Shown here: one piece after another, positions 1-64,000 of the stretch
Position numbering within the stretch: the first letter of the stretch is position 1
Layout of the letters: the number at the start of each line of letters is the position of its first letter
Assembly (NCBI GenBank): GCA_026770705.1
Contig: JANJGN010000012.1
Location: 108,624,001-108,688,000, forward strand
Source: Isurus oxyrinchus
Taxonomy: Eukaryota
Reading direction: 5' to 3'
Length of the DNA: 64,000 bases
The notes under the pieces: generated by a model
Told to the model about the DNA's origin: nothing
Databases searched by the model: none
The model's input: only the letters and a program-made list of their open reading frames with translations
Translations under genes and position numbers: made by a program

Positions 1-1154
1 CACCAAGAGAAGTGTAGTATTGGACAGAGCCCTGTGTAGAAGCAAGTATGGAGATAGCTCCTAGCTTGGATCTTTACCGTACCAATGTATATAGTTTCTA
101 GTCATTAATAAATACTGTTAAACTACTGAGGACTACAAACATCTTAATAAGACCTACTGAACTACAATATGGTGGTGGCGAATGGAACAATTGAAAGCCT
201 TGAAGAGGCTGCAAAAGAAAACTAAAGTCCTGAAAAACTGAAGGAAAAATGAAAGAAGCATTCTGACCTGAAAAAAGGCTTTAGAAGCAAAGGTACAGAA
301 GGAAATCACCAGAGAAAAGTTCCAAAGAAAGGCTTGGGAGTTGAAAGCAGGAAATAAATTCCTCACCTCAGCAGAAGAAGCCATTGGACCCTGTGAAAGT
401 CCAGCTACAAGACCCAGAGTGTGCTGAGTCAGCAGACCTAGCAGGGGTGAGCTAGAAATTTAAAATTCCTGGACAGAAAGTTAAATACTGCAGAGGCCAG
501 AAATTACAGTCCGAGAAATCAGATTCCCGAGCCGGTGCCTGAACACGAGGTGGCTGAGCTTGCTCCGAGCAAAGGAAAAAATTAATTAAAAACTGATTGC
601 AATCATGTAGGCAACATTAAAAACCCAGCTAAAGCCGGGATTTGACGCTTCCAAGACCTGAGAACATTGGGTTAAAGCAGAGAAGACTCAAGCCAGTTGA
701 TCCAGGCAACCATTGCTGAAAAAATTTAAATGCTGAGATCATGAACACCATTACTGTGGGAGCCCACCAAAGTCACCAAGCACCGGAAAACCCTTTGTGA
801 AGAAGCATGTAACAGCGCCTTTTTGGATTTTATGAAACATCTTAAAGCTGAACCTGCAATTTAAAAATTTTAACCATGGATCAGAAATCCACTCTTTCAG
901 ACCAGTTTGGGCTTATGCAAGGGCCAAACCTGACATAAAATTGGGTCTCCTGGAGAAGAACATTTTCAAATTACATTAGGTTTAGGTAGGAACTCAGAAG
1001 AAGTCAAGACTAATACGCTTTATACTCATTCAATAAATTTGCTGATGAGGTAATGCATTAGTGAAGACTCAACCAGCTTCGATGAAACATGACAAGCCTT
1101 CGACAAATACTTTAACCTTCAAGTTGTGAAGCCTGCAGAGCTTAAAAAGAGGGA

Positions 1155-3638
1155 TAGAAACATAGAAACTAGGAGCAGGAGTAGGCCATTCAGCCCTTCA
1201 AGCCCGCTCCACTATTCATTATGATCATGGCTGATCATCCAACTCAATAGCCTGCTCCTGCTTTCTCCCCATATTCTTTGATCCCTTTTACCCCAAGAGC
1301 GATAGCTAACTCCTTCTTGAAAATATACGATGTTTTGGCCTCTACTACTTTCTGTGATAGTGAATTCCACTCTCTGGGTGAAGAAATTTCTCCTCATCTC
1401 AGTCCTAAATGGTCTACCCAGTATCCTCAGACTGTGACCCCTGGTTCTGGACTCCCCCACCATCGGGAACATCCTTCCTGCATCTACGCTATCCAGTCCT
1501 GTTAGAATTTTATAGGTTTCTATGAGATCCCCCCTCATTCTTCTGAACTCCAGCGAATATAATCCTAACCGACTTAATCTCTCCTCATATGTCAGTCCCG
1601 CCATCCCAGGAATCAGTATGGTAAACATTCACTGCACTCCCTCTATAGCAAGAACATCCTTCCGCAGATAAGGAGACCAAAACTGCACACGTTATTCCAG
1701 GTCTCACCAAGGCCCTGTATAATTGCAGAAAGACATCCCTGCTCCTGCACGCAAATCCTCTGGCTATGAAGGCCAACATACCATTTACCTTCTTTACCGC
1801 CTGCTGCACCTGCATGCTTACCTTCAGCGACTGGTGTACGAGGACACCCAGGTCTCGTTGCACATTCTCCTCTCTCAATTTATAGCCATTCAGATAATAA
1901 TCTGCCTTCCTGTTTTTGCTACCAAAGTGGATAACCTCACATTTATCCACATTATACTGCATCTGCCATGCATTTGCCCATTCACTCAGCTTGTCCAAAT
2001 CACAGCTCACCCTCCCACCCAGCTTTGTGTCATCTGCAAATTTGGAGATACTACATTTGGTTCCCTCATCTAAATCATTAATATATATTGTGAATAGCTG
2101 GGGTCCCAGCACCAATCCCTGTGGTACCCTACTAGTCACTGCCTGCCATTCAGAAAAAGACCCATTTATTCCTACTCTTTGTTTCCTGTCTGCCAACTAG
2201 TTTTCTATCCATCTCAACAAACTGCCCCCAATCCCATGCGCTTTAATTTTACGCACTAATCTCTTATGTGGGACTTTGTCAAAAGCCTTCTGAAAGTCCA
2301 AATTAACCACATCCACTGGCTCTCTCTCATCAACTCCACTAGTTACAATCTCGAAAAATTCGAGTAGATATGTCAAGCATGATTTCCCTTTCATAAATCC
2401 ATGCTGACTCTGTCCAATTCTGCCACTGTTTTCCAAGTGCTCAGCTATTAAATCTTTTATAATGGACTCTAGAATTTCCCCCCCCACCAGGCTGACTGGT
2501 CTATAATTACCTGTTTTCTCTCTACCTCCCTTTTTAAATAGTGGGGTTACATTAGCTACCTTCCAATCTGTAGGAACTGTTCCAGAGTCTATAGAATCTC
2601 AGAAGATGATCACCAATGCAGCCATTATTTCTAGGGCCGCTTCCTTAAATGCTCTGGGATGTAGATTATCGGGCCCTGGGGATTTATCAGCCTTCAATCC
2701 CGTCAATTTCCCCAACACCATTTCCCTACTAATACTGATTTCTTTCAATCCCTCCCTCTCACTAAACCCTGAGTTCCCCAACATTTCTGATACATTATTA
2801 GTGTCCTCCTTTGTGAAGACAGAACCAAAGTATGTATTTAGTTGGTCAGCCATTTCTTTGTCCCCATTATAAATTCCCCTGTTTCTGACTGTAAGGGACC
2901 TACATTTGTCTTCACCAATCTTTTCCTCTTCACATTCCTATAGAAACTTTTACAGCCAGTTTTTATGTTCCCTACAAGCTTACTCTTGTACTCTATTTTC
3001 CCCTTCTTAATCAATCACTTGGTCCTCCTTTGCTGAAATCTAGAGTGCTCCCAATGCTCAGTTCTGTTGTTTTTTCTGGCCAATTTGTATGCCTCTTCCT
3101 TGGATCTAACACTATCTCTAATTTCCCTTGTGAGCCATGGTTTGGCCACCTTTCCTGTTTTAGTTTTGCGCCAGACAGGAATAAACAGTTAACAAAACAA
3201 AAACAGAATTACCTGGAAAAACTCAGCAGGTCTGGCAGCATTGGCGGAGAAGAAAAGAGTTGACGTTTCGAGTCCTCATGACCCTTCGACAGAACTTGAT
3301 TTCGAGTCCAAGAAAGAGTTGAAATAAGAATAAACAGTTGTTGCAGTTCACCTATGTACTATTTGAATGTTTGCCATTGCCTATCCACCGTCATTCCTTT
3401 AAGTAACGTTTCCCAATCCATCATAGCCAACTTGCGCCTCATACCACTGTAGTTTCCTTTATCAAGATTCAGGACCCTCGTCTCAGAATCAAATACGTCA
3501 CTCTCCATCTTGATGAAGAATTCTATCATATTGTGGTCGCTAATCCCCATGGGGCCTCACACAACTAGATTGTCAATTATTCCTTTCTCATTACACAATA
3601 CCCAGTCTAGGATGGCCTGTTCTCTATATGGTTCCTCA
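1155..3638 (-). mobile_element. CR1 LINE, 5'-truncated, inserted in LTR copy 1
   Basis: RT motifs DFQKAFDKVPH, VPQGLVLGPQLF, KFADDTK, YEERLSRLGLYSLEFRRMRGDLIE; short repeat 3' tail near 1155. Confidence 0.95.
3191..3327 (-). mobile_element. Short Penelope pLTR-derived element with hammerhead-like motif
   Basis: 12-bp TSD GAATAAACAGTT (3179-3190 / 3328-3339); minus strand agttCTGTCGAagggtcatgaggactcGAAACGTCaact. Confidence 0.75.
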
Positions 3639-3918
3639 ACAAAAGGGCAAAAAAAACTACTCAAGCAAACCACACGAGGGCACCAAAATGCCAACACATT
3701 TCCTGCACTGCAACAGCAGGTGGCAGTGCTGAGCCAGGTATAGGTCTGGAACAAATTAAGACTTTGCCAGAGCAGATCTGACTAACACTGAAATCGAAGT
3801 GAACGACAAGGAAAAACCTCTGCGGCAGGCAAAGAAAGAAAAGGCAGAAGTAAGATCGGAAAATGTTTATATCAAAGCTGAACTTGAAGATTTGAAACAC
3901 AAGATTCAAGCTGACTAT

Positions 3919-4132
3919 TTCGATTCCTTCACCCCACCCCACCCCCACTAGAGCTATCTGTTCCTTGCTTGTCCTGCTTTCTACCCTTAATTAGCACATT
4001 CCTTAGATAATATCACCACCTTCAACACCTCTTTTCTATTTTTACATGTTGAAGAGTCATACGGACTCGAAACGTTAACTTGTTCCCCTCCGCAGATGCT
4101 GCCAGACCTGCTGAGTTTTTCCAGGTATTTTT
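3919..4132 (+). mobile_element. Short Penelope pLTR-derived element
   Basis: 15-bp TSD ATTCAAGCTGACTAT (3904-3918 / 4133-4147); gaagagtcatacggactcgaaacgttaac. Confidence 0.78.
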
Positions 4133-4249
4133 ATTCAAGCTGACTATGTATCTTTGGAAACACATGATAAACTAAAGTCTTCAATGAACCAAACTTTTCA
4201 AGATCTGAACAATTTTCTGAGATGTCACAAAGGCTCAAGGAGGCTTCGA

Positions 4250-4720
4250 AAGAGACAGAAAGGTTGGGAAAGAATTGCTGATGTATCTGAACAGTTGCTT
4301 GAAAAGCAGAATTAACAACCAAAACCTTTTTAAATTCTTGAACTTAGATCCCGTCAGAACAACATGTAGGATGAGATGCGCAGTATTGAAGAACAAATCC
4401 AGATTTCAAAAGCAGATAAGGAAAATTCTAAGAAACAGATTGAAGGTCTAACGAAGGAATTGAAAGAGTCTAAGGAGCAGTCAGTGGCCATGGAAGACGC
4501 ATTCTCAAAGGAACCGAATGCCAAGGAAAAGCTGCTAAGCTTATATAAGAGATCCGCAGATAACCCTGAAACAAAGATAACCTAACTTACCCGAGTAGTT
4601 GTGGAGCTGAATGAAAAGACTCTTAAGCTCAAAAAACAACTGGAAAATAAGAGAGTAAGCAAAGGTTTGGGTACAGTCGTGAAACAAGTGGAAATGAAGG
4701 TTCCATTTTTGAAATGTCAA
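4250..4720 (+). pseudogene. TPR: Captured TPR fragment in LTR copy 1
   Basis: MRSIEEQIQISK..LTKELKESKEQSVAMED..LLSLYKRSADN..; KQLENKRVSKGLGTVVKQVEMKVPFLKCQ (TPR [27 protein letters not shown]). Confidence 0.75.
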
Positions 4721-7458
4721 TCCCAACATCCATTGCACTGAACCGCACGAAGAAAGAAAAGGAAAACACATTGTATGGATGAGCTGAGAGTTCATTCTCC
4801 TGTAGAGAACAAGATAAACGAATGACCATCCATAACCAGAAAACAGGGAATCAACAAAGAGTGATACAATGCCAAGGAATGGTGAAAGAAGATGCCAGAA
4901 CACCCTCCAATTCAACCAAGTTTACCTGTAGCGATAGAGCTTACCACTCCTCTGAAAGTAGTGAGAAGATATGGGAGGATCATAAGGCCTCCAGACCGCC
5001 TGAACCCATGAACTCAGAAACTTGAGGGGACAGATGGGGTGGTAGTAATGATAATAATAAATACATGGGGCAAACTGGGATGATTTGTAATTACATCGGA
5101 TAAAGAATTGAGGGGAGGTGTTTTTTTTTAACTCATTCACGGGATGTGGGCTTCGCTGGCTGGGCCAGCATTTATTGCCCATCCCTAGTTGTCCTTGAGA
5201 AGGTGGTGGTGAGTTGCCTTCTTAAACCGCTGTAGTCCATGTGGTGTAGGTAAACCCACAGTGCTGTTAGTGAGGGAGTTCCAGAATTTTGACCCAGCGA
5301 CAGTGAAGGAACGGTGATATATTTCCAAGTCAGGATGGTGAGTGACTTGGAGGGGAACTTCCAGGTGGTGGTGTTCTCTTCTATCTGCTGCCCTTGTCCT
5401 TCTAGATGGTAGTGGTCATGGGTTTGGAAGTTGTTGCCTAAGGAGCCTTGGTGAATTCCTGCAGTGCATCTTGTAGATGGTGCACACTGCTGCTACTATG
5501 CATTGGTGGCAGAGGGAGTGAATGTTTGTGGATGTGGTGCCATTTAAGTGGGCTGCTTTGTCCTGGATGGTGTCAAGCTTCTTGAGTGTTGTGGGAGCTG
5601 CACTCATCCAGGCAAGTGGAGAGTATTCCAACACACTCCTGACTTGTGCCTTGTGGTTGGTGGACAGGCTTTGGGGAGTCAGGAAGTGAGTTACCCATCA
5701 CAGGATTCTGCCTCTAACTTGCTCTTGTAGCCACAGTATTTATAGGGCTAATCCAGTTCAGTTTCCGGTCAATGGTAATCCCTAGAATGTTGATAGTGGG
5801 GGATTCAGTGATGGTAATGCCATTAAATGTCAAGGGGCAATGATTAGCTTCTCTCTTGTTGGAGATGGTCATTGCCTGCCACTTGTGTGATGTGAATGTT
5901 ACTTGCCACTTGTCAGCCGATGCCTGGATATTATCCAGGTCTTGCTGCATTTGGACATGCTTGGACATGGACTGCTTCAGTATTTGAGGAATCTCGAATG
6001 GTGCTGAACACTGTGCAAACATCAGCTAACATGCCCTCTTCTGACCTTATGATGGAAGGACTGTCATTGATGAGGCAGCTGAAGAGCGTTGGGTCCAGGA
6101 CTCTACCTTGAGGAATTCCTGCAATGATGTCCTGGAGCTGAGATGACTGACCTCCAACAACCAAATCCATCTTCCTTTATGCTATGTATGACTCTAACCA
6201 GTGGAAAGTTTTCCCCCGATTCCCATTGACTCCAGTTTTGCTAGGGCTCCTTGATGCCACACTCAGTCAAATCTGGCCTTGATATCAAGGGCAGTCAATC
6301 CCACCTCACCTTGGGAGTTCAGCTCTTTTGCCCCTGTTTGAACTAAGGCTGTAATGAGGTCAGGAGCCGAGTGGCCCTGGTGGAACCCAAACTGGGCGTC
6401 AGTGAGCAGGTTATTGCTAAGCAAGTGCTGCTTGATAGCACTGTTGATGACCCCTTCATTACTTTACTGATGATCAAGAGTCAACTGATAGGGTGGTAAT
6501 TTGCTGGGTTGGATTTGTCCTGTTTATTGTGGACAGGACATACCTGGGCAATTTTCACATAGCCAGTTGCAGCTGTACTGGAACAGCTTGGCTAGGGGTG
6601 CAGCAAGTTCTGGAGCACAAGTCTTCAGAACTATAGCTGAATATTGTCAGGGCCCATAGCCTTTGCACTATCCAGTGCCTTCAGCCATTTCCTGATATCA
6701 TGTGAAGTGAACCGAATTGACAGAAGATTGGCATCTGTGATGATGGGGACCTTCAGAGGCTGAGATGGATCATCCATTCGACACTTCTGGCTGGAGATTG
6801 TAGCAAATGCTTCAGCCTTATCTTTTGCACTGATGTGCTGGGCTCCCCCAACATTGAGGATGGGGAGATTTGGGGAGCCTCCGCCTCAAATGAGCTGTTT
6901 AATTGTCAACCACCATTCATGATTGGATGTGGCAGGACTGCAGAGCTTAGTCTGGGTCAATGCCCAGAATGCAACCTACAGTGAGAAAAAGACCTGGACA
7001 GTGCACTGCCACTGGCAAATCTTAAACATTTTTTAGCTGTGCATTTTTCTTGGTACATGGCGTTGTTCGGAGAATATTTACATGGGCTGTTCCACTCTAA
7101 TCATCAGCCCAGGCTAGGGGGTAGCTCTCATTGGTTGTGGGATCGCTTAGCTCTGTCTGTCACTTGCTGCTTTATTGTTCGACACGAAAGTAGTCCTGTG
7201 CTGTAGCTTCACCAGGTTGACACTTCTTTTTTAGGTATGCCTGGTGCTGCTCCTGATATGCCCTCCAGCACTCTACATTGAACCAGGGTTGATCCCCTGG
7301 CCTAATGGTAATGGTAGAGTGGGGGATATGCTGGGCCATGAGGTTACAGATTGTGTTCGAGAACAATCGTGCTGCTACTGATATTCCACAGTGCCTCATG
7401 GATACCCAGTCTTGAGTTGCTAGATCTGTTTGAATTCTATCCCATTTAAAATGGTGGT

Positions 7459-8403
7459 ACATAAGAACAAGGAGCAGGAATAGGCAATTCAGCTTCTTGA
7501 GCCTGCCCTGCATTTCAATACGATCATGGCTGATCTCATTTCGGCCTCAACTCCAATTTCCCTCCCTCTTCCCATAACCTTTCAACCCGTTACTAATTAA
7601 AAATCTGCCTATCGCCTCCTTAAATTCGTTAAGCGTCCCGGCATACACTGCACTCTGAGGTTGTGAATTCCACAGATTCACGGCCTTTGAGAAAAGTCAT
7701 TCCTCCTCATCTCTGATTTAAATCTACCACCACTTAGCCAAAACTATGGCCTCTCATTCTACAATGTCCCATAAGGGGAAACATCTGCTCCACGTCTACT
7801 CTGTCTATCCCCTTTAGCGTCTTATATGCCTCAATTAGATCTCCTCTCATCCTTCTAAACTCTAGTGAGTATAGGCCTAAACTGCTCAATCTCTCCTCAT
7901 AAGACAAGCCCCGCATCTCTGGAATCAATCTAGTGAACCTCCTCTGAACCACCTCCAATGCAACTACATCCTTCCTCAAGTAAGAGGACCAAAACTGTGC
8001 ACAGTCTCCAGGTGCGGTCTCACGAATGCCTTGGACAGTTGCAACACTTCCCTATTTTTATACTCTATTCCTTTAGCAATAAATGCCAAAATTCCATTTG
8101 CCTTCCTTATTACCTGCTGTACCTGTATACTAGTTTTCAGCGATTCATGCACAAGGACACCCAGATCCCTCCGCACTGAAAGATTCTGAAGTTTCTCTCC
8201 ATTTAAATAATAAGTCGCCTTTTTATTCTTCCAACCAAAATGGATAGCCTCACACTTATCCATGTTAAACTCCATCTGCCAAATTTTGGCCCATTCACCT
8301 AACCTGTCCATATCCATTTGTAAATTTCATATTTCTTCATTACTTACTTACTATTTTGGTGTCATCTGCAAATTTAGCTATAGCACCTTCTATCCCTGAA
8401 TCC
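7459..8403 (-). mobile_element. CR1 LINE 3' fragment nested in the HER1-like LINE
   Basis: KFADDTK, YEERLSSLGLYSLEFRRMRGDL; same subfamily as 25452-26602. Confidence 0.92.
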
Positions 8404-9146
8404 AGGTAGTACCACACAACATGGTGGAAAATATCCTCATGTGAAGGCAGGAGGACTTCGTCTCCACACGACTGTGCGATGGTCACTCCTACCGATACTG
8501 TCATGGACAGATGCATCTGCAGCAGGCAGGTTGGTGAGGATGAGGTCAAGTTTTTTCCTCTTATTGGTTTCCTCACCGCCAGCCGCAGACCCAGTCTAGC
8601 AGCTATGTTGTTTAGGGCTCGGCCAGTAGTGGTGCTACCGAGCCACTCTTGGTGATGGACATTGAAGTCCCCCACCCAGAGTACATTCTGCGTCCTTGCC
8701 ACCGTCAGTGCTTCCTCCAAGTGGTGCTCAACATGGAGGATACTGATTCATCAGCTGAGGGAGGGCAGTACATGGTAATCAGCAGGAGGTTTCCTTGCCC
8801 ATGTTTGATCTGATGCCATGAAACTTCTTGGGGTCCTGAGTCATGTTGAGGACTTCCAGGGCAACTCCCTCCCAACTGTATACCACTGTGCTGCCAACTC
8901 TGCATCTGCAGAAGGACATACCCAGGGATAGGGATGGTGGTGTTATCTGTAAGGTATGATTCCATGAGTATGACTATGTCAGGCTGTTGTTTGAATAGTC
9001 TGTGAAACAGCTCTTGCAATTTTGGCAAAAGCTCCCAGACGTTAGTAAGGAGAACTCTGCAGGGCCGATAGGGCTGAATTTGCCATTGTCATTTGCCAGT
9101 GTTTAGGTCAATGCCAGGTGGTCCATCCAGTTTCATTCTTTTTTGA

Positions 9147-9279
9147 TAAAAACAAAGAAAACTGCGGATGCTGGAAATCCAAAACAAAAACAGAATTACC
9201 TGGAAAAACTCAGCAGGTCTGGCATTCTCCGCCGATGCTGCCAGACCTGCTGAGTTTTTCCAGGTAATTCTGTTTTTGT
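9147..9279. mobile_element. Fold-back Penelope-derived mini-insertion
   Basis: ~45-bp inverted repeat of aaaacaaaaacagaattacctggaaaaactcagcaggtctggca, flanked by duplicated tttcattc(t)nga. Confidence 0.75.
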
Positions 9280-9839
9280 TTTCATTCTTTTTTGAGCCTT
9301 TGTAGCAGTTTTACACAACTGAGTGGCTTGCTAGGCATTTAAGAGTCAACTACATTGCTGTGGGGCTGCAGTCGCATGTGGAAAAGCAGATTTCTGGCTT
9401 TAACAACAATCATTAGACTTTTAGAATTCAAATTCCACTTCTGCTGTGGCAGAGCATTACCCTGGATCTCTGGATTACTAGTCCAGCGACAATACCACTA
9501 CATTATTGTTTCCTTGTGTCGTCTAAGATTCTGGCATATAAAAGGTTAACGTGGGAGTGAGTACAGTACCACTCCACCCCCCTACCCTCCAGAGTGATAT
9601 AAGAGAACACATGACCTGCACCTAGGAATCAGTGTAGTGTTGGACCGAGCTGTAAATAGAAGCAACCATGGAGACAGCGCCTAGTTTGGACCTTTACTGT
9701 ACCTATGTATATCGCTTGTAGTAGTTAATAAATACTTACTGTTGAGCTACCTAAGACCAGGAGTACCTTAATAAGACTTATAAAACTATGCCCAACATCT
9801 TACAACAAAACCCATATTACCTTCCATAACAGAGGAAAT

Positions 9840-10140
9840 TCATCACTTTTGGACAATGCAACTTGGACAATCAACAGTCCACGAGAGTTTCTTTTACGTG
9901 TTTTAATGCAGCAAGAGCAACAAAGAAATATTTTTCAGTTGCAAGATGAGGCAATGTGACAACGAAGACTTGGTCCTGTGAATATCCTGGGGAAGTGCTG
10001 TGCAATATTTTCTTATGGCTTTGGTTACACATCATTTCATTCATTTTGATGTCAAAAAAGCTGTGAAAATGCCAAATGCAGAATTGTTCATCGGAATGGA
10101 ATACAAATCTTGTGTACATTTTTCTACTGTGGAAACTGCA
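9840..10140 (-). pseudogene. Possible ancient hAT/Charlie transposase C-terminal remnant
   Basis: Frameshifted pieces VALAALK / IKTRKRN..QVALSK resemble the end of the hAT dimerisation domain; very degraded. Confidence 0.3.
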
Positions 10141-11799
10141 CACTGCTTAAGATACACATTTATTGGTGAGCACATGTGTATTTTCAAACTGAACTTTAAT
10201 TTTGAGGAGTCGGTCACACTGAAAGTCAGTAAGAAGTCAAACAGAATTAATCAGGCCTCAGCATTGTTCAGTTTGGATGATAGCGACGAGAAAGCTTAAC
10301 TTTACATGGCACATTGTGTCTGTTTCCAGAGATCTCAGCACCACTGCAGCAATAGTGATAATCCATGTAGAATTAATGGCTTTGATACAAATGAGATGGA
10401 AATCCTCAAAAGGCTAAAAGAGCTCAAAACAAATAACACTGCAGGGATGGATGGTATTTATCTCAAAGTATTAAAGCAGATAAGGCAGAAGATTTCTGAA
10501 ACACTGAAGGTCATTATGAGGGAGTTGAACATGGAGGAGCTACCAGTGGTTTGGAAACAGGCTGATATGCTGCCTGTTTTCAAAAGGGGCAGAAAAATAG
10601 TCTTATTTTAACCTGTATAAATTAATGGAATCAACTATAGAAGTGAACATGAAGGTCATCTCCACAAGAACTGCATCTAGCATGGATTCAAAGAGGAATA
10701 TCCTGACTTATTTGAACCTATGACATCTCAAGTAGACAATGTGATGTCCCTTGAACTCCAAAAAGCATTTAACACATAAAAGGTTTTAAGTTAAGTTCAA
10801 AGTTGTGGGGATTCAGGGTAAATCTTTGGATTGGATAACAAAACATCTGCAGAATAGAAAACTGTAGAATAAGTGTCAAGCACATTTAGGGTTAACATGG
10901 GACTGAGTGCAGTACCGCCAAAATATGTGACCCGCACCTAGGGGGTCAGTCTAATATTGGACAGAGCTGTGTGTACTACCAAGCATGGAGACAACTCCTA
11001 GCCTGAACCCTTTATTGTATATATGTACATAGCTCTTGTAGTTAATAAATACATACAGCTAACCTACTTAAGACATTTCATTAAGCCCTACTGAATGATA
11101 TCCAACACCCGGCAACATGTTGTCAGGGAATGGAAAAACCCAAAACCTTGCAAAAAATGCAGAGAAAAACTAAAATCTTGCAAGGTTAAACAAAAATTCG
11201 AAGAAGTATTCTGACCTGAAGAAAAGCTCGAGAAGCAGATATGCAGAAAAAAAATCGCCAGGGAAAAGCTCCAAAGAGTGGCTTGGAAGCCGAAGGCAGA
11301 AATTGAAAATTCTTCACTACAGCAGAAGACTCCACAGGTTCCCTAGGAATCCAGCTTCAATTCCCAGAGTGCAGAGTCAGTAGACCCAGCAGGAGTGGGC
11401 TAAAACTTAAAAATTCCAGGATATAGGAAGAAACTTTTGAATAGCTCCATCAGAAATATCAGATTCCCGAGTCGGCGCCGAACACGTGGCATCCGAGCTC
11501 GCTCTGTAACGGAAAAAATAATTAATTTGTAAGAATTGTGACTAAAGAATCAGCTGTGAAGACCAGCAAAGGCCAGTATTCAATTCTTTCATGACGCTAA
11601 AGCGGAGAAGTCAGCAGCTAGTCGATCCAAGCTGCCATTGTTTAAAACAGTTTCAAGGCTGAGTGTGAGTGCTATTACAGCAGAAGCCCACCAAAACCCG
11701 CAAGCGTCTTCAAACGAATGGTGGCACCATCTTGGATGTCAGCAAATTCTTAAAGCTGAACCTAGACTTTAAAATTTTTTAACCGTGGATTAAAGTCCA

Positions 11800-12055
11800 A
11801 TTTACCAGATCAGTTTGGATTCATCCAAGGGCCAAACCTAATGGATAATTGGGAGTCCTGGAGAAGAGAATTTTTAAACTACCAGGATACATCAGGTCTA
11901 AGTAGAAAGTCAGGAAAGGTCCAGATTAATACCATTTTATACTGGTTTGGTGCACTTGCTGATGAAGTAATCCCAATGTAGTGCATTGATGAATCCTCAA
12001 CCAGCTTCGATGAAATATTAAAAGCCTTTGACAAATATTTTAACCTTCAAGTTGT
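11800..12055 (+). pseudogene. Gypsy gag N-terminal remnant
   Basis: LPDQFGFIQGPNLMDNWESWRREFLNYQDTSGLSRKSGKVQINTILYWFGALADEVI..SFDEILKAFDKYFN, a typical Mag/K02A2.6-like gag start. Confidence 0.75.
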
Positions 12056-12189
12056 GGAGCACACAGAATTTAAAAAGAGGCACAGAAAGCCCCCAGTAAA
12101 GTGCTGAAAGGAAAAAAAACAATACTCAAGTAAACCTCATAAGGGTGGCAGAGAGGCAGGGAACTTTCTGAAAGTCTCAGAAAGATATC

Positions 12190-12700
12190 TTTTTAGAAAT
12201 CCTGACACATTACTTGAACTGCAACAGGTGACAGTGTAGACCAAGCAGCTAGATGTATACTAAAAGCTAACTATTGAAACTCAAAATAAACAAACCCTGC
12301 AAACGGGAAATGAAATAAGGTTGGAAAGTGTTTCTATCAGAACTGAATTGGAAGGTTTGAAACTCAAGATTCAAGCTGAGAATATATCCTTGGAAATGCG
12401 TGAGGCATTGAAGTCATCAATGAATCAAACTGTTCAAGATCTGAACAAACACATTTTTGAGGTGCCACAGAGTTATAAGAAAGAGACTAAACAGCTGAAG
12501 AAAATGGTTAGACATTTGGAAGAAAACTTGGAAAAACATTACATTTCCAAGGAGATATATGAAGAGATGAAAATCAAAAACTTAGAATGGCAAGAGAAAG
12601 TAGAAGTTCTCACAAAAGAACGTGAGGAGTCTCAAAAACAATTAGCAAAAGCACAGTTACAGAATGCGATCTTGAACAATTGCACAGAGGAATTACTGAT
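12190..12700 (+). pseudogene. Captured UACA/RAI14/ANKRD24-family coiled-coil fragment inside LTR element
   Basis: ORF 12321-12761: KIQAENISLEMREALKSSMNQTVQDLNKHIFEVPQSYK..LEKHYISKEIYEEMK resembles the YxSxxxHExxKxSxN repeats of UACA/RAI14. Exact donor not determined. Confidence 0.55.
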
Positions 12701-12830
12701 CGGTGTAGAGAATCAACTTTCATGCACAAAAGTTGTGCAAAACTTACCAATTCCAGTCTAAATGTAATGGCAGTCCCTATGGAGATACACCTGTACCTAC
12801 TGCTATAAAGAAGATGATCTTTATAGAGAC

Positions 12831-13482
12831 GGATAAGGAAAAATGAGATCTAATGAGAAAACTGGGATGTTGCTCACAGATAGAAGAGCACTTGAAAGAG
12901 AGCTTGAAATGCTTAAATGACTAACTTGTAGAAACAAATTCAACAAAAAATTATCTTCAATTAAAACTTGATGAACTTCAAGCATCAGAGGTCTCTTGTG
13001 GGCATTGTGCTAAATGTTGAAGACAGGAGAAGGAATTGCTGATGAATCCGAACAGCTGCTTAATAGAAGGATTAACAACCAAAACTGATGAACTGCTTGA
13101 GCTTTAGTCCAACCTGAACAACATGAAGGGTGAGATGCGCAGTATGGAAGAGCAAATACAAACTTTAAAAACAGAAAAGGTGAATTCTACGGAACAGGTT
13201 GAGGATCTAACGAATGAATTGAAAGAGTCTAAGGAACAGTCAGTGACCATGGAAGAAAGATTGTGAAAAGAACTGAAGGCCCAGGCGAAGTTGTTAAACT
13301 TATATAAGCGATCTGTAGATAACTCTTAAATAAAAACAAAACAACTTACCAGAGTTGTTACTGAGCTGAATGAAAAGATTCAAAAGGTTGAAAAACAACT
13401 GGAAAAGAAGAAAGAAGTAAAAAATTTGGCTAAAATTGTGAAACAAGTGGGAATGAAGGTTCCATTGTTGAAATGTATGCGT
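12831..13482 (+). pseudogene. TPR: Captured intronless TPR N-terminal coiled-coil fragment inside LTR element
   Basis: Translation EK*DLMR..LQLKLDELQASEVS..QEKELL..TKTDELL..MEEQIQTLKT..VEDLTNELKESKEQSVTMEE..LNLYKRSVDNS..LTRVVTELNEK..IVKQVGMKVPLLK matches TPR motifs (QLKLDELQASDVS, TKTDELL, LKEAKEQQASMEEKF, IVKEVEAKAPILK). Several in-frame stops. Confidence 0.8.
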
Positions 13483-14070
13483 CAGAAGGAACTGCATGAT
13501 GAAAGAAGAGGAAAAAGCACTATGGGGGTGAGTACAATCTTCGTCCACCCCCCCCAAAAAAGGGATAAATCAACAACTATCTATCACCCAAACTGCCAAA
13601 TTGACAAAGGGTGGTTCAATACCAAGGATTAGAAAAAGACGATGAAAAGATTCCCAAGTGTCAGAACAACCTCCAAATCAACAGAGTTTCCACTCCCCTG
13701 ACAGTAGTGCAAACAAATTACGGAAGGGTAATAAGGTGTCCAGACTGCCTGAACCTATGAACTCAGAGACTTGAAGGGGGGAGATGGGGTAGCAATAATG
13801 ATGTAAATACATGGGGTAAACTAGAATAACATGAATTACGTTGGATAAAGGCTTGGGGGAAGATGTATAAGGGTTTGGCACATAAAGGGTTAACATGGGA
13901 CTGAGTACAGTTCTGGCCACATAGTGATGTAAGAGAACACATGACCCACACCTGGGGGTCAGTCTAGTGGTGGACAAAGCTGTGTGTGCAAGCAAACACG
14001 GAGACAGCTCCGAGCTTGAACCCTTTACTGTATATATGTACATAGTTCTTGAAGTTAATAAATAAACAGA

Positions 14071-14760
14071 GGGCAGGAGATTCAGGTCAGCGGGCAGGCA
14101 CGATCTGCAGGTCCGGGTTTGGCCAGGGAACGGACTGCCAACTGCGATCAGCCCCTGACCACGATTTCACGCTGGCTAGCCAATTAATGGTCAGTAATCG
14201 TGAAGCGCGCGCTGAAATGCTCAGCACTGCTGGGGTGGGGGCAGGAGGGCCGTGGGCACTGACTTAAGTGTGGGTGCGGGTGAGAGCAAGTGCTGAATGA
14301 AAGTTCCCTGAAGGCAGAGAGCTGCTCCAGGGAGCTGAAGAATTTAGAACAGTTAAATAAAGTTTGTAAAATAAGGGAAAAAATGTCCAAGCATCACAAT
14401 CAGTCACCTGAACATGAGTGTGATAAAAATGTTGTCCGTAGATTTTTTTTAAAATTAATGACGGAAACCTCATCCTGCCCTTGGATGAGGTTTCATGAAA
14501 AATGCAAAGTCCGCTTGGCCGATTCGCCCGTCCGCCAACCGTAGGTTGGGCAGACCACAAAAAATCAGAGACAATAAAAACTTTAATGACCTCAATAGGC
14601 CTCTTAATTGTTGTCGGGTGTGCACCAAAGTGCGCCCGCCGACTGTAATATTGCACTAGTGCAGGATGACATCAGAGCGCTCTTCCAAATGTCATCTCGC
14701 GCGATTTCACGTCTGATTGGGTCAGGCGTGCGCCTGAATGTTTATCTAAAAATCCTGCCC
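14071..14760 (+). mobile_element. PIF/Harbinger-type MITE in 3' LTR
   Basis: TIR gggcagga../..tcctgccc; 3-bp TSD AGA. Confidence 0.85.
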
Positions 14761-17434
14761 AGAATTAACCTATTTAAGACTACAAAGACTTCATTAAGAC
14801 CTATTGGACTGTATCCAATGCCCTACAACAAAAACAGCCGAAACTAGAGTATTTATTTAAAGGGAGGAGGAAGGCGAAGAAATGCTGTGTGGAGTGCCTT
14901 AAAGGTCAGTATTATAACATCAGGGGCTTGGATTCAGAAGCCCTGTGCTTTGGTCAGATCTGCAGATAATACCAAATGAGGAGAGGCAGCTGACCCTGAG
15001 GAGGAAATACAAAATTAGCTGCACAAAATATGTAAACGGGTAGAACAGTGGCAGGTGAACTTTAATACAGACAGTGTGAAGTATTGTTATATAGGGAGAA
15101 AAGCAGACAACATACATGCTCTGTGGATGGTGTTGAAATAGCTAAGATTTAGTTGAAATGATCTATGGGACTTAGCAGACCCAGCATTCAGCATGTCAGC
15201 TTCAGCAGGACAACGAACAACAAGCAAATAAAGCATTGGACAGCTGGTAAGCAGTGCAGCATTGGTCAGGGCATCTCATGCCAAAACTGTTAGTGCTTGT
15301 TAGATTCCTTTATAGGGTATTGTGGTCGATCGGGTGACCAGGACACCCAGGAAACATTCCAACACGGCAGTCAGTTAGGAAAACAGCCACAAGGCAGATC
15401 CTTCGAGGAGAAGGGCATCAAGAAAGGCTGTGGAAACTTACGCTTTTCAATTTCAAATAAAGGTAAATGAGAAATTATCTTATTGGAGTATAAATCATAG
15501 CAAACTGTATGGTGATGGTAGATCCAAAAATTACTTCAACTGATGTGTAGGGGTAAAACAAAGGGAGACAACAGCAAATTATTCAACAGTTAAGTTGGGA
15601 CTAATATCAGGAAGATTTTCTTCACGTAAAGAAAACTTTCTCTGAGTGATATAGTGACAGCAAAAACCCTAGAATTGTTTAAGAAACCACTGGATAACAA
15701 CTGGGGGCATTGTAGGGTCTTTCTGGATCGAGAAACTAAAATAGGCTGAATCGCCTTCCTCAATGGTTTTCATGATTAGCTGATAGCAAGTGGCAGAATA
15801 GCAGGGACTGTTGAATTGGCCAGTCATCAGGATATTTAGATGTAGCACATCAAGGCAGGAATGAGCTCCCATAAATAATGCCATCTCTCAGGGTTTGCTG
15901 CTGTTTTTAATCACCTGGAACCCAAGGATTCAAGGACCAGTCGCATCAGTATAACTGACAGGCATTTCAAAGATACTAGCTCCTTAAAATGTGATTAATT
16001 TCTAATGATTTACCAAAATTAAATGATTTGCTGATTCACTGCAAATACGTAACTATTATTTGAAAAAAAGGAATTGTGATAAGCTTAATTTAATCAAATC
16101 AGTGTCCAAAGAGCAACAGCACCACCTTGTGGTTTAGAGAGTGAAAGGTACCTTTGAACACAGCTTTAATACTAAAATCATGGGGCTAGATTTTGAACTA
16201 TATGCCCAGTTGTAAAGCTGGAAACAGTTTCCATAACAGCGGCTGATGTGCAAAGCATAGATTAATATCTAAGCGACAGGTTGAACATCTGCTCCACTGT
16301 TCCAAAATCACAATTACATTAGGGGTTACATTGCTGCTAAATTTGCAGACAACAATTTAGTGTGAATAAACTGATCATATATTTCCTTATTTAAAAGCAG
16401 AATGATTTGCACCAATATGAGCTGGTCAATGATGTAGCCATTTTATTAACTGCAGGTTTAGCTATAAGATAATTTTAGTTTTTAAATAAAGGACTATAAT
16501 TTGCTGCGGCCAAGCAACTAACAGTTTTTGCCGTTGGTAGATTTGCCCTTGCAAAATAGGAAATAGGAGGAAGGGTAGGCCATTCAGCCCCTCAAGCCTG
16601 CTCTGCCATTGAACTAGATCATGGCTGATCTTCTACTTTAACACTATTTCCCTGCACACTCGCCATATCCCTTGATGTCATTAGTGTCTAGAAATTCATC
16701 GATCTCAATGACTGAGCCTCCACAGCCCTCTGGGGCAAAGAATTCCAACAATTCACCACCCTCTGAGTGAAGAAATTCCTCTTCACGTCAGTCCTAAATG
16801 GCCTACCCCTTATTTTGAGACTGTGCCCCCGGATCTAGAATCCCCAGCCAGGGGAACCATATTTACTGCATCTACCCTGTTGAGCCCTGTCAGAATTTTG
16901 TATGTTTCAATGAGATCACATCTCATTCTTCTAAACCCTAGAGAATATAGCCCAATTTCCTCAATCTCCCCTTGTAGGACAACCTCGCCATCCCAGGAAT
17001 CAGCCTGGTGAACCTTCATTGCACTCCTTCTATGGCAAGTATATCCTTCCTTAGGTAAGGAGACTAAAACTGTACACGGTAGCTGTCTCACCAAGGCTCT
17101 GTACAATTGCAGCAAGACACTTTTACTCCTCTATCCAAATCTTCTTGCAATAAAGGTTAACATAGCACTTGTCGTGCACCAGCATGTTAGCTTTCAATGA
17201 CTCACGAACAAGGACAGCCAGGTCCCTTTGAACATCAACACTTCCCAACCTCTCACCATTTAAGAAATACTCTGCATAAATACTCTGTGGATAACTTCAT
17301 ATATTTCCACATTATATTCCATTTGCCATGTTCTTGCTCACTCACTTAACCTGTCTAAATCCCCTTGAAGCCTCTTTGCATTCTCCTCACAACTCACATT
17401 TCCACCTAGTTTTGTATTATCAGCTAATTGGAAA

Positions 17435-19778
17435 CAGTCGTTTGATAGTACAGGACTTTATTGCTGAAAAAGGAAACATGCAGTTGAAGCTTTTCATCTT
17501 GCACTCATCAGGACAGAATTTGCAAGAATACCCATTGGAAAGGGAACAACAATTATACTGCATGAGAACAGACTGCTGATTGGTTGGCAAATGGACTCTG
17601 ATTGGTAGAGTTGTTGCCATAGAAAATGCACCAGGGAGCAGTTAACTGCCAAGCTTTTGATTAAATTCAAATCAGACAGGTCGAGTCTGATTGGTTAAGG
17701 CATTGCCATGCGGAATGAACCAGGGAATGGCTGTCCCTCAACTTTTATTTAGTTTAAAAGGGTGCAATGCATGGATATGCTCCTTCTGTGTGCAAAGGAC
17801 AGGGCCCTGTGTGTGAATATATGTAGTTTTTAGCACACGTAAGTGAGCCGCACTGTGAGCCCAACTGATAATCTTAAATTGGCTGTTAGTGTACTTCTTA
17901 GCACAATTAGGATTGTTTAGCAAGTGTTATCCAATTGCAGAATCACATCTAATGTTGGACACTATGTTTTGAGTTCTGCAAACACAGGCTGGCTGGGTAT
18001 GGTCAGTACTTTGCCAGTTGTGAACAGCCAAAGGGATATGCTGTTTGATATGATTTTCCAATCATTAGGATGTATGGCCTACAAACCTGGCATCACACTG
18101 GCTCTGAAATTCATATACTACATTATTCATTTGTGTGATAGGCAGGATGTCTTTTTAGTCCTGTTAGTGGAGAATACCACTCGTGTTGCTGTTGCATAGT
18201 AGCAGCATGAAACAGCTAGCTTCACCTCTTGCTCAAATTTTTGCGACAGCTTACCCTTCCAGGATAATGTGAGGTACACTGGGCGCTTTTCAGGACCGAA
18301 AGTGGTGGCCTTAAGCCATTCATAAATTTATGTGAGTTACAATGTGAAATGATCTGATCAGGGTAGCTGTTATCCCGCAGGATGGCTTTGATGCACCCTA
18401 TTTCAGAATCAAGCTTGCACTGAAGCAAATGGCTTGGCCCCTACTTATGAAGTTGGTAGTAAGGCCAATCTTATTGCATGTGGAACTGTAGGAATCCCAA
18501 CGCCTATATTGACCAATGAAGGTAGACAGCAGTTAAGAACCCACTGGCAGATTTCTCAATTAGCAAGTCAAGGAAAGTGAGCTCAATTGACTGCCCAATT
18601 TCAAAAGTTAATTTGAACGCAGGATGGAACCTATTAAGGCATGCAAGGAAATTCTTACATTCAGCTGCAGATTCAAATATAGCAAATGTATCATTTACGT
18701 AACAGAAGTATACAAGGGGTGGGAGGTTAGGTGTCATTCCATCGAAGGCGCATTTCTCGTGGAAACTGGCAAAGATGTTTACGAGAGCTGGGCCTAGAGG
18801 GGATCCCATGGCAATAGCATCTATTTGGCATACATGGTGTTGTTAAAATTGAACTCAACTGCACAAATTTCTGAGTTCATAACTTCAATGAACACAGATT
18901 CAGACAATGGCAGTGCATATAGCTCACTATGATATAGTGACATGATGCAAATGTCAGGCTTCTTTGAGCGATACATTGGTGAATAGGCTGTCAACGTCAA
19001 ACGAGCACAGGGACACGATTTTGCTATCAATATGTAAGTCCTGTATGGTTTTCACAAAGGTGAAGGAGTCCTTCACCATTTATGTGCAAAACTTGCTCAG
19101 AACTGGTTGCAGCAACTCACCCAACCATTTGCAATATTCATGTTGTGCAGAACCAGTCATAGATAAAATAGGGCATAAAGGGGCATCACTTCTGTGTGTC
19201 TTGGATAGGCCATCCATACATGGATGCAGTGAGCTGTTAAGGGTAAATCCAATCATATATACCAGCTGGCAGCTCATTACTGTCCAACAGGCATTTTTGT
19301 AACTTCCTTTCAAGCAAGGCTGTCCAGTCAAGCTTAGTGGCCAGTCCAATAGAAATAAATTTGGACCCATCATTAAGAATGATGTGCATTTTGTTGATCT
19401 GGTCACATTCATTAAGGATGACTATTCCAGTCCCTTTGTTAGGTTTAGAGATATGTTTAGAAAAACAAAAAAAACTGCGGATGCTGGAAATCCAAAACAA
19501 AAACAGAATTACCTGGAAAAACTCAGCAGGTCTGGCAGCATCGGCGGAGAAGAAAAGAGTTGATGTTTCGAGTCCTCATGACCCTTCGACAGAACTTGAG
19601 TGAATCCAAGAAAGGGGTGAAATAGAGATATGTTTGTCTGGGTTGGCCTTGAGGCCTTGCAGTGAAAAGTCTGGTAGCATTGCATGTGAAAATCTGCCAA
19701 GTTGTTTGGAATACTCCAGTATGTGTGCGCTAGAACAACTAGGCGGCTCCGAAAAGCTTCAACAGCATGTCTCTTTTT
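17435..19778 (-). mobile_element. Penelope-like retroelement (RT + GIY-YIG), decayed
   Basis: PNKGTGIVILN, APLCPILS, MGSPLGPALVNIF, YVNDTF, FLDLLI; GIY-YIG NVVYEFQSQCDARFVGHTS..LENHIKQH at ~18045-18130. Flanked by imperfect duplication tcagc..ttggaaa. Confidence 0.9.
19459..19622 (-). mobile_element. Short Penelope pLTR-derived element inside the Penelope ORF
   Basis: 13-bp TSD TAGAGATATGTTT; near-identical to 3191-3327. Confidence 0.78.
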
Positions 19779-22622
19779 TCAGCAAAACTTGGAAATATTA
19801 CATTTGGTCCACAACCAAATCATTGACAAAGATTGATAAAGAATAGCTAGGACCCAAGCACTGATCCTCACAGTACTCCATTAATCAGAGCCTGCCAATC
19901 TGTTTATTCCTACTCTCTGCGTTTTGTCCGTTAACCATTCCTCAGTCCATGCCAGTATATTACCCCCAATCCCACGTGCTCTAATTTTGCTTACTAACCT
20001 CCTATGTGGAACCTTACCAAATGCCTTCTTATAATTCACATACACCACATTCATTTATTCCTCTTTATCTGTTCTGCTAGCTACAGCCTTCCAATCCTGC
20101 AGGAACCTTTATAGAATCGATAAAATTTTGGAAGATGACCAGCAATGCATCTACTATCTCTACAGCCACCTCTTTCAACACTGTGGGATGTAGATCATCA
20201 GGTCCAGGGGATTTACAAACTTTCAGTCCCCTTAATTTCTCCAGTACTACTTTTTTATTAATAGTAATTTCTTTCAGTTCCTCTAATCCCTTTGTTCTCT
20301 ATTATTCCTGGAGGGCTTTGGTATCTTCTTCTGAAGACAGAGACAAAGTATTTGTTTAGTTTCTCTGCCATTTCCTTATTTTCTATTATAAATTCTCCTG
20401 TCTCTGTCTGTCTTTGCTAATCTTTTCCTTTTTACATGCATTTAGAAGCTTTTCTAGTCTCTTTTTATGTTTTTGGCTAGTTTACTTCCATATTCTATTT
20501 TCCCTTTCTTCAGCAGTTTCTTGATCATCTTCTGTTGAATTCTAAAATTCTCCAAATCCACAGGCTTCCTACTGTCTTTGGCAACTTTATAAGCCTTTTA
20601 CTTTGATTTAACAGAATCTTTAATTTATCTTGTTAGCCACAGTTGAATCACTTTTCCTATTGGGTTTTTGTGCCTCAAATGAATACATATTTGCTGTAAA
20701 CCATGTATTCATTATTTAAATGCCATTGCTTGTCTACTGTCACACCTCTTAATATAGTTTCCCAATCTACCACAGCCAACTTGTCCTTCATACCTTTGTA
20801 ATTTCCTTTTGTTTAGATTTAAGGCCCTAGTTTCGAATTGAACCACATCATTTTCACAGTTAATGCATAATTCTATCATATTATGGTCACTCTTCCCTAA
20901 AGGCTCCTTTACAATGAGATTATTAATTATCCCTTTCTCACTGCACAATACCAGATCTAAAATAACCCATACTTTAGTTGGTTCCTTAACATATGGTTCT
21001 AAAAAACCATCTTGTATACATTCCAGGAATTTGTCTTCCATGGCATTAGCGCTAATTAGGTTTACCCAAGTGTATAAGTAGATTGAAAGCTCTCATGATT
21101 ACTCTATTACCCTTGTTACATGCACCCCTAATTTCCTGATTTATTCCATGCTCTACATTATCACCACTTGGTGGCCATTAAACAGCTCTCATAAATGTTT
21201 GCTGCCCCTTGCTGTTTCTTAGCTCCACCCAAACTGAAACTACACCTTAATCTACCAATCTAAGATCCTCTCTCACTAATGTACTGATTTCATCCTTTGT
21301 TAATAGTGCTACCCCACCTCCTTTTCTTTTTGTCTATCCTTCCTAAATGTCAAATACCCTTGAATATTCAGTTCCTAGCCTTGGTCACCCTGCAGACATG
21401 TCTCCCTAATGACAATTCGATCATGCCTATTTACTTCTATTTGTGCCTTTAATTCATTTACTTTGTTGCAAATACTGCGTGCATTCAGATAGACTGCCTT
21501 TAATTTTGTCTTTTTAACATTTTTCTGTATATTGACCCTATATGATGCTGGTCTTAGTAATTGCTGCCTTCCAATTTCACTTACTATTTTTCTTCCTACC
21601 ATTACCAGCATTGTTTCTCTCCTATTTGAATTCCCTTCCTGGTTCCCTTCTCCTGGCCAAGCTAGTTTAAATCATCCCCAACAGCACTAGCAAATCTCCC
21701 TGAGAGGATATTGGTCCTAGTGCTGCTAAGGTGTAATCCCTCCACCTTTATAGGTCTCAGATGCCCCAGAACTGGTCTCAATGTCTCAGAAATCTAAAAC
21801 CCTCCCTCCTGCACCATCTCTCTAGTCACACGTTCATTTGCTCTATCCTCCTCTTGCTGTACTCACTAACATGTGGCACTGCTTTAGAATTTTAGATTTC
21901 CCTGTGTGGCAAGTTGCTGGGAATGCAAGCTAATAATGTGAAGCAAGGGAAACAGAACATCGGGGACCTGAGTGAACAAGGCAATCAATTGTATTGTTCC
22001 TTAACCATTCAGATTGAAAGATTGTGAAATTAACAGTGCCAGGACTGAGAAGAAAGTGTAAATTCAGGTGGGTGAGTTTGATATCACATTAGGTACAGAA
22101 AGAGAAATAAAGAGGGAAAGAAGGATTGAATGAAGAGAGAGAGAGAGAAAAATAAAATACAGAAAGGAAAAGTTAAAACAAAATTGACATTTTTCAAACC
22201 TCCAACAACAATTAAAGCCTGAAGGAATGAACTTAACAGTTGCTAAAGTTAACTTACAGTACCAAAGAGGTTGTTCCCCAATTCTTATTTCACGTTCTAT
22301 TCCTGACTTCTAACTGAATTCAATATTCCAACTTACACTTCCTAGGTCAGACCCTGAGATACTCATTAACTATTCTTTAGTCTAATCGGTTCACACAGGT
22401 CTCAGATGTCCTGTAAAAGGTGATGTGCCTTTTGGCTTTCTGATTTACAGTAATTTTCAGTGCAAAATTCCATAACTAGTCCTTGGACAAGTGAACGGCC
22501 AGCCTTGAAAGCAAAATCCAACCTATTAGATTAACATCTCCAGCTCTTGCACAAGTAGATAAAATGATAGCAGCTTCACATAACTAGTGCAGAAGTACAA
22601 TTTGAATCAACAAAAATCCTAC

Positions 22623-22679
22623 CTTTGAAGGCAGCAGGAACAGCAGTCGAAACAAATGCAGACCTTGTTGGAAGTGGCA
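22623..22679 (-). CDS. COL14A1: FACIT collagen short linker exon
   Basis: Strong polypyrimidine acceptor ttttttttcttgctgttag, donor GTAGGA; 57 nt, phase 1->1. Encodes LPLPTRSAFVSTAVPAAFK (cf. COL14 LPTRPPTFPPTIPPAKE). Confidence 0.75.
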
Positions 22680-22929
22680 CTAACAGCAAGAAAAAAAATC
22701 ATGGCTTATATTTTAATAATTGCAAACAAATGTATTTTTTGCAAGTTATCCTTGTGTTAAGTAATTCTACTAAAGAGTTCAGTTTGCTTAATTCCAACTG
22801 CAGCTCCCAAAATTGACTGCAAATAACTTTAAAATGAGTCGGTAATATAATATAATCTGTGCTCCACTTTAACATATTCCATGTATTGAAATACTTCAAC
22901 AGTATACATCGTGTAGGATTTAGGATATT

Positions 22930-24010
22930 GGCCCAGATCTTCCGGTCAGCTTCAGATAAAGCGTCCGATGCTGACTGCTATTTATTCTGTCCATTTACCA
23001 TTTCACACTGGAGCCTTTGCACCTTCTGATGCTGGCTCCTGAAGGGATGAGCAGTGCCAAGAAGCAAATTGTCGAGTGTAATTCCAATGCAGCCATGCCC
23101 TTTGTTCTCATCATGAACTTAGGACACGTCTCTTAAGGTCTGTCTTCAATTCATTGACTCACAGGTTTTAAATGTTGCTGTCAACCTTTGAAATTGCATA
23201 GCCTCAACCCCCTGACAGTGTTCACCCCACTTTCTCACCCTTTGACAGTGTTCACACCTCTCACCCGCCCCCACCGACAGCATTGACCCCCTCCCTCACC
23301 CCCAACATTATTCAGCCTCCCTCACCACACAAAAATGGGGCGGGGATTGTCACAGGGTTGTGGAGGGGGATGGGGGGTGGCACGTGGGGTGGATGTGAAC
23401 ATTACTGGTGGGAGGGTGGTGAAGGGTGGGTAACATTGCCAGGAGTTGCATAAAAGTTGCCAGAAGTGGGGTGAACACAGTTGGGGGAGGGGGAGGGGGG
23501 GAAGTGAACATGTGCCAGGAGGTGGGGGTGTGAACATTGTAAGGAGAGGGAGGTGAACACTGTTGGTGTGGGGGGGAGGAGGTGAACATTGCCAGGAGTG
23601 GTGTGAACATTGCCGGGGGTGGGGGGTGAACACTGTCAGGGATGGGGGGGTGAACATTGCCAGAAAGGGGTTGGGTGTGAATATTGCTGTGGGTGCTGGA
23701 GTGCTTTGACATTCTAGCTAATTTACTTAGAGTTACACTGGTTTTATATCTACTATGAAAACACTTAAGTAAATCCGTGTAAAAACCAAGTTAACTATCA
23801 CATAAACAGCCCAAGTCTCCGTGGTCCTGGCCATCTGATCCCATTGTTGGAATCATGGAGTAATCTGGGCAGGGCGTATACTGGCAATAGGACGTTTAAA
23901 CTTCCCATGTATACCACGGATGTGCGCACATCGGGACTTCATCAGGGGCCCGACACTCATTAACAACATAAACTGTCAGAGGCCTCTCCCTATATTAGAG
24001 GATGTGGGCC
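22930..24010. mobile_element. Harbinger-type non-autonomous element with internal minisatellite
   Basis: TIR ggcccagatc / gatgtgggcc; TSD ATT; internal (ggggtgaacattgccagg)n array at 23380-23710 with inverted units at 23210-23290. Confidence 0.7.
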
Positions 24011-24806
24011 ATTATTTCTCATTTTTAATACCTGAAATACGTTCATCTTGTATATATTATTACCCATTTCCTCTCTTATTTTATATGTGAGAAGCTCAAT
24101 TCTAACAGTGGCCTTGAAATCACTGTTGCGTGATGGTCATCCATTTAACATTACAACAATATCTATACTTCAAAAGTACTTCATTAGCCGCATGGTGCTT
24201 TGGGACATCCTGAGGTCATGAAAGACATTACGGGTTGGATTTTCATTGCTGAGGGAGGAAAACAGAAGCTGGGACTCTTTCCAGGTCCCGAACATAGATT
24301 CAGTGGCCAATTAACAGCTGTGGGGGTGGGAACGGAGGTGAGTCAGCTCAAGTGTGGGCCCGATTTAAACTCACCACAGTGGTCATTACCGTACTGAGAC
24401 TGCACAGTGAGGAATAAGGAAAAAACTCCATTTCCACAATGTCTCAGGAAAGCCAGAGGCCTGGAACCTGGGGCAGGGCAACCCCTCGATTTTCAGACAC
24501 AAGCCTGGAGGCTGTGAGGAAGAGGAAGGCAGAAGGAGGCACCATACAACCCAAACATGCCAGGATGGACATTGCTGCCAATGTCAGAAGTGTGGTCAGA
24601 AGAAGTTGGATCCGGTGCAGCATAAGGTTCGATAGCTAGATGCGCTCTGATAAGGTGGGTTACCCTCAACCCTCAGACAGGTCTCTGGGTATTCACCTTC
24701 CCAGAGACGCACCAGCTGAGGAGCCTCAGGGCACTTCCTGCTGCTGAGCATGGGAGGAGTGTATGCCCAGGGCACTTACAGACCCCTCAGAATGTCTCTG
24801 AGACAC

Positions 24807-25451
24807 GGGCCTAAATTTCACCCACGACGATAGGGAAACAAACCACCCATCGCGATCGGCCACCAATTGCGATGTCACGCTGCCTGGCCAATTAATGGGT
24901 GAAAAAGTGTGCTGAAAAGCTCAGCACTGGCGGGGTGGGGGCGGGAAGAGGGCGGGTGATGACGTCTCTGTGACAAAGCTCCCTGAAGGCAGTCAGCTGC
25001 CTCTGGGAGCTGCAGGCCTGAAAATGCTCAACTAAAGGTTTCAAAAGCTGCAAAAAAAAACTGTCCATGCATCACAATCAATCACCTGAAAATATAGCTG
25101 ATAAAAACGCTGTCCACAGGATTTAAAAAAAAATTTATTCCAGAAGGAAAATTTTGTCCCGCCCTTGGACGAGGTTTGATGAAAAATGCAAAGTCTGCCT
25201 GGGCAATTCGCCCATCCGCCAACCATAAGGTTGAATGGGCCACGAAAAATCAGAGACAATTGAGCTGTTAATGGGCTTAATTGCCCTCTTAATTGTCAAC
25301 AGTTGCGCTTCTGACTTTTGTATGTGCCCGCCGAGGGAATTATTGCGCCAGTGCGCGTTGGCGCCAGGATGCTCACCCGACGTCTTCTTGCGCAATTTTA
25401 CACCCGATCGGGCCAGGTGCACGCCCGCCCATGGAACGTAAAGTTCTGCCC
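24807..25451. mobile_element. Harbinger MITE
   Basis: TIR gggcctaaattt / aaagttctgccc; internal blocks shared with 14071-14760 (ctccctgaaggcag, ggatgaggtttcatgaaaaatgcaaag). Confidence 0.8.
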
Positions 25452-26602
25452 ATAGAACATTAGAACATAAGAACAAGGAGCAGGAGTAGGCAATTCAGCC
25501 TCTCGAGCCTGCCCTGCCATTCAATACAATCATGGCTGATCTCATTTCGGCCTCAACTCCAATTTCCCACCTTCTCCCCACAACCTTTCAACCCATTACT
25601 AATTAAAAATCTGTCTATCTCCTCCTTAAATTTATTCAGCGTGCAGGCATCCACTGCACTCTGAGGTAGTGACTTCCACAGATTCACGGCCCTTTGAGAA
25701 AAGTAATTCCTCCTCATCTCTGATTTAAATCTACCACCACTTAGCCCAAAACTATGGCCTCTCGTTCTAGAATGCCCCACAAGGGGAAACATCTGCTCCA
25801 CGTCTACTCTGTCTATCCCCTTTAGCATCTTATATACCTCAATTAGATCTCCTCTCATCCTTCCAAACTTGAGCGTGTATAGGCCTAAACTGCTCAATCT
25901 CTCCTCATAAGACAAGCCCCGCATCTCTGGAATCAATCTAGTGAACCTCCTCTGAACCACCTCCAATGCAACTACATCCTTCCTCAAATAAGAGGACCAA
26001 AACTGTGCACAGTACTCCATCTGCAGTCTCACCAATGCCTTGGACAGTTGCAACAACACTTCCCTATTCTTATAATCTGTGCCTTTAGCAATAAATGCCA
26101 AAATTCCATTTGCCTTCCTTATTACCAGCTATACCTGCATACTAGCTTTCAGCAATTCATGCACCACACCCAGATCCCTCTGCACTAAAGCAATCTAAAG
26201 TTTCTCTCCATTTAAATAATAAGTCACCTTTTTATTCTTCTGACCAAAATGGATAACCTCACACTTATCCACGTTAAACTCCGTCTGCCAAATTTTGGCC
26301 CATTCACATAACCTGTCCATATCATTTGTAACTTTCTTATTTCTTCATTGCAATTTACTTCTCCACCTATTTTGGTGTCATCTGCAAATTTAGCTATAGT
26401 ACCTTCGATCCCTGAATCCAAGTCATTAATATAGATTGTAAATAGTTGGGGCCCAAGGGCTGAACCCTGTGGCACCCCACCAGTTACAGTTTGCCATTCA
26501 GAAAAGGACCCATTTATCCCAACTCTCTGCTTTCTGCTGGTTAGCCAATCCTTTATCCAAGCTAATATATTACCCCTAACTCCGTGTGATCTTATCTTGT
26601 GC
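25452..26602 (-). mobile_element. CR1 LINE 3' fragment (relatively young)
   Basis: PQGSALGPQLF, KFADDTK, 182-aa open RT C-terminal ORF, tagaacat-type tail. Confidence 0.95.
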
Positions 26603-27403
26603 TACTGAAGACCAGTCACCACTAATCCACGCATCCTCCAATGAATTGGAGCAGCTGCCATTGGCCATAGAACACAGGATTGCCTTATCCTGCTCTCTTT
26701 CGTCCTTGCGGGAGAAAAAGGCCCATAATGCCCAAGTGTGGACAAACAGGTGGATGTGTCTGTACCTTCGCATTATTATACAAAAATGGAAGAGGGCATG
26801 ATGGAAATAGCCAGGATTGCAGACCATGCTGAAATGGGTACCCATGGTGGAGATGGTGATTGGAGAAGGTAATGGGCTCTTTAAGTTGATACATTATACT
26901 CCGAACATTCAGTTATAATGGGATGATGCAACACTTCTGCTCATCAGACTAGCTCTCATAATCTCTTCTTGTGGCTCCCACAGGTGCAACTATCCATCCA
27001 AGCAGACCTTTTGCCTCTCCATTACTGGGCCAAGATGACCAGCAAAATACCAAACAAGGACCATCACACCTTACAAGCACACCGTCCATTGGCACTGATA
27101 CACTCATCTTTTTGGGTCCCTGCACCCGTTTAGATATAGTGGCATCGGGTGAGGAGCATGGCACAGTGAGCAGGAAGAGATGCCAGGGACATGGAGAGCT
27201 GTGGGCAGTTTGCCTTGGAGGATGGACAGCACACACAGCTGGGCACAGATTCAGAGGTGCAGAGCTTCAGGAAATGAGACTCTGCCTTGAACAGCAGCAA
27301 TAAACGTGCTGTCACATGTCAGAGTTCCCTGAGGCAATGTGGTTCTTGGGCTTGGGATGGAAGAGTTAATTCAGCTTCTGTGAGCCACAATGGCTCAGGG
27401 CTT

Positions 27404-30284
27404 TTTTTTTAATTAATGGGATAATGACGTCCTGGCTGGGTCAGCATTTATTGCCCATCCCTAATTGCCCTGAGAAGGCAGTGGTGAGCTGCCTTCTTGA
27501 ACTGCTGCAGTCCATGTGGTGTAGGTACACCCACAGTGCTGTTAGGGAGGGAGTTCCAGGATTTTGACGCAGTGACAGTGAAGGAACAGCGATATATTTC
27601 CAAGTCAGGATGATGTGTGACTTTCAGGGGAACTTGTAGACGGCGGTGTTCCCATGCGTCTGCTGCCCTTGTCCTTCTAGATGGCAGTGGTTGTGGGTTT
27701 GGAAGGTGCTGCCTGTGGAGCCTTGGTGAGCTCCTGCAGTGGATCTTGTTGATGGTACACAGTGCTGCCACTGTGCACTGGTGGTGGAGGGATGAGTGTT
27801 CATGGATGGGGTGCCAATCAAGTGGGTCCTGCTTTGTCCTGGACGGTGTCAAGCTCCTTGAGTGTACTGGGAGCTGCACTCATCCAGGCAAGTGGAGAGT
27901 ATTCCATCACACTCCTGACTTGCCTTATAGATGGTGAACAGGCTTTGGAGAGTCAGGAGGTGAGTTACCTGCTGCAGGATTCCTAACCTCTGATCTGTTC
28001 ATGTAGCCACAATAGTTATATGGCTGGTCCAGTTCAGTTTTTGGTCAATGGTAACTCCCTGGATGTTGATAGTGGGGGATTCAGCGATGGTAATGCCATT
28101 GACTGTCAAGGGGCAATGGTTAGATTCTTTCTTGGTGGAGATGGTCATTGCCTGACACTTGTGTGACGCAAATGAAACTTGCCCCTTGTCAGAACAAGAC
28201 TGGGTATTGTCCAGGTCTTGTTGCATTTCGGCATGGACAGCTTCAGTGTCTGAGGAGTTGCAAATGGTGCTGAACATTGTGCAATCATCAGCTAACATCG
28301 CACTTCTGACTTTATGATGGAAGGAAGGTCATTGATGAAGCAGCTGAAGATGGTTGAGCCGAGGACACTACCCTGAGGAACTCCTGCAGTGATGTCCTGG
28401 AGCTGAGATGTTTGACCTCCAACAACCACAACCATCTTCCTTTGTGTTAAGTATGACTCCAACCAGTAGAGAGATTTCCACCTGATTCCCATTGACTCCA
28501 GTTTTGCTAGGGCTCCCTGATGCCACACTGGGTAAAATGCTGCCTTGATGTCAAGGACAGTCACTCTCATGATACCTCTGGAGTTCAGCTCTTGTTGGAA
28601 CCAAGGTCAGGAGCTGAGTGACCCCAGCAGAGCCCAAACTGACTGTCAGTGAGCAGATTATTGCTAAGCAAGTGCTGCTTAATAGCGCTATTGATGACCC
28701 CTTCCATCACTTTACTCATGATCAAGAGTAGACTGATGGGACAGTAATTGGCCGGATTAGATTTGTCCTGCATTTTGTGTACAGGATATCACTGGACATA
28801 TTTCCACAATGCCAGGTAAATGCCTGTGCTGTAGCTGTCGTGGAACAGCTTGGCAAGTAGTGTGGCAAGTTCTGAAGAGCAAGTCTTCGGTACTATTGCC
28901 GGAATATTGTTAGGACCCAGAGCCTTTGCAATATCCAGTACCTTCAGCAGTTTCTTGATATCATTTCTTGACATGAAGTGAATCAAATTGGCTGAAGACT
29001 GGCATCTGTGATGCTGGGAACCTCTGGAAGAGGCCAAGATCATCCATTCAGCACTTCTGGCTGAAGATTGGTGCAAATGCTTCAGCCTTGTCTTTTGCAC
29101 TGATGTGCTGGGCTCTCCCATCATTGAGGATGGGGATATTTGTGTGGAGCCTCCTCTTCCAGTGAGTTGTTTAATTCTCCACCACCAGTCACAATTGGAT
29201 GTGGCAGTACTGTAGAGCTTAGATTTGATCCGTTGGTTGTGAAATCACTTAGCTCTATCACTTGCTGCTTGTGCTGTTTGGCACACAGGTAGTCCTGTGC
29301 TGTAGGTTCACCAGGTTGACACCTCATTTTAGGTATGCCTGATGCTGCTCCTGGCATGCCCTCCTAAACTCTTCATTGAACCGGGGTTGATCCCCTGACC
29401 TGATGGTAATGGTAGAGTGGGTATATACCAGGCCACGAGGTTACAGATTGTGTTGGAGCACAGTTCTGCTGCTGCTAATGGCCCACAGTGCCTCATGGTT
29501 GCCCAGTCTTGAATTGCTAGATCTGTTCAAAATCTACCCCATTTAGCACGGTGGTGACGGCACACAACACAATGGAGGGTATCCTCAATGTGAAGACAGG
29601 ACGGTGCAATGGTCTCTCCTATCAATACTATCTTGGACAGATCCATCTGCAGCAGGCAGGATGAGGTCAAGTATCTTTTCCCTCCTGTTGGTTCCCTCAC
29701 CACCTGCTGCAGATCCAGTCTAGCAGCTGTGTCCTTTAGGACTCAGCCAGCTCGGTCAGTAGCGGGCTACCAGGCAATTCTTGTTGATGGACATTGAAGT
29801 CCCTCACCAAGACTGCATTCTGTGCCCTTGCCACCCTTAGTGCTTCTTCCAAGTGGTGTTCGTCATGGAGAAGTACTGATTCATCAGCTGAAAGGGAACG
29901 GTATGTGGTAACATGCAGGAGGTTTCCTTGCCATGCTTGACCTGATGACTTCATGGGGTCCAGAGTCAACGTTGAGGAATCCCAGGGCAACTCCCTCCCA
30001 ACTATACATCACTGCGTCGCCACCTCTGTCCCATCGGCAGGACAGACCCTGAAGTCACATGTAGGCCAGACCAGGTAAGGACGGCAGATCTCCTTCCCTA
30101 AAGGACATTACCAAATGGATTGACAATGGCTTTTTGATCATCATTAGACTTTTAATTCCAGCTATTTACGGAATTCAAATCCTATCATCTGCCACGGTGG
30201 GATTCAAACCCAAGTTCTCAGATCATTACCCTAGGTCTCTGGATTGCTAGTCCAGTGACAACACCACTATGCCATCACCTCCCC
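27404..30284 (-). mobile_element. HER1-like LINE with tRNA-derived head
   Basis: LDIKAAF, VPQGSVLG, LADDCT; head ggggaggtgaTGGCATAGTGG..GGTTTGAATCC (A/B boxes). Confidence 0.88.
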
Positions 30285-30839
30285 TGATGCTCTGAGCTTA
30301 TCAAGTTCTCCATGGAAAGAATGACCACCCTCATGGAGAATAATATGTGATGGCACTTAGAGTGCCTGCTGCAACTGCGCACTGACTTACACAATATGCA
30401 TGAGGTGCTGGGTAGCATGGAATGGCCAATGGTGCTGATGGCACAGGAACATCTAGATGGCAGTTACGACCCTGCAATGATTCAGATGCAGCAGCCTCTC
30501 GAGATGCTCCTATGCACACCTCAATGATGAGGATGACCACCAAATGCATCTCAGCCAGAAGCTGAACCGAGTGAGCAGGCTGCCTCCATCTCCTCCCAGG
30601 CCACAGGGGGAGCATATGTGAGACTCCTTTTAATCATAGCTGGATAAGGAAAGAGGCTTGAGGTGGTAAAGGAGATCCTCAATGGTGACTGCAAAACCTC
30701 TGGGCAGGTCAACATCCTTCATTGACGGTAAAAGTTAACATGTTCCAGGCTGCGTCTTCAACTGAAATGTTAGCACAGACACATCAAAGTTCCATTCATA
30801 ATGGGTCACAAGGACTCAATTAAAACATTCCTGAATCAG

Positions 30840-31965
30840 ATGATCTCTAATATTCATGGCATCCTGACAAGAAATTTGAGCTCCGTGTTAGAGCTGACCA
30901 CTTCCCTGTGCAGCCAGGGCACCTCGGTGTTCTAAATTTTCCCCATTCACCTTCCTCCTCCTATTCCATGCCCTGCTCCTCATCATCTTCCCCCTCTTCC
31001 TTGCCCTGCTCCTCGTCTTCCTCTTTCCCTTTCATGCCCTGCTCCTCCTCTTCCTCCAATTCATTGTTGCTTTCCAGGGCCTTACTGTCCTCAAGGTCCA
31101 CACCTTTTTGGAGGGCCAAATGATGGGGAGTGCAGCAGGCCACCATAACACACAAGATCCTTGCAGGTGTGTATTGCAGGACACAACCTGCTCTGTCCAG
31201 GCACCAGAAACGCATCTTCAGAGGTCTTACGGCCTGCTCAATGGTAGTCTTGATGAGTAGATGGCTTTGGTTGTATCGCCTCTGTCTGGGGTTCTCAACG
31301 AGTGTCACGTCTTCAAGTCCTGGTCCCCTAGGATCTATCCACAGACTTTGAGGGTTCAAGTGAAGAGCTGCAGCATCCTCGTCTGCCAGAGAATGAAGGA
31401 GTCATGGTAACTGCCAGGAAAGCGAGTGCACACTTGGAGGAATCTCTTGTTGCAATTGCAAACCAGTTGGACATTGAGAGAATGGTAGCCCTTCCATAAA
31501 TCTGGTTGGCTGGTTACTGGATGCCTTGATGGATACATGGGTGCAATCAATGATGCTCTGCACATTGGAGAATGCAACAGTGGACACAAATCCCACTGCC
31601 CTCTGTTCCTGCAAAGCCGGGTCTGTGAATTGAATTAATTACTCAGCTTTTGCAAAAAGGTTAAAAGTGACCTGTGAGATGCAGTATTGTGCAGCCATTG
31701 GCGAGATACAACCAAGGTCCACAGCTGATCCTTGGGAGTCAGAACCAAAGAAATTTAAGCTCACAGTGTCTTTGATGGCCACTAGTACGGTATGAAGCCC
31801 AGTGTTGCGAGCTGCGAGGTCTTCGGAGACAAGGGTACAGATCTCTGTGACCATATGCCTGGATGGAGAGTCACAGTCTCCTGTGGCAAAAGGTCTCGTC
31901 GTCTCAACGTGACTCTGTTTTCGCTGGTGGAACCTATGGTCTGTTGTTTTCCTGCCTCTCACCAT
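30840..31965 (-). pseudogene. HARBI1-like PIF/Harbinger DDE transposase remnant
   Basis: NVQSIIDCTHVSI, KGYHSLNVQLVC, FPGSYHDSFIL, TIEQAVRPLKMRFWCLD, QYTP..VACCTPHH, acidic tail; frameshifted. Confidence 0.9.
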
Positions 31966-33374
31966 CTCCTCTGCACTTTCAATGCCCAGGGCTCTGGCCT
32001 TCCTGAGAGGTGTAATGCCTTTATCACCACTGGGCCCAAAGTCTGACAGTCATTGCTTCCGCTCACAGCTACTGCCTTCCTTGTGCTTAGAGGTCCCCCA
32101 CAAAAATTGCCTCCTACTCATGCCGCTGCCCTGCACTGCCCAAGCACTGACAACCAATTCTTCTTGCTACCGTGCTAAGCCTAGGACACCTGTCTCCCAG
32201 TGGACAAGCCCCCCTTTCACAGGTCCCAGCTAATTCTCTGATGCGACATGACTGGCTCCTCACTGTGTGCCTTGATGCTGTAGACCATACATGCAGCCTG
32301 TGTGACCCCAGTGAAAATCTCAACATCCTCCTTAATGAGCTCTTTTATGAGTTCCTTAAGAAGAAGTGGTGTGCATGACATCAATCTCGTTGCTAATTAT
32401 TACAATGTCCCTCATACTCAATATTATTGTGACAACAATGCTATATGGTCTGTTGCATCTCCCAAATCAAAAAATACAAAGTCTAACATGTTTTCATGAA
32501 GATATAAATCCTTCAAACAACAGAATTCATATTTGCTCACTACAAGGTTGTGGCACTAAATGTTGTCACAGGTTCATCATTAATACACTCCTCCTTCAGG
32601 TACCATGCCTAAGTGAATGCTGGCAACCATGCTCTTCCATTGAATTGGTCTGTGATTATGCTTGGCAAAGTATTGCAGCTGTTTGCCATTGCCTTCTGTG
32701 GTTTAGCTGACCAACTCTCCCACTCTTTACCACCTGCCATCAGGCTTTTTGGAAGGATTTGCGGGCTGATAATCAACCTTTTTGTCCACATTATGAATGC
32801 ACCTTCCATGGCCATTAAGTCTTGAAGTGGGTCTTGAGCCCAGAGCTTCTGGCCCAGAGATGGGGTCAATACCACTATGCTACAAGACCTCCATATTAAT
32901 AGAACACATTAGATTAACCCAATTATCCCATCCACTATATTATGATTACAGCTGTGACTGCAAAACAAGAAATTAAACATTACTCACAAGTAATGAGTGA
33001 ATGGGCTAAATGGCAAATAGTCTCAATAGCCCACAAGTTGTACCCACCAGCCTAACACACCAATTTATTTTTGTTGGTCTTGCTGCTAAGTAAATCACTA
33101 TAGTACATTTAATGAAATTACAATCCCAGCTCCTTGTGGACAAAGTACAGGTCAGAAATCTAGGCCCAAAGGTCAGCACACTTTGCACAATTTTTTTTGA
33201 CCGTAATCAACTGAAAACTAAATGGGAAATGCTGACTTCCAAACCTGAAATCTACATTCACACAAAAGAAACTGTCTCAAAAGTTTTCATTGTTACTCAG
33301 ATGTAACTTAACACAACACCAAAGTGTCTTGAATTTCTATTATAATTTTGTGATTAAATTTGCTTGTGAGAACT

Positions 33375-33470
33375 CTCCAATGACTCAGTGATAAATGGTC
33401 ATATGGAACAGACTGTTTAAGTTTCAATTCCTGATCTATGCTCAGTCAGTTGACTTCAGCCATTGAAACG
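33375..33470 (+). repeat. Old tRNA-derived SINE fragment (LF-SINE-like)
   Basis: tgactcagtg..gtttcaattcctgatctatgctcagtcagttgacttcagcc; degraded. Confidence 0.35.
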
Positions 33471-34150
33471 TTTGAAGAGTTACAACCGGCTGAATACCCT
33501 TGTGTAGAAAAGCAAAATCTACCAATGATTCATGCTCGGAATTGGATGTTGGATGATAAAGTACTGAATTTGGCTATGACACCCACATCAGAGTGGCCAC
33601 TTCCATAAAATCTGAGAGGACGTTCACCACTACGGAAGCATGCCAATGATAACTTATCACAATCAGGAGGGCAGGATATAGGACGGAAAAAGTAAATGCA
33701 CCAATGGTAAAATAGCGTTACAACAGAAAATGGTGGGAAATATGCACCTTAATTCCCAATCTGTACCCTACTGAAAGCAAAATTTCATAAAATCAACCTT
33801 TAAAGTACAGCCAAGATATTGTTGGGGACACTGGAGGGACCAAAATATGAATGGAGAGGACAGATCCCAGGGGATTATTCAGGGAATTCATAAGGGAGCT
33901 TCACTAAGGAAGAAATCACCTACATATAATACATGTTTAGGGAGCTCCACTGGTGACTGTTAACATAACAATTATATTTTAAATGCTGTAGCTGTATTAT
34001 TTGATCTAAATGGACTTCATACTGTTCTAACTAAAATACTTTGATACAACTTGTGCTAGTGTGAGCTTCATTAAATTCTTCGTGTACTGATTTTTTTTTA
34101 CTTTGAATGGGATAAAACAAAGCCAGAATACATTATACAAAGGAACTTAC

Positions 34151-34297
34151 ATGTAGATTGAAGAACAGAAACTGCAGGTCCTTCCATGTCTTGCAGGCGT
34201 GTGTACACAGTAATCTTATAGTGAGTATTGGGAAAGAGCAGCCTGAAACAATACTTGTCTATTCCTGCTTGCAAAGTGCTTTCCTGTGTCTTTCCAT
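34151..34297 (-). CDS. COL14A1: FACIT collagen exon, Cys-containing FN3 second half
   Basis: Acceptor ttacag, donor GTAAGT; 147 nt. Encodes DGKTQESTLQAGIDKYCFRLLFPNTHYKITVYTRLQDMEGPAVSVLQST (cf. COL14 QEST..HCF..YKISVYTKLQEIEGPSVS). Confidence 0.9.
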
Positions 34298-34454
34298 CTG
34301 TAATTGAACAGAGAAGATATTAAAGATAAAGATGCTGTTTGCCATGGTGAATTAGTTTGTGTTGTAATTTTCAGTTTCTGATGGGTATCAATTTATAAAT
34401 ATCCATCAGAGGAATTACAATGATAAATACTGTGGAAATGCCACAGTAGCTAAA

Positions 34455-35500
34455 GATGTCACTTGTCATTTCAATTCTCCACCTTGCGCCCACTCTGACC
34501 TTCCTGTCCTTGGTCTGCTAGTGTTCCAATGAAGCTCAACAAAAACTCGAGGGCCTCATCTTTCAATTTTGCGCTCTACAGCCTTCTAGACTCAACATTG
34601 ACATCAACAATTTTAGATTATGGGGCAGGATTTTTCAGTTGGTGGGAAAATCAGGCTGGGCAGGTACAGCCCTTAAGTAGTCATGAATTGCCCACTTAAG
34701 GGTCTCAACAGGGCAAGAGTGGGCAGGCCGGCCTAGGCCTCGCCCATCCCGCCATAAAATTGTGGAGAGGTTGAGGCGGACAGGAGGACAATGGGAAGGC
34801 CATCCAGGAAATTTTATGGCACCCCCCCCCAAAAAACCACCTGTAAACCCGCTGGTGGGGAGGGTAATATTCAGTCCATTATCTCTGCCTCTATTTTGTT
34901 TCTTTTTTTTTTGCTGGTTCAGTTTTGTCTCATTTTTTTCTTTATCCTTTCACATTGCATTCAGGCAGCTATTGTGCAACCATTCACACCTCATATGGAC
35001 ACATCTTTTGTTTCTTTATTATACCCATTACACTCCCTTTGGATTTTGTACCATAAAACCTTTTGTCATTTAATCCCTCCTGCCTGCCACTCACTTGTGT
35101 TTTATGTCTTGGAGATATGCAGAAATGATACCAGTCTCTATGTCCAAACAGCAGCTTTATGACAGTGCTCTTAAAATGTCTGCACTCTCATGCCTCCAGC
35201 TGTTTTCTTTCAGTTTGCTTTCTGGTTCTCTCTGTAACTGCACCCAGACATGATTAAAAGCAAATAGAGGACAGTCAACAGACACACACAGTGAATCATC
35301 AAACAATTGAATTACTACACGCCCTATCATAGATCTTCCATTTTGTCTTTCATCCCCCCTTCCCGTTGCTCTAAATCTCTTTCATTTCTATCTTTCCTCA
35401 GTTCTGACGAAGGGTCATTGACCTGAAATATTAATTGTTTCTCTGCTCAGATGCTGGCTGACCTGCTGAGTGTTTCCAGCATTTTCTGCATCTATTCCTG
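34455..35500 (+). mobile_element. Penelope 3' end (GIY-YIG C-terminus + pLTR), with a small MITE at 34623-34877
   Basis: HFNSPPCAHSDLPVLGLL..NEAQQKLE..LIFQFCALQPSRLNIDINNFR, followed downstream by the same pLTR motif as the short elements. Confidence 0.7.
35400..35436 (+). ncRNA. Minimal type I hammerhead ribozyme-like motif (probably decayed)
   Basis: agtt CTGACGA a gggtc att gacct GAAA tatt aatt: conserved core and stem II present; stem III mutated. Confidence 0.5.
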
Positions 35501-37053
35501 GTGAAGGAAAGGGCGCTCTTCAGAGACCAGGCTCTTCTCAAGCTAAAGCACTTTGTAACGGGAATTGTAGCATGACTGTCTAATCAGAATTTCACTCCAA
35601 GCATTATTCTTTTGGCTTAAGAATTCAGTTGTCATTTACTTTAACAACAAACAGACACAGCTTTAAGATAATGGCCCTGACATTTAGGGGAGGTGAGGAG
35701 GTAACAGGAATGTGTGATTTCAATCTGGGATCCTGGAAATGACAGGTCCTGTTGAACATAAAGGCAGAACTCAACAGAATTTTATTTATCGTGCTTCCCT
35801 GTTTGGCAGCTGACCAGATTTGGAGGCTGTCAAGCTGCTGAGCAGGAGAGTCAATGGAAGAAAGCCACAGCTGGGCACAATCCCAGCAATTGGAGAAGAT
35901 CAGAGGTTTGGGTGGGAGAGGGGAGTGGTGGGGGGTGGGGGTGTGGTTCTTGGAGCATTGCAACAAGAAGGAAGGGAGGGAGAAACTGTGGAGAGGGAGA
36001 AATCGTCAGGGATCTAAAGGTTATGGCAGAAGATTTTCTTGAGGAGCCAGGGGAAGGACTCCTGCTCCTTACGGCCCACAAGTGTTATTCTAAAAGGAAG
36101 CACATTATGGCTAGATGTGGAACCTCCTGCCACCCGTCAGCTACTAGATGCAGGGATATTCAGTCTGCAGCTGTTAAATTCAAATGCCTCAAAATTCTGG
36201 ATGACAGGTCAACGACCTGAAACATTAACTCCATTTCTCTCTGCACAGATGCTGCCAGACCTGCTGAATGTTTCCAGAATTTTCTGCCTTTATTCCAGTG
36301 AGTTTCTATCCCATTTATAATAAGCTGCTAATCCTGACTGAGGACTGGGAGGTGGCAGCAATTTGGGGGAGGGTGTGTGATGACATTTTCAGAATCTGTA
36401 AAGAATCCCACTAGATGCATCCCTGATTGGCCCAGTGAGGCTTGCTGAGAGCAGGATTAGGTCCTATTCCATGCCAAGTGAAGGTAAAGTTAAAAAGGTG
36501 AACAGTGATCAATTCCAGAAAGATCTACTGCCATTGAAACAAAAGCCTACCAAAGTGGGATCCTGAAGAATATTTTAATTTTCCTCTCTTTGCCACTTTG
36601 TCCTGAGGGGCCTCTTATACCCATTCTCAGAAAAATGGGTTCCTCTACCTCTGTAAAGCAGCTGCCACACTTGTACTTCTATTGGCGCAAGTACCTGTCC
36701 CTATTGCTTAAATGGGCCCATCCCAAGGATGTGGTACATGTCAACTGGCAAGTAAATGAGGCAGTGGAGTGGCAGTGTTGGAGGAGAAGAAAGTTCCAAC
36801 CTAGTCCACTTCCAATGGTGCAGTATTGTTGTGCAATATCTCCTCTCATGTGGTTAAACTTCTGCAGAAGAGAAATCTCCAACTCTTTGTGGATCAAATG
36901 TTGCAAACGCATCCACTTTCAACAATATGTATAGATTTACAACAAAAAACAGTTAACGAGGTAAAGAAATGTGTTTGGAAAATATTTCAGACAGAAAAAT
37001 TAAAAACAAGTTTCAATTTGAACATTTCCAGTGAATTCTCTGAGCAAATGTAC

Positions 37054-37170
37054 CTTTCATTGACTTTAAGACAATCCTGAAGGCTGAGGCTGCGGGGTGT
37101 CCTTCCCACTTGGCACACATAGTGGTCAACTGGACCTGATAGGTACTAAGATCAGTTACATTCAAGTACA
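37054..37170 (-). CDS. COL14A1: FACIT collagen exon, Cys-containing FN3 first half
   Basis: Acceptor ttttgcag, donor GTACAT; 117 nt. Encodes LYLNVTDLSTYQVQLTTMCAKWEGHPAASAFRIVLKSMK (cf. COL12 LYLNVTDL, COL14 TSLCAHW). Confidence 0.88.
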
Positions 37171-37506
37171 CTGCAAAACAAAACATCCAATTTAGGTGGT
37201 TAGATACTGACCTCAAAGAGCAAACAATCAGCATGGACAGTCTGCGTCCAGTGCAAGATAGCAGTATTCTAGCATTTGTATGATAAATAGGATTAGTTGA
37301 ATTGTAATTGTAGAGGAATGTGTTAAGATTCCAACTATAGATTTAATTTTACTCGTGTTGTCATAATCCCAATTTCAGTGCAATTCATCTATTAAATGCA
37401 AAATATTTATGGATGTAGCTCTCACCATCAACACTTGGGCAGTAAACTGGCAGAGCAGGTTCTCTGCCTGTCATAAAACTTGTCTGATTCTCTTTGAGAT
37501 AAGAAT

Positions 37507-37640
37507 TGAGTGGTGTGATATCTTGCAAGACAACAAGCGACTGTGTGTAGTACATGGAGTTCAAGTACCCAACTGAACTGATTTATTCTGGTTTACTTAT
37601 GTACATACACACACAAATGCCATAAGTGGATGCTATTACA
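37507..37640 (-). mobile_element. Solo Gypsy-type LTR
   Basis: TG..CA on minus strand; homologous to the split LTR at 39539-39575 + 42313-42411. No TSD seen. Confidence 0.6.
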
Positions 37641-37657
37641 TGCCTCCCTCCCTAAAC

Positions 37658-38926
37658 GGGTGGAATCATCCCAGATTTGCACTAAGTGTGGTATCGAGCG
37701 GGTAAAATGGTGTTTTACCCGCTGGCCGCATTGGCGGGATTTCATGCAATATCATCCAATACCTGATGCATTAGTTATGCTTTCCGAGGAAACAAGTCAT
37801 TTCCATGGTGGCTGGGTTCTCATTCGCCCACCACACCATCACCTCAGTGCTTCAACACAACAGGCGTCATCTATAAAGTCCAGCCGGGTGCACACATCTC
37901 AGTGCTTCCAGCCCACACCTGCTGCAGGGTGGATGTCCACAAAAGGCAAAAAGACTGCAGCCCCCAGGTTTAGTGGCACATCACTGGAGAGCCTTTTGGA
38001 TGCAGTGGAGGCCCGCTGCACTGTCCTCTACACCTGCTCTGGCCGCAGGATGGGCCGCGGAGTGACCAACCAGGCTTGATAGACAATGGCAGTAGTGATC
38101 AGTGCCAATGCTGCACAGAAGAGGTTAGTCATCCAATGCAGAAAGAGGATCAATGATCTCATTGTGCAGCCAGGGTACGGCAACCATCTTAGCACTCTTA
38201 ACTCACACACTCAAGCCCATCACACATTCACTGGCATCTTACTCACTACCAGCACAAGGGATATTCTCACACACATACCGTCACATGTCCATCTGGCCCC
38301 ATCCTCTCTGGAGACTGCCTCCTCAGCCCTCACCATCTTGAGGCCACTTGCACAGATCAACATGTGGCCCCACACACACACCCTGGGATTCCCTCCTTCC
38401 CTGGTACAGCTCTCATCTTGCAGCCTCTTCCCTTGCCTGAGGCCACTTCTCTCCCTTCGCCAAGCAAGCCCTAGCCCTGCAGCCATTGAAAAACCACCCA
38501 CATATGGCTGATCTGGTAGATAAAGACCTTCCGTGAGCCCCCCTAAAAGTAATGTGATGCTGTCTGTGAAGCCTGGCGCTGATGGATGCGAGTGCTGACC
38601 GAAGCAAGGTAAGGCAAACAAACCTTGAAGTCCCGAACGCAGTGCAGCCCACCAGGTGCACATTGCTTATGTGCTGTTGTGAAAAACGTCAGCATATTTG
38701 GATGAACCAGCAGGGGGGATTATTCCGGTGGGCAGGCCTAATAATGTAATGCTGATGTATTATAATGAAGTTTCTGACATCCAATGGCGGAGTTCACAGA
38801 CCACCATTGTTGGGCTGTGCGGACAATCGTGAACTGGTTTCACACCATCGTGAAAACGATCGCACCATATCATCTGCTCAAGTCACCGAACAAGCCCAAT
38901 GCTGGTGGGCACGGAAAATCCCGGCC
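37658..38926 (+). mobile_element. Non-autonomous Harbinger carrying only the Myb/SANT exon
   Basis: Ends gggtggaatcatcc / ggaaaatcccggcc; MSTKGKKTAAPRFSGTSLESLLDAVEAR..SANAAQKRLVIQCRKRINDL. Confidence 0.8.
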
Positions 38927-39039
38927 AATGTTCAAAATTCCATTCAAATTACAGAGCACAAGGGCCCTCTTGTGGGTGCTATTATACTCCTCCCTCCTAA
39001 AAAGAAAAAGTTACGTAATACACAAAATTATATAAGATA

Positions 39040-39516
39040 GGAGTAGAGTGAGAGAAAGAAGTCTGAAGTTGAACCAGCCTGTTAAGGTAAATGAATATCA
39101 TCATAGTGGTTGAAGTGGCTACCAGGAAGAGTCATGAAAGTAGTTTGTCAGTATGTTTGGTAGCGGAAAGGTTAGGTTTGTACTTATAGATCATGTTTCA
39201 CCTTCAGAGGTTCATGAAGAAGAGGGGAGTTAGGAAAAATCAGATATGTCCAATGGTTTGGATAGTTGGGATTTGGAGTAGCTAGTATTCTACTCAACAC
39301 ATGGTGCACCTGAAACCAGTTCAGATCCTCTCAATGTCAGACAGACATATCTGATGAAGATGCAATTTCAATTGAAAGTTAAAGGCAAGGTCAGTCCTTG
39401 TTGGAGAAAACTCTGACCCAAATGGGTCAAGGTCCTTCCCCAAGTTCAGGAGTTTTGGGTCAAGAAAGGAGATACATTATTAAGAAAAAGAAACCTGTGG
39501 TTAAGTTTGATTTGTA
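39040..39516 (+). pseudogene. Gypsy integrase C-terminal remnant
   Basis: KWLPGRVMKV..RFVLIDHV and terminal RRY..KPVVKFDL*. Confidence 0.55.
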
Positions 39517-39576
39517 AACAAATGAAAATAAGAAATAGTGTAACAGCACCCCCCCTTGTGGCCTTATGTGCATTTG

Positions 39577-42312
39577 TTTTATTCATCCATGGGATATGAG
39601 CATCGCTGGTGAAGCCAGCATTTATTGCACATCCCTATTTGCCCATGACGAGATGGTGGTGCTCTGCCTTCTTGAACAGCTGCAGTCCATGTGGTGTGAG
39701 TGCTGTTAAGGGTGGGAATTCCAGGATTTTTACCCAGCAACAGTGAAGGAACGGCGATGCATTTCCAAGTTAGGATGCTGAGTGGCTTGGAAGGGAACTT
39801 CCAGATAGTGGTGTACCCATGTGTCTGCTGCCCTTGTCCTTCTAGACGGTAGCGATTGTGGGTTTGGAAGGTGCTGTCTAAGCAGCCTTGGTGAGTTCCT
39901 GAAGTGCATCTGGTAGATGATACACACTGCTGCCATTGTGCATCGGTGGTAGAGGGAGTGAATGTTTGTGGATGGAGTGCCAATCAAGCTGGCTGCTTTG
40001 TGCTGGATGGTGTCAAGCATCTTGAGTGCTGGAGCTGCACTGTCTAGGCAAGTGGGGAGTAATCTGCCACACTCCTGACTTGTGCCTTGTAGAGGGCAGA
40101 CAGGCTTTGGAGAGTCAGGAGGTGAGTTAATCACCACAGGACTCCTAGCCTCTGACCTGCTCTTGTAGCCACAGTATTTATATGGCTAGTCCAGTTCAGT
40201 TTCTGGTCAATAATAACTCCCAGGATGTTGATAGCGGGGGATTTAGTGATGGTAATGCCATTGAATGTGAAGGGACAAGAGAGTTAGATCCTCTCTTGTT
40301 GGAAATGATCATTGCTAGCACTTTTGTGGCATGAATGTTATTTGCCACTTGTAAGCCCAAGCCTGGATATTGTCCAGGACTTGCTGCATTTGGATATGGA
40401 CTGCTTCAGGATCTGAGGAGTTGCGAATAGTGCTGAACATTGTGCAAACATCCCCACCTCTGATCTTATGGTGGAAGGAAGGTCATTGCTGAAGCAGCTG
40501 AAGATGGTTGGAATTCCTGCAGTGATGTCCTGGAACTGAGATGATTGCCCTCCGACAACCACAACCATCTTCCTTTGTGCTAGGTATGAAACCAACCAGA
40601 TTTCTCCCCAATTTCCATTGACTCCAGTTTTGTTAGGAGTCCTTGATGCCACACTCGGGTCAAATGTTGCCTTGATGTCAACTCACCTCATGTCTGGAGT
40701 TCAGCTCTTTTGTCCATGTTGGAACCAAGGCTGTAATGAGGTCAGGAGCTGAGTAGCCCTGGTGGAGCACAAACTGAGCATCAGTGAGCAGATTGTTAAG
40801 TAATTGCACTTGATAGCACTGTTGATGACCCCCTCCATCACCTTACTGATAATCCAGTGTAGATTGATGGGGTCGTAATTGGCTGGGTTGGGTTTTCCTG
40901 CATTTTGTGTATAGGACATACCTGAGCAATTTTCCATATTCCTGGGTAGATGCCAATGTTGTAGCTGTACTGGAATATCTTGGCTAAGGGCATGGCAAGT
41001 TCTGCAGCAAAAGTCTTCAGTACTACTGCCGGATATTGTCAGGGCCCATAGCCCTTTCTTGATATCGCATGGAGTGAATCGAATTGGCTGAAGACTGGCA
41101 TCTGTGATGCTGGAGACCTGCAGAGGAGGCTGAAATGGATCATTCACTCGGTACTTCTGGCTGAAGATTGTTGCAAATGCTTCAGCCTTATCTTTTGCAC
41201 TGATGTGTTGGGCTCCCCCATCATTGAGGGTGGGGGCAATTGTGGAGCCTCCTGCTCCAGTGAGTTGTTTAATTGTCCACTGCTATGGCATGTGGCAGAT
41301 TGCGGAGCTTAGAGCTGATCCGCTGATTGTGGAATCGCTTAGCCTGGTCTATCACTTGCTGCTTATGCTGTTTAGCACGCAAGTAGTCCTGTGTTATAGC
41401 TTCACCAGGTTGACACCTCATTTTTTAGATATGCCTGGTGCTGCTCCTGGCATGCCCTCCTGCACTCTTCACTGAACCAGGGTTGATACTCTGGCTTGGT
41501 GGTAATGGTAGAGGGGAAACATGCCAGGCAATGAGATTACAGATTGAATTCGAGTACAATTCTGCTGCTGCTGATGGCCCACGGTGCCTCATGGATGCCC
41601 AGTCTTGAGTTGCTAAATCTGTTCAAAATCTATCCCATTTAGCACGGTAGTGCCACACAACACAATGGAGGGTATCCTCAATGTGAAGACGGTGATCACT
41701 CCTACCGGTACTGTCATAGGCAGATTCATCTGCGGCAGGCTAGTTGGTGAGGATGAGGTCAAGTATGTTTTTCCCTCTTGTTGGTTCTCTCACCACCTGC
41801 CACAGACCCAGTCTAGCAAATATGCCCTTTAGGACTCATCCAGCTCGGTCAGTAGTGATGCTACCGAGTCACTCTTGGTGATGGACATTGAAGTCCTCCA
41901 CCCAAAGTACATTCTGTGTCTTTGCCACCCTCAGTGCTTCCTCCAAGCGGTGTTCAACATGGAGGAGCACTGATTCATCGGCTGAGGGAAGGTGGTAAGT
42001 GGTAATCAGCAGGAGGTTTCCTTGCCCATGTTTGACCTGATGCCATTAGACATCATGGGGTCCGGATTCGATGTTGAGGACTCCCAGGGCAACTCCCTCC
42101 TGACAGTATACAACAGTGCTGCCACCTCTGCTGGGTCTGTCCTGCCAGTGGGCAGTGGTTTCAAGACCCTTATTAGGCTTCTAATTACAGATTTTTATTG
42201 AATTCAAATCCCACAATCTGCTGTGGTGGGATTTGGACCTAGGTCTCCAAAGCATTACCTTGGGTCTCTGGATTACTAGTCCAGAGTCAATACCACTACC
42301 GCACCACCTCCC
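39577..42312 (-). mobile_element. HER1-like LINE with tRNA-derived head, inserted in an LTR
   Basis: Same family as 5121-9515 and 27404-30284; head at ~42170-42312. Confidence 0.88.
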
Positions 42313-42489
42313 TGTATGAAAATAAGCAAACTGGAATGAACCAGTTCAGTTGGATACTTGAACTCCAAATGCTGCACACAGTCTCATGCTGTTCTTCAAG
42401 ATATCACCCTCTGGCAATGAGGTGGGGTTGTGAACCTTCCATAACTGAACAGATTTGGGTTGGAGAAGCTTCCAGCAACCCAACAGAGG

Positions 42490-42530
<41 letters not shown>

Positions 42531-43300
42531 GTTTTTTTGTTGAGAAATCAGCTTAAAATACAGGTTTTACAAGAAAGGGTGCTTGGACATGTGGGTGGAC
42601 TGAGCTTCTAAGATGGCTGCATCAATAAGTATTATTGAGCATCTGGGACAGTACAGCCGTGACTGACTGGCTTTCAGTGGGCATATGGAGTGTCTTGAGA
42701 TATTTTTCACTCCTAATATTATCCTCGAAAATCCTGCTGTTAATCAGGCAGTGGGATAAAGGAAAGGCGTGATATTTTTGATGGAAGCAGGCCCAGAAGT
42801 ATATGAAATGCTCAAGAATTTGCTTGTCCCGCTAAGCCAAAAGACAAGCTGCTGCCTGACATTTTAAGCAAGCTTGAGCAGCACTACAGTCTCAAATCAC
42901 TGGAGATTGCTGAAAGCTTTTTGGTTTGGAACAGTCAGTTGCCATTGGGGAGATTGGAGTGTTTATCATGGTTTTGAGAAAGTCTTCCATACATTGTAAT
43001 TTTGGAAAATGTCAGGAGCGAGAAATGGGACTCAGATTAGTGTGTGGCTTAAAGAGTTAATACATTTGCAGTAAGTTGCTGGCATTGCCAAAGTTAATTT
43101 TCGACATTGCTTGCCAAGCAGCATTGTCCATGGACATGGCGGTATGTCACTCAAGAGAAGTCAGAGTTAACAACTGTCAGTCGTCTGCTAATGTAAATAA
43201 GCTGCAGCTGAGTAAGCCAAAGGCCCCAACAATGGCAGTTAGTAGTAGCTGTGGTATTACAAAGTCCTTTTACTATTGCTATTGCAAGTTGATTTAATAA
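42313..43300 (+). mobile_element. Gypsy LTR end, PBS and gag remnant
   Basis: LTR end ~42411, PBS-like tggcaatgag, ATG 42612; PAKPKDK..LSKLEQHYS..EIAESF..HCNFG..RLVCGL..KLLALPKLIFDIACQAALSMDMA. Confidence 0.75.
42494..42526. repeat. (TG)n microsatellite
   Basis: About 16 uninterrupted TG units. Confidence 0.95.
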
Positions 43301-43844
43301 TGGGCAGATAATCTCCTCTGGCAGTTTACTGCCAAAACGATGAAATTGAAAATTACCCACTACGAGCTCAAAGCAAAGGACAGTGTACGATTTGATCCAT
43401 GGCATGGGATCCATCTATGTTACTAGTTCTGCCTCTCCTGAACTTTCCTTTTACTTTTAAGCTACAAAGTTGAAAGAATTTGGTGCAGTGACTCAGTGAG
43501 AGGTTTGTGGTTGAAGTTATTGCAGCAACTGAATGCTTTTAAACAAATCTCGAACAAGATGCCAACCTCCAACAAGGCATTGTATAACAGCAAGCTGGAT
43601 ATTAAAAGCAAAAGAAAATGAACGCTAAACAAAATGTAAACAGATGAAACGGGAGAATAACATCCAACTTAACACTGATGAAAAGGGGTTTGGTTTCACA
43701 ACGATGCTGCATTGCAGTGCAAATGGAACTTCAAGCCATCCTGTGACTGTTAGACCTAACCTGACATTGGGCAGAAGAGGACAGTGACTCTTCCTGCAGG
43801 AGATAATCAAGATCAATTGATCAATTTTACTGTGGAATCAGTTC

Positions 43845-44265
43845 TGGCTAATATCACCACCATCAACAACCCTTTCTCCTTTTGTCTATGACATCTTTGG
43901 CAATCTCTTCTTTGCCTCCACCTATCACTGGCCCTCTATCCAGCTCTACCTGCCCCACACCGCTCAACCAACTTATATTTCACCTCATTTCTATATTTCA
44001 TTAGTTCTGAAGAAGAGTCATACGGACTCCAAACGTTAACTATATTCCTCTCTGCAGATGCTGAGTTTTTCTAGCTATTTTTGTTTTTGTTTCACATACA
44101 ATAAGTATCTTTAAAATTGCAGCCACTATTGTTATATAAGCAAACACAGCAGACACCAAGACATCAGGAGAACTCCTAAACAAAAACAAAAATACCTGGA
44201 AAAACTCAGCAGGTCTGGCAGAATCTGTGGAGAGGAGCACAGTTAATGTTTCGAGTTCAAAGAGA
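43845..44265. mobile_element. Penelope pLTR-derived units (forward copy with hammerhead motif plus inverted tail)
   Basis: agttCTGAAGAagagtcatacggactcCAAACGTTaact at 44003-44041; inverted copy at 44180-44265. Confidence 0.65.
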
Positions 44266-44735
44266 ACTCCTTGTTGTTTAAGTAGCACAATAGGATCTTT
44301 AACTTGCACCTGAATAGGCAGAGAGGGCTTTAGTTCAACATCTCATCTTTGACCATGCCACATTCCTTTTGTATCTTCAGATCTAAATCCCCTGGGGCAG
44401 TGCTGCACTACCAGATTTTGGTTGAGACATTAAACCAAGGCTCTGTCTGACCTCTCAGGTGATTGTAAAAGATCCTGTGGCACTATTTCAAAGAAGAAAG
44501 GGGCATTTATTCCCAGTGTCCTAGCGAACATTTATCCCTCAATCAACTTCACAAACAGCTTCATTGGCTGTAAAATGCTTTGAGATGTCCAGTGGTCATG
44601 AAAGCCACTATATAAATTTAAGATTTTCTCTGATCTGCCAGCCTAGATTATTTGCTCAAATCTTGGAGCAGTGTTTGAATCATCAACCTTCTAATGCGGA
44701 GATAAGAGTGCTACTAACTGAGACAATTGACTCCT
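44264..44735. repeat. Deu-domain SINEs (SacSINE1-like): plus copy 44395-44620 nested in a minus copy
   Basis: gagacattaaaccaaggc..aaaagatcctgtggcactatttcaaagaaga..tttatccctcaatcaac and tail ttcattggctgtaaaatgctttgagatgtcc. Confidence 0.7.
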
Positions 44736-44821
44736 AATAGCATTAAAACCCCTTGATAACTATGACTATGTAATTTCCTCCTGCCTACAATCAGCCTTGC
44801 ATTCAAGTTATTGGAACTTAC

Positions 44822-44965
44822 ATGTTGTCACTTTTCCTTCAACAGTTGTACTGTTGCCATTTGGATAGACTGCAAGCACTTTGACGTTGTATTCTAGGCC
44901 ATTCTGCAGGTTCTTAATGACTACTGAATCTGCATCCTCTCCTGTCATTACTTCCATGGCTTGAG
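44822..44965 (-). CDS. COL14A1: FACIT collagen exon, FN3 second half
   Basis: Acceptor ttttgtgtacag, donor GTAAGT; 144 nt. Encodes AQAMEVMTGEDADSVVIKNLQNGLEYNVKVLAVYPNGNSTTVEGKVTT. Confidence 0.88.
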
Positions 44966-45639
44966 CTGTACACAAAAGAAAGCCTGCAATTCTTCTCATG
45001 TTCAATAAACAGAAAAAGCAAGACTAGAATGGGTTAATAAATTTGGCAGGTCTTTACACATAAGTCACACTGCTTATTAAAGAGGATAATTAAAAATCTT
45101 AATTAAACCAAGAGTTAGATAACCATTGAAATCTGACCGTAAGCACAGTGCAGGATCATTAAGACTTGGAACAGCCTCTTGTTTTGAAATCAAAATACTC
45201 TTGACAATTCAAATGGATGATTTTCAAGCCTGTCCCTTCTTTATATGGGACATAATTTTGAGTCATATGGATAGGCACTTGATTATATGTTTCAATTATC
45301 CATATTAGCAGAGTGACAGAGGAGAAGGGGTTGGAATTTTTACCATGTATACAAGAGTATTTTCTGAACCAATATGTAAGACGGCCAACAAGGATAGATG
45401 CACAACTAGACCTAGTAACAGAAAATAAACCAGAGCAGACTAGAGAACTAAGTGTTGGAGAACATCTAGGGACTGCCCACATCTGCTAATGTGGATAATT
45501 GAAATATATAGTCGTGACTGTCTATAGTTGTTGTTGTGTCCTCATGCAAAAGGATTTAGGTTTTCAGGTTACCAACTCACTAACAAGCTGATGCACACAA
45601 ATAAAAATATAATCAAATTGGCTAAAGAGTGATAATCTT

Positions 45640-46372
45640 TATCCCATGGGAGCTGGAATAAGGTATGCTTCAATTATATAGAGCATTGATCGGACTGCAT
45701 CTGGAGTACTGCATTCAGGAAGGATATGCTGGCCTTTGCTATGTTACAATTAGGATTCACTAGAATGATACAGAGGAAACCAGAGCTGAACCATGAGGAC
45801 AGGTTACATAAAATTGTCTTGTATCTAGAAGGTTTAGAAGTTTGACGGGTCATCTAACTGAGGTGTTTGAAATGTTAAGTATTTGATGGATTACATAGAA
45901 AGAAGCTGTTTCCTCTGTTGGGGAATGCAGGACAAGGAGACAATGATAAAATTAAAGCTAGGTCATTTAGGAACACATCAAAGAAACAGTTTTTTCTGAC
46001 AAGGGTAATAGATATCTGGAATTCTCTCATATAAGAGACTGTGGATGCTGGGTCAACTGAAATTTTGAAGATCTAAATCTTCAGAAAGCTTTAAGAGTAT
46101 CAAGGGTGACTAGTTCCAAAGAAGAATCCTATCGTTAATCTTTCTTTTGTTTCTCACTCCACTGATGTTGCTGGACCCACTGAGTTTTCCAACACTTTTG
46201 TTTTTATTTCAGATTTCCAGCATCCAAGGTATTTTGCTTTTATTATATAAAACCATTAAGGATTATTGATCAGAGGGTGAGTATTTGAAGTAGAAACAAG
46301 ATTGGCCATGATCGAACTCAATGGTAGAATGGGTTTGAGGACAGCATGGCCTACTCCTGTTTCTATGCTTCT
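45640..46372 (+). mobile_element. Old CR1 3' fragment
   Basis: LQLYRALIGLHLEYCIQ and CR1 3' UTR ending ggcctactcctgtttctatg. Confidence 0.75.
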
Positions 46373-46515
46373 CAGCTTCTATCTGCGAGTTTGATCCATC
46401 TGGATCCAAGGTTTTGTCCACCTCAGGTTTGGCTAATTTCTCTTTTCTTTCTACCTTAACTGGAATATCCCTCTTGACCTCTTTCCAATTTCATTTTTTA
46501 CCTCTTCAGTGAAAA

Positions 46516-47164
46516 GGGCAGGATTTTCCCTACTGGCTTCCAATCCCTACCGTCAGGCTCAAATATAGGCCAGACGCACACACTGTTGGAAACATTCAGT
46601 CAATGTGACTGGGGTGGCCAATTACTGTCCAGAGGACAGGCTCACCATCCAATTAAGGAGGCTGGGTGTGCTCTTGAAGCTGAAAGCAGCAACAGGATGC
46701 CATGGATGTAAGAGAGGGAGAGGGCACTTCCAAATGGAGGTGCCCTTTCTCTACCTCTTTCTAAATTTGAATAAAAGTTGGCTTTTGCAGCCAAAGGGAG
46801 CCCTTTTTCATGACTGCCTGCAGCTGCTGTTGCACCAGGCTGGAGGGAGGGCCTCTAGGCTTAAACCTGGAGCACTGGTTGCCAGGTCTGCAGCCCAGAG
46901 GCTGCCTTCAAAAGAGTTAAACCGGCCTCCTTCACCTTGGCCTAAATAGCCAAGTGGTTATGGTACTGGGTTTGTAACCCCAAGATCAAGAGTTCAAATC
47001 TCACAATGGCAAACTATGAAACAATGTAACTTCATCTGAATAGGAACAGATGGAAACATGTTTTAGCTTGGCCTAAATAGCCAAGTGGTTATGGTACTGG
47101 GTTTGTAACCCCAAGATCAAGAGTTCACCTGTGGAAACCTGGTGGCTGACTGGAAAATCTGACT
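46516..47164. mobile_element. Harbinger MITE containing a tRNA-like insert
   Basis: gggcaggattttcc / ggaaaatctgact termini. Confidence 0.6.
46938..47123 (+). repeat. tRNA-derived short element with directly repeated head
   Basis: A box TAGCCAAGTGG, B box GTTCAAATC; first ~58 nt repeated identically at ~47069-47127; flanked by ttcacct. Confidence 0.65.
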
Positions 47165-47980
47165 AGAATACTAACTATTTTGATATTATTCAATATTTTT
47201 ATTTCACATTTCCCCCTTGCCTTCCTAGTTTTTTTCATCCCTTTCCCAAATGTATCATGTTCCCATTTGTCACCTGCTCCTTTATTTTATACATTCTTCT
47301 ACTTTAGTTTCAATTTAATCCTAATCCCTTTAATTATCCATAACTTCTCATTTGTGAATAGTTTCTTCTTACTTTTTAGTAGAACAATTTTTTTCTAAAC
47401 TCTATTGATCCCTCTTTTAAGTATCGCCCATTGTTGTTCTACTTCTTTGTCTCCCAATATTTTTTTCCAGTTTATTTTTCTTGGCTCCATCTTCATTCTT
47501 TTATAGTTTGCTTTGATCCAGTCTATTACTTTTTCTTTTTTCTATCTGTATCATTGTCAATCATTCCTTAAACCTTATATTGTGACCACTGCTCCCCACA
47601 TGTTCTCCAACACTTACTTCTCTAGTATGCTCTGGTTTATTCTCTATTACTAGGTCTAGCTGTGCATCCATATTTGCCAGCCTTCTTACTTTTGGTCAGA
47701 AAAGAGTCTTGTATACATGGTAAAATTTCCATCCCCTTTTCCCCTGTCACTCCCTTTATAAATAAAAGTTCTTGAGAAGTGAAATCATTCTGAACAGGAT
47801 ATATCAAAGAAACTTAATATTGCTTTTATTCATAGTTTCAGGTAGGCATGCTGTGAGAAGTGAATTTCCAGTCAGGGTTTTCTGACTGAATTAAAGTTTT
47901 GGTCCTAGCCCTGTAATTAAAGGAGAAATCCTAACTCTTGATGGAACTCTTCCACAAATCAAAATGAAATCTACACTTAC

Positions 47981-48103
47981 CAGAAGCTGTCTGATAAATC
48001 ACAGCATATCCCAATGGTTGTGTCTCAGCTTTATCCCATGTGACCCGGAAGTGATTGTACCATATTTCTGAGATATGTAGGTTAGACGGTGGATCAAAAG
48101 GCA
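47981..48103 (-). CDS. COL14A1: FACIT collagen exon, FN3 first half (EIWYN motif)
   Basis: Acceptor tctcctgcag, donor GTAAGT; 123 nt, phase 1->1. Encodes PFDPPSNLHISEIWYNHFRVTWDKAETQPLGYAVIYQTAS, matching the EEWYN/DEWYT FN3 of COL14/COL12. Not in the ORF track. Confidence 0.88.
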
Positions 48104-49032
48104 CTGCAGGAGATAAAACTTAATATAACTGGCATTTATAATTGTTAATGATTATTCAGAAATAAAACTGGGGAAGGGTGATAACCATAAATTTATCAGG
48201 AATGCTGATGTATTGTATATCACAAGGTTTTAACTGGTCGATTTGTAATTAAACACACATTTGTTTTTTTCTTCCAGAATCTCTCCTTGGATACTATCTT
48301 TGATGCTTAAGGTGTCAGATTTTAGCTGTAGCTCTTTCTGTTTTCCCTGATTTTAGTGACTATAATATGAACACCACATTCTGGATCATTCATATAAATA
48401 AGCGGTTGCAGAGAATTATTTTATGGATATTTAACATTTAAATAAATGGCAACAGTTCCCTCACTGATACAGTCATAGAGATTTGCTGACTCAGTTTGTT
48501 CTGATTTCAGTGGAGACTCAAGTTTGGAACTTTACTGTGGGGCACCAATATATTCACCGTAAATTTCTTTCTCTGCTATTTTCACTGAGGGGCTAATCTA
48601 TTGAAAATAGATACATGAATGCTTCCAAAGAGAGGGATTTCAGACAAATCTGCCAGGCGTTCCTATGTTAGTGTTCCACAGTGTATTTTCAGGTCATCCA
48701 TGTTCTGTGAATCTTAGGAACCTCTGCCTGATTTATCCTTTCTTCTTCTACCTGATATCTGATGAAGAATGGCACCTGATGAATAAGTGTGAGCACCAAA
48801 CCCAGCGCTGAAGTATAAAAGCGTTTTGTAAGAATGTGATTGTTTCAGAATCAGCAAAAGGGTTTTGAAAATAGATGAAATGTGGATTTAACAAAACACC
48901 ATGAAAAACAGAAATTGTACCTTTGTTAGCTATTTTCTGCAAAATGGTTCTCAAATCCCTTATCTCGATAATTAATTATTTTATTGTGAAAGAAATGATC
49001 AACAGCTTGCCATATAAATTACATGCCACAGC

Positions 49033-49575
49033 ACATAAGAACATGAGAACATAAGAAATAAGAACATGAGTAGACCATTCAGCCCCACGAGCCTGCTCCG
49101 CCATTCAATAAGATCATGGCTGATCTTCTTGTGTTTCGACTTCCACATTTCCATCTAACCCCGATAACCTTTGATTCCCTTGCCTAACAAGAATCTATCT
49201 ACCTCTGCCTTAAAAATATTCAATGACCCCACCTCTGCCACCTTCTGAGGCAGTTGCACAACCCTCAGAGAAAAAAATTTCTCCTCACAGAATTGATAGA
49301 GTGTAGAAGGAGGCTATCCAGCCCACCGTGTTTGCACCGGTTCTCTGAGCATTTTAACTTAGTACCAATCTCCTGCCTTTTCCCCATAACTCTGCACGTT
49401 GGATGATTATCTAAACAGAAACAATGACCTCTTGAATGCCTCAATTGAATCTGCTTCCACCATACTTCCAGGCAGTGCATTCCAAAACCTAACTATTCGC
49501 TGTGTGAAAATGTTTTTTCTCACCTCATATCTGTCCTAAAAGGGTGATCCCTAATTTTAAAACAGTGCCGCTATA
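49033..49575 (-). mobile_element. Nested CR1 3' UTR fragments
   Basis: (ataagaac)n tail, ccattcagccc..gatcatggctgatct motif. Confidence 0.8.
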
Positions 49576-49598
49576 TTCTTGTTTATTGTGAAATCATT

Positions 49599-50243
49599 GG
49601 GTGGAAATTAACACCTTGGCTCGCGGTTGGGGGAAGCATTTAATCGAGTGGCAGGGTGGTGTGTGCAGACTATGGAACCGTCCTGTCTCCATCCCGAATA
49701 ATGTGGATGGCTATTCCATCCTGTCACTAACTGAGGCCCTTAAATGGACAATTAATGTCCACTTAAGAGCTTCATTGTACTGCCGCTGGTATTAAGCCAC
49801 GTTGGGCAGGAAACATGCCATGTGGGGAGCATGACAACCTAACCCCATCAGGGGTTGCTTGTGGCTCCCCAGGGAGATCTCCTCGTTGAAAGGCACTCAT
49901 CACTCAGCTTCCTGCAGATCCCCCTGCTCTCCACCCCCAGCCTTGCAGCCCCAAGCCCACAAATCCCATCCCAACATCACTCACCTGTGGCCTGGAATCC
50001 AGGGACAATCCTAGGCCTTGGATGGGTGTCATACCAGCAACAGCCACCTCCTTTCGAGCTGCTCTCAGCAGGCAGGACTTCCGCCCCCGGAGTCTTTGCT
50101 CTCGGAGAAGGCCTGCTACAGTCCTGCTAAGTGCCTGAGTGGCACTTAATTCTGTGGGCCTTCCTGAGAAGAGGCGATGCAGGGCTCTCGCCACCTCTCC
50201 AGCTGCTGGGTGAGACCCCCGTCGCATCCATTATTTACCACCC
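49599..50243. mobile_element. Harbinger MITE ~50 bp from a collagen donor site
   Basis: TIR gggtggaaatta / tatttaccaccc; TSD ATT. Confidence 0.75.
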
Positions 50244-50297
50244 ATTGTGTCCAAATGAGAGGACTGATGAAATGCAACTTGACGTCATTATACTTAC

Positions 50298-50424
50298 ACG
50301 TTTTTCCCTCTCCGGATATACTGGTCTCATCACCTGAAGTATAGACAGCAGCAACGGTCACCTCATACACAGTGTCAGAAGTTAGTGGCTGTATTATTAT
50401 GTTGTTTCTCTTAACCGGTACGAT
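50298..50424 (-). CDS. COL14A1: FACIT collagen exon, FN3 second half
   Basis: Acceptor ttttctaatattccag, donor GTAAGT; 127 nt, phase 0->1. Encodes IVPVKRNNIIIQPLTSDTVYEVTVAAVYTSGDETSISGEGKT. Confidence 0.88.
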
Positions 50425-52164
50425 CTGGAATATTAGAAAACTTTCATTTAACAAATGTGCAGGTGTTGCTTATTTAGAAATTAAAATGAAATAAAATGTC
50501 ATCTGTTTGCTTGGTGTGCGTTAATTGCTGTTGAAAACTGTTAAACTACTTCAGATCTAATTAAGATGTTCCAGTAATGTTCACTTCATGATATACTCAA
50601 TCTGGAAGTTTTAATTCAAACATTTTTAAAGTCTCAGCAAATAAAAATCAACGGCTGACTTTCTGGTGCTACAACCATGCTGTTAAAGTAACGCAATCAA
50701 AATGACTTACTGCGGGGCAGGTAAATTGAGATGTGTTTTTTCAATTGAGATTTAAAGTAGCATCTGAAATTCAGGTTGAATTAGATTTTAATTTCCGGCA
50801 AATTGATTTGATTTTTAAATACAAGCTAATAGGGTAGAACTTGAAAAGCATTCGCTTTATTTTTGTATTTTAAACCTACAAATAAACCAATATGTCAAAT
50901 GTTTTGCTACACGCCACAACAGTGTAATAAAAAACATTCCTCATTCTCACCTAAAGCCAGGAATTTACAAGCACCCATTAATCTACAAACTTCTTTAACC
51001 AACAGCAATGAATCATTTGACTTTAGAATATGGCAGTTAGGCCTTGTAGTCTTAAAACACATACGAATGTAAACACAAATCCAGCATATCAGCAGAACAA
51101 TATATTTGTGTTACATGGTAAACATCATGGGCAACAGTCCCCTGCTGGCAGATTTGAAGATTGGCTGTGAGGTGGTGGTACACATAAGATACAGCGGGCG
51201 GTCCTAAGCCCAATAGAGGACCCCCAAAAGGTCCCAGAAAGAAAAAACAGTTTGGACCAGTTGAAGCCTGAACTGGCTTGAACTGGCATCAATTAGTTCA
51301 CAACTGGTCTCAATTGGATGGTAATGGAAGCATGAGGTGTAATGAGGTGGCAATTCTACTGGACTCTGGAAATTCAGTAGGGGTTTTCAATTGGTGACCA
51401 GTAGAGGCACCAGCTTAAGCTTGTATTGTACCCGTTTTCAATTTTACAAGTGACCATATGCTTCTCCCCCATCCCTCTTTATTCCCTCTGCGCCCCCTCT
51501 TCCCAAAGGCCCTACCTCGCACAACCCCCCACCCCATTCCCCCCTCCTCATTCCCCCCTCCTTGCTCTCCACGCCAGCCCCCTACTCTCCCCCACCACTA
51601 CACCCTTTTCACTACCCCTCCTCACTATCCATACGACATAGGAGCAGAAGTAGGCCATTCAGCCCATCGAGTCTGTTCTGCCATTCAATGAGATCATGGC
51701 TGATCTGATAATCCTCAATTCCACTTTCGTGCCTTTTCCCCATAATCCTTGATTCCATTACCGATTAAAAATCTGTCTCTCAGCTTTGAATATACCCCCC
51801 TTCCTCACTAGCTCCCTCCTCACTACACCCCTACTCTCCCCTCTGCCGCCACACTCTGACCCCTCCTCACTCCTACCAGCCCCCCAACCAGAGATCGTCA
51901 CTAAGGGCCAGCCAGAAACCGGAAGTGACGTTTCCGGCCGACTGACCCATGTACAAATTTGAAATGCGCGTGGGAACAGTGAGGACCGTTGGAGCAAGGT
52001 GAATTCTAGGGAGGTTCGGTGTGGGGTGAGAGAGTTCAGCAGCAGTAGTGGGGAGAGGTGGTCAAGAATTTGGGTAGGGAGAAGAGAGAGAAAACAAACG
52101 AATGAGAACGAACATCGGAGAAATGTTGGCCCCGGAATTCAACAACATGGAAGGGCCCCAGGCC

Positions 52165-52380
52165 TGGAGAGAGTTTGGAGACTGGAGGGAGGAAGGGAGA
52201 GAGTTTGGAGGTTGAAGGGAGGGAGGGAGAATGTTTGGAGGCTGGAGGGAGGGAGGGAGAGGGTTTGGAGACTGGAGAGCGGAAAAGAGAGAGTTTGGAG
52301 GTTGGAGGGAGTGAGGGAGAGTGTTTGGAGGCTGGAGGGAGGGAGGGGGCAGAGAGCTCTCCGAGGGTTGGAGGTTAGCT
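52165..52380. repeat. 30-bp G-rich minisatellite (~6 units)
   Basis: ggagagagtttggagactggagggaggaag repeated; explains the ERVWRLEGGR repeat ORF. Confidence 0.9.
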
Positions 52381-52606
52381 GAGAGGAGATACAGCCTGCA
52401 ATGCCCAAGAAAGGATGTTCATCATCACTGCCCTGGAAGAGGTAGCCATGGAAATTGCAAGGGTAGCCCCATAGGAACAAGTCAAGGAAGGAGAGATGGG
52501 CATTCTTGGTGGAGAGAGTAAAAAGATATTACAATCTGTAGATGGGCTGGGCAGGGGAACAGTTGGGGAATGTGTAACGTATTGAAAATTACTTTGTGCG
52601 CTTATG

Positions 52607-53096
52607 GGACAGAATTTTGCCATCATCGGGCAGGCGTGGTGGGCGGGCCCGGGAGTGACCGGGAAACCGACCGCTGCCCCGAGCACAATTACCAGCCAGC
52701 CAGCGTGAAGCGTGTGCTGCAGTGCCCTGCGCTGCCTGGGTGGGGGTGGGGGGAGCACGAGCACTGAAGTTCACACATGAGCGCAGGGCACGCAGTAAAA
52801 GCTCCCTCAGGCATAGGGCTGCCTCAGGGAGCTGAAGATTTTTATCAACAAAAATGAACATTTTTAAAATAATGAAAACATGTCCCCTCATGTGACTCTG
52901 AGCAGGGTAACGTTGAACATGAGCGCAAAAAGTTTCTATTTTTTTTTAAATCACTTAAAACTCTTATGCGTGCCCACCAACTGAAATATCGTGCGAGTGC
53001 GTGATGACACGGGGCACTCGCCCAAAGTCATCACACGTCATTTTACCCTCAAGCATATCGGACAGATGCCCACATGCTGAGCAAAAAATTCTGGCC
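52607..53096. mobile_element. Harbinger MITE
   Basis: TIR ggacagaatttt / aaaattctggcc; TSD ATG. Confidence 0.85.
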
Positions 53097-53155
53097 ATGG
53101 TTACCATACCCATATACCAGCACAGGGAGTCTAGAAAGAGAATAAAGGAATCCAT

Positions 53156-53752
53156 GGGCTGAATCTTAACTATGTCGGGCAGGCTGGGCGGGAGTGGACA
53201 CGGAGCAGATTGCTGCCTGCGATCAGCTGCGTGCCACCATTTTATGTAGGTGGGCCAATTAAGGCCTGCCCAGCGTAACGTACAGCAGGTAGCATTCAGC
53301 GCTACCTGTGTGGGCAGGGGGAGCAGGGAGAGAGTCGGGGCCTGTGCTCTTTCGCAATGTGTGCAAATGAACGCAGCAATCTCCCTGAGGCACGGAGCTG
53401 CTTCAGGGAGATTAAATTGATAATGAACTAAAAAATTATTTAAACATGTCACAGTGAGCTGGAACATACTTGTGCATTTTGCAAAATTTATTTATTTATT
53501 TTATTAAACCTTCAGGAAACCTTACCCGCCATGGCTGAGGTTTTCTTGAAAATTGCGAAGGCCACTTGGGCTCTTCGCCTGCCCGTCAACCTTAATGTTG
53601 GATGGGCAGCACTGTTAACAACGTCAATTACTTTTTTAATGGCCTTAATCGGCCTTTGATCGCTCGGTCTGCCTCTGGTGTGCACCCACTGCCTCCAGTG
53701 CACACCCGCCAAATGCAATATCGAAATGGCATGTGATGACATCGGGACGCAA
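53156..53752. mobile_element. Harbinger MITE, right end missing
   Basis: gggctgaatctt start; shared internal blocks (ctccctgaggcacggagctgcttcagggag). Confidence 0.7.
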
Positions 53753-55370
53753 GAGGCACTCTAGCTTGGGATTAGCAACAGGAAAGCCTGTAGTGTATAT
53801 ACATACACTGATATTACCAAAATAACCATTCAATCAAAAAAATAATAATCTTAGATCATTACAGAGAAGTTTTTCTTTGAAATGAACCCAATCCCAGAAC
53901 CTTAATCATGCACTATCACTGCCTTGCTGATCAATATGGTCTATACCTATCCAGAAAAGAAAAACAGTTCAGACCAGTACTCTCATTTTCCAGTTTTTAC
54001 TGGTGTTCCATTTTAAGGTATACAAGACCAGTTTGGACCAGTATGTTTATTTCCCAGTTTTCACTGTTTTTTCCTTCTGAGTGATCGACCACCTTTCGAT
54101 GTGCATTCGAAGCCATCTTCTGTATTCTTATACTGGCAAATGTGACTCCAATATTTCAAAGGTGAGATGGCAGGTTTCACAATCACAGGTGACAAACATG
54201 CTCAGGTACCTCCATCTCTGGTGGTACACCCTATGCCGAGGGTATGACTTCTGTTGCCTTCCTGCCTCTCATCCCTCTCCCCTGCTCTCCTCATGCTCAG
54301 GGCTTGGCCTCTGCCACTGAGGATCTTAATCCATATCACCACAAGACACACGGTTGGAGAACCATAACCCAACACCAGCCGTTGCCTTAATTATGCTCAT
54401 CTGCACTCACAATAATGTCTGGAAACCTTATCCCATCTACTTATGCCTCCATGATGCCAGGAAGATGACTACCCCATCCACTGCCTGAGCAGGTGCAGAC
54501 CATTCTCTCCTCAACCTCTATATATCTGATGGCACCTGTATGCCCATGGCTGAGTGCCCATCTCAGCTGTACTGCTTTTCATGGGCTCAACTAATATAAT
54601 AGTGTAGCCATGATTGGCTCCCAGCTGTGTTCTTGCCCCCATGCGCCTGATCCAATGTGCAAGCTGTGGACCCTCACCAAAATCCCAAACCTGGCCCTTA
54701 ACAAGCGGACAATGAGCTCGTTAACAGGATTGATTGGCCTCATTCCAAATTGGATGGGTTCACGGGCCTGCCTTCCCCCATCCTGAGGAATGAATGGACA
54801 TACCATCCGACAAAGCTATTTTCAGCGTCCAGCTGCCTCCAATCCCTCCCTTTGTGCAACTTAAAAATCTTGTCCTGAGACAGGAAGGCACAAAGATGGA
54901 AAGGGACACAGAAGGAGAAACAAAAGGGCAGATGGAAAAGGTCACAGGCCCAAAATGTTAACACAGGAACACAGCTGTTTTTGAGGAGGAATGGAGGTGC
55001 TGAAAGACTGGTAGCTGAAAAGAGGGATAGAGAGGAAATCATCTCGTGATGGATGGATGGATAAAAAGAAAGACTCCCCTTATGAGGAGGGGAAGAGATA
55101 GAGAAAGGAAAATCCTATTCGAGGGAGAAGGGAAAAGAATTCCTCTTCTGGGTGGAAACAGAGATGGAAGTATGTTTTGTTGAAATATAAAGTGAGAAAA
55201 AAATAAAGGGAGTGCGAACAAAGAAGAGAGAAGATAAATTGTGAGTGAGATAGAAAGGTATAAAAAGAGAGAAACAAAGAAAGATGAAAAAAGATAGAAA
55301 AGAGAGACAGAGACATGGCTGCTCTGTTGAATACAGTTGCAGTGGGAATGAAACAAACTTATGCTTAGAG

Positions 55371-57140
55371 CAGGTTTGTCCAATGTACAGTCCACAGGCC
55401 GGATGCAGCCCATAAAGCCCTTCTATGTGGTCCCCAGAACCAGTTTCTAAATTTCAGGTCAAAGAGGTGAGTTTCAATGGATGATCCTGCATGGAGCTGC
55501 TCCTCCAATGACAGACTGCTTCTCTCCTGTATTTGCTGTGCATAGGGTCAGTAGTGGAATGCCTTTTGGATGCCATGGAGGCTCGTGCAATATATTCTAC
55601 CTCTGCTCTGGCTGCAGGTTGGGCAGCGGCGTGACCAACCAGGGTTCAGAGGCGGTGACAGTGCCAATGCTGCACAGAAGAGGTTGGCCATGCAATTGAG
55701 ATAGGAGATGAATGATCTCATCCATTCAACCAGGGTATAGCAACCATCTCATCACTCTAAACTCACAGACTCACAAGCCCATCACACATTCACTGACGTC
55801 TCACTCAATGCCAGCTCAAGGGACATCACCACTCAGTCTCTCACAGACACCCTCACATCTCCATCTGGCCTCATCTCCTCTGGAGACTGCCTCCTCAGCC
55901 CTCTTTATCTTGAGGCCATTTGCAGAGATCAACATGTGCCCCCACACCCACCTTGGGTTACCCTCCTTCCCCAGTACAGCCCTCATCCAGCAGCCTCTTC
56001 CTTTGCCTGAGGCCACTTCTCTCCCTTCACTAAGCAAGCTCTAGTCCTGCAGCCATTGAAAAGCCACCCACATATGGCTGATCTGGCGGGTAGAGACTTG
56101 CAGTGAGCACCCCCTAAAAGTGATGTGGTGCTGTCTGTGAAGGCTGGCACTGATGACTGCGAGTCATCAGCATGATGACATGCTGATCGAAGCAAGGTCG
56201 GCAAACAAACCTTGTTTCTGAGCGAAGTGCACGCCGCTTATGTGCTGTTGTGAAACACGTCGGCGCTCCAGCAGGGGTGGGGGGAGAGGGGGGGGAGCGA
56301 TTCCAGCAGGTTGGCCAAATAAAGATATGCTGACGTATAACAATAAAGTTCCCGACGTCCGATGATGGAAAAAGTGACCCGCCATCGGTGGGCTGAGCGG
56401 ATAATCGCAAACTGCCTTCACGCCATCATGAAACTGATCACGCCATATTGTCAGCTCATGCACGCCCGAGACCGGCAGGCACTGAAAATCCTGGCCTGAG
56501 TGCAGGGGTGGGGGGAGTGCGAGAGACTGGGTGTGTGGGTTGTGGGGGCGAGGGAGGGAAATGCGAGAGACTGAGTGTTCGGGGGCGGGGGGGGGGGGAG
56601 TGTGAGATGCTGAGTTTATGGGCAGGAGTGCAACACAGTGTGTGCGTGTGTGTGCGTGTGCATGGAGGGCAGGGGAAGTGAGAGAAATCGAGTGTGTTGG
56701 GGGGGGGAGGGGAAAGCTGGCTGGTGGAGTGCGAGTCTGCCTTGTACCCAGTCTCGGGTTTCTTATTCACTCTCATCACCACACACCAACTCATAGACAT
56801 GTACCCAATCACAGTGGGTGAGGGTGAGTGAGTGAGCACCCCGAGACTGGGAGTGAGCCGGGCACACACACTCTGACCCTCTCACACTCTGGACATTTTA
56901 TTAATTACTCTTTTTTAAATTATCAATTTATTTCTATGGCATAGCTGTACTTTTGCTCAGCAATTGTTTCTTTCCTTAAAACCTCAGCTTTTTCTAAAAT
57001 TCAGTTCTTGTTGCTCCAAAGCTTATCTTTCTGAAATTTGTTCATCAGGCCCTTGAATAAGAAAAATATGCAAATGTTCCCCCCCAGCCAACCCCCCCAT
57101 CCCCCACCCCACCCCCAAGCGAAAAGGTTGGAAAAGCCTG
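55371..57140. mobile_element. Non-autonomous hAT (Charlie-type) element with nested Myb-Harbinger derivative (~55520-56496)
   Basis: TIR caggtttgtccaa / ttggaaaagcctg; perfect 8-bp TSD GCTTAGAG (55363-55370, 57141-57148). Nested part is homologous to 37990-38900. Confidence 0.85.
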
Positions 57141-57524
57141 GCTTAGAGCTTAGGGCTCAGAGGGTCTATGTTATAAAAATGTTCAACTTCTGTTTAAGCA
57201 TGAGGGATAACATGACAATCCAGTAATATTCAAATAAAACAAATTCTGGATAGAGAAATGTACCAAAAGATTTGTTTATCAGTCTCTGAAGAGATTCACT
57301 TTTATAATTCTGTCAAGAAGAGGCATAACAACAATAATTACTGTATTGTCTTTGATAGAGAAATATTTTGAACGTCCTGTTCCATCAATCTTTATTTTTA
57401 ATTTAATGCTTTTAATCTCAGGAAAAAAAAATTTGAAATGTAAATTAACTTCAACTATAATGTTCTGAGGCAATCGCTATGATAAAGCAATGGTATTGTG
57501 ATGTTCAGAATAAATATAACTTAC

Positions 57525-57667
57525 TGTCTCTTCGGCATGGCCACCTTTAATGGTCATATATGATATTTTATAATGCTGAACATTGGCACTTGGATGATCC
57601 CAGCTGATTTGGAGGCTAGTTGGTGTCTTGGCCTCTATGAGAAGGTTTGACGGAGGATTTCTGGAAA
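57525..57667 (-). CDS. COL14A1: FACIT collagen (COL14A1-like) exon, FN3 first half
   Basis: Acceptor tttgttgtgttag, donor GTAAGT; 143 nt, phase 1->0. Encodes SRNPPSNLLIEAKTPTSLQISWDHPSANVQHYKISYMTIKGGHAEET. Paralog (XIV vs XX/XII) uncertain. Confidence 0.85.
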
Positions 57668-58004
57668 CTAACACAACAAACAGTGTAGAGCAATAAATTA
57701 AAAACAATTCGTAAACTGAAGGCAACATTTGCATCATAATATTTTTATGTTAATTTTTTTCCCAAATTTCATGGAGCTGATTTCACAGTTGAGTTGTCAA
57801 CCGAGGGTTAAAAAACAATTCATAGCAACAATCTGAACTACATGCTATTCTTATTTAAAATTCACATTTATATTTTATCCTATGCCCAAGATATTAAGAG
57901 GTTATATGTTGAAGCATCGTATGATATGGCCATATATCACACTTATGATTTTGATCATTTATGCATACCTTCATCACTTGTACGAACATATGTACATACA
58001 AGCT

Positions 58005-61000
58005 TACAAATTAAGAGCAGGAGCAGGTCATTCAGCCCCTCAAGCCTGCTGCACCGTTTGGTAAGATCATGGCTGATCTGATTGTGGTCTCAACTCCACT
58101 CTTCCGCCTGTCCCCTATACTCTTTGACTCACTTGTCAATTAAGAATTTATCCAACTCATCCTTAAAATATTCAATGACCCTGCCTCAACTGCTCAGTGA
58201 AGAACAGAATTCCACAGACTAATGACCATCTGAGAGAAAAAAATTCTCCTCATCTCTGTCTAAAGGGGAGGCTCCGTATTCTTAAACTGTGTCCCCCAGA
58301 TCTAGTCTCTCCCACAAGAGCAAACATCCTCTCAGCATCCACCCTGTCAAGTCCCTTCAGGATCTTATATGTTTCAATAAGATCACCTCTCGTTCTTATA
58401 AATTCCAATGGATACTGGCTCAACCTGTCCAACCTTTCTTCATAAGATAGCCCTTTCATCCCAGGAATCAACTGAATGAACCTTCTCTGAACTGCTTCAA
58501 TACTATTATATCATTTCTCAAGGAGAACAAACCAGCCCACAGTACACCATGTGTGGTCTCAACAATGCCCTATACAATTGTAGTACAACTTCCCTACCTT
58601 TATATTCCATTCCCCTTATAACAAAAAACAACATTCCATTTGCCTTCCTAATCACTTGTTGTACCTGCATACTAGAGATGTTGTGCTTCATGTACCTGGA
58701 TACCCAGATCCCTCTGTAACACAAAGTTCTGCAATCTTTCTCCATTTAAATAATACACTGCTTTTCTATTCTTCCTGCCAAAGTGGAAAAGTTCACATTT
58801 TCCCACAGAATACTCCATCGAATTCTTTGTTCACTCACTTAACCTATCTAAATTCCTTTGTAGACCCTTTATGTCCTCCTCACAATTTACTTTCCTGACT
58901 ATTCATCAGCATCATCAGCAAATTTAACAACCATACATTCGGTCCCTTCACCAATTCATTTATGGTAATTGTGAATAGTTGAGGCCCAACATTGATCTCA
59001 AAAATGACCCAACTCTCTGTTTTCTGTTAGCCAACGAATCCTTTGCTTGATAAATATGTTACCCCCCCCCCCCCCCCCAAACCAGACCATGAGCTCTTAT
59101 TTTGTGTAGTAACCTTTAATGTGGCGCCTTATCAAATGCCTTTTGGGAATCTAAGTACATCATATCTCCAGGCTCCCCTTTATATATGCTACTTGTTACT
59201 TCCTCAAATGACTCTAATAAAATAATTAAACACAATTTCCCTTTCACAAAACCATGTTGGCTCTGCCTGATTGCATTAAGAATTTCTAAGTTCCCTGCTA
59301 TACCCTCCTTAATTATAGATTCTAGCATTTTCCTTATGACAGATGTTAGGCTAACTGTCCTGTAGTTACTGGGTTTCTGTCTTCCTCCTTTTTTGAACAG
59401 AGGAGTTACTTTTGCTATTTTCTAATCTGATGAGACCTTTCCAAAATCAAGGGAATGTTGGAAAACTACAAGTAGTGCACCTGCCATCTCCAAAGTCACT
59501 TCTCTTAGGACCCTAGAATGAAATCCATGTGACTTGTCAGTCTTTAGTTCTAATAGAGTTCTCAGTACCCTTTTCCTGGTAATTGTAATGATTTTAAATT
59601 TCTCCCTCCCTTTCACTTCTTGATCTAAAAGTATTTCTGGGATGTTATTTGTGTCTTCTACAGTGAAGACAGATACAACATATCTATTAAAAATTTTCGC
59701 CATTTCCTTATTTTCCATTATTATTTCCCCAGACTCACTCTCTAGAGGACCCATGCTCCTTTAAGCTACTCTTTTCCTTTTTAATACTTGTAGAAACTCT
59801 TACTATCTATTTGTATATTTCTAGCTAGCTTTCTCTTTTAGTCATTCTTTGATTTTTCTGACAGTCTTCTGACCAACCACTAATCTTTGCAGGATTGTAC
59901 GCTTTTTCATTCAATTTGATACCATCTTTAACTTAGTTAGCCATGGATGGTAAATTTGTCTCCTAGTCTTTCCTTCTCACTGGAATGTATTATTGCTGAA
60001 CATTATGAAACATCTCCTTAAATTTCTACTGACCTACCCCCTAACCTATTTCCCCAGTTTAGCCAGCTCCGTCTTCATACCCTTATAATTGCCTTAATTT
60101 TGCTTTAAAACACAAGTCTTAGATCCACTCTTCTCTTCCTCAAACTGAAAGTGAAATTCAATCATATTATGATCACTGTTACCTAGAGGCTCCTTTACTA
60201 TGAGGTCATTAATAAATCCTGCCTCATTGCACATTACCAGGTCTAGAATTGTCTGCCCACTGGTTAGCTCTAGAATGTGCTGCTCTAAGATATTGTTCCA
60301 TAAACACAATTAACTCACCTTCCAGGCTGCCTTCGCCTATCTGATTTGTCCAATTTATATATGTAGATTAAAATCACCCATGATAATAGCAGTGCCCCTC
60401 TGAGAACCCCCCATTATTTATTCCTGCATACCCCATCCTAAAGTGCTGTTACTGTTAGGAAGTCTATAAACTACTCCCACATTTGGCTTCTTCCCTTTGC
60501 TATTTCTTATCTCTACCCAAACTGATTCTACATCTTGATCTTTAGAACTAATGTCATCTTTAATTAACAAAGCATCCCCACCAATTTTTCCTAGCTTCCT
60601 GTCCTTCCAACATATCAAGTACTCTTGAATATTCAGGTCCTAGCATTGGTCAACCTGCAGCCATTTCTCTGTAGTGGCTATTGGATCATATATATTTATT
60701 TCTATTTGAGCTGAAAATTCATCTGATTTGTTACAAATGCTATGGGTGTTCAGATGCAGGGGCTTTAGTTCTAGATTTTTAATTTTTGTGCAAGCTCTGG
60801 CCTTATCTGTTGTCAGATCCTTAAGTTTGTACTCTCTGTCCCTTCCTGCCAGGCTCTGATTGTCATTACCCTAACTGCTGCCTTGCTATCTCACCTCGTC
60901 TTTTTTCTTTAATTTACAAACCTTTCCTCATATGGTCCCTCATCCCCACTATTTAGTTTAAAGCCTTCTCCACTCGCCAGAACATCGGTCCCAGCATGGT

Positions 61001-61180
61001 TCAGGTGCAATGACCTATGAATCGAAACTCATTTCTCCCACGCCAATCTTTGAGCCACGAATTCAACTCCCTAATCTTATTTACCCTATGCCAATTTGCT
61101 CATGGCTCAGGGAATAAACCAGAGATTATTACTTTTGAGGTTCTGCTTTTTAATTTATCCCCTAGCTGTTCATACTCCCT
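58005..61180 (-). mobile_element. Long CR1 LINE
   Basis: ESVWVEIRN..VGVVYR, LDLVMCN..SDHNMIEF, QHGFVKGK, QKAFDK, YEERLDRL. Confidence 0.93.
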
Positions 61181-62311
61181 GTTTGTTATGAAATCAGCTC
61201 TGATGCAATTTAGGTGTTATATCCATATCCCATATATGCTGTATCCTATGGCTTACTGCCTTGTATTTTTCTGTTATGTGAGCAATAATACACATACAGC
61301 AAAATAACTTAGCAACAGAAGAAATCCACAATTTATAGCTTTACGTGTTATTTTGAACCCACTTTAAAGTGAATTTCAAAGTCAGTTTATTTATATCAAA
61401 AAAATCAAACTAACACAAATTTATTAGCATTAACATTAATGGCTTTCTGTTTTCTACTAAATGTCTGTATTTAATTTTTAGGTGTTAGAGGAGCAGGGGA
61501 GATAAACATAAGTGCTTGGGTCTAGAGCAGGTTTTCTACCCACATTAGGTTTAGTATACTCAGAGGCAACACAAAAGCCACTCTACTATTGGCCAATCAT
61601 ATGCTAAAATTTCAACATAATTTTGACTATCCCATAATTCGTTTAATTTCCAACAGCAGCAATCATTATGACATCTCCAATTAAGAATGCCATTTTTTGT
61701 CAAAGTAAAGATAGTTTTACTGCTCATTAATCAATTTGGTGTCTGACACTCCAGTTAAGAGTCTCCAAAACTACTGAGGAATCCATACAGGATGTGTTCC
61801 TGAATGCCTGATCTGAACGTCACGCTCTCAGAAGCACAAGTCCCATTTACCTAAATTCAGGCAGTTTAGCAATAGCCGATGGTTAGGGGCCTCCAGGTGT
61901 ACCCTGGGGCATTCCTGCAGGTAAGCCAGATAAACCCACGCAACTTTCTAGCACGAAGAACTGCTTTTTAAAAATCAGGAACATTTTCCTATTGTTTTCT
62001 AATGTTTGTGTTCATCAAGGGCGAAGATGGATACTGTGTAAATGGACTTCCAGAAGCCAACTGATAAGGTTCCACATGAGAGATTATTTGCAAATTTAGG
62101 CCTACAAGAATGTTTTCCACTTGACCCACTTCCTGCCACCCCTAGAAATCCACCAAGGGTTAAAATCAACACCAATATATTAATAAGTCAAAAAATACAG
62201 AAATCTGATGATGAACTTGGGGATGCCAACTTGAAAATTCTGATGAACAATTCTGATGAACAATGATTGGACCTGTCAATCAGGATATTTTAAAATTCTT
62301 TCAGTAACAAA

Positions 62312-63351
62312 GGGCTGAATTTTCCTGAGTGGGTCACAATCACAATTCGGGGATGAATTCTGAATCAGGAACCAGGATTAGGCATGATCTACCCTGAGGC
62401 AGCCAAATAAGAACCTGTGTTCAGCAGCCCCAGCCAACTAAGGATGGTGATCGGATTCCGATCATTGGGAGGGCAAACGAGCACCTCCTGTGGGTAAGGC
62501 TGTTGGCTGCCTTTGCGGTGTCGGTGATGGTTGCCCATCAACAGGAGTGGCACCAGACCATGAGGGCATATTAAGTGGCAAGGAGGTGGCTGCCATTGAA
62601 ACAAGACAAGCAATGTTGCAGCCAACAGTCTCCATGAAGTGGCTGCAAGGGCAGCCCTGCTGTTTAAGGGCAGATCCCCTTTGAAAAATAAATTTAAATC
62701 CTCAAGTGAGTTGCAGTCGGACCTCCCAGTGCACAAGCCCCTCCAATCCATTTTCAGACTCCTGGCACAATGCGGGTCCTGTGCACAGTTGGGAAAATCT
62801 CCTTTGGCCTGGAAAATTGCAGGTAAGTGGTTCATTATCATCTTAATATAAAAGCAAAAAACTGTGGATGCTGGAAATCCAAAACAGAAACAAAAATACC
62901 TGGAAAAACTCAGCAGGTCTGACAGCATCTGTGGAGAGGAATACAGTTAACTTTTCAAGTCCATATGACTCTTCAACAGAAGTAAGGAAAAATAGAAAAG
63001 AGGTGAAAAATAGGCTGATTTAAGGGTGCTACCTGTCCCATCCCCCCCTTAAACCAGCTTATATTTCACCTCTTTTCTATTTTTCCTTACTTCTGTTGAA
63101 GAGTCATACGGGCTCAAAACGTTAACTGCATTCCTCTCCGCAGATGCTGTCAGACCTGCTGAGTTTTTCCATTATCATCTTAAGCTGGATCCAGCTGCTG
63201 CCAGGCAAGTTGCCTTGAACCCGTCAGTCTGCTTCAGGGAAAAGTGCTCAAAGGTGGGAACCTTTGGGGAGCTGACCCACCACACACCTTCCAAATTTGC
63301 TTGCGCCCTCATCTCCAAAGCCACATTCACAGGCCTGGGAAAATTCAGCCC
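62312..63351. mobile_element. Harbinger MITE hosting a Penelope-derived inverted pair
   Basis: TIR gggctgaatttttcc / gggaaaattcagccc; TSD AAA. Confidence 0.85.
62847..63169. mobile_element. Inverted pair of Penelope pLTR-derived units
   Basis: 14-bp TSD CATTATCATCTTAA; two oppositely oriented copies, each with a hammerhead-like motif. Confidence 0.78.
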
Positions 63352-64000
63352 AAAGAGCCAGGTTTGATTTATATAGTGCCTTTCACAGCCTCAGGCCATC
63401 AAAAACTTTACATAGCCAAGTATTTTTGCATTATTATAATGTTGGAAAAGTGAAGCTAATATTAATGAAATATTTGTATAAGAAGTTATTCTGCATTCAT
63501 GTCATGTCGCTAAAATTATCCAAATCCCAGCAACAGGTCCTTCTGCACTGTAAAAAGACCCAAAGGTAATGATTCAGTGCTGACAGCAATGTTTATTTCA
63601 ATCAATGCAAAAATATTAATGCCTTTGTTAGGGTGTTGAATGTTATCTCTTTAAAGATAACCACCTACATGTGTTATAGCGGAGAACAATGGCATTGCTT
63701 TTTGCTGTGTCATTATATAATGCAGACAGCGACACCTGATATTCTATATTCTTGTCTAGACCCTGTAACACGGCTGTGTCCATGTTCCCTTTGACATCGA
63801 GCTGTAAGCAAAATAACAAGACAGATATTTAAAGCAGGTTTGTCAGCTACAGACAGAAAAGACAGATAATCATTTTCAGCATGGGTCCTCCTCAAAACTT
63901 CTATTTACCGATGCTGACAATTCTGCTATATATATCCAATAATCCCTATTTTTACATCACATTTATATCATCTGCAATTTTAAGCTTTTTGACAAGAGAA

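Follow-up and report, generated by a model that had tools for sequence, protein, structure and literature searches.

Coiled-coil pieces of UACA, ninein and TPR in place of pol in a decayed Gypsy-type LTR retrotransposon of a shark

Our results revealed an old, decayed shark LTR retrotransposon of Gypsy type in which coiled-coil sequence from three host mRNAs, UACA, ninein and TPR, is pieced together between a gag stub and the last part of pol. We consider it probable that this is a non-autonomous element in which pol was replaced by in-frame UACA, ninein and TPR sequence, that a helper moved it, and that its fused frame was under selection.

Structure of the element and its host donors

The window, i.e., the whole stretch of DNA that was analysed, comprises 64,000 nt, and all coordinates below are positions in it (Table 1). 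The element is 4 kb long. A first-pass annotation had recognized its two TG..CA LTRs, 5-bp target-site duplication (TSD), primer binding site (PBS) and polypurine tract, all of which are confirmed, and it has no pol enzyme. Specifically, queries for protease (PR), reverse transcriptase (RT), RNase H (RH) and integrase (IN) matched nothing in the element but did match 10-11 of 14 control loci, in agreement with the annotated lack of an enzymatic core. The PBS is of the tRNA-Leu type: in other copies it reads TGGTGGCAGCG, complementary to the 3' end of the genome's tRNA-Leu genes (TAG, AAG). The LTRs differ by a K2P distance of 0.186. An unrelated repeat of ~700 bp with inverted termini interrupts the 3' LTR (~14068-14763), and stops, frame changes and a private 95-bp insert disrupt the window copy. 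Contigs of sequencing runs cover the locus and those of a second organism cross both element ends, which excludes an assembly artefact.

Table 1. Features of the element in the window
Feature	Position	Strand	Remark
5' TSD	10858..10862	+	sequence AAAAC
5' LTR, TG..CA	10863..11117	+	70-74% to LTRs of pol-bearing element L204
PBS	11118..11128	+	TGGTGGCAGCG in other copies
Leader	11129..11784	+	common to pol-bearing element and its gag+protease sisters; 73%
Gag N-terminal stub, ~85 codons	11785..12047	+	broken in window copy
Linker	12048..12262	+	in frame between gag and UACA across family
UACA large exon, piece 1	12263..12479	+	75% to host gene on C25
UACA large exon, piece 2	12464..12577	+	87%; beyond inherited 753-nt deletion
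Ninein large exon piece	12590..12694	+	79% to host gene on C19
TPR exon 3/4 junction	12688..12735	+	85%
95-bp insert	12736..12830	.	private to window copy
TPR exons 4-9	12831..13367	+	72%; introns absent, inherited 33-nt deletion
TPR exon 10 piece	13348..13406	+	beyond inherited 96-nt deletion
TPR exon 12 piece	13397..13472	+	beyond inherited 186-nt deletion
Segment also in gag+protease-only sisters	13499..13648	+	
Pol 3' end and 3' untranslated part	13649..13842	+	integrase tail ending YGRVIRCPDCLNL at 13760; 79% to L204
Polypurine tract	13843..13863	+	
3' LTR	13864..14830	+	carries later insertion
3' TSD	14831..14835	+	sequence AAAAC

The gag N-terminus that had been annotated is present as a stub, but it begins near 11785 and not at ~11130 (11118-11784 is leader), and it ends at 12047, the point where intact relatives run on into the remaining gag. 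The stub had no sequence match in the PDB, and its predicted model has a pLDDT of 50; an Atlas match to PF03732 (0.88) serves only as a lead. At the other end, the YGRVIR tail aligns at 79% with the 3'-terminal part of the pol-bearing relative, as expected of the Gypsy pol tail described earlier.

The part between them that matches host genes (12263-13472) aligns with the coding DNA of host UACA, ninein and TPR, with 72-87% identity (E 1e-9 to 1e-87). The host origin suggested for ~1.4 kb of coiled-coil sequence is thus borne out, over a shorter length of 1.2 kb; the contribution of three separate genes, and the presence of the TPR piece in other element families as well, had escaped notice. 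The donor genes, named by protein matches, were located on three contigs of the genome, either as GT-AG-bounded exons or as long open ones. The ninein donor was found by a profile search, a search with the element as query having returned element copies and no donor. The TPR piece joins nine exons, collinear with the host gene and with the introns missing, whereas the UACA and ninein pieces each lie inside a single exon, so splicing is demonstrated for TPR only. The window's own short frames gave generic coil matches only in Pfam and PDB searches, and the first homologue search, with the mosaic frame as query, gave none. The ninein and TPR matches overlap by 7-8 nt, and in the long subfamilies UACA and ninein are separated by a 91-nt piece. 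The host pieces were likely picked up through template switching by reverse transcriptase, and the UACA residues date the capture to near the lamniform-carcharhiniform split.

Relatives, candidate helper and a shared TPR cassette

The further copies that the first-pass annotation anticipated do exist: 90 fetched loci carry host pieces, these being the loci examined from among more than 1000 search candidates, and further copies share switch points with the window element. A non-autonomous Gypsy element and a capture of host coiled coils, both part of the earlier reading, were found, and an autonomous element sharing the LTR and PBS has a candidate in L204, itself decayed. This element encodes its domains in the order PR-RT-RH-IN and matches the window family in LTR (70-77%), leader (73-77%) and tail (79-82%); the window family probably owed its movement to such a relative, which carries pol and shares its LTR. 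Searches for an autonomous partner of the older subfamilies found none, and family C was dropped as the window element's helper, its LTRs being unrelated. Among 20 loci picked by the tail, 13 are gag+protease sisters, which spread without host pieces.

Paired zinc knuckles, a feature of the Mag clade (PMC5408684), occur in the gag of intact relatives (L142 and L193 translations) and are deleted in the window element. Families A (that of the window), C and D combine them with a tRNA-Leu primer and, in pol-bearing members, the PR-RT-RH-IN order; they are Mag-like, and family B is Gmr1-like, the clade names being based on features and not on an RT tree. The gag of family B matches PF02023 (SCAN) at E 2.9e-5, below the cut-off, which three protein relatives pass; integrase precedes RT in B's protein relatives, and the B copies themselves are without pol. 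A native charged coil is present in the Gmr1-like gag, and a helical stretch lies behind TPR in this family.

The TPR cassette of the window family recurs in family B, together with its 96- and 186-nt deletions; there it starts in TPR exon 1 or 2, extends to exon 12 and lies behind protease. Part of it also occurs in a third backbone, and TPR residues ~110-235 are common to all three. Of the 90 A loci, 43 have the 96-nt deletion and 38 the 186-nt deletion; of 12 old B-type loci, 9 and 5 have them, respectively. In the TPR tree, A nests within old B. On these shared deletions and this topology, the TPR piece was likely captured once and then passed between element lineages. The alternative of independent capture by A and B was abandoned once older copies of B proved to carry these deletions too.

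The Gmr1-like element with its cassette behind protease would represent the first step of such a history. The shared deletions and the tree suggest that the cassette then reached a Mag-like element and gained ninein and UACA pieces on its upstream side there, and a shorter part may have gone to the third backbone. The third step is seen in the window subfamily: it has the cassette, and its LTR, leader and tail are those of the pol-bearing family. Translation of the long open gag fusion could then have aided the element's own RNA in cis. We favour a loose role, with the coil acting as a sequence-tolerant oligomerising rod that may let the gag stub join helper particles; the open frame may also keep the RNA translated instead of degraded. 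Since insertion, the copies have decayed neutrally. A bolder version, which we hold tentatively and at somewhat below even chances, is that of a Jurassic-age accessory module: a TPR coil captured once, passed between Gmr1-like and Mag-like elements, enlarged by ninein and UACA, and held open for translation as a Gag-fused rod that aided elements without enzymes in hijacking helper particles.

Reading frame and competing explanations

Across copies, the junctions of the fusion are in frame, as the postulated Gag-coiled-coil fusion implies. The gag start is in phase with UACA in 17 of 24 copies and the gag end in 20 of 28 (private indels allowed for), the UACA-ninein junction in 63 of 78 and the ninein-TPR junction in 61 of 74 (raw). 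For protease-TPR the counts are 11/14 and 5/10 in family B and 4/9 in the third family. The integrase tail is in phase in 7 of 15 copies raw, or 3 of 14 with private indels allowed for, and neither this nor the later start of gag supports the one continuous frame from ~11130 into the pol tail that had been envisaged. Unrepaired frames of single copies span junctions over 232 aa (gag-UACA), 299 aa (UACA-TPR) and 345 aa (protease-TPR).

Selection likely kept the fused frame open while the families spread, as judged from inherited changes. All 13 inherited deletions are multiples of three, versus 72 of 324 private indels; shared sizes of 188 and 754 nt (4 copies each) are read as private indels adjoining the 186- and 753-nt deletions, and the non-coding control for inherited indels yielded one event, too few for power. 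Inherited changes comprise 38 silent and 66 missense, versus 1145 and 3209 private ones (ratio 0.62, p 0.024); in family B the counts are 8/17 and 73/167. The deficit of inherited stops is by itself non-significant (2/106, P 0.07). Amino-acid constraint on the captured part is weak at best. Comparison of two A subfamilies gives distances of 0.086 (0-fold sites), 0.133 (2-fold) and only 0.022 (4-fold), and copy-copy 0-fold/4-fold ratios of 0.8-1.1 point to neutral decay since insertion.

The pieces could instead be neutral passengers, owing their capture and shuffling to the short repeats that A-rich, GAA/AAA-periodic coiled-coil mRNAs have in common with one another and with retroelement RNA, the in-frame joints being a by-product and the frame without function. 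The composition suits this account, the donors having 38-44% A, near pol's 36%, and A-rich coiled-coil codons alone favour in-frame switches (51-90% for repeats of 5-9 nt), yet a null matched for microhomology gives 6.4e-4 for 13 of 13, and although seven of these deletions have 5-13 nt of microhomology, six have 4 nt or less. Cassette-free sisters are common, and 4-fold versus 0-fold sites give no clear purifying signal; against this stand the enrichment of inherited changes in silent ones, the in-frame junctions between genes, and the absence of inherited stops from codon columns other than those of arginine codons open to CpG decay. We regard this explanation as unlikely, if still deserving real weight.

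TPR has a role in holding back unspliced RNA. At the nuclear basket, a fragment of it might pair with the host protein and loosen the retention of unspliced element RNA, which would account for the spread of the cassette between lineages and leave UACA and ninein as padding. Residues ~110-235, present in all three backbones, and the oligomerisation of TPR's N-terminal coil (PMC12954347) are in line with this idea, but some A subfamilies have lost much of that core (117- and 255-nt deletions), several long-UACA copies retain only the last TPR pieces, and conserved TPR residues are altered in A and B alike. Further, the effect would work in trans and benefit all elements, and we think the idea improbable. 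That the coil is a native gag- or env-like retroelement protein or a domesticated host gene, its host similarity a coiled-coil artefact, has next to no probability in our view: the generic Pfam matches and the native coil of the Gmr1-like gag would fit, but the reading is refuted by exon-by-exon DNA matches to three host genes (72-87%, nine collinear TPR exons, no introns), and the copy-copy ratios indicate neutral decay after insertion.

Relation to known gene captures

Acutely transforming retroviruses carry gag-onc fusions, with spliced host sequence in place of pol, and depend on a helper. The shark element shares this layout, with Gag joined to spliced host sequence, but has a Gypsy backbone, no env and no signalling gene, and spread in the germ line with structural rods as its cargo. 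The parallel with these viruses drawn in the first-pass annotation therefore holds for the layout and not for an oncogene or env, and closer precedents are found among LTR retrotransposons such as maize Bs1 (PMC5131818).

Capture of several genes by LTR elements is already known (Tan et al. 2016, PMC5131818). In Bs1 and animal LTR-mediated retrocopies, partial mRNAs replace internal ORFs between LTRs, with three parental genes combined in Bs1 and four in one mouse retrocopy; the same report describes microhomology at switch points, spread as non-autonomous elements and a parental frame that is often kept. The shark element is alike in its host mRNA pieces, several genes per element and non-autonomous spread. 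However, Bs1 is present in 1-5 copies and the animal cases are young loci of few copies, in contrast to the numbers reported here; the shark frame outlived many deletions, each donor is a long coiled coil, and a single cassette likely passed from one distant LTR lineage to another. That paper's main text does not contain the word "shark". Wheat RLG_Sabrina/WHAM elements (PMC9744471) are likewise high-copy, lack RT and IN, need an autonomous partner, and include gag-protease-only forms beside forms with foreign replacement ORFs, but those ORFs are virus-like or without host homologue, unlike spliced host genes fused to gag. In bdelloid retroelements (PMC5408684), an acquired ORF is similarly common to diverse element types, although it is separate, enzyme- or env-like and carried by pol-bearing elements, whereas in the shark in-frame host coils replace pol.

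In the literature searched, we found no precedent for the high copy number, the retained frame or the cassette transfer. If our reading is correct, a vertebrate gene capture has grown into a high-copy element family and is not a one-off retrocopy, and a captured cassette has crossed deep LTR lineages, which would imply co-packaging and recombination between them. It also makes testable, by counting, the question of why non-autonomous LTR elements retain coding frames. Finally, such elements strew TPR-, UACA- and ninein-like pseudo-exons across shark genomes, and these can enter gene models (P0281); all 150 of the TPR-domain matches scored were above the Pfam cut-off.

Structure, host donors and age

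The element lies where the first-pass annotation placed it, at 10863-14830, flanked by the target-site duplication AAAAC, and both ends are crossed by contigs from a second organism, with a flank difference of about 2-3%. Protease, RT, RNase H and integrase gave no match in it, while the same queries matched 10-11 of 14 control loci, which bears out the reported loss of the pol core. The primer site in other copies is TGGTGGCAGCG, complementary to tRNA-Leu genes of the host genome; two of three loci scanned for tRNA were tRNA-Leu and one was called tRNA-Trp. The 3' LTR contains a repeat (~14068-14763) bounded by inverted ends and 3-bp flanks, to which 24852-25425 and 52798-52885 are related; it resembles a non-autonomous DNA transposon, presumably Harbinger-like by its features.

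Structural features of the window element
Feature	Position	Remark
5' LTR	10863-11117	
Primer site	from 11118	
Polypurine tract	13843-13863	
3' LTR	13864-14830	contains later insert, ~700 bp

Capture of host coiled-coil genes, also proposed there, is confirmed by host exons located for UACA, ninein and TPR. Specifically, the UACA donor is an open exon of 911 codons on contig C25, which matches a Carcharodon cluster at 99% identity and other sharks at 77-84%, pointing to a probable lamniform host. A ninein profile from 12 natural frames matched 10 cartilaginous-fish proteins, nine of them named ninein (best E 3.6e-34), with the host exon on contig C19. Pfam PF25481 (TPR) matches natural frames of the copies, and the best genomic match in a TPR-domain search is a host exon bearing splice sites; host TPR exons 1-12, named from fish proteins, have GT-AG at all junctions and join into a stop-free frame of 465 codons. 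The window element matches parts of exons 3-10 and 12, collinearly and without introns. The UACA and ninein portions are longer in older subfamilies, and deletions differ there.

At 20 of 23 UACA sites that changed in the host's own lineage, the copies keep the residue that the host has lost; they carry the host residue at 7/8 sites common to lamniforms and carcharhiniforms, and the carcharhiniform residue at 2/14. Capture of UACA would therefore date near the split of these orders, which is Jurassic.

Across 4.98 Gb of host genome, a 521-bp query returned 1707 first-look candidates, which are not copy numbers; of 40 scored, 39 were loci besides the window element, at 80-86%. Host pieces are present in 90 of 95 loci assigned to family A (Mag-like elements with the cassette), a set picked by similarity searches and so not random. 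In the window's subfamily, complete copies span about 3.2 kb. LTR-LTR K2P distances have a median of 0.20 (range 0.13-0.27, 16 pairs; window element 0.186), and 0-fold and 4-fold sites give near-equal distances between copies (ratio 0.8-1.1), as expected of dead copies.

Three members of the element's family lie within 15 kb of one another in the window. A rearranged copy at 1-5121 holds a gag stub, a LINE insert, UACA and TPR pieces and the tail, with the piece normally 3' of UACA before it, and a family LTR at about 9521-9760 is probably solo. The first 47 residues of P0281, a public shark amino-acid transporter gene model, match the family and, judged by that match, appear to be exonised or misannotated element sequence.

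Reading frame and constraint

The first-pass annotation suggested testing for one continuous frame from gag through the pol tail, which we assessed by comparison among copies in place of a consensus. The upstream part was supported. After allowing for private indels (those of a single copy), gag start and UACA are in phase in 17/24 copies (raw 7/25) and gag end and UACA in 20/28 (raw 14/28); the UACA-ninein and ninein-TPR junctions are in phase in 63/78 and 61/74 (raw), and natural frames span these joints within single copies. The integrase tail was not supported as in frame with the upstream part (7/15 raw, 3/14 corrected).

Each of thirteen deletions common to at least three copies (33, 51, 96, 102, 117, 126, 144, 186, 201, 255, 282, 450 and 753 nt) has a length divisible by three, which is true of 72 of 324 private indels. 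Deletions of 188 and 754 nt, each in four copies, were treated as variants of 186 and 753 and excluded. Neutral shuffling promoted by periodic, A-rich sequence might produce such a pattern, given that short repeats within the donor genes are themselves mostly in frame. For this reason the null was matched to each deletion's microhomology, and 13/13 still gave a product of 6.4e-4, which argues against this explanation.

Evidence for selection on the captured part, where a rate comparison had been suggested, is divided. Among inherited substitutions (common to several copies), 38 are silent, 66 are missense and 2 look like stops, versus 1145, 3209 and 247 private ones, with a missense/silent ratio of 0.62 relative to private (p 0.024) and a stop deficit at P 0.07. 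When actual codons are read, only one column has stops in 70% or more of a subfamily (4/5 copies); it is an arginine codon, interpreted as a CpG hot spot, and two further stops that recur often fall at host CGA codons. Between two subfamilies, 4-fold distance (0.022, 51 sites) is below 0-fold distance (0.086, 321 sites; 2-fold 0.133), and inherited substitutions in family B (Gmr1-like elements with a putative SCAN gag) look neutral, both of which count against strong constraint. Neutral shuffling is nevertheless an unlikely explanation. Because deletions and junctions keep frame while residue constraint is weak, frame appears, from these comparisons, conserved more than residues.

The host pieces were likely acquired by template switching onto co-packaged mRNA, an established capture route (PMC5131818). 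Selection likely favoured an open gag-fusion in cis, in which the coil would serve as a rod that oligomerises and tolerates sequence change; the N-terminal coil of TPR oligomerises fusion proteins (PMC12954347). The gag stub ends before the portion retained in intact relatives, and a search of PDB gave no sequence match for gag. That the captured TPR fragment instead interferes with host TPR seems very improbable.

Probable passage of the cassette among backbones

The best TPR-domain matches below the host exon are family B elements, in which TPR is joined to protease behind a gag that probably bears SCAN; in protein relatives of this family, integrase precedes RT. Loci L057-L070 and L173-L184 are of this type with TPR in frame, and a helical stretch lies 3' of TPR in 13-14 copies. 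TPR from exon 1 or 2 through exon 12 is present in 12 older loci, of which ten match a B backbone. A 96-nt deletion is present in 43/90 family A and 9/12 old B-type loci, and a 186-nt deletion, whose microhomology is just 3 nt, in 38/90 and 5/12. In a TPR tree (32 rows, host root), family A forms a single clade (0.997) nested in old B (0.89-0.92).

A third backbone, derived from the pol-bearing family C, is represented by 12 loci (in L142, L153-L164 and L180) with family C gag, half a protease, TPR exons 4-7, preceded in most by a B-type gag piece, and an integrase tail, in phase in 6/10. The simplest reading would be a single capture of TPR in family B followed by transfer to A and to the third backbone, the latter transfer resting on the B-gag piece because the shared deletions fall outside its TPR part.

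An autonomous element with the same LTR was sought among 20 loci selected by tail plus LTR: two had host pieces, 13 protease only, three no pol or host match and one integrase, and the last, the candidate helper L204, carries PR, RT, RNase H and IN. L204 and the window element have in common the LTR, the leader as far as the gag start and the tail, but not the middle of gag; three older-subfamily copies have little or no sequence in common with L204. Because the ends match L204 while older subfamilies hardly do, we infer that the window's subfamily is a recombinant, with ends from the L204 family and cassette from older elements. Older A LTRs (L105, L115, L133; L071, L107, L124) match those of the window's subfamily little or not at all; therefore, the whole cassette would have switched LTR backbone at least once more.

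LTR-mediated gene capture is known, and these elements are a variant that differs in copy number, three coiled-coil donors, an apparently retained frame and the probable passage of one cassette between distant lineages. Searches of open full-text literature, including PMC5131818, PMC5408684, PMC9744471 and PMC12954347, gave no description of them; an unnamed entry may exist in Repbase or Dfam.

Sisters with only gag and protease (L190-L208) are common, share the window element's LTR and have about 0.6-0.8 kb of other sequence in place of RT and integrase. Close to a family C element, locus L139 (oriented 197-1204) has a 336-codon actin-like frame that lacks introns.
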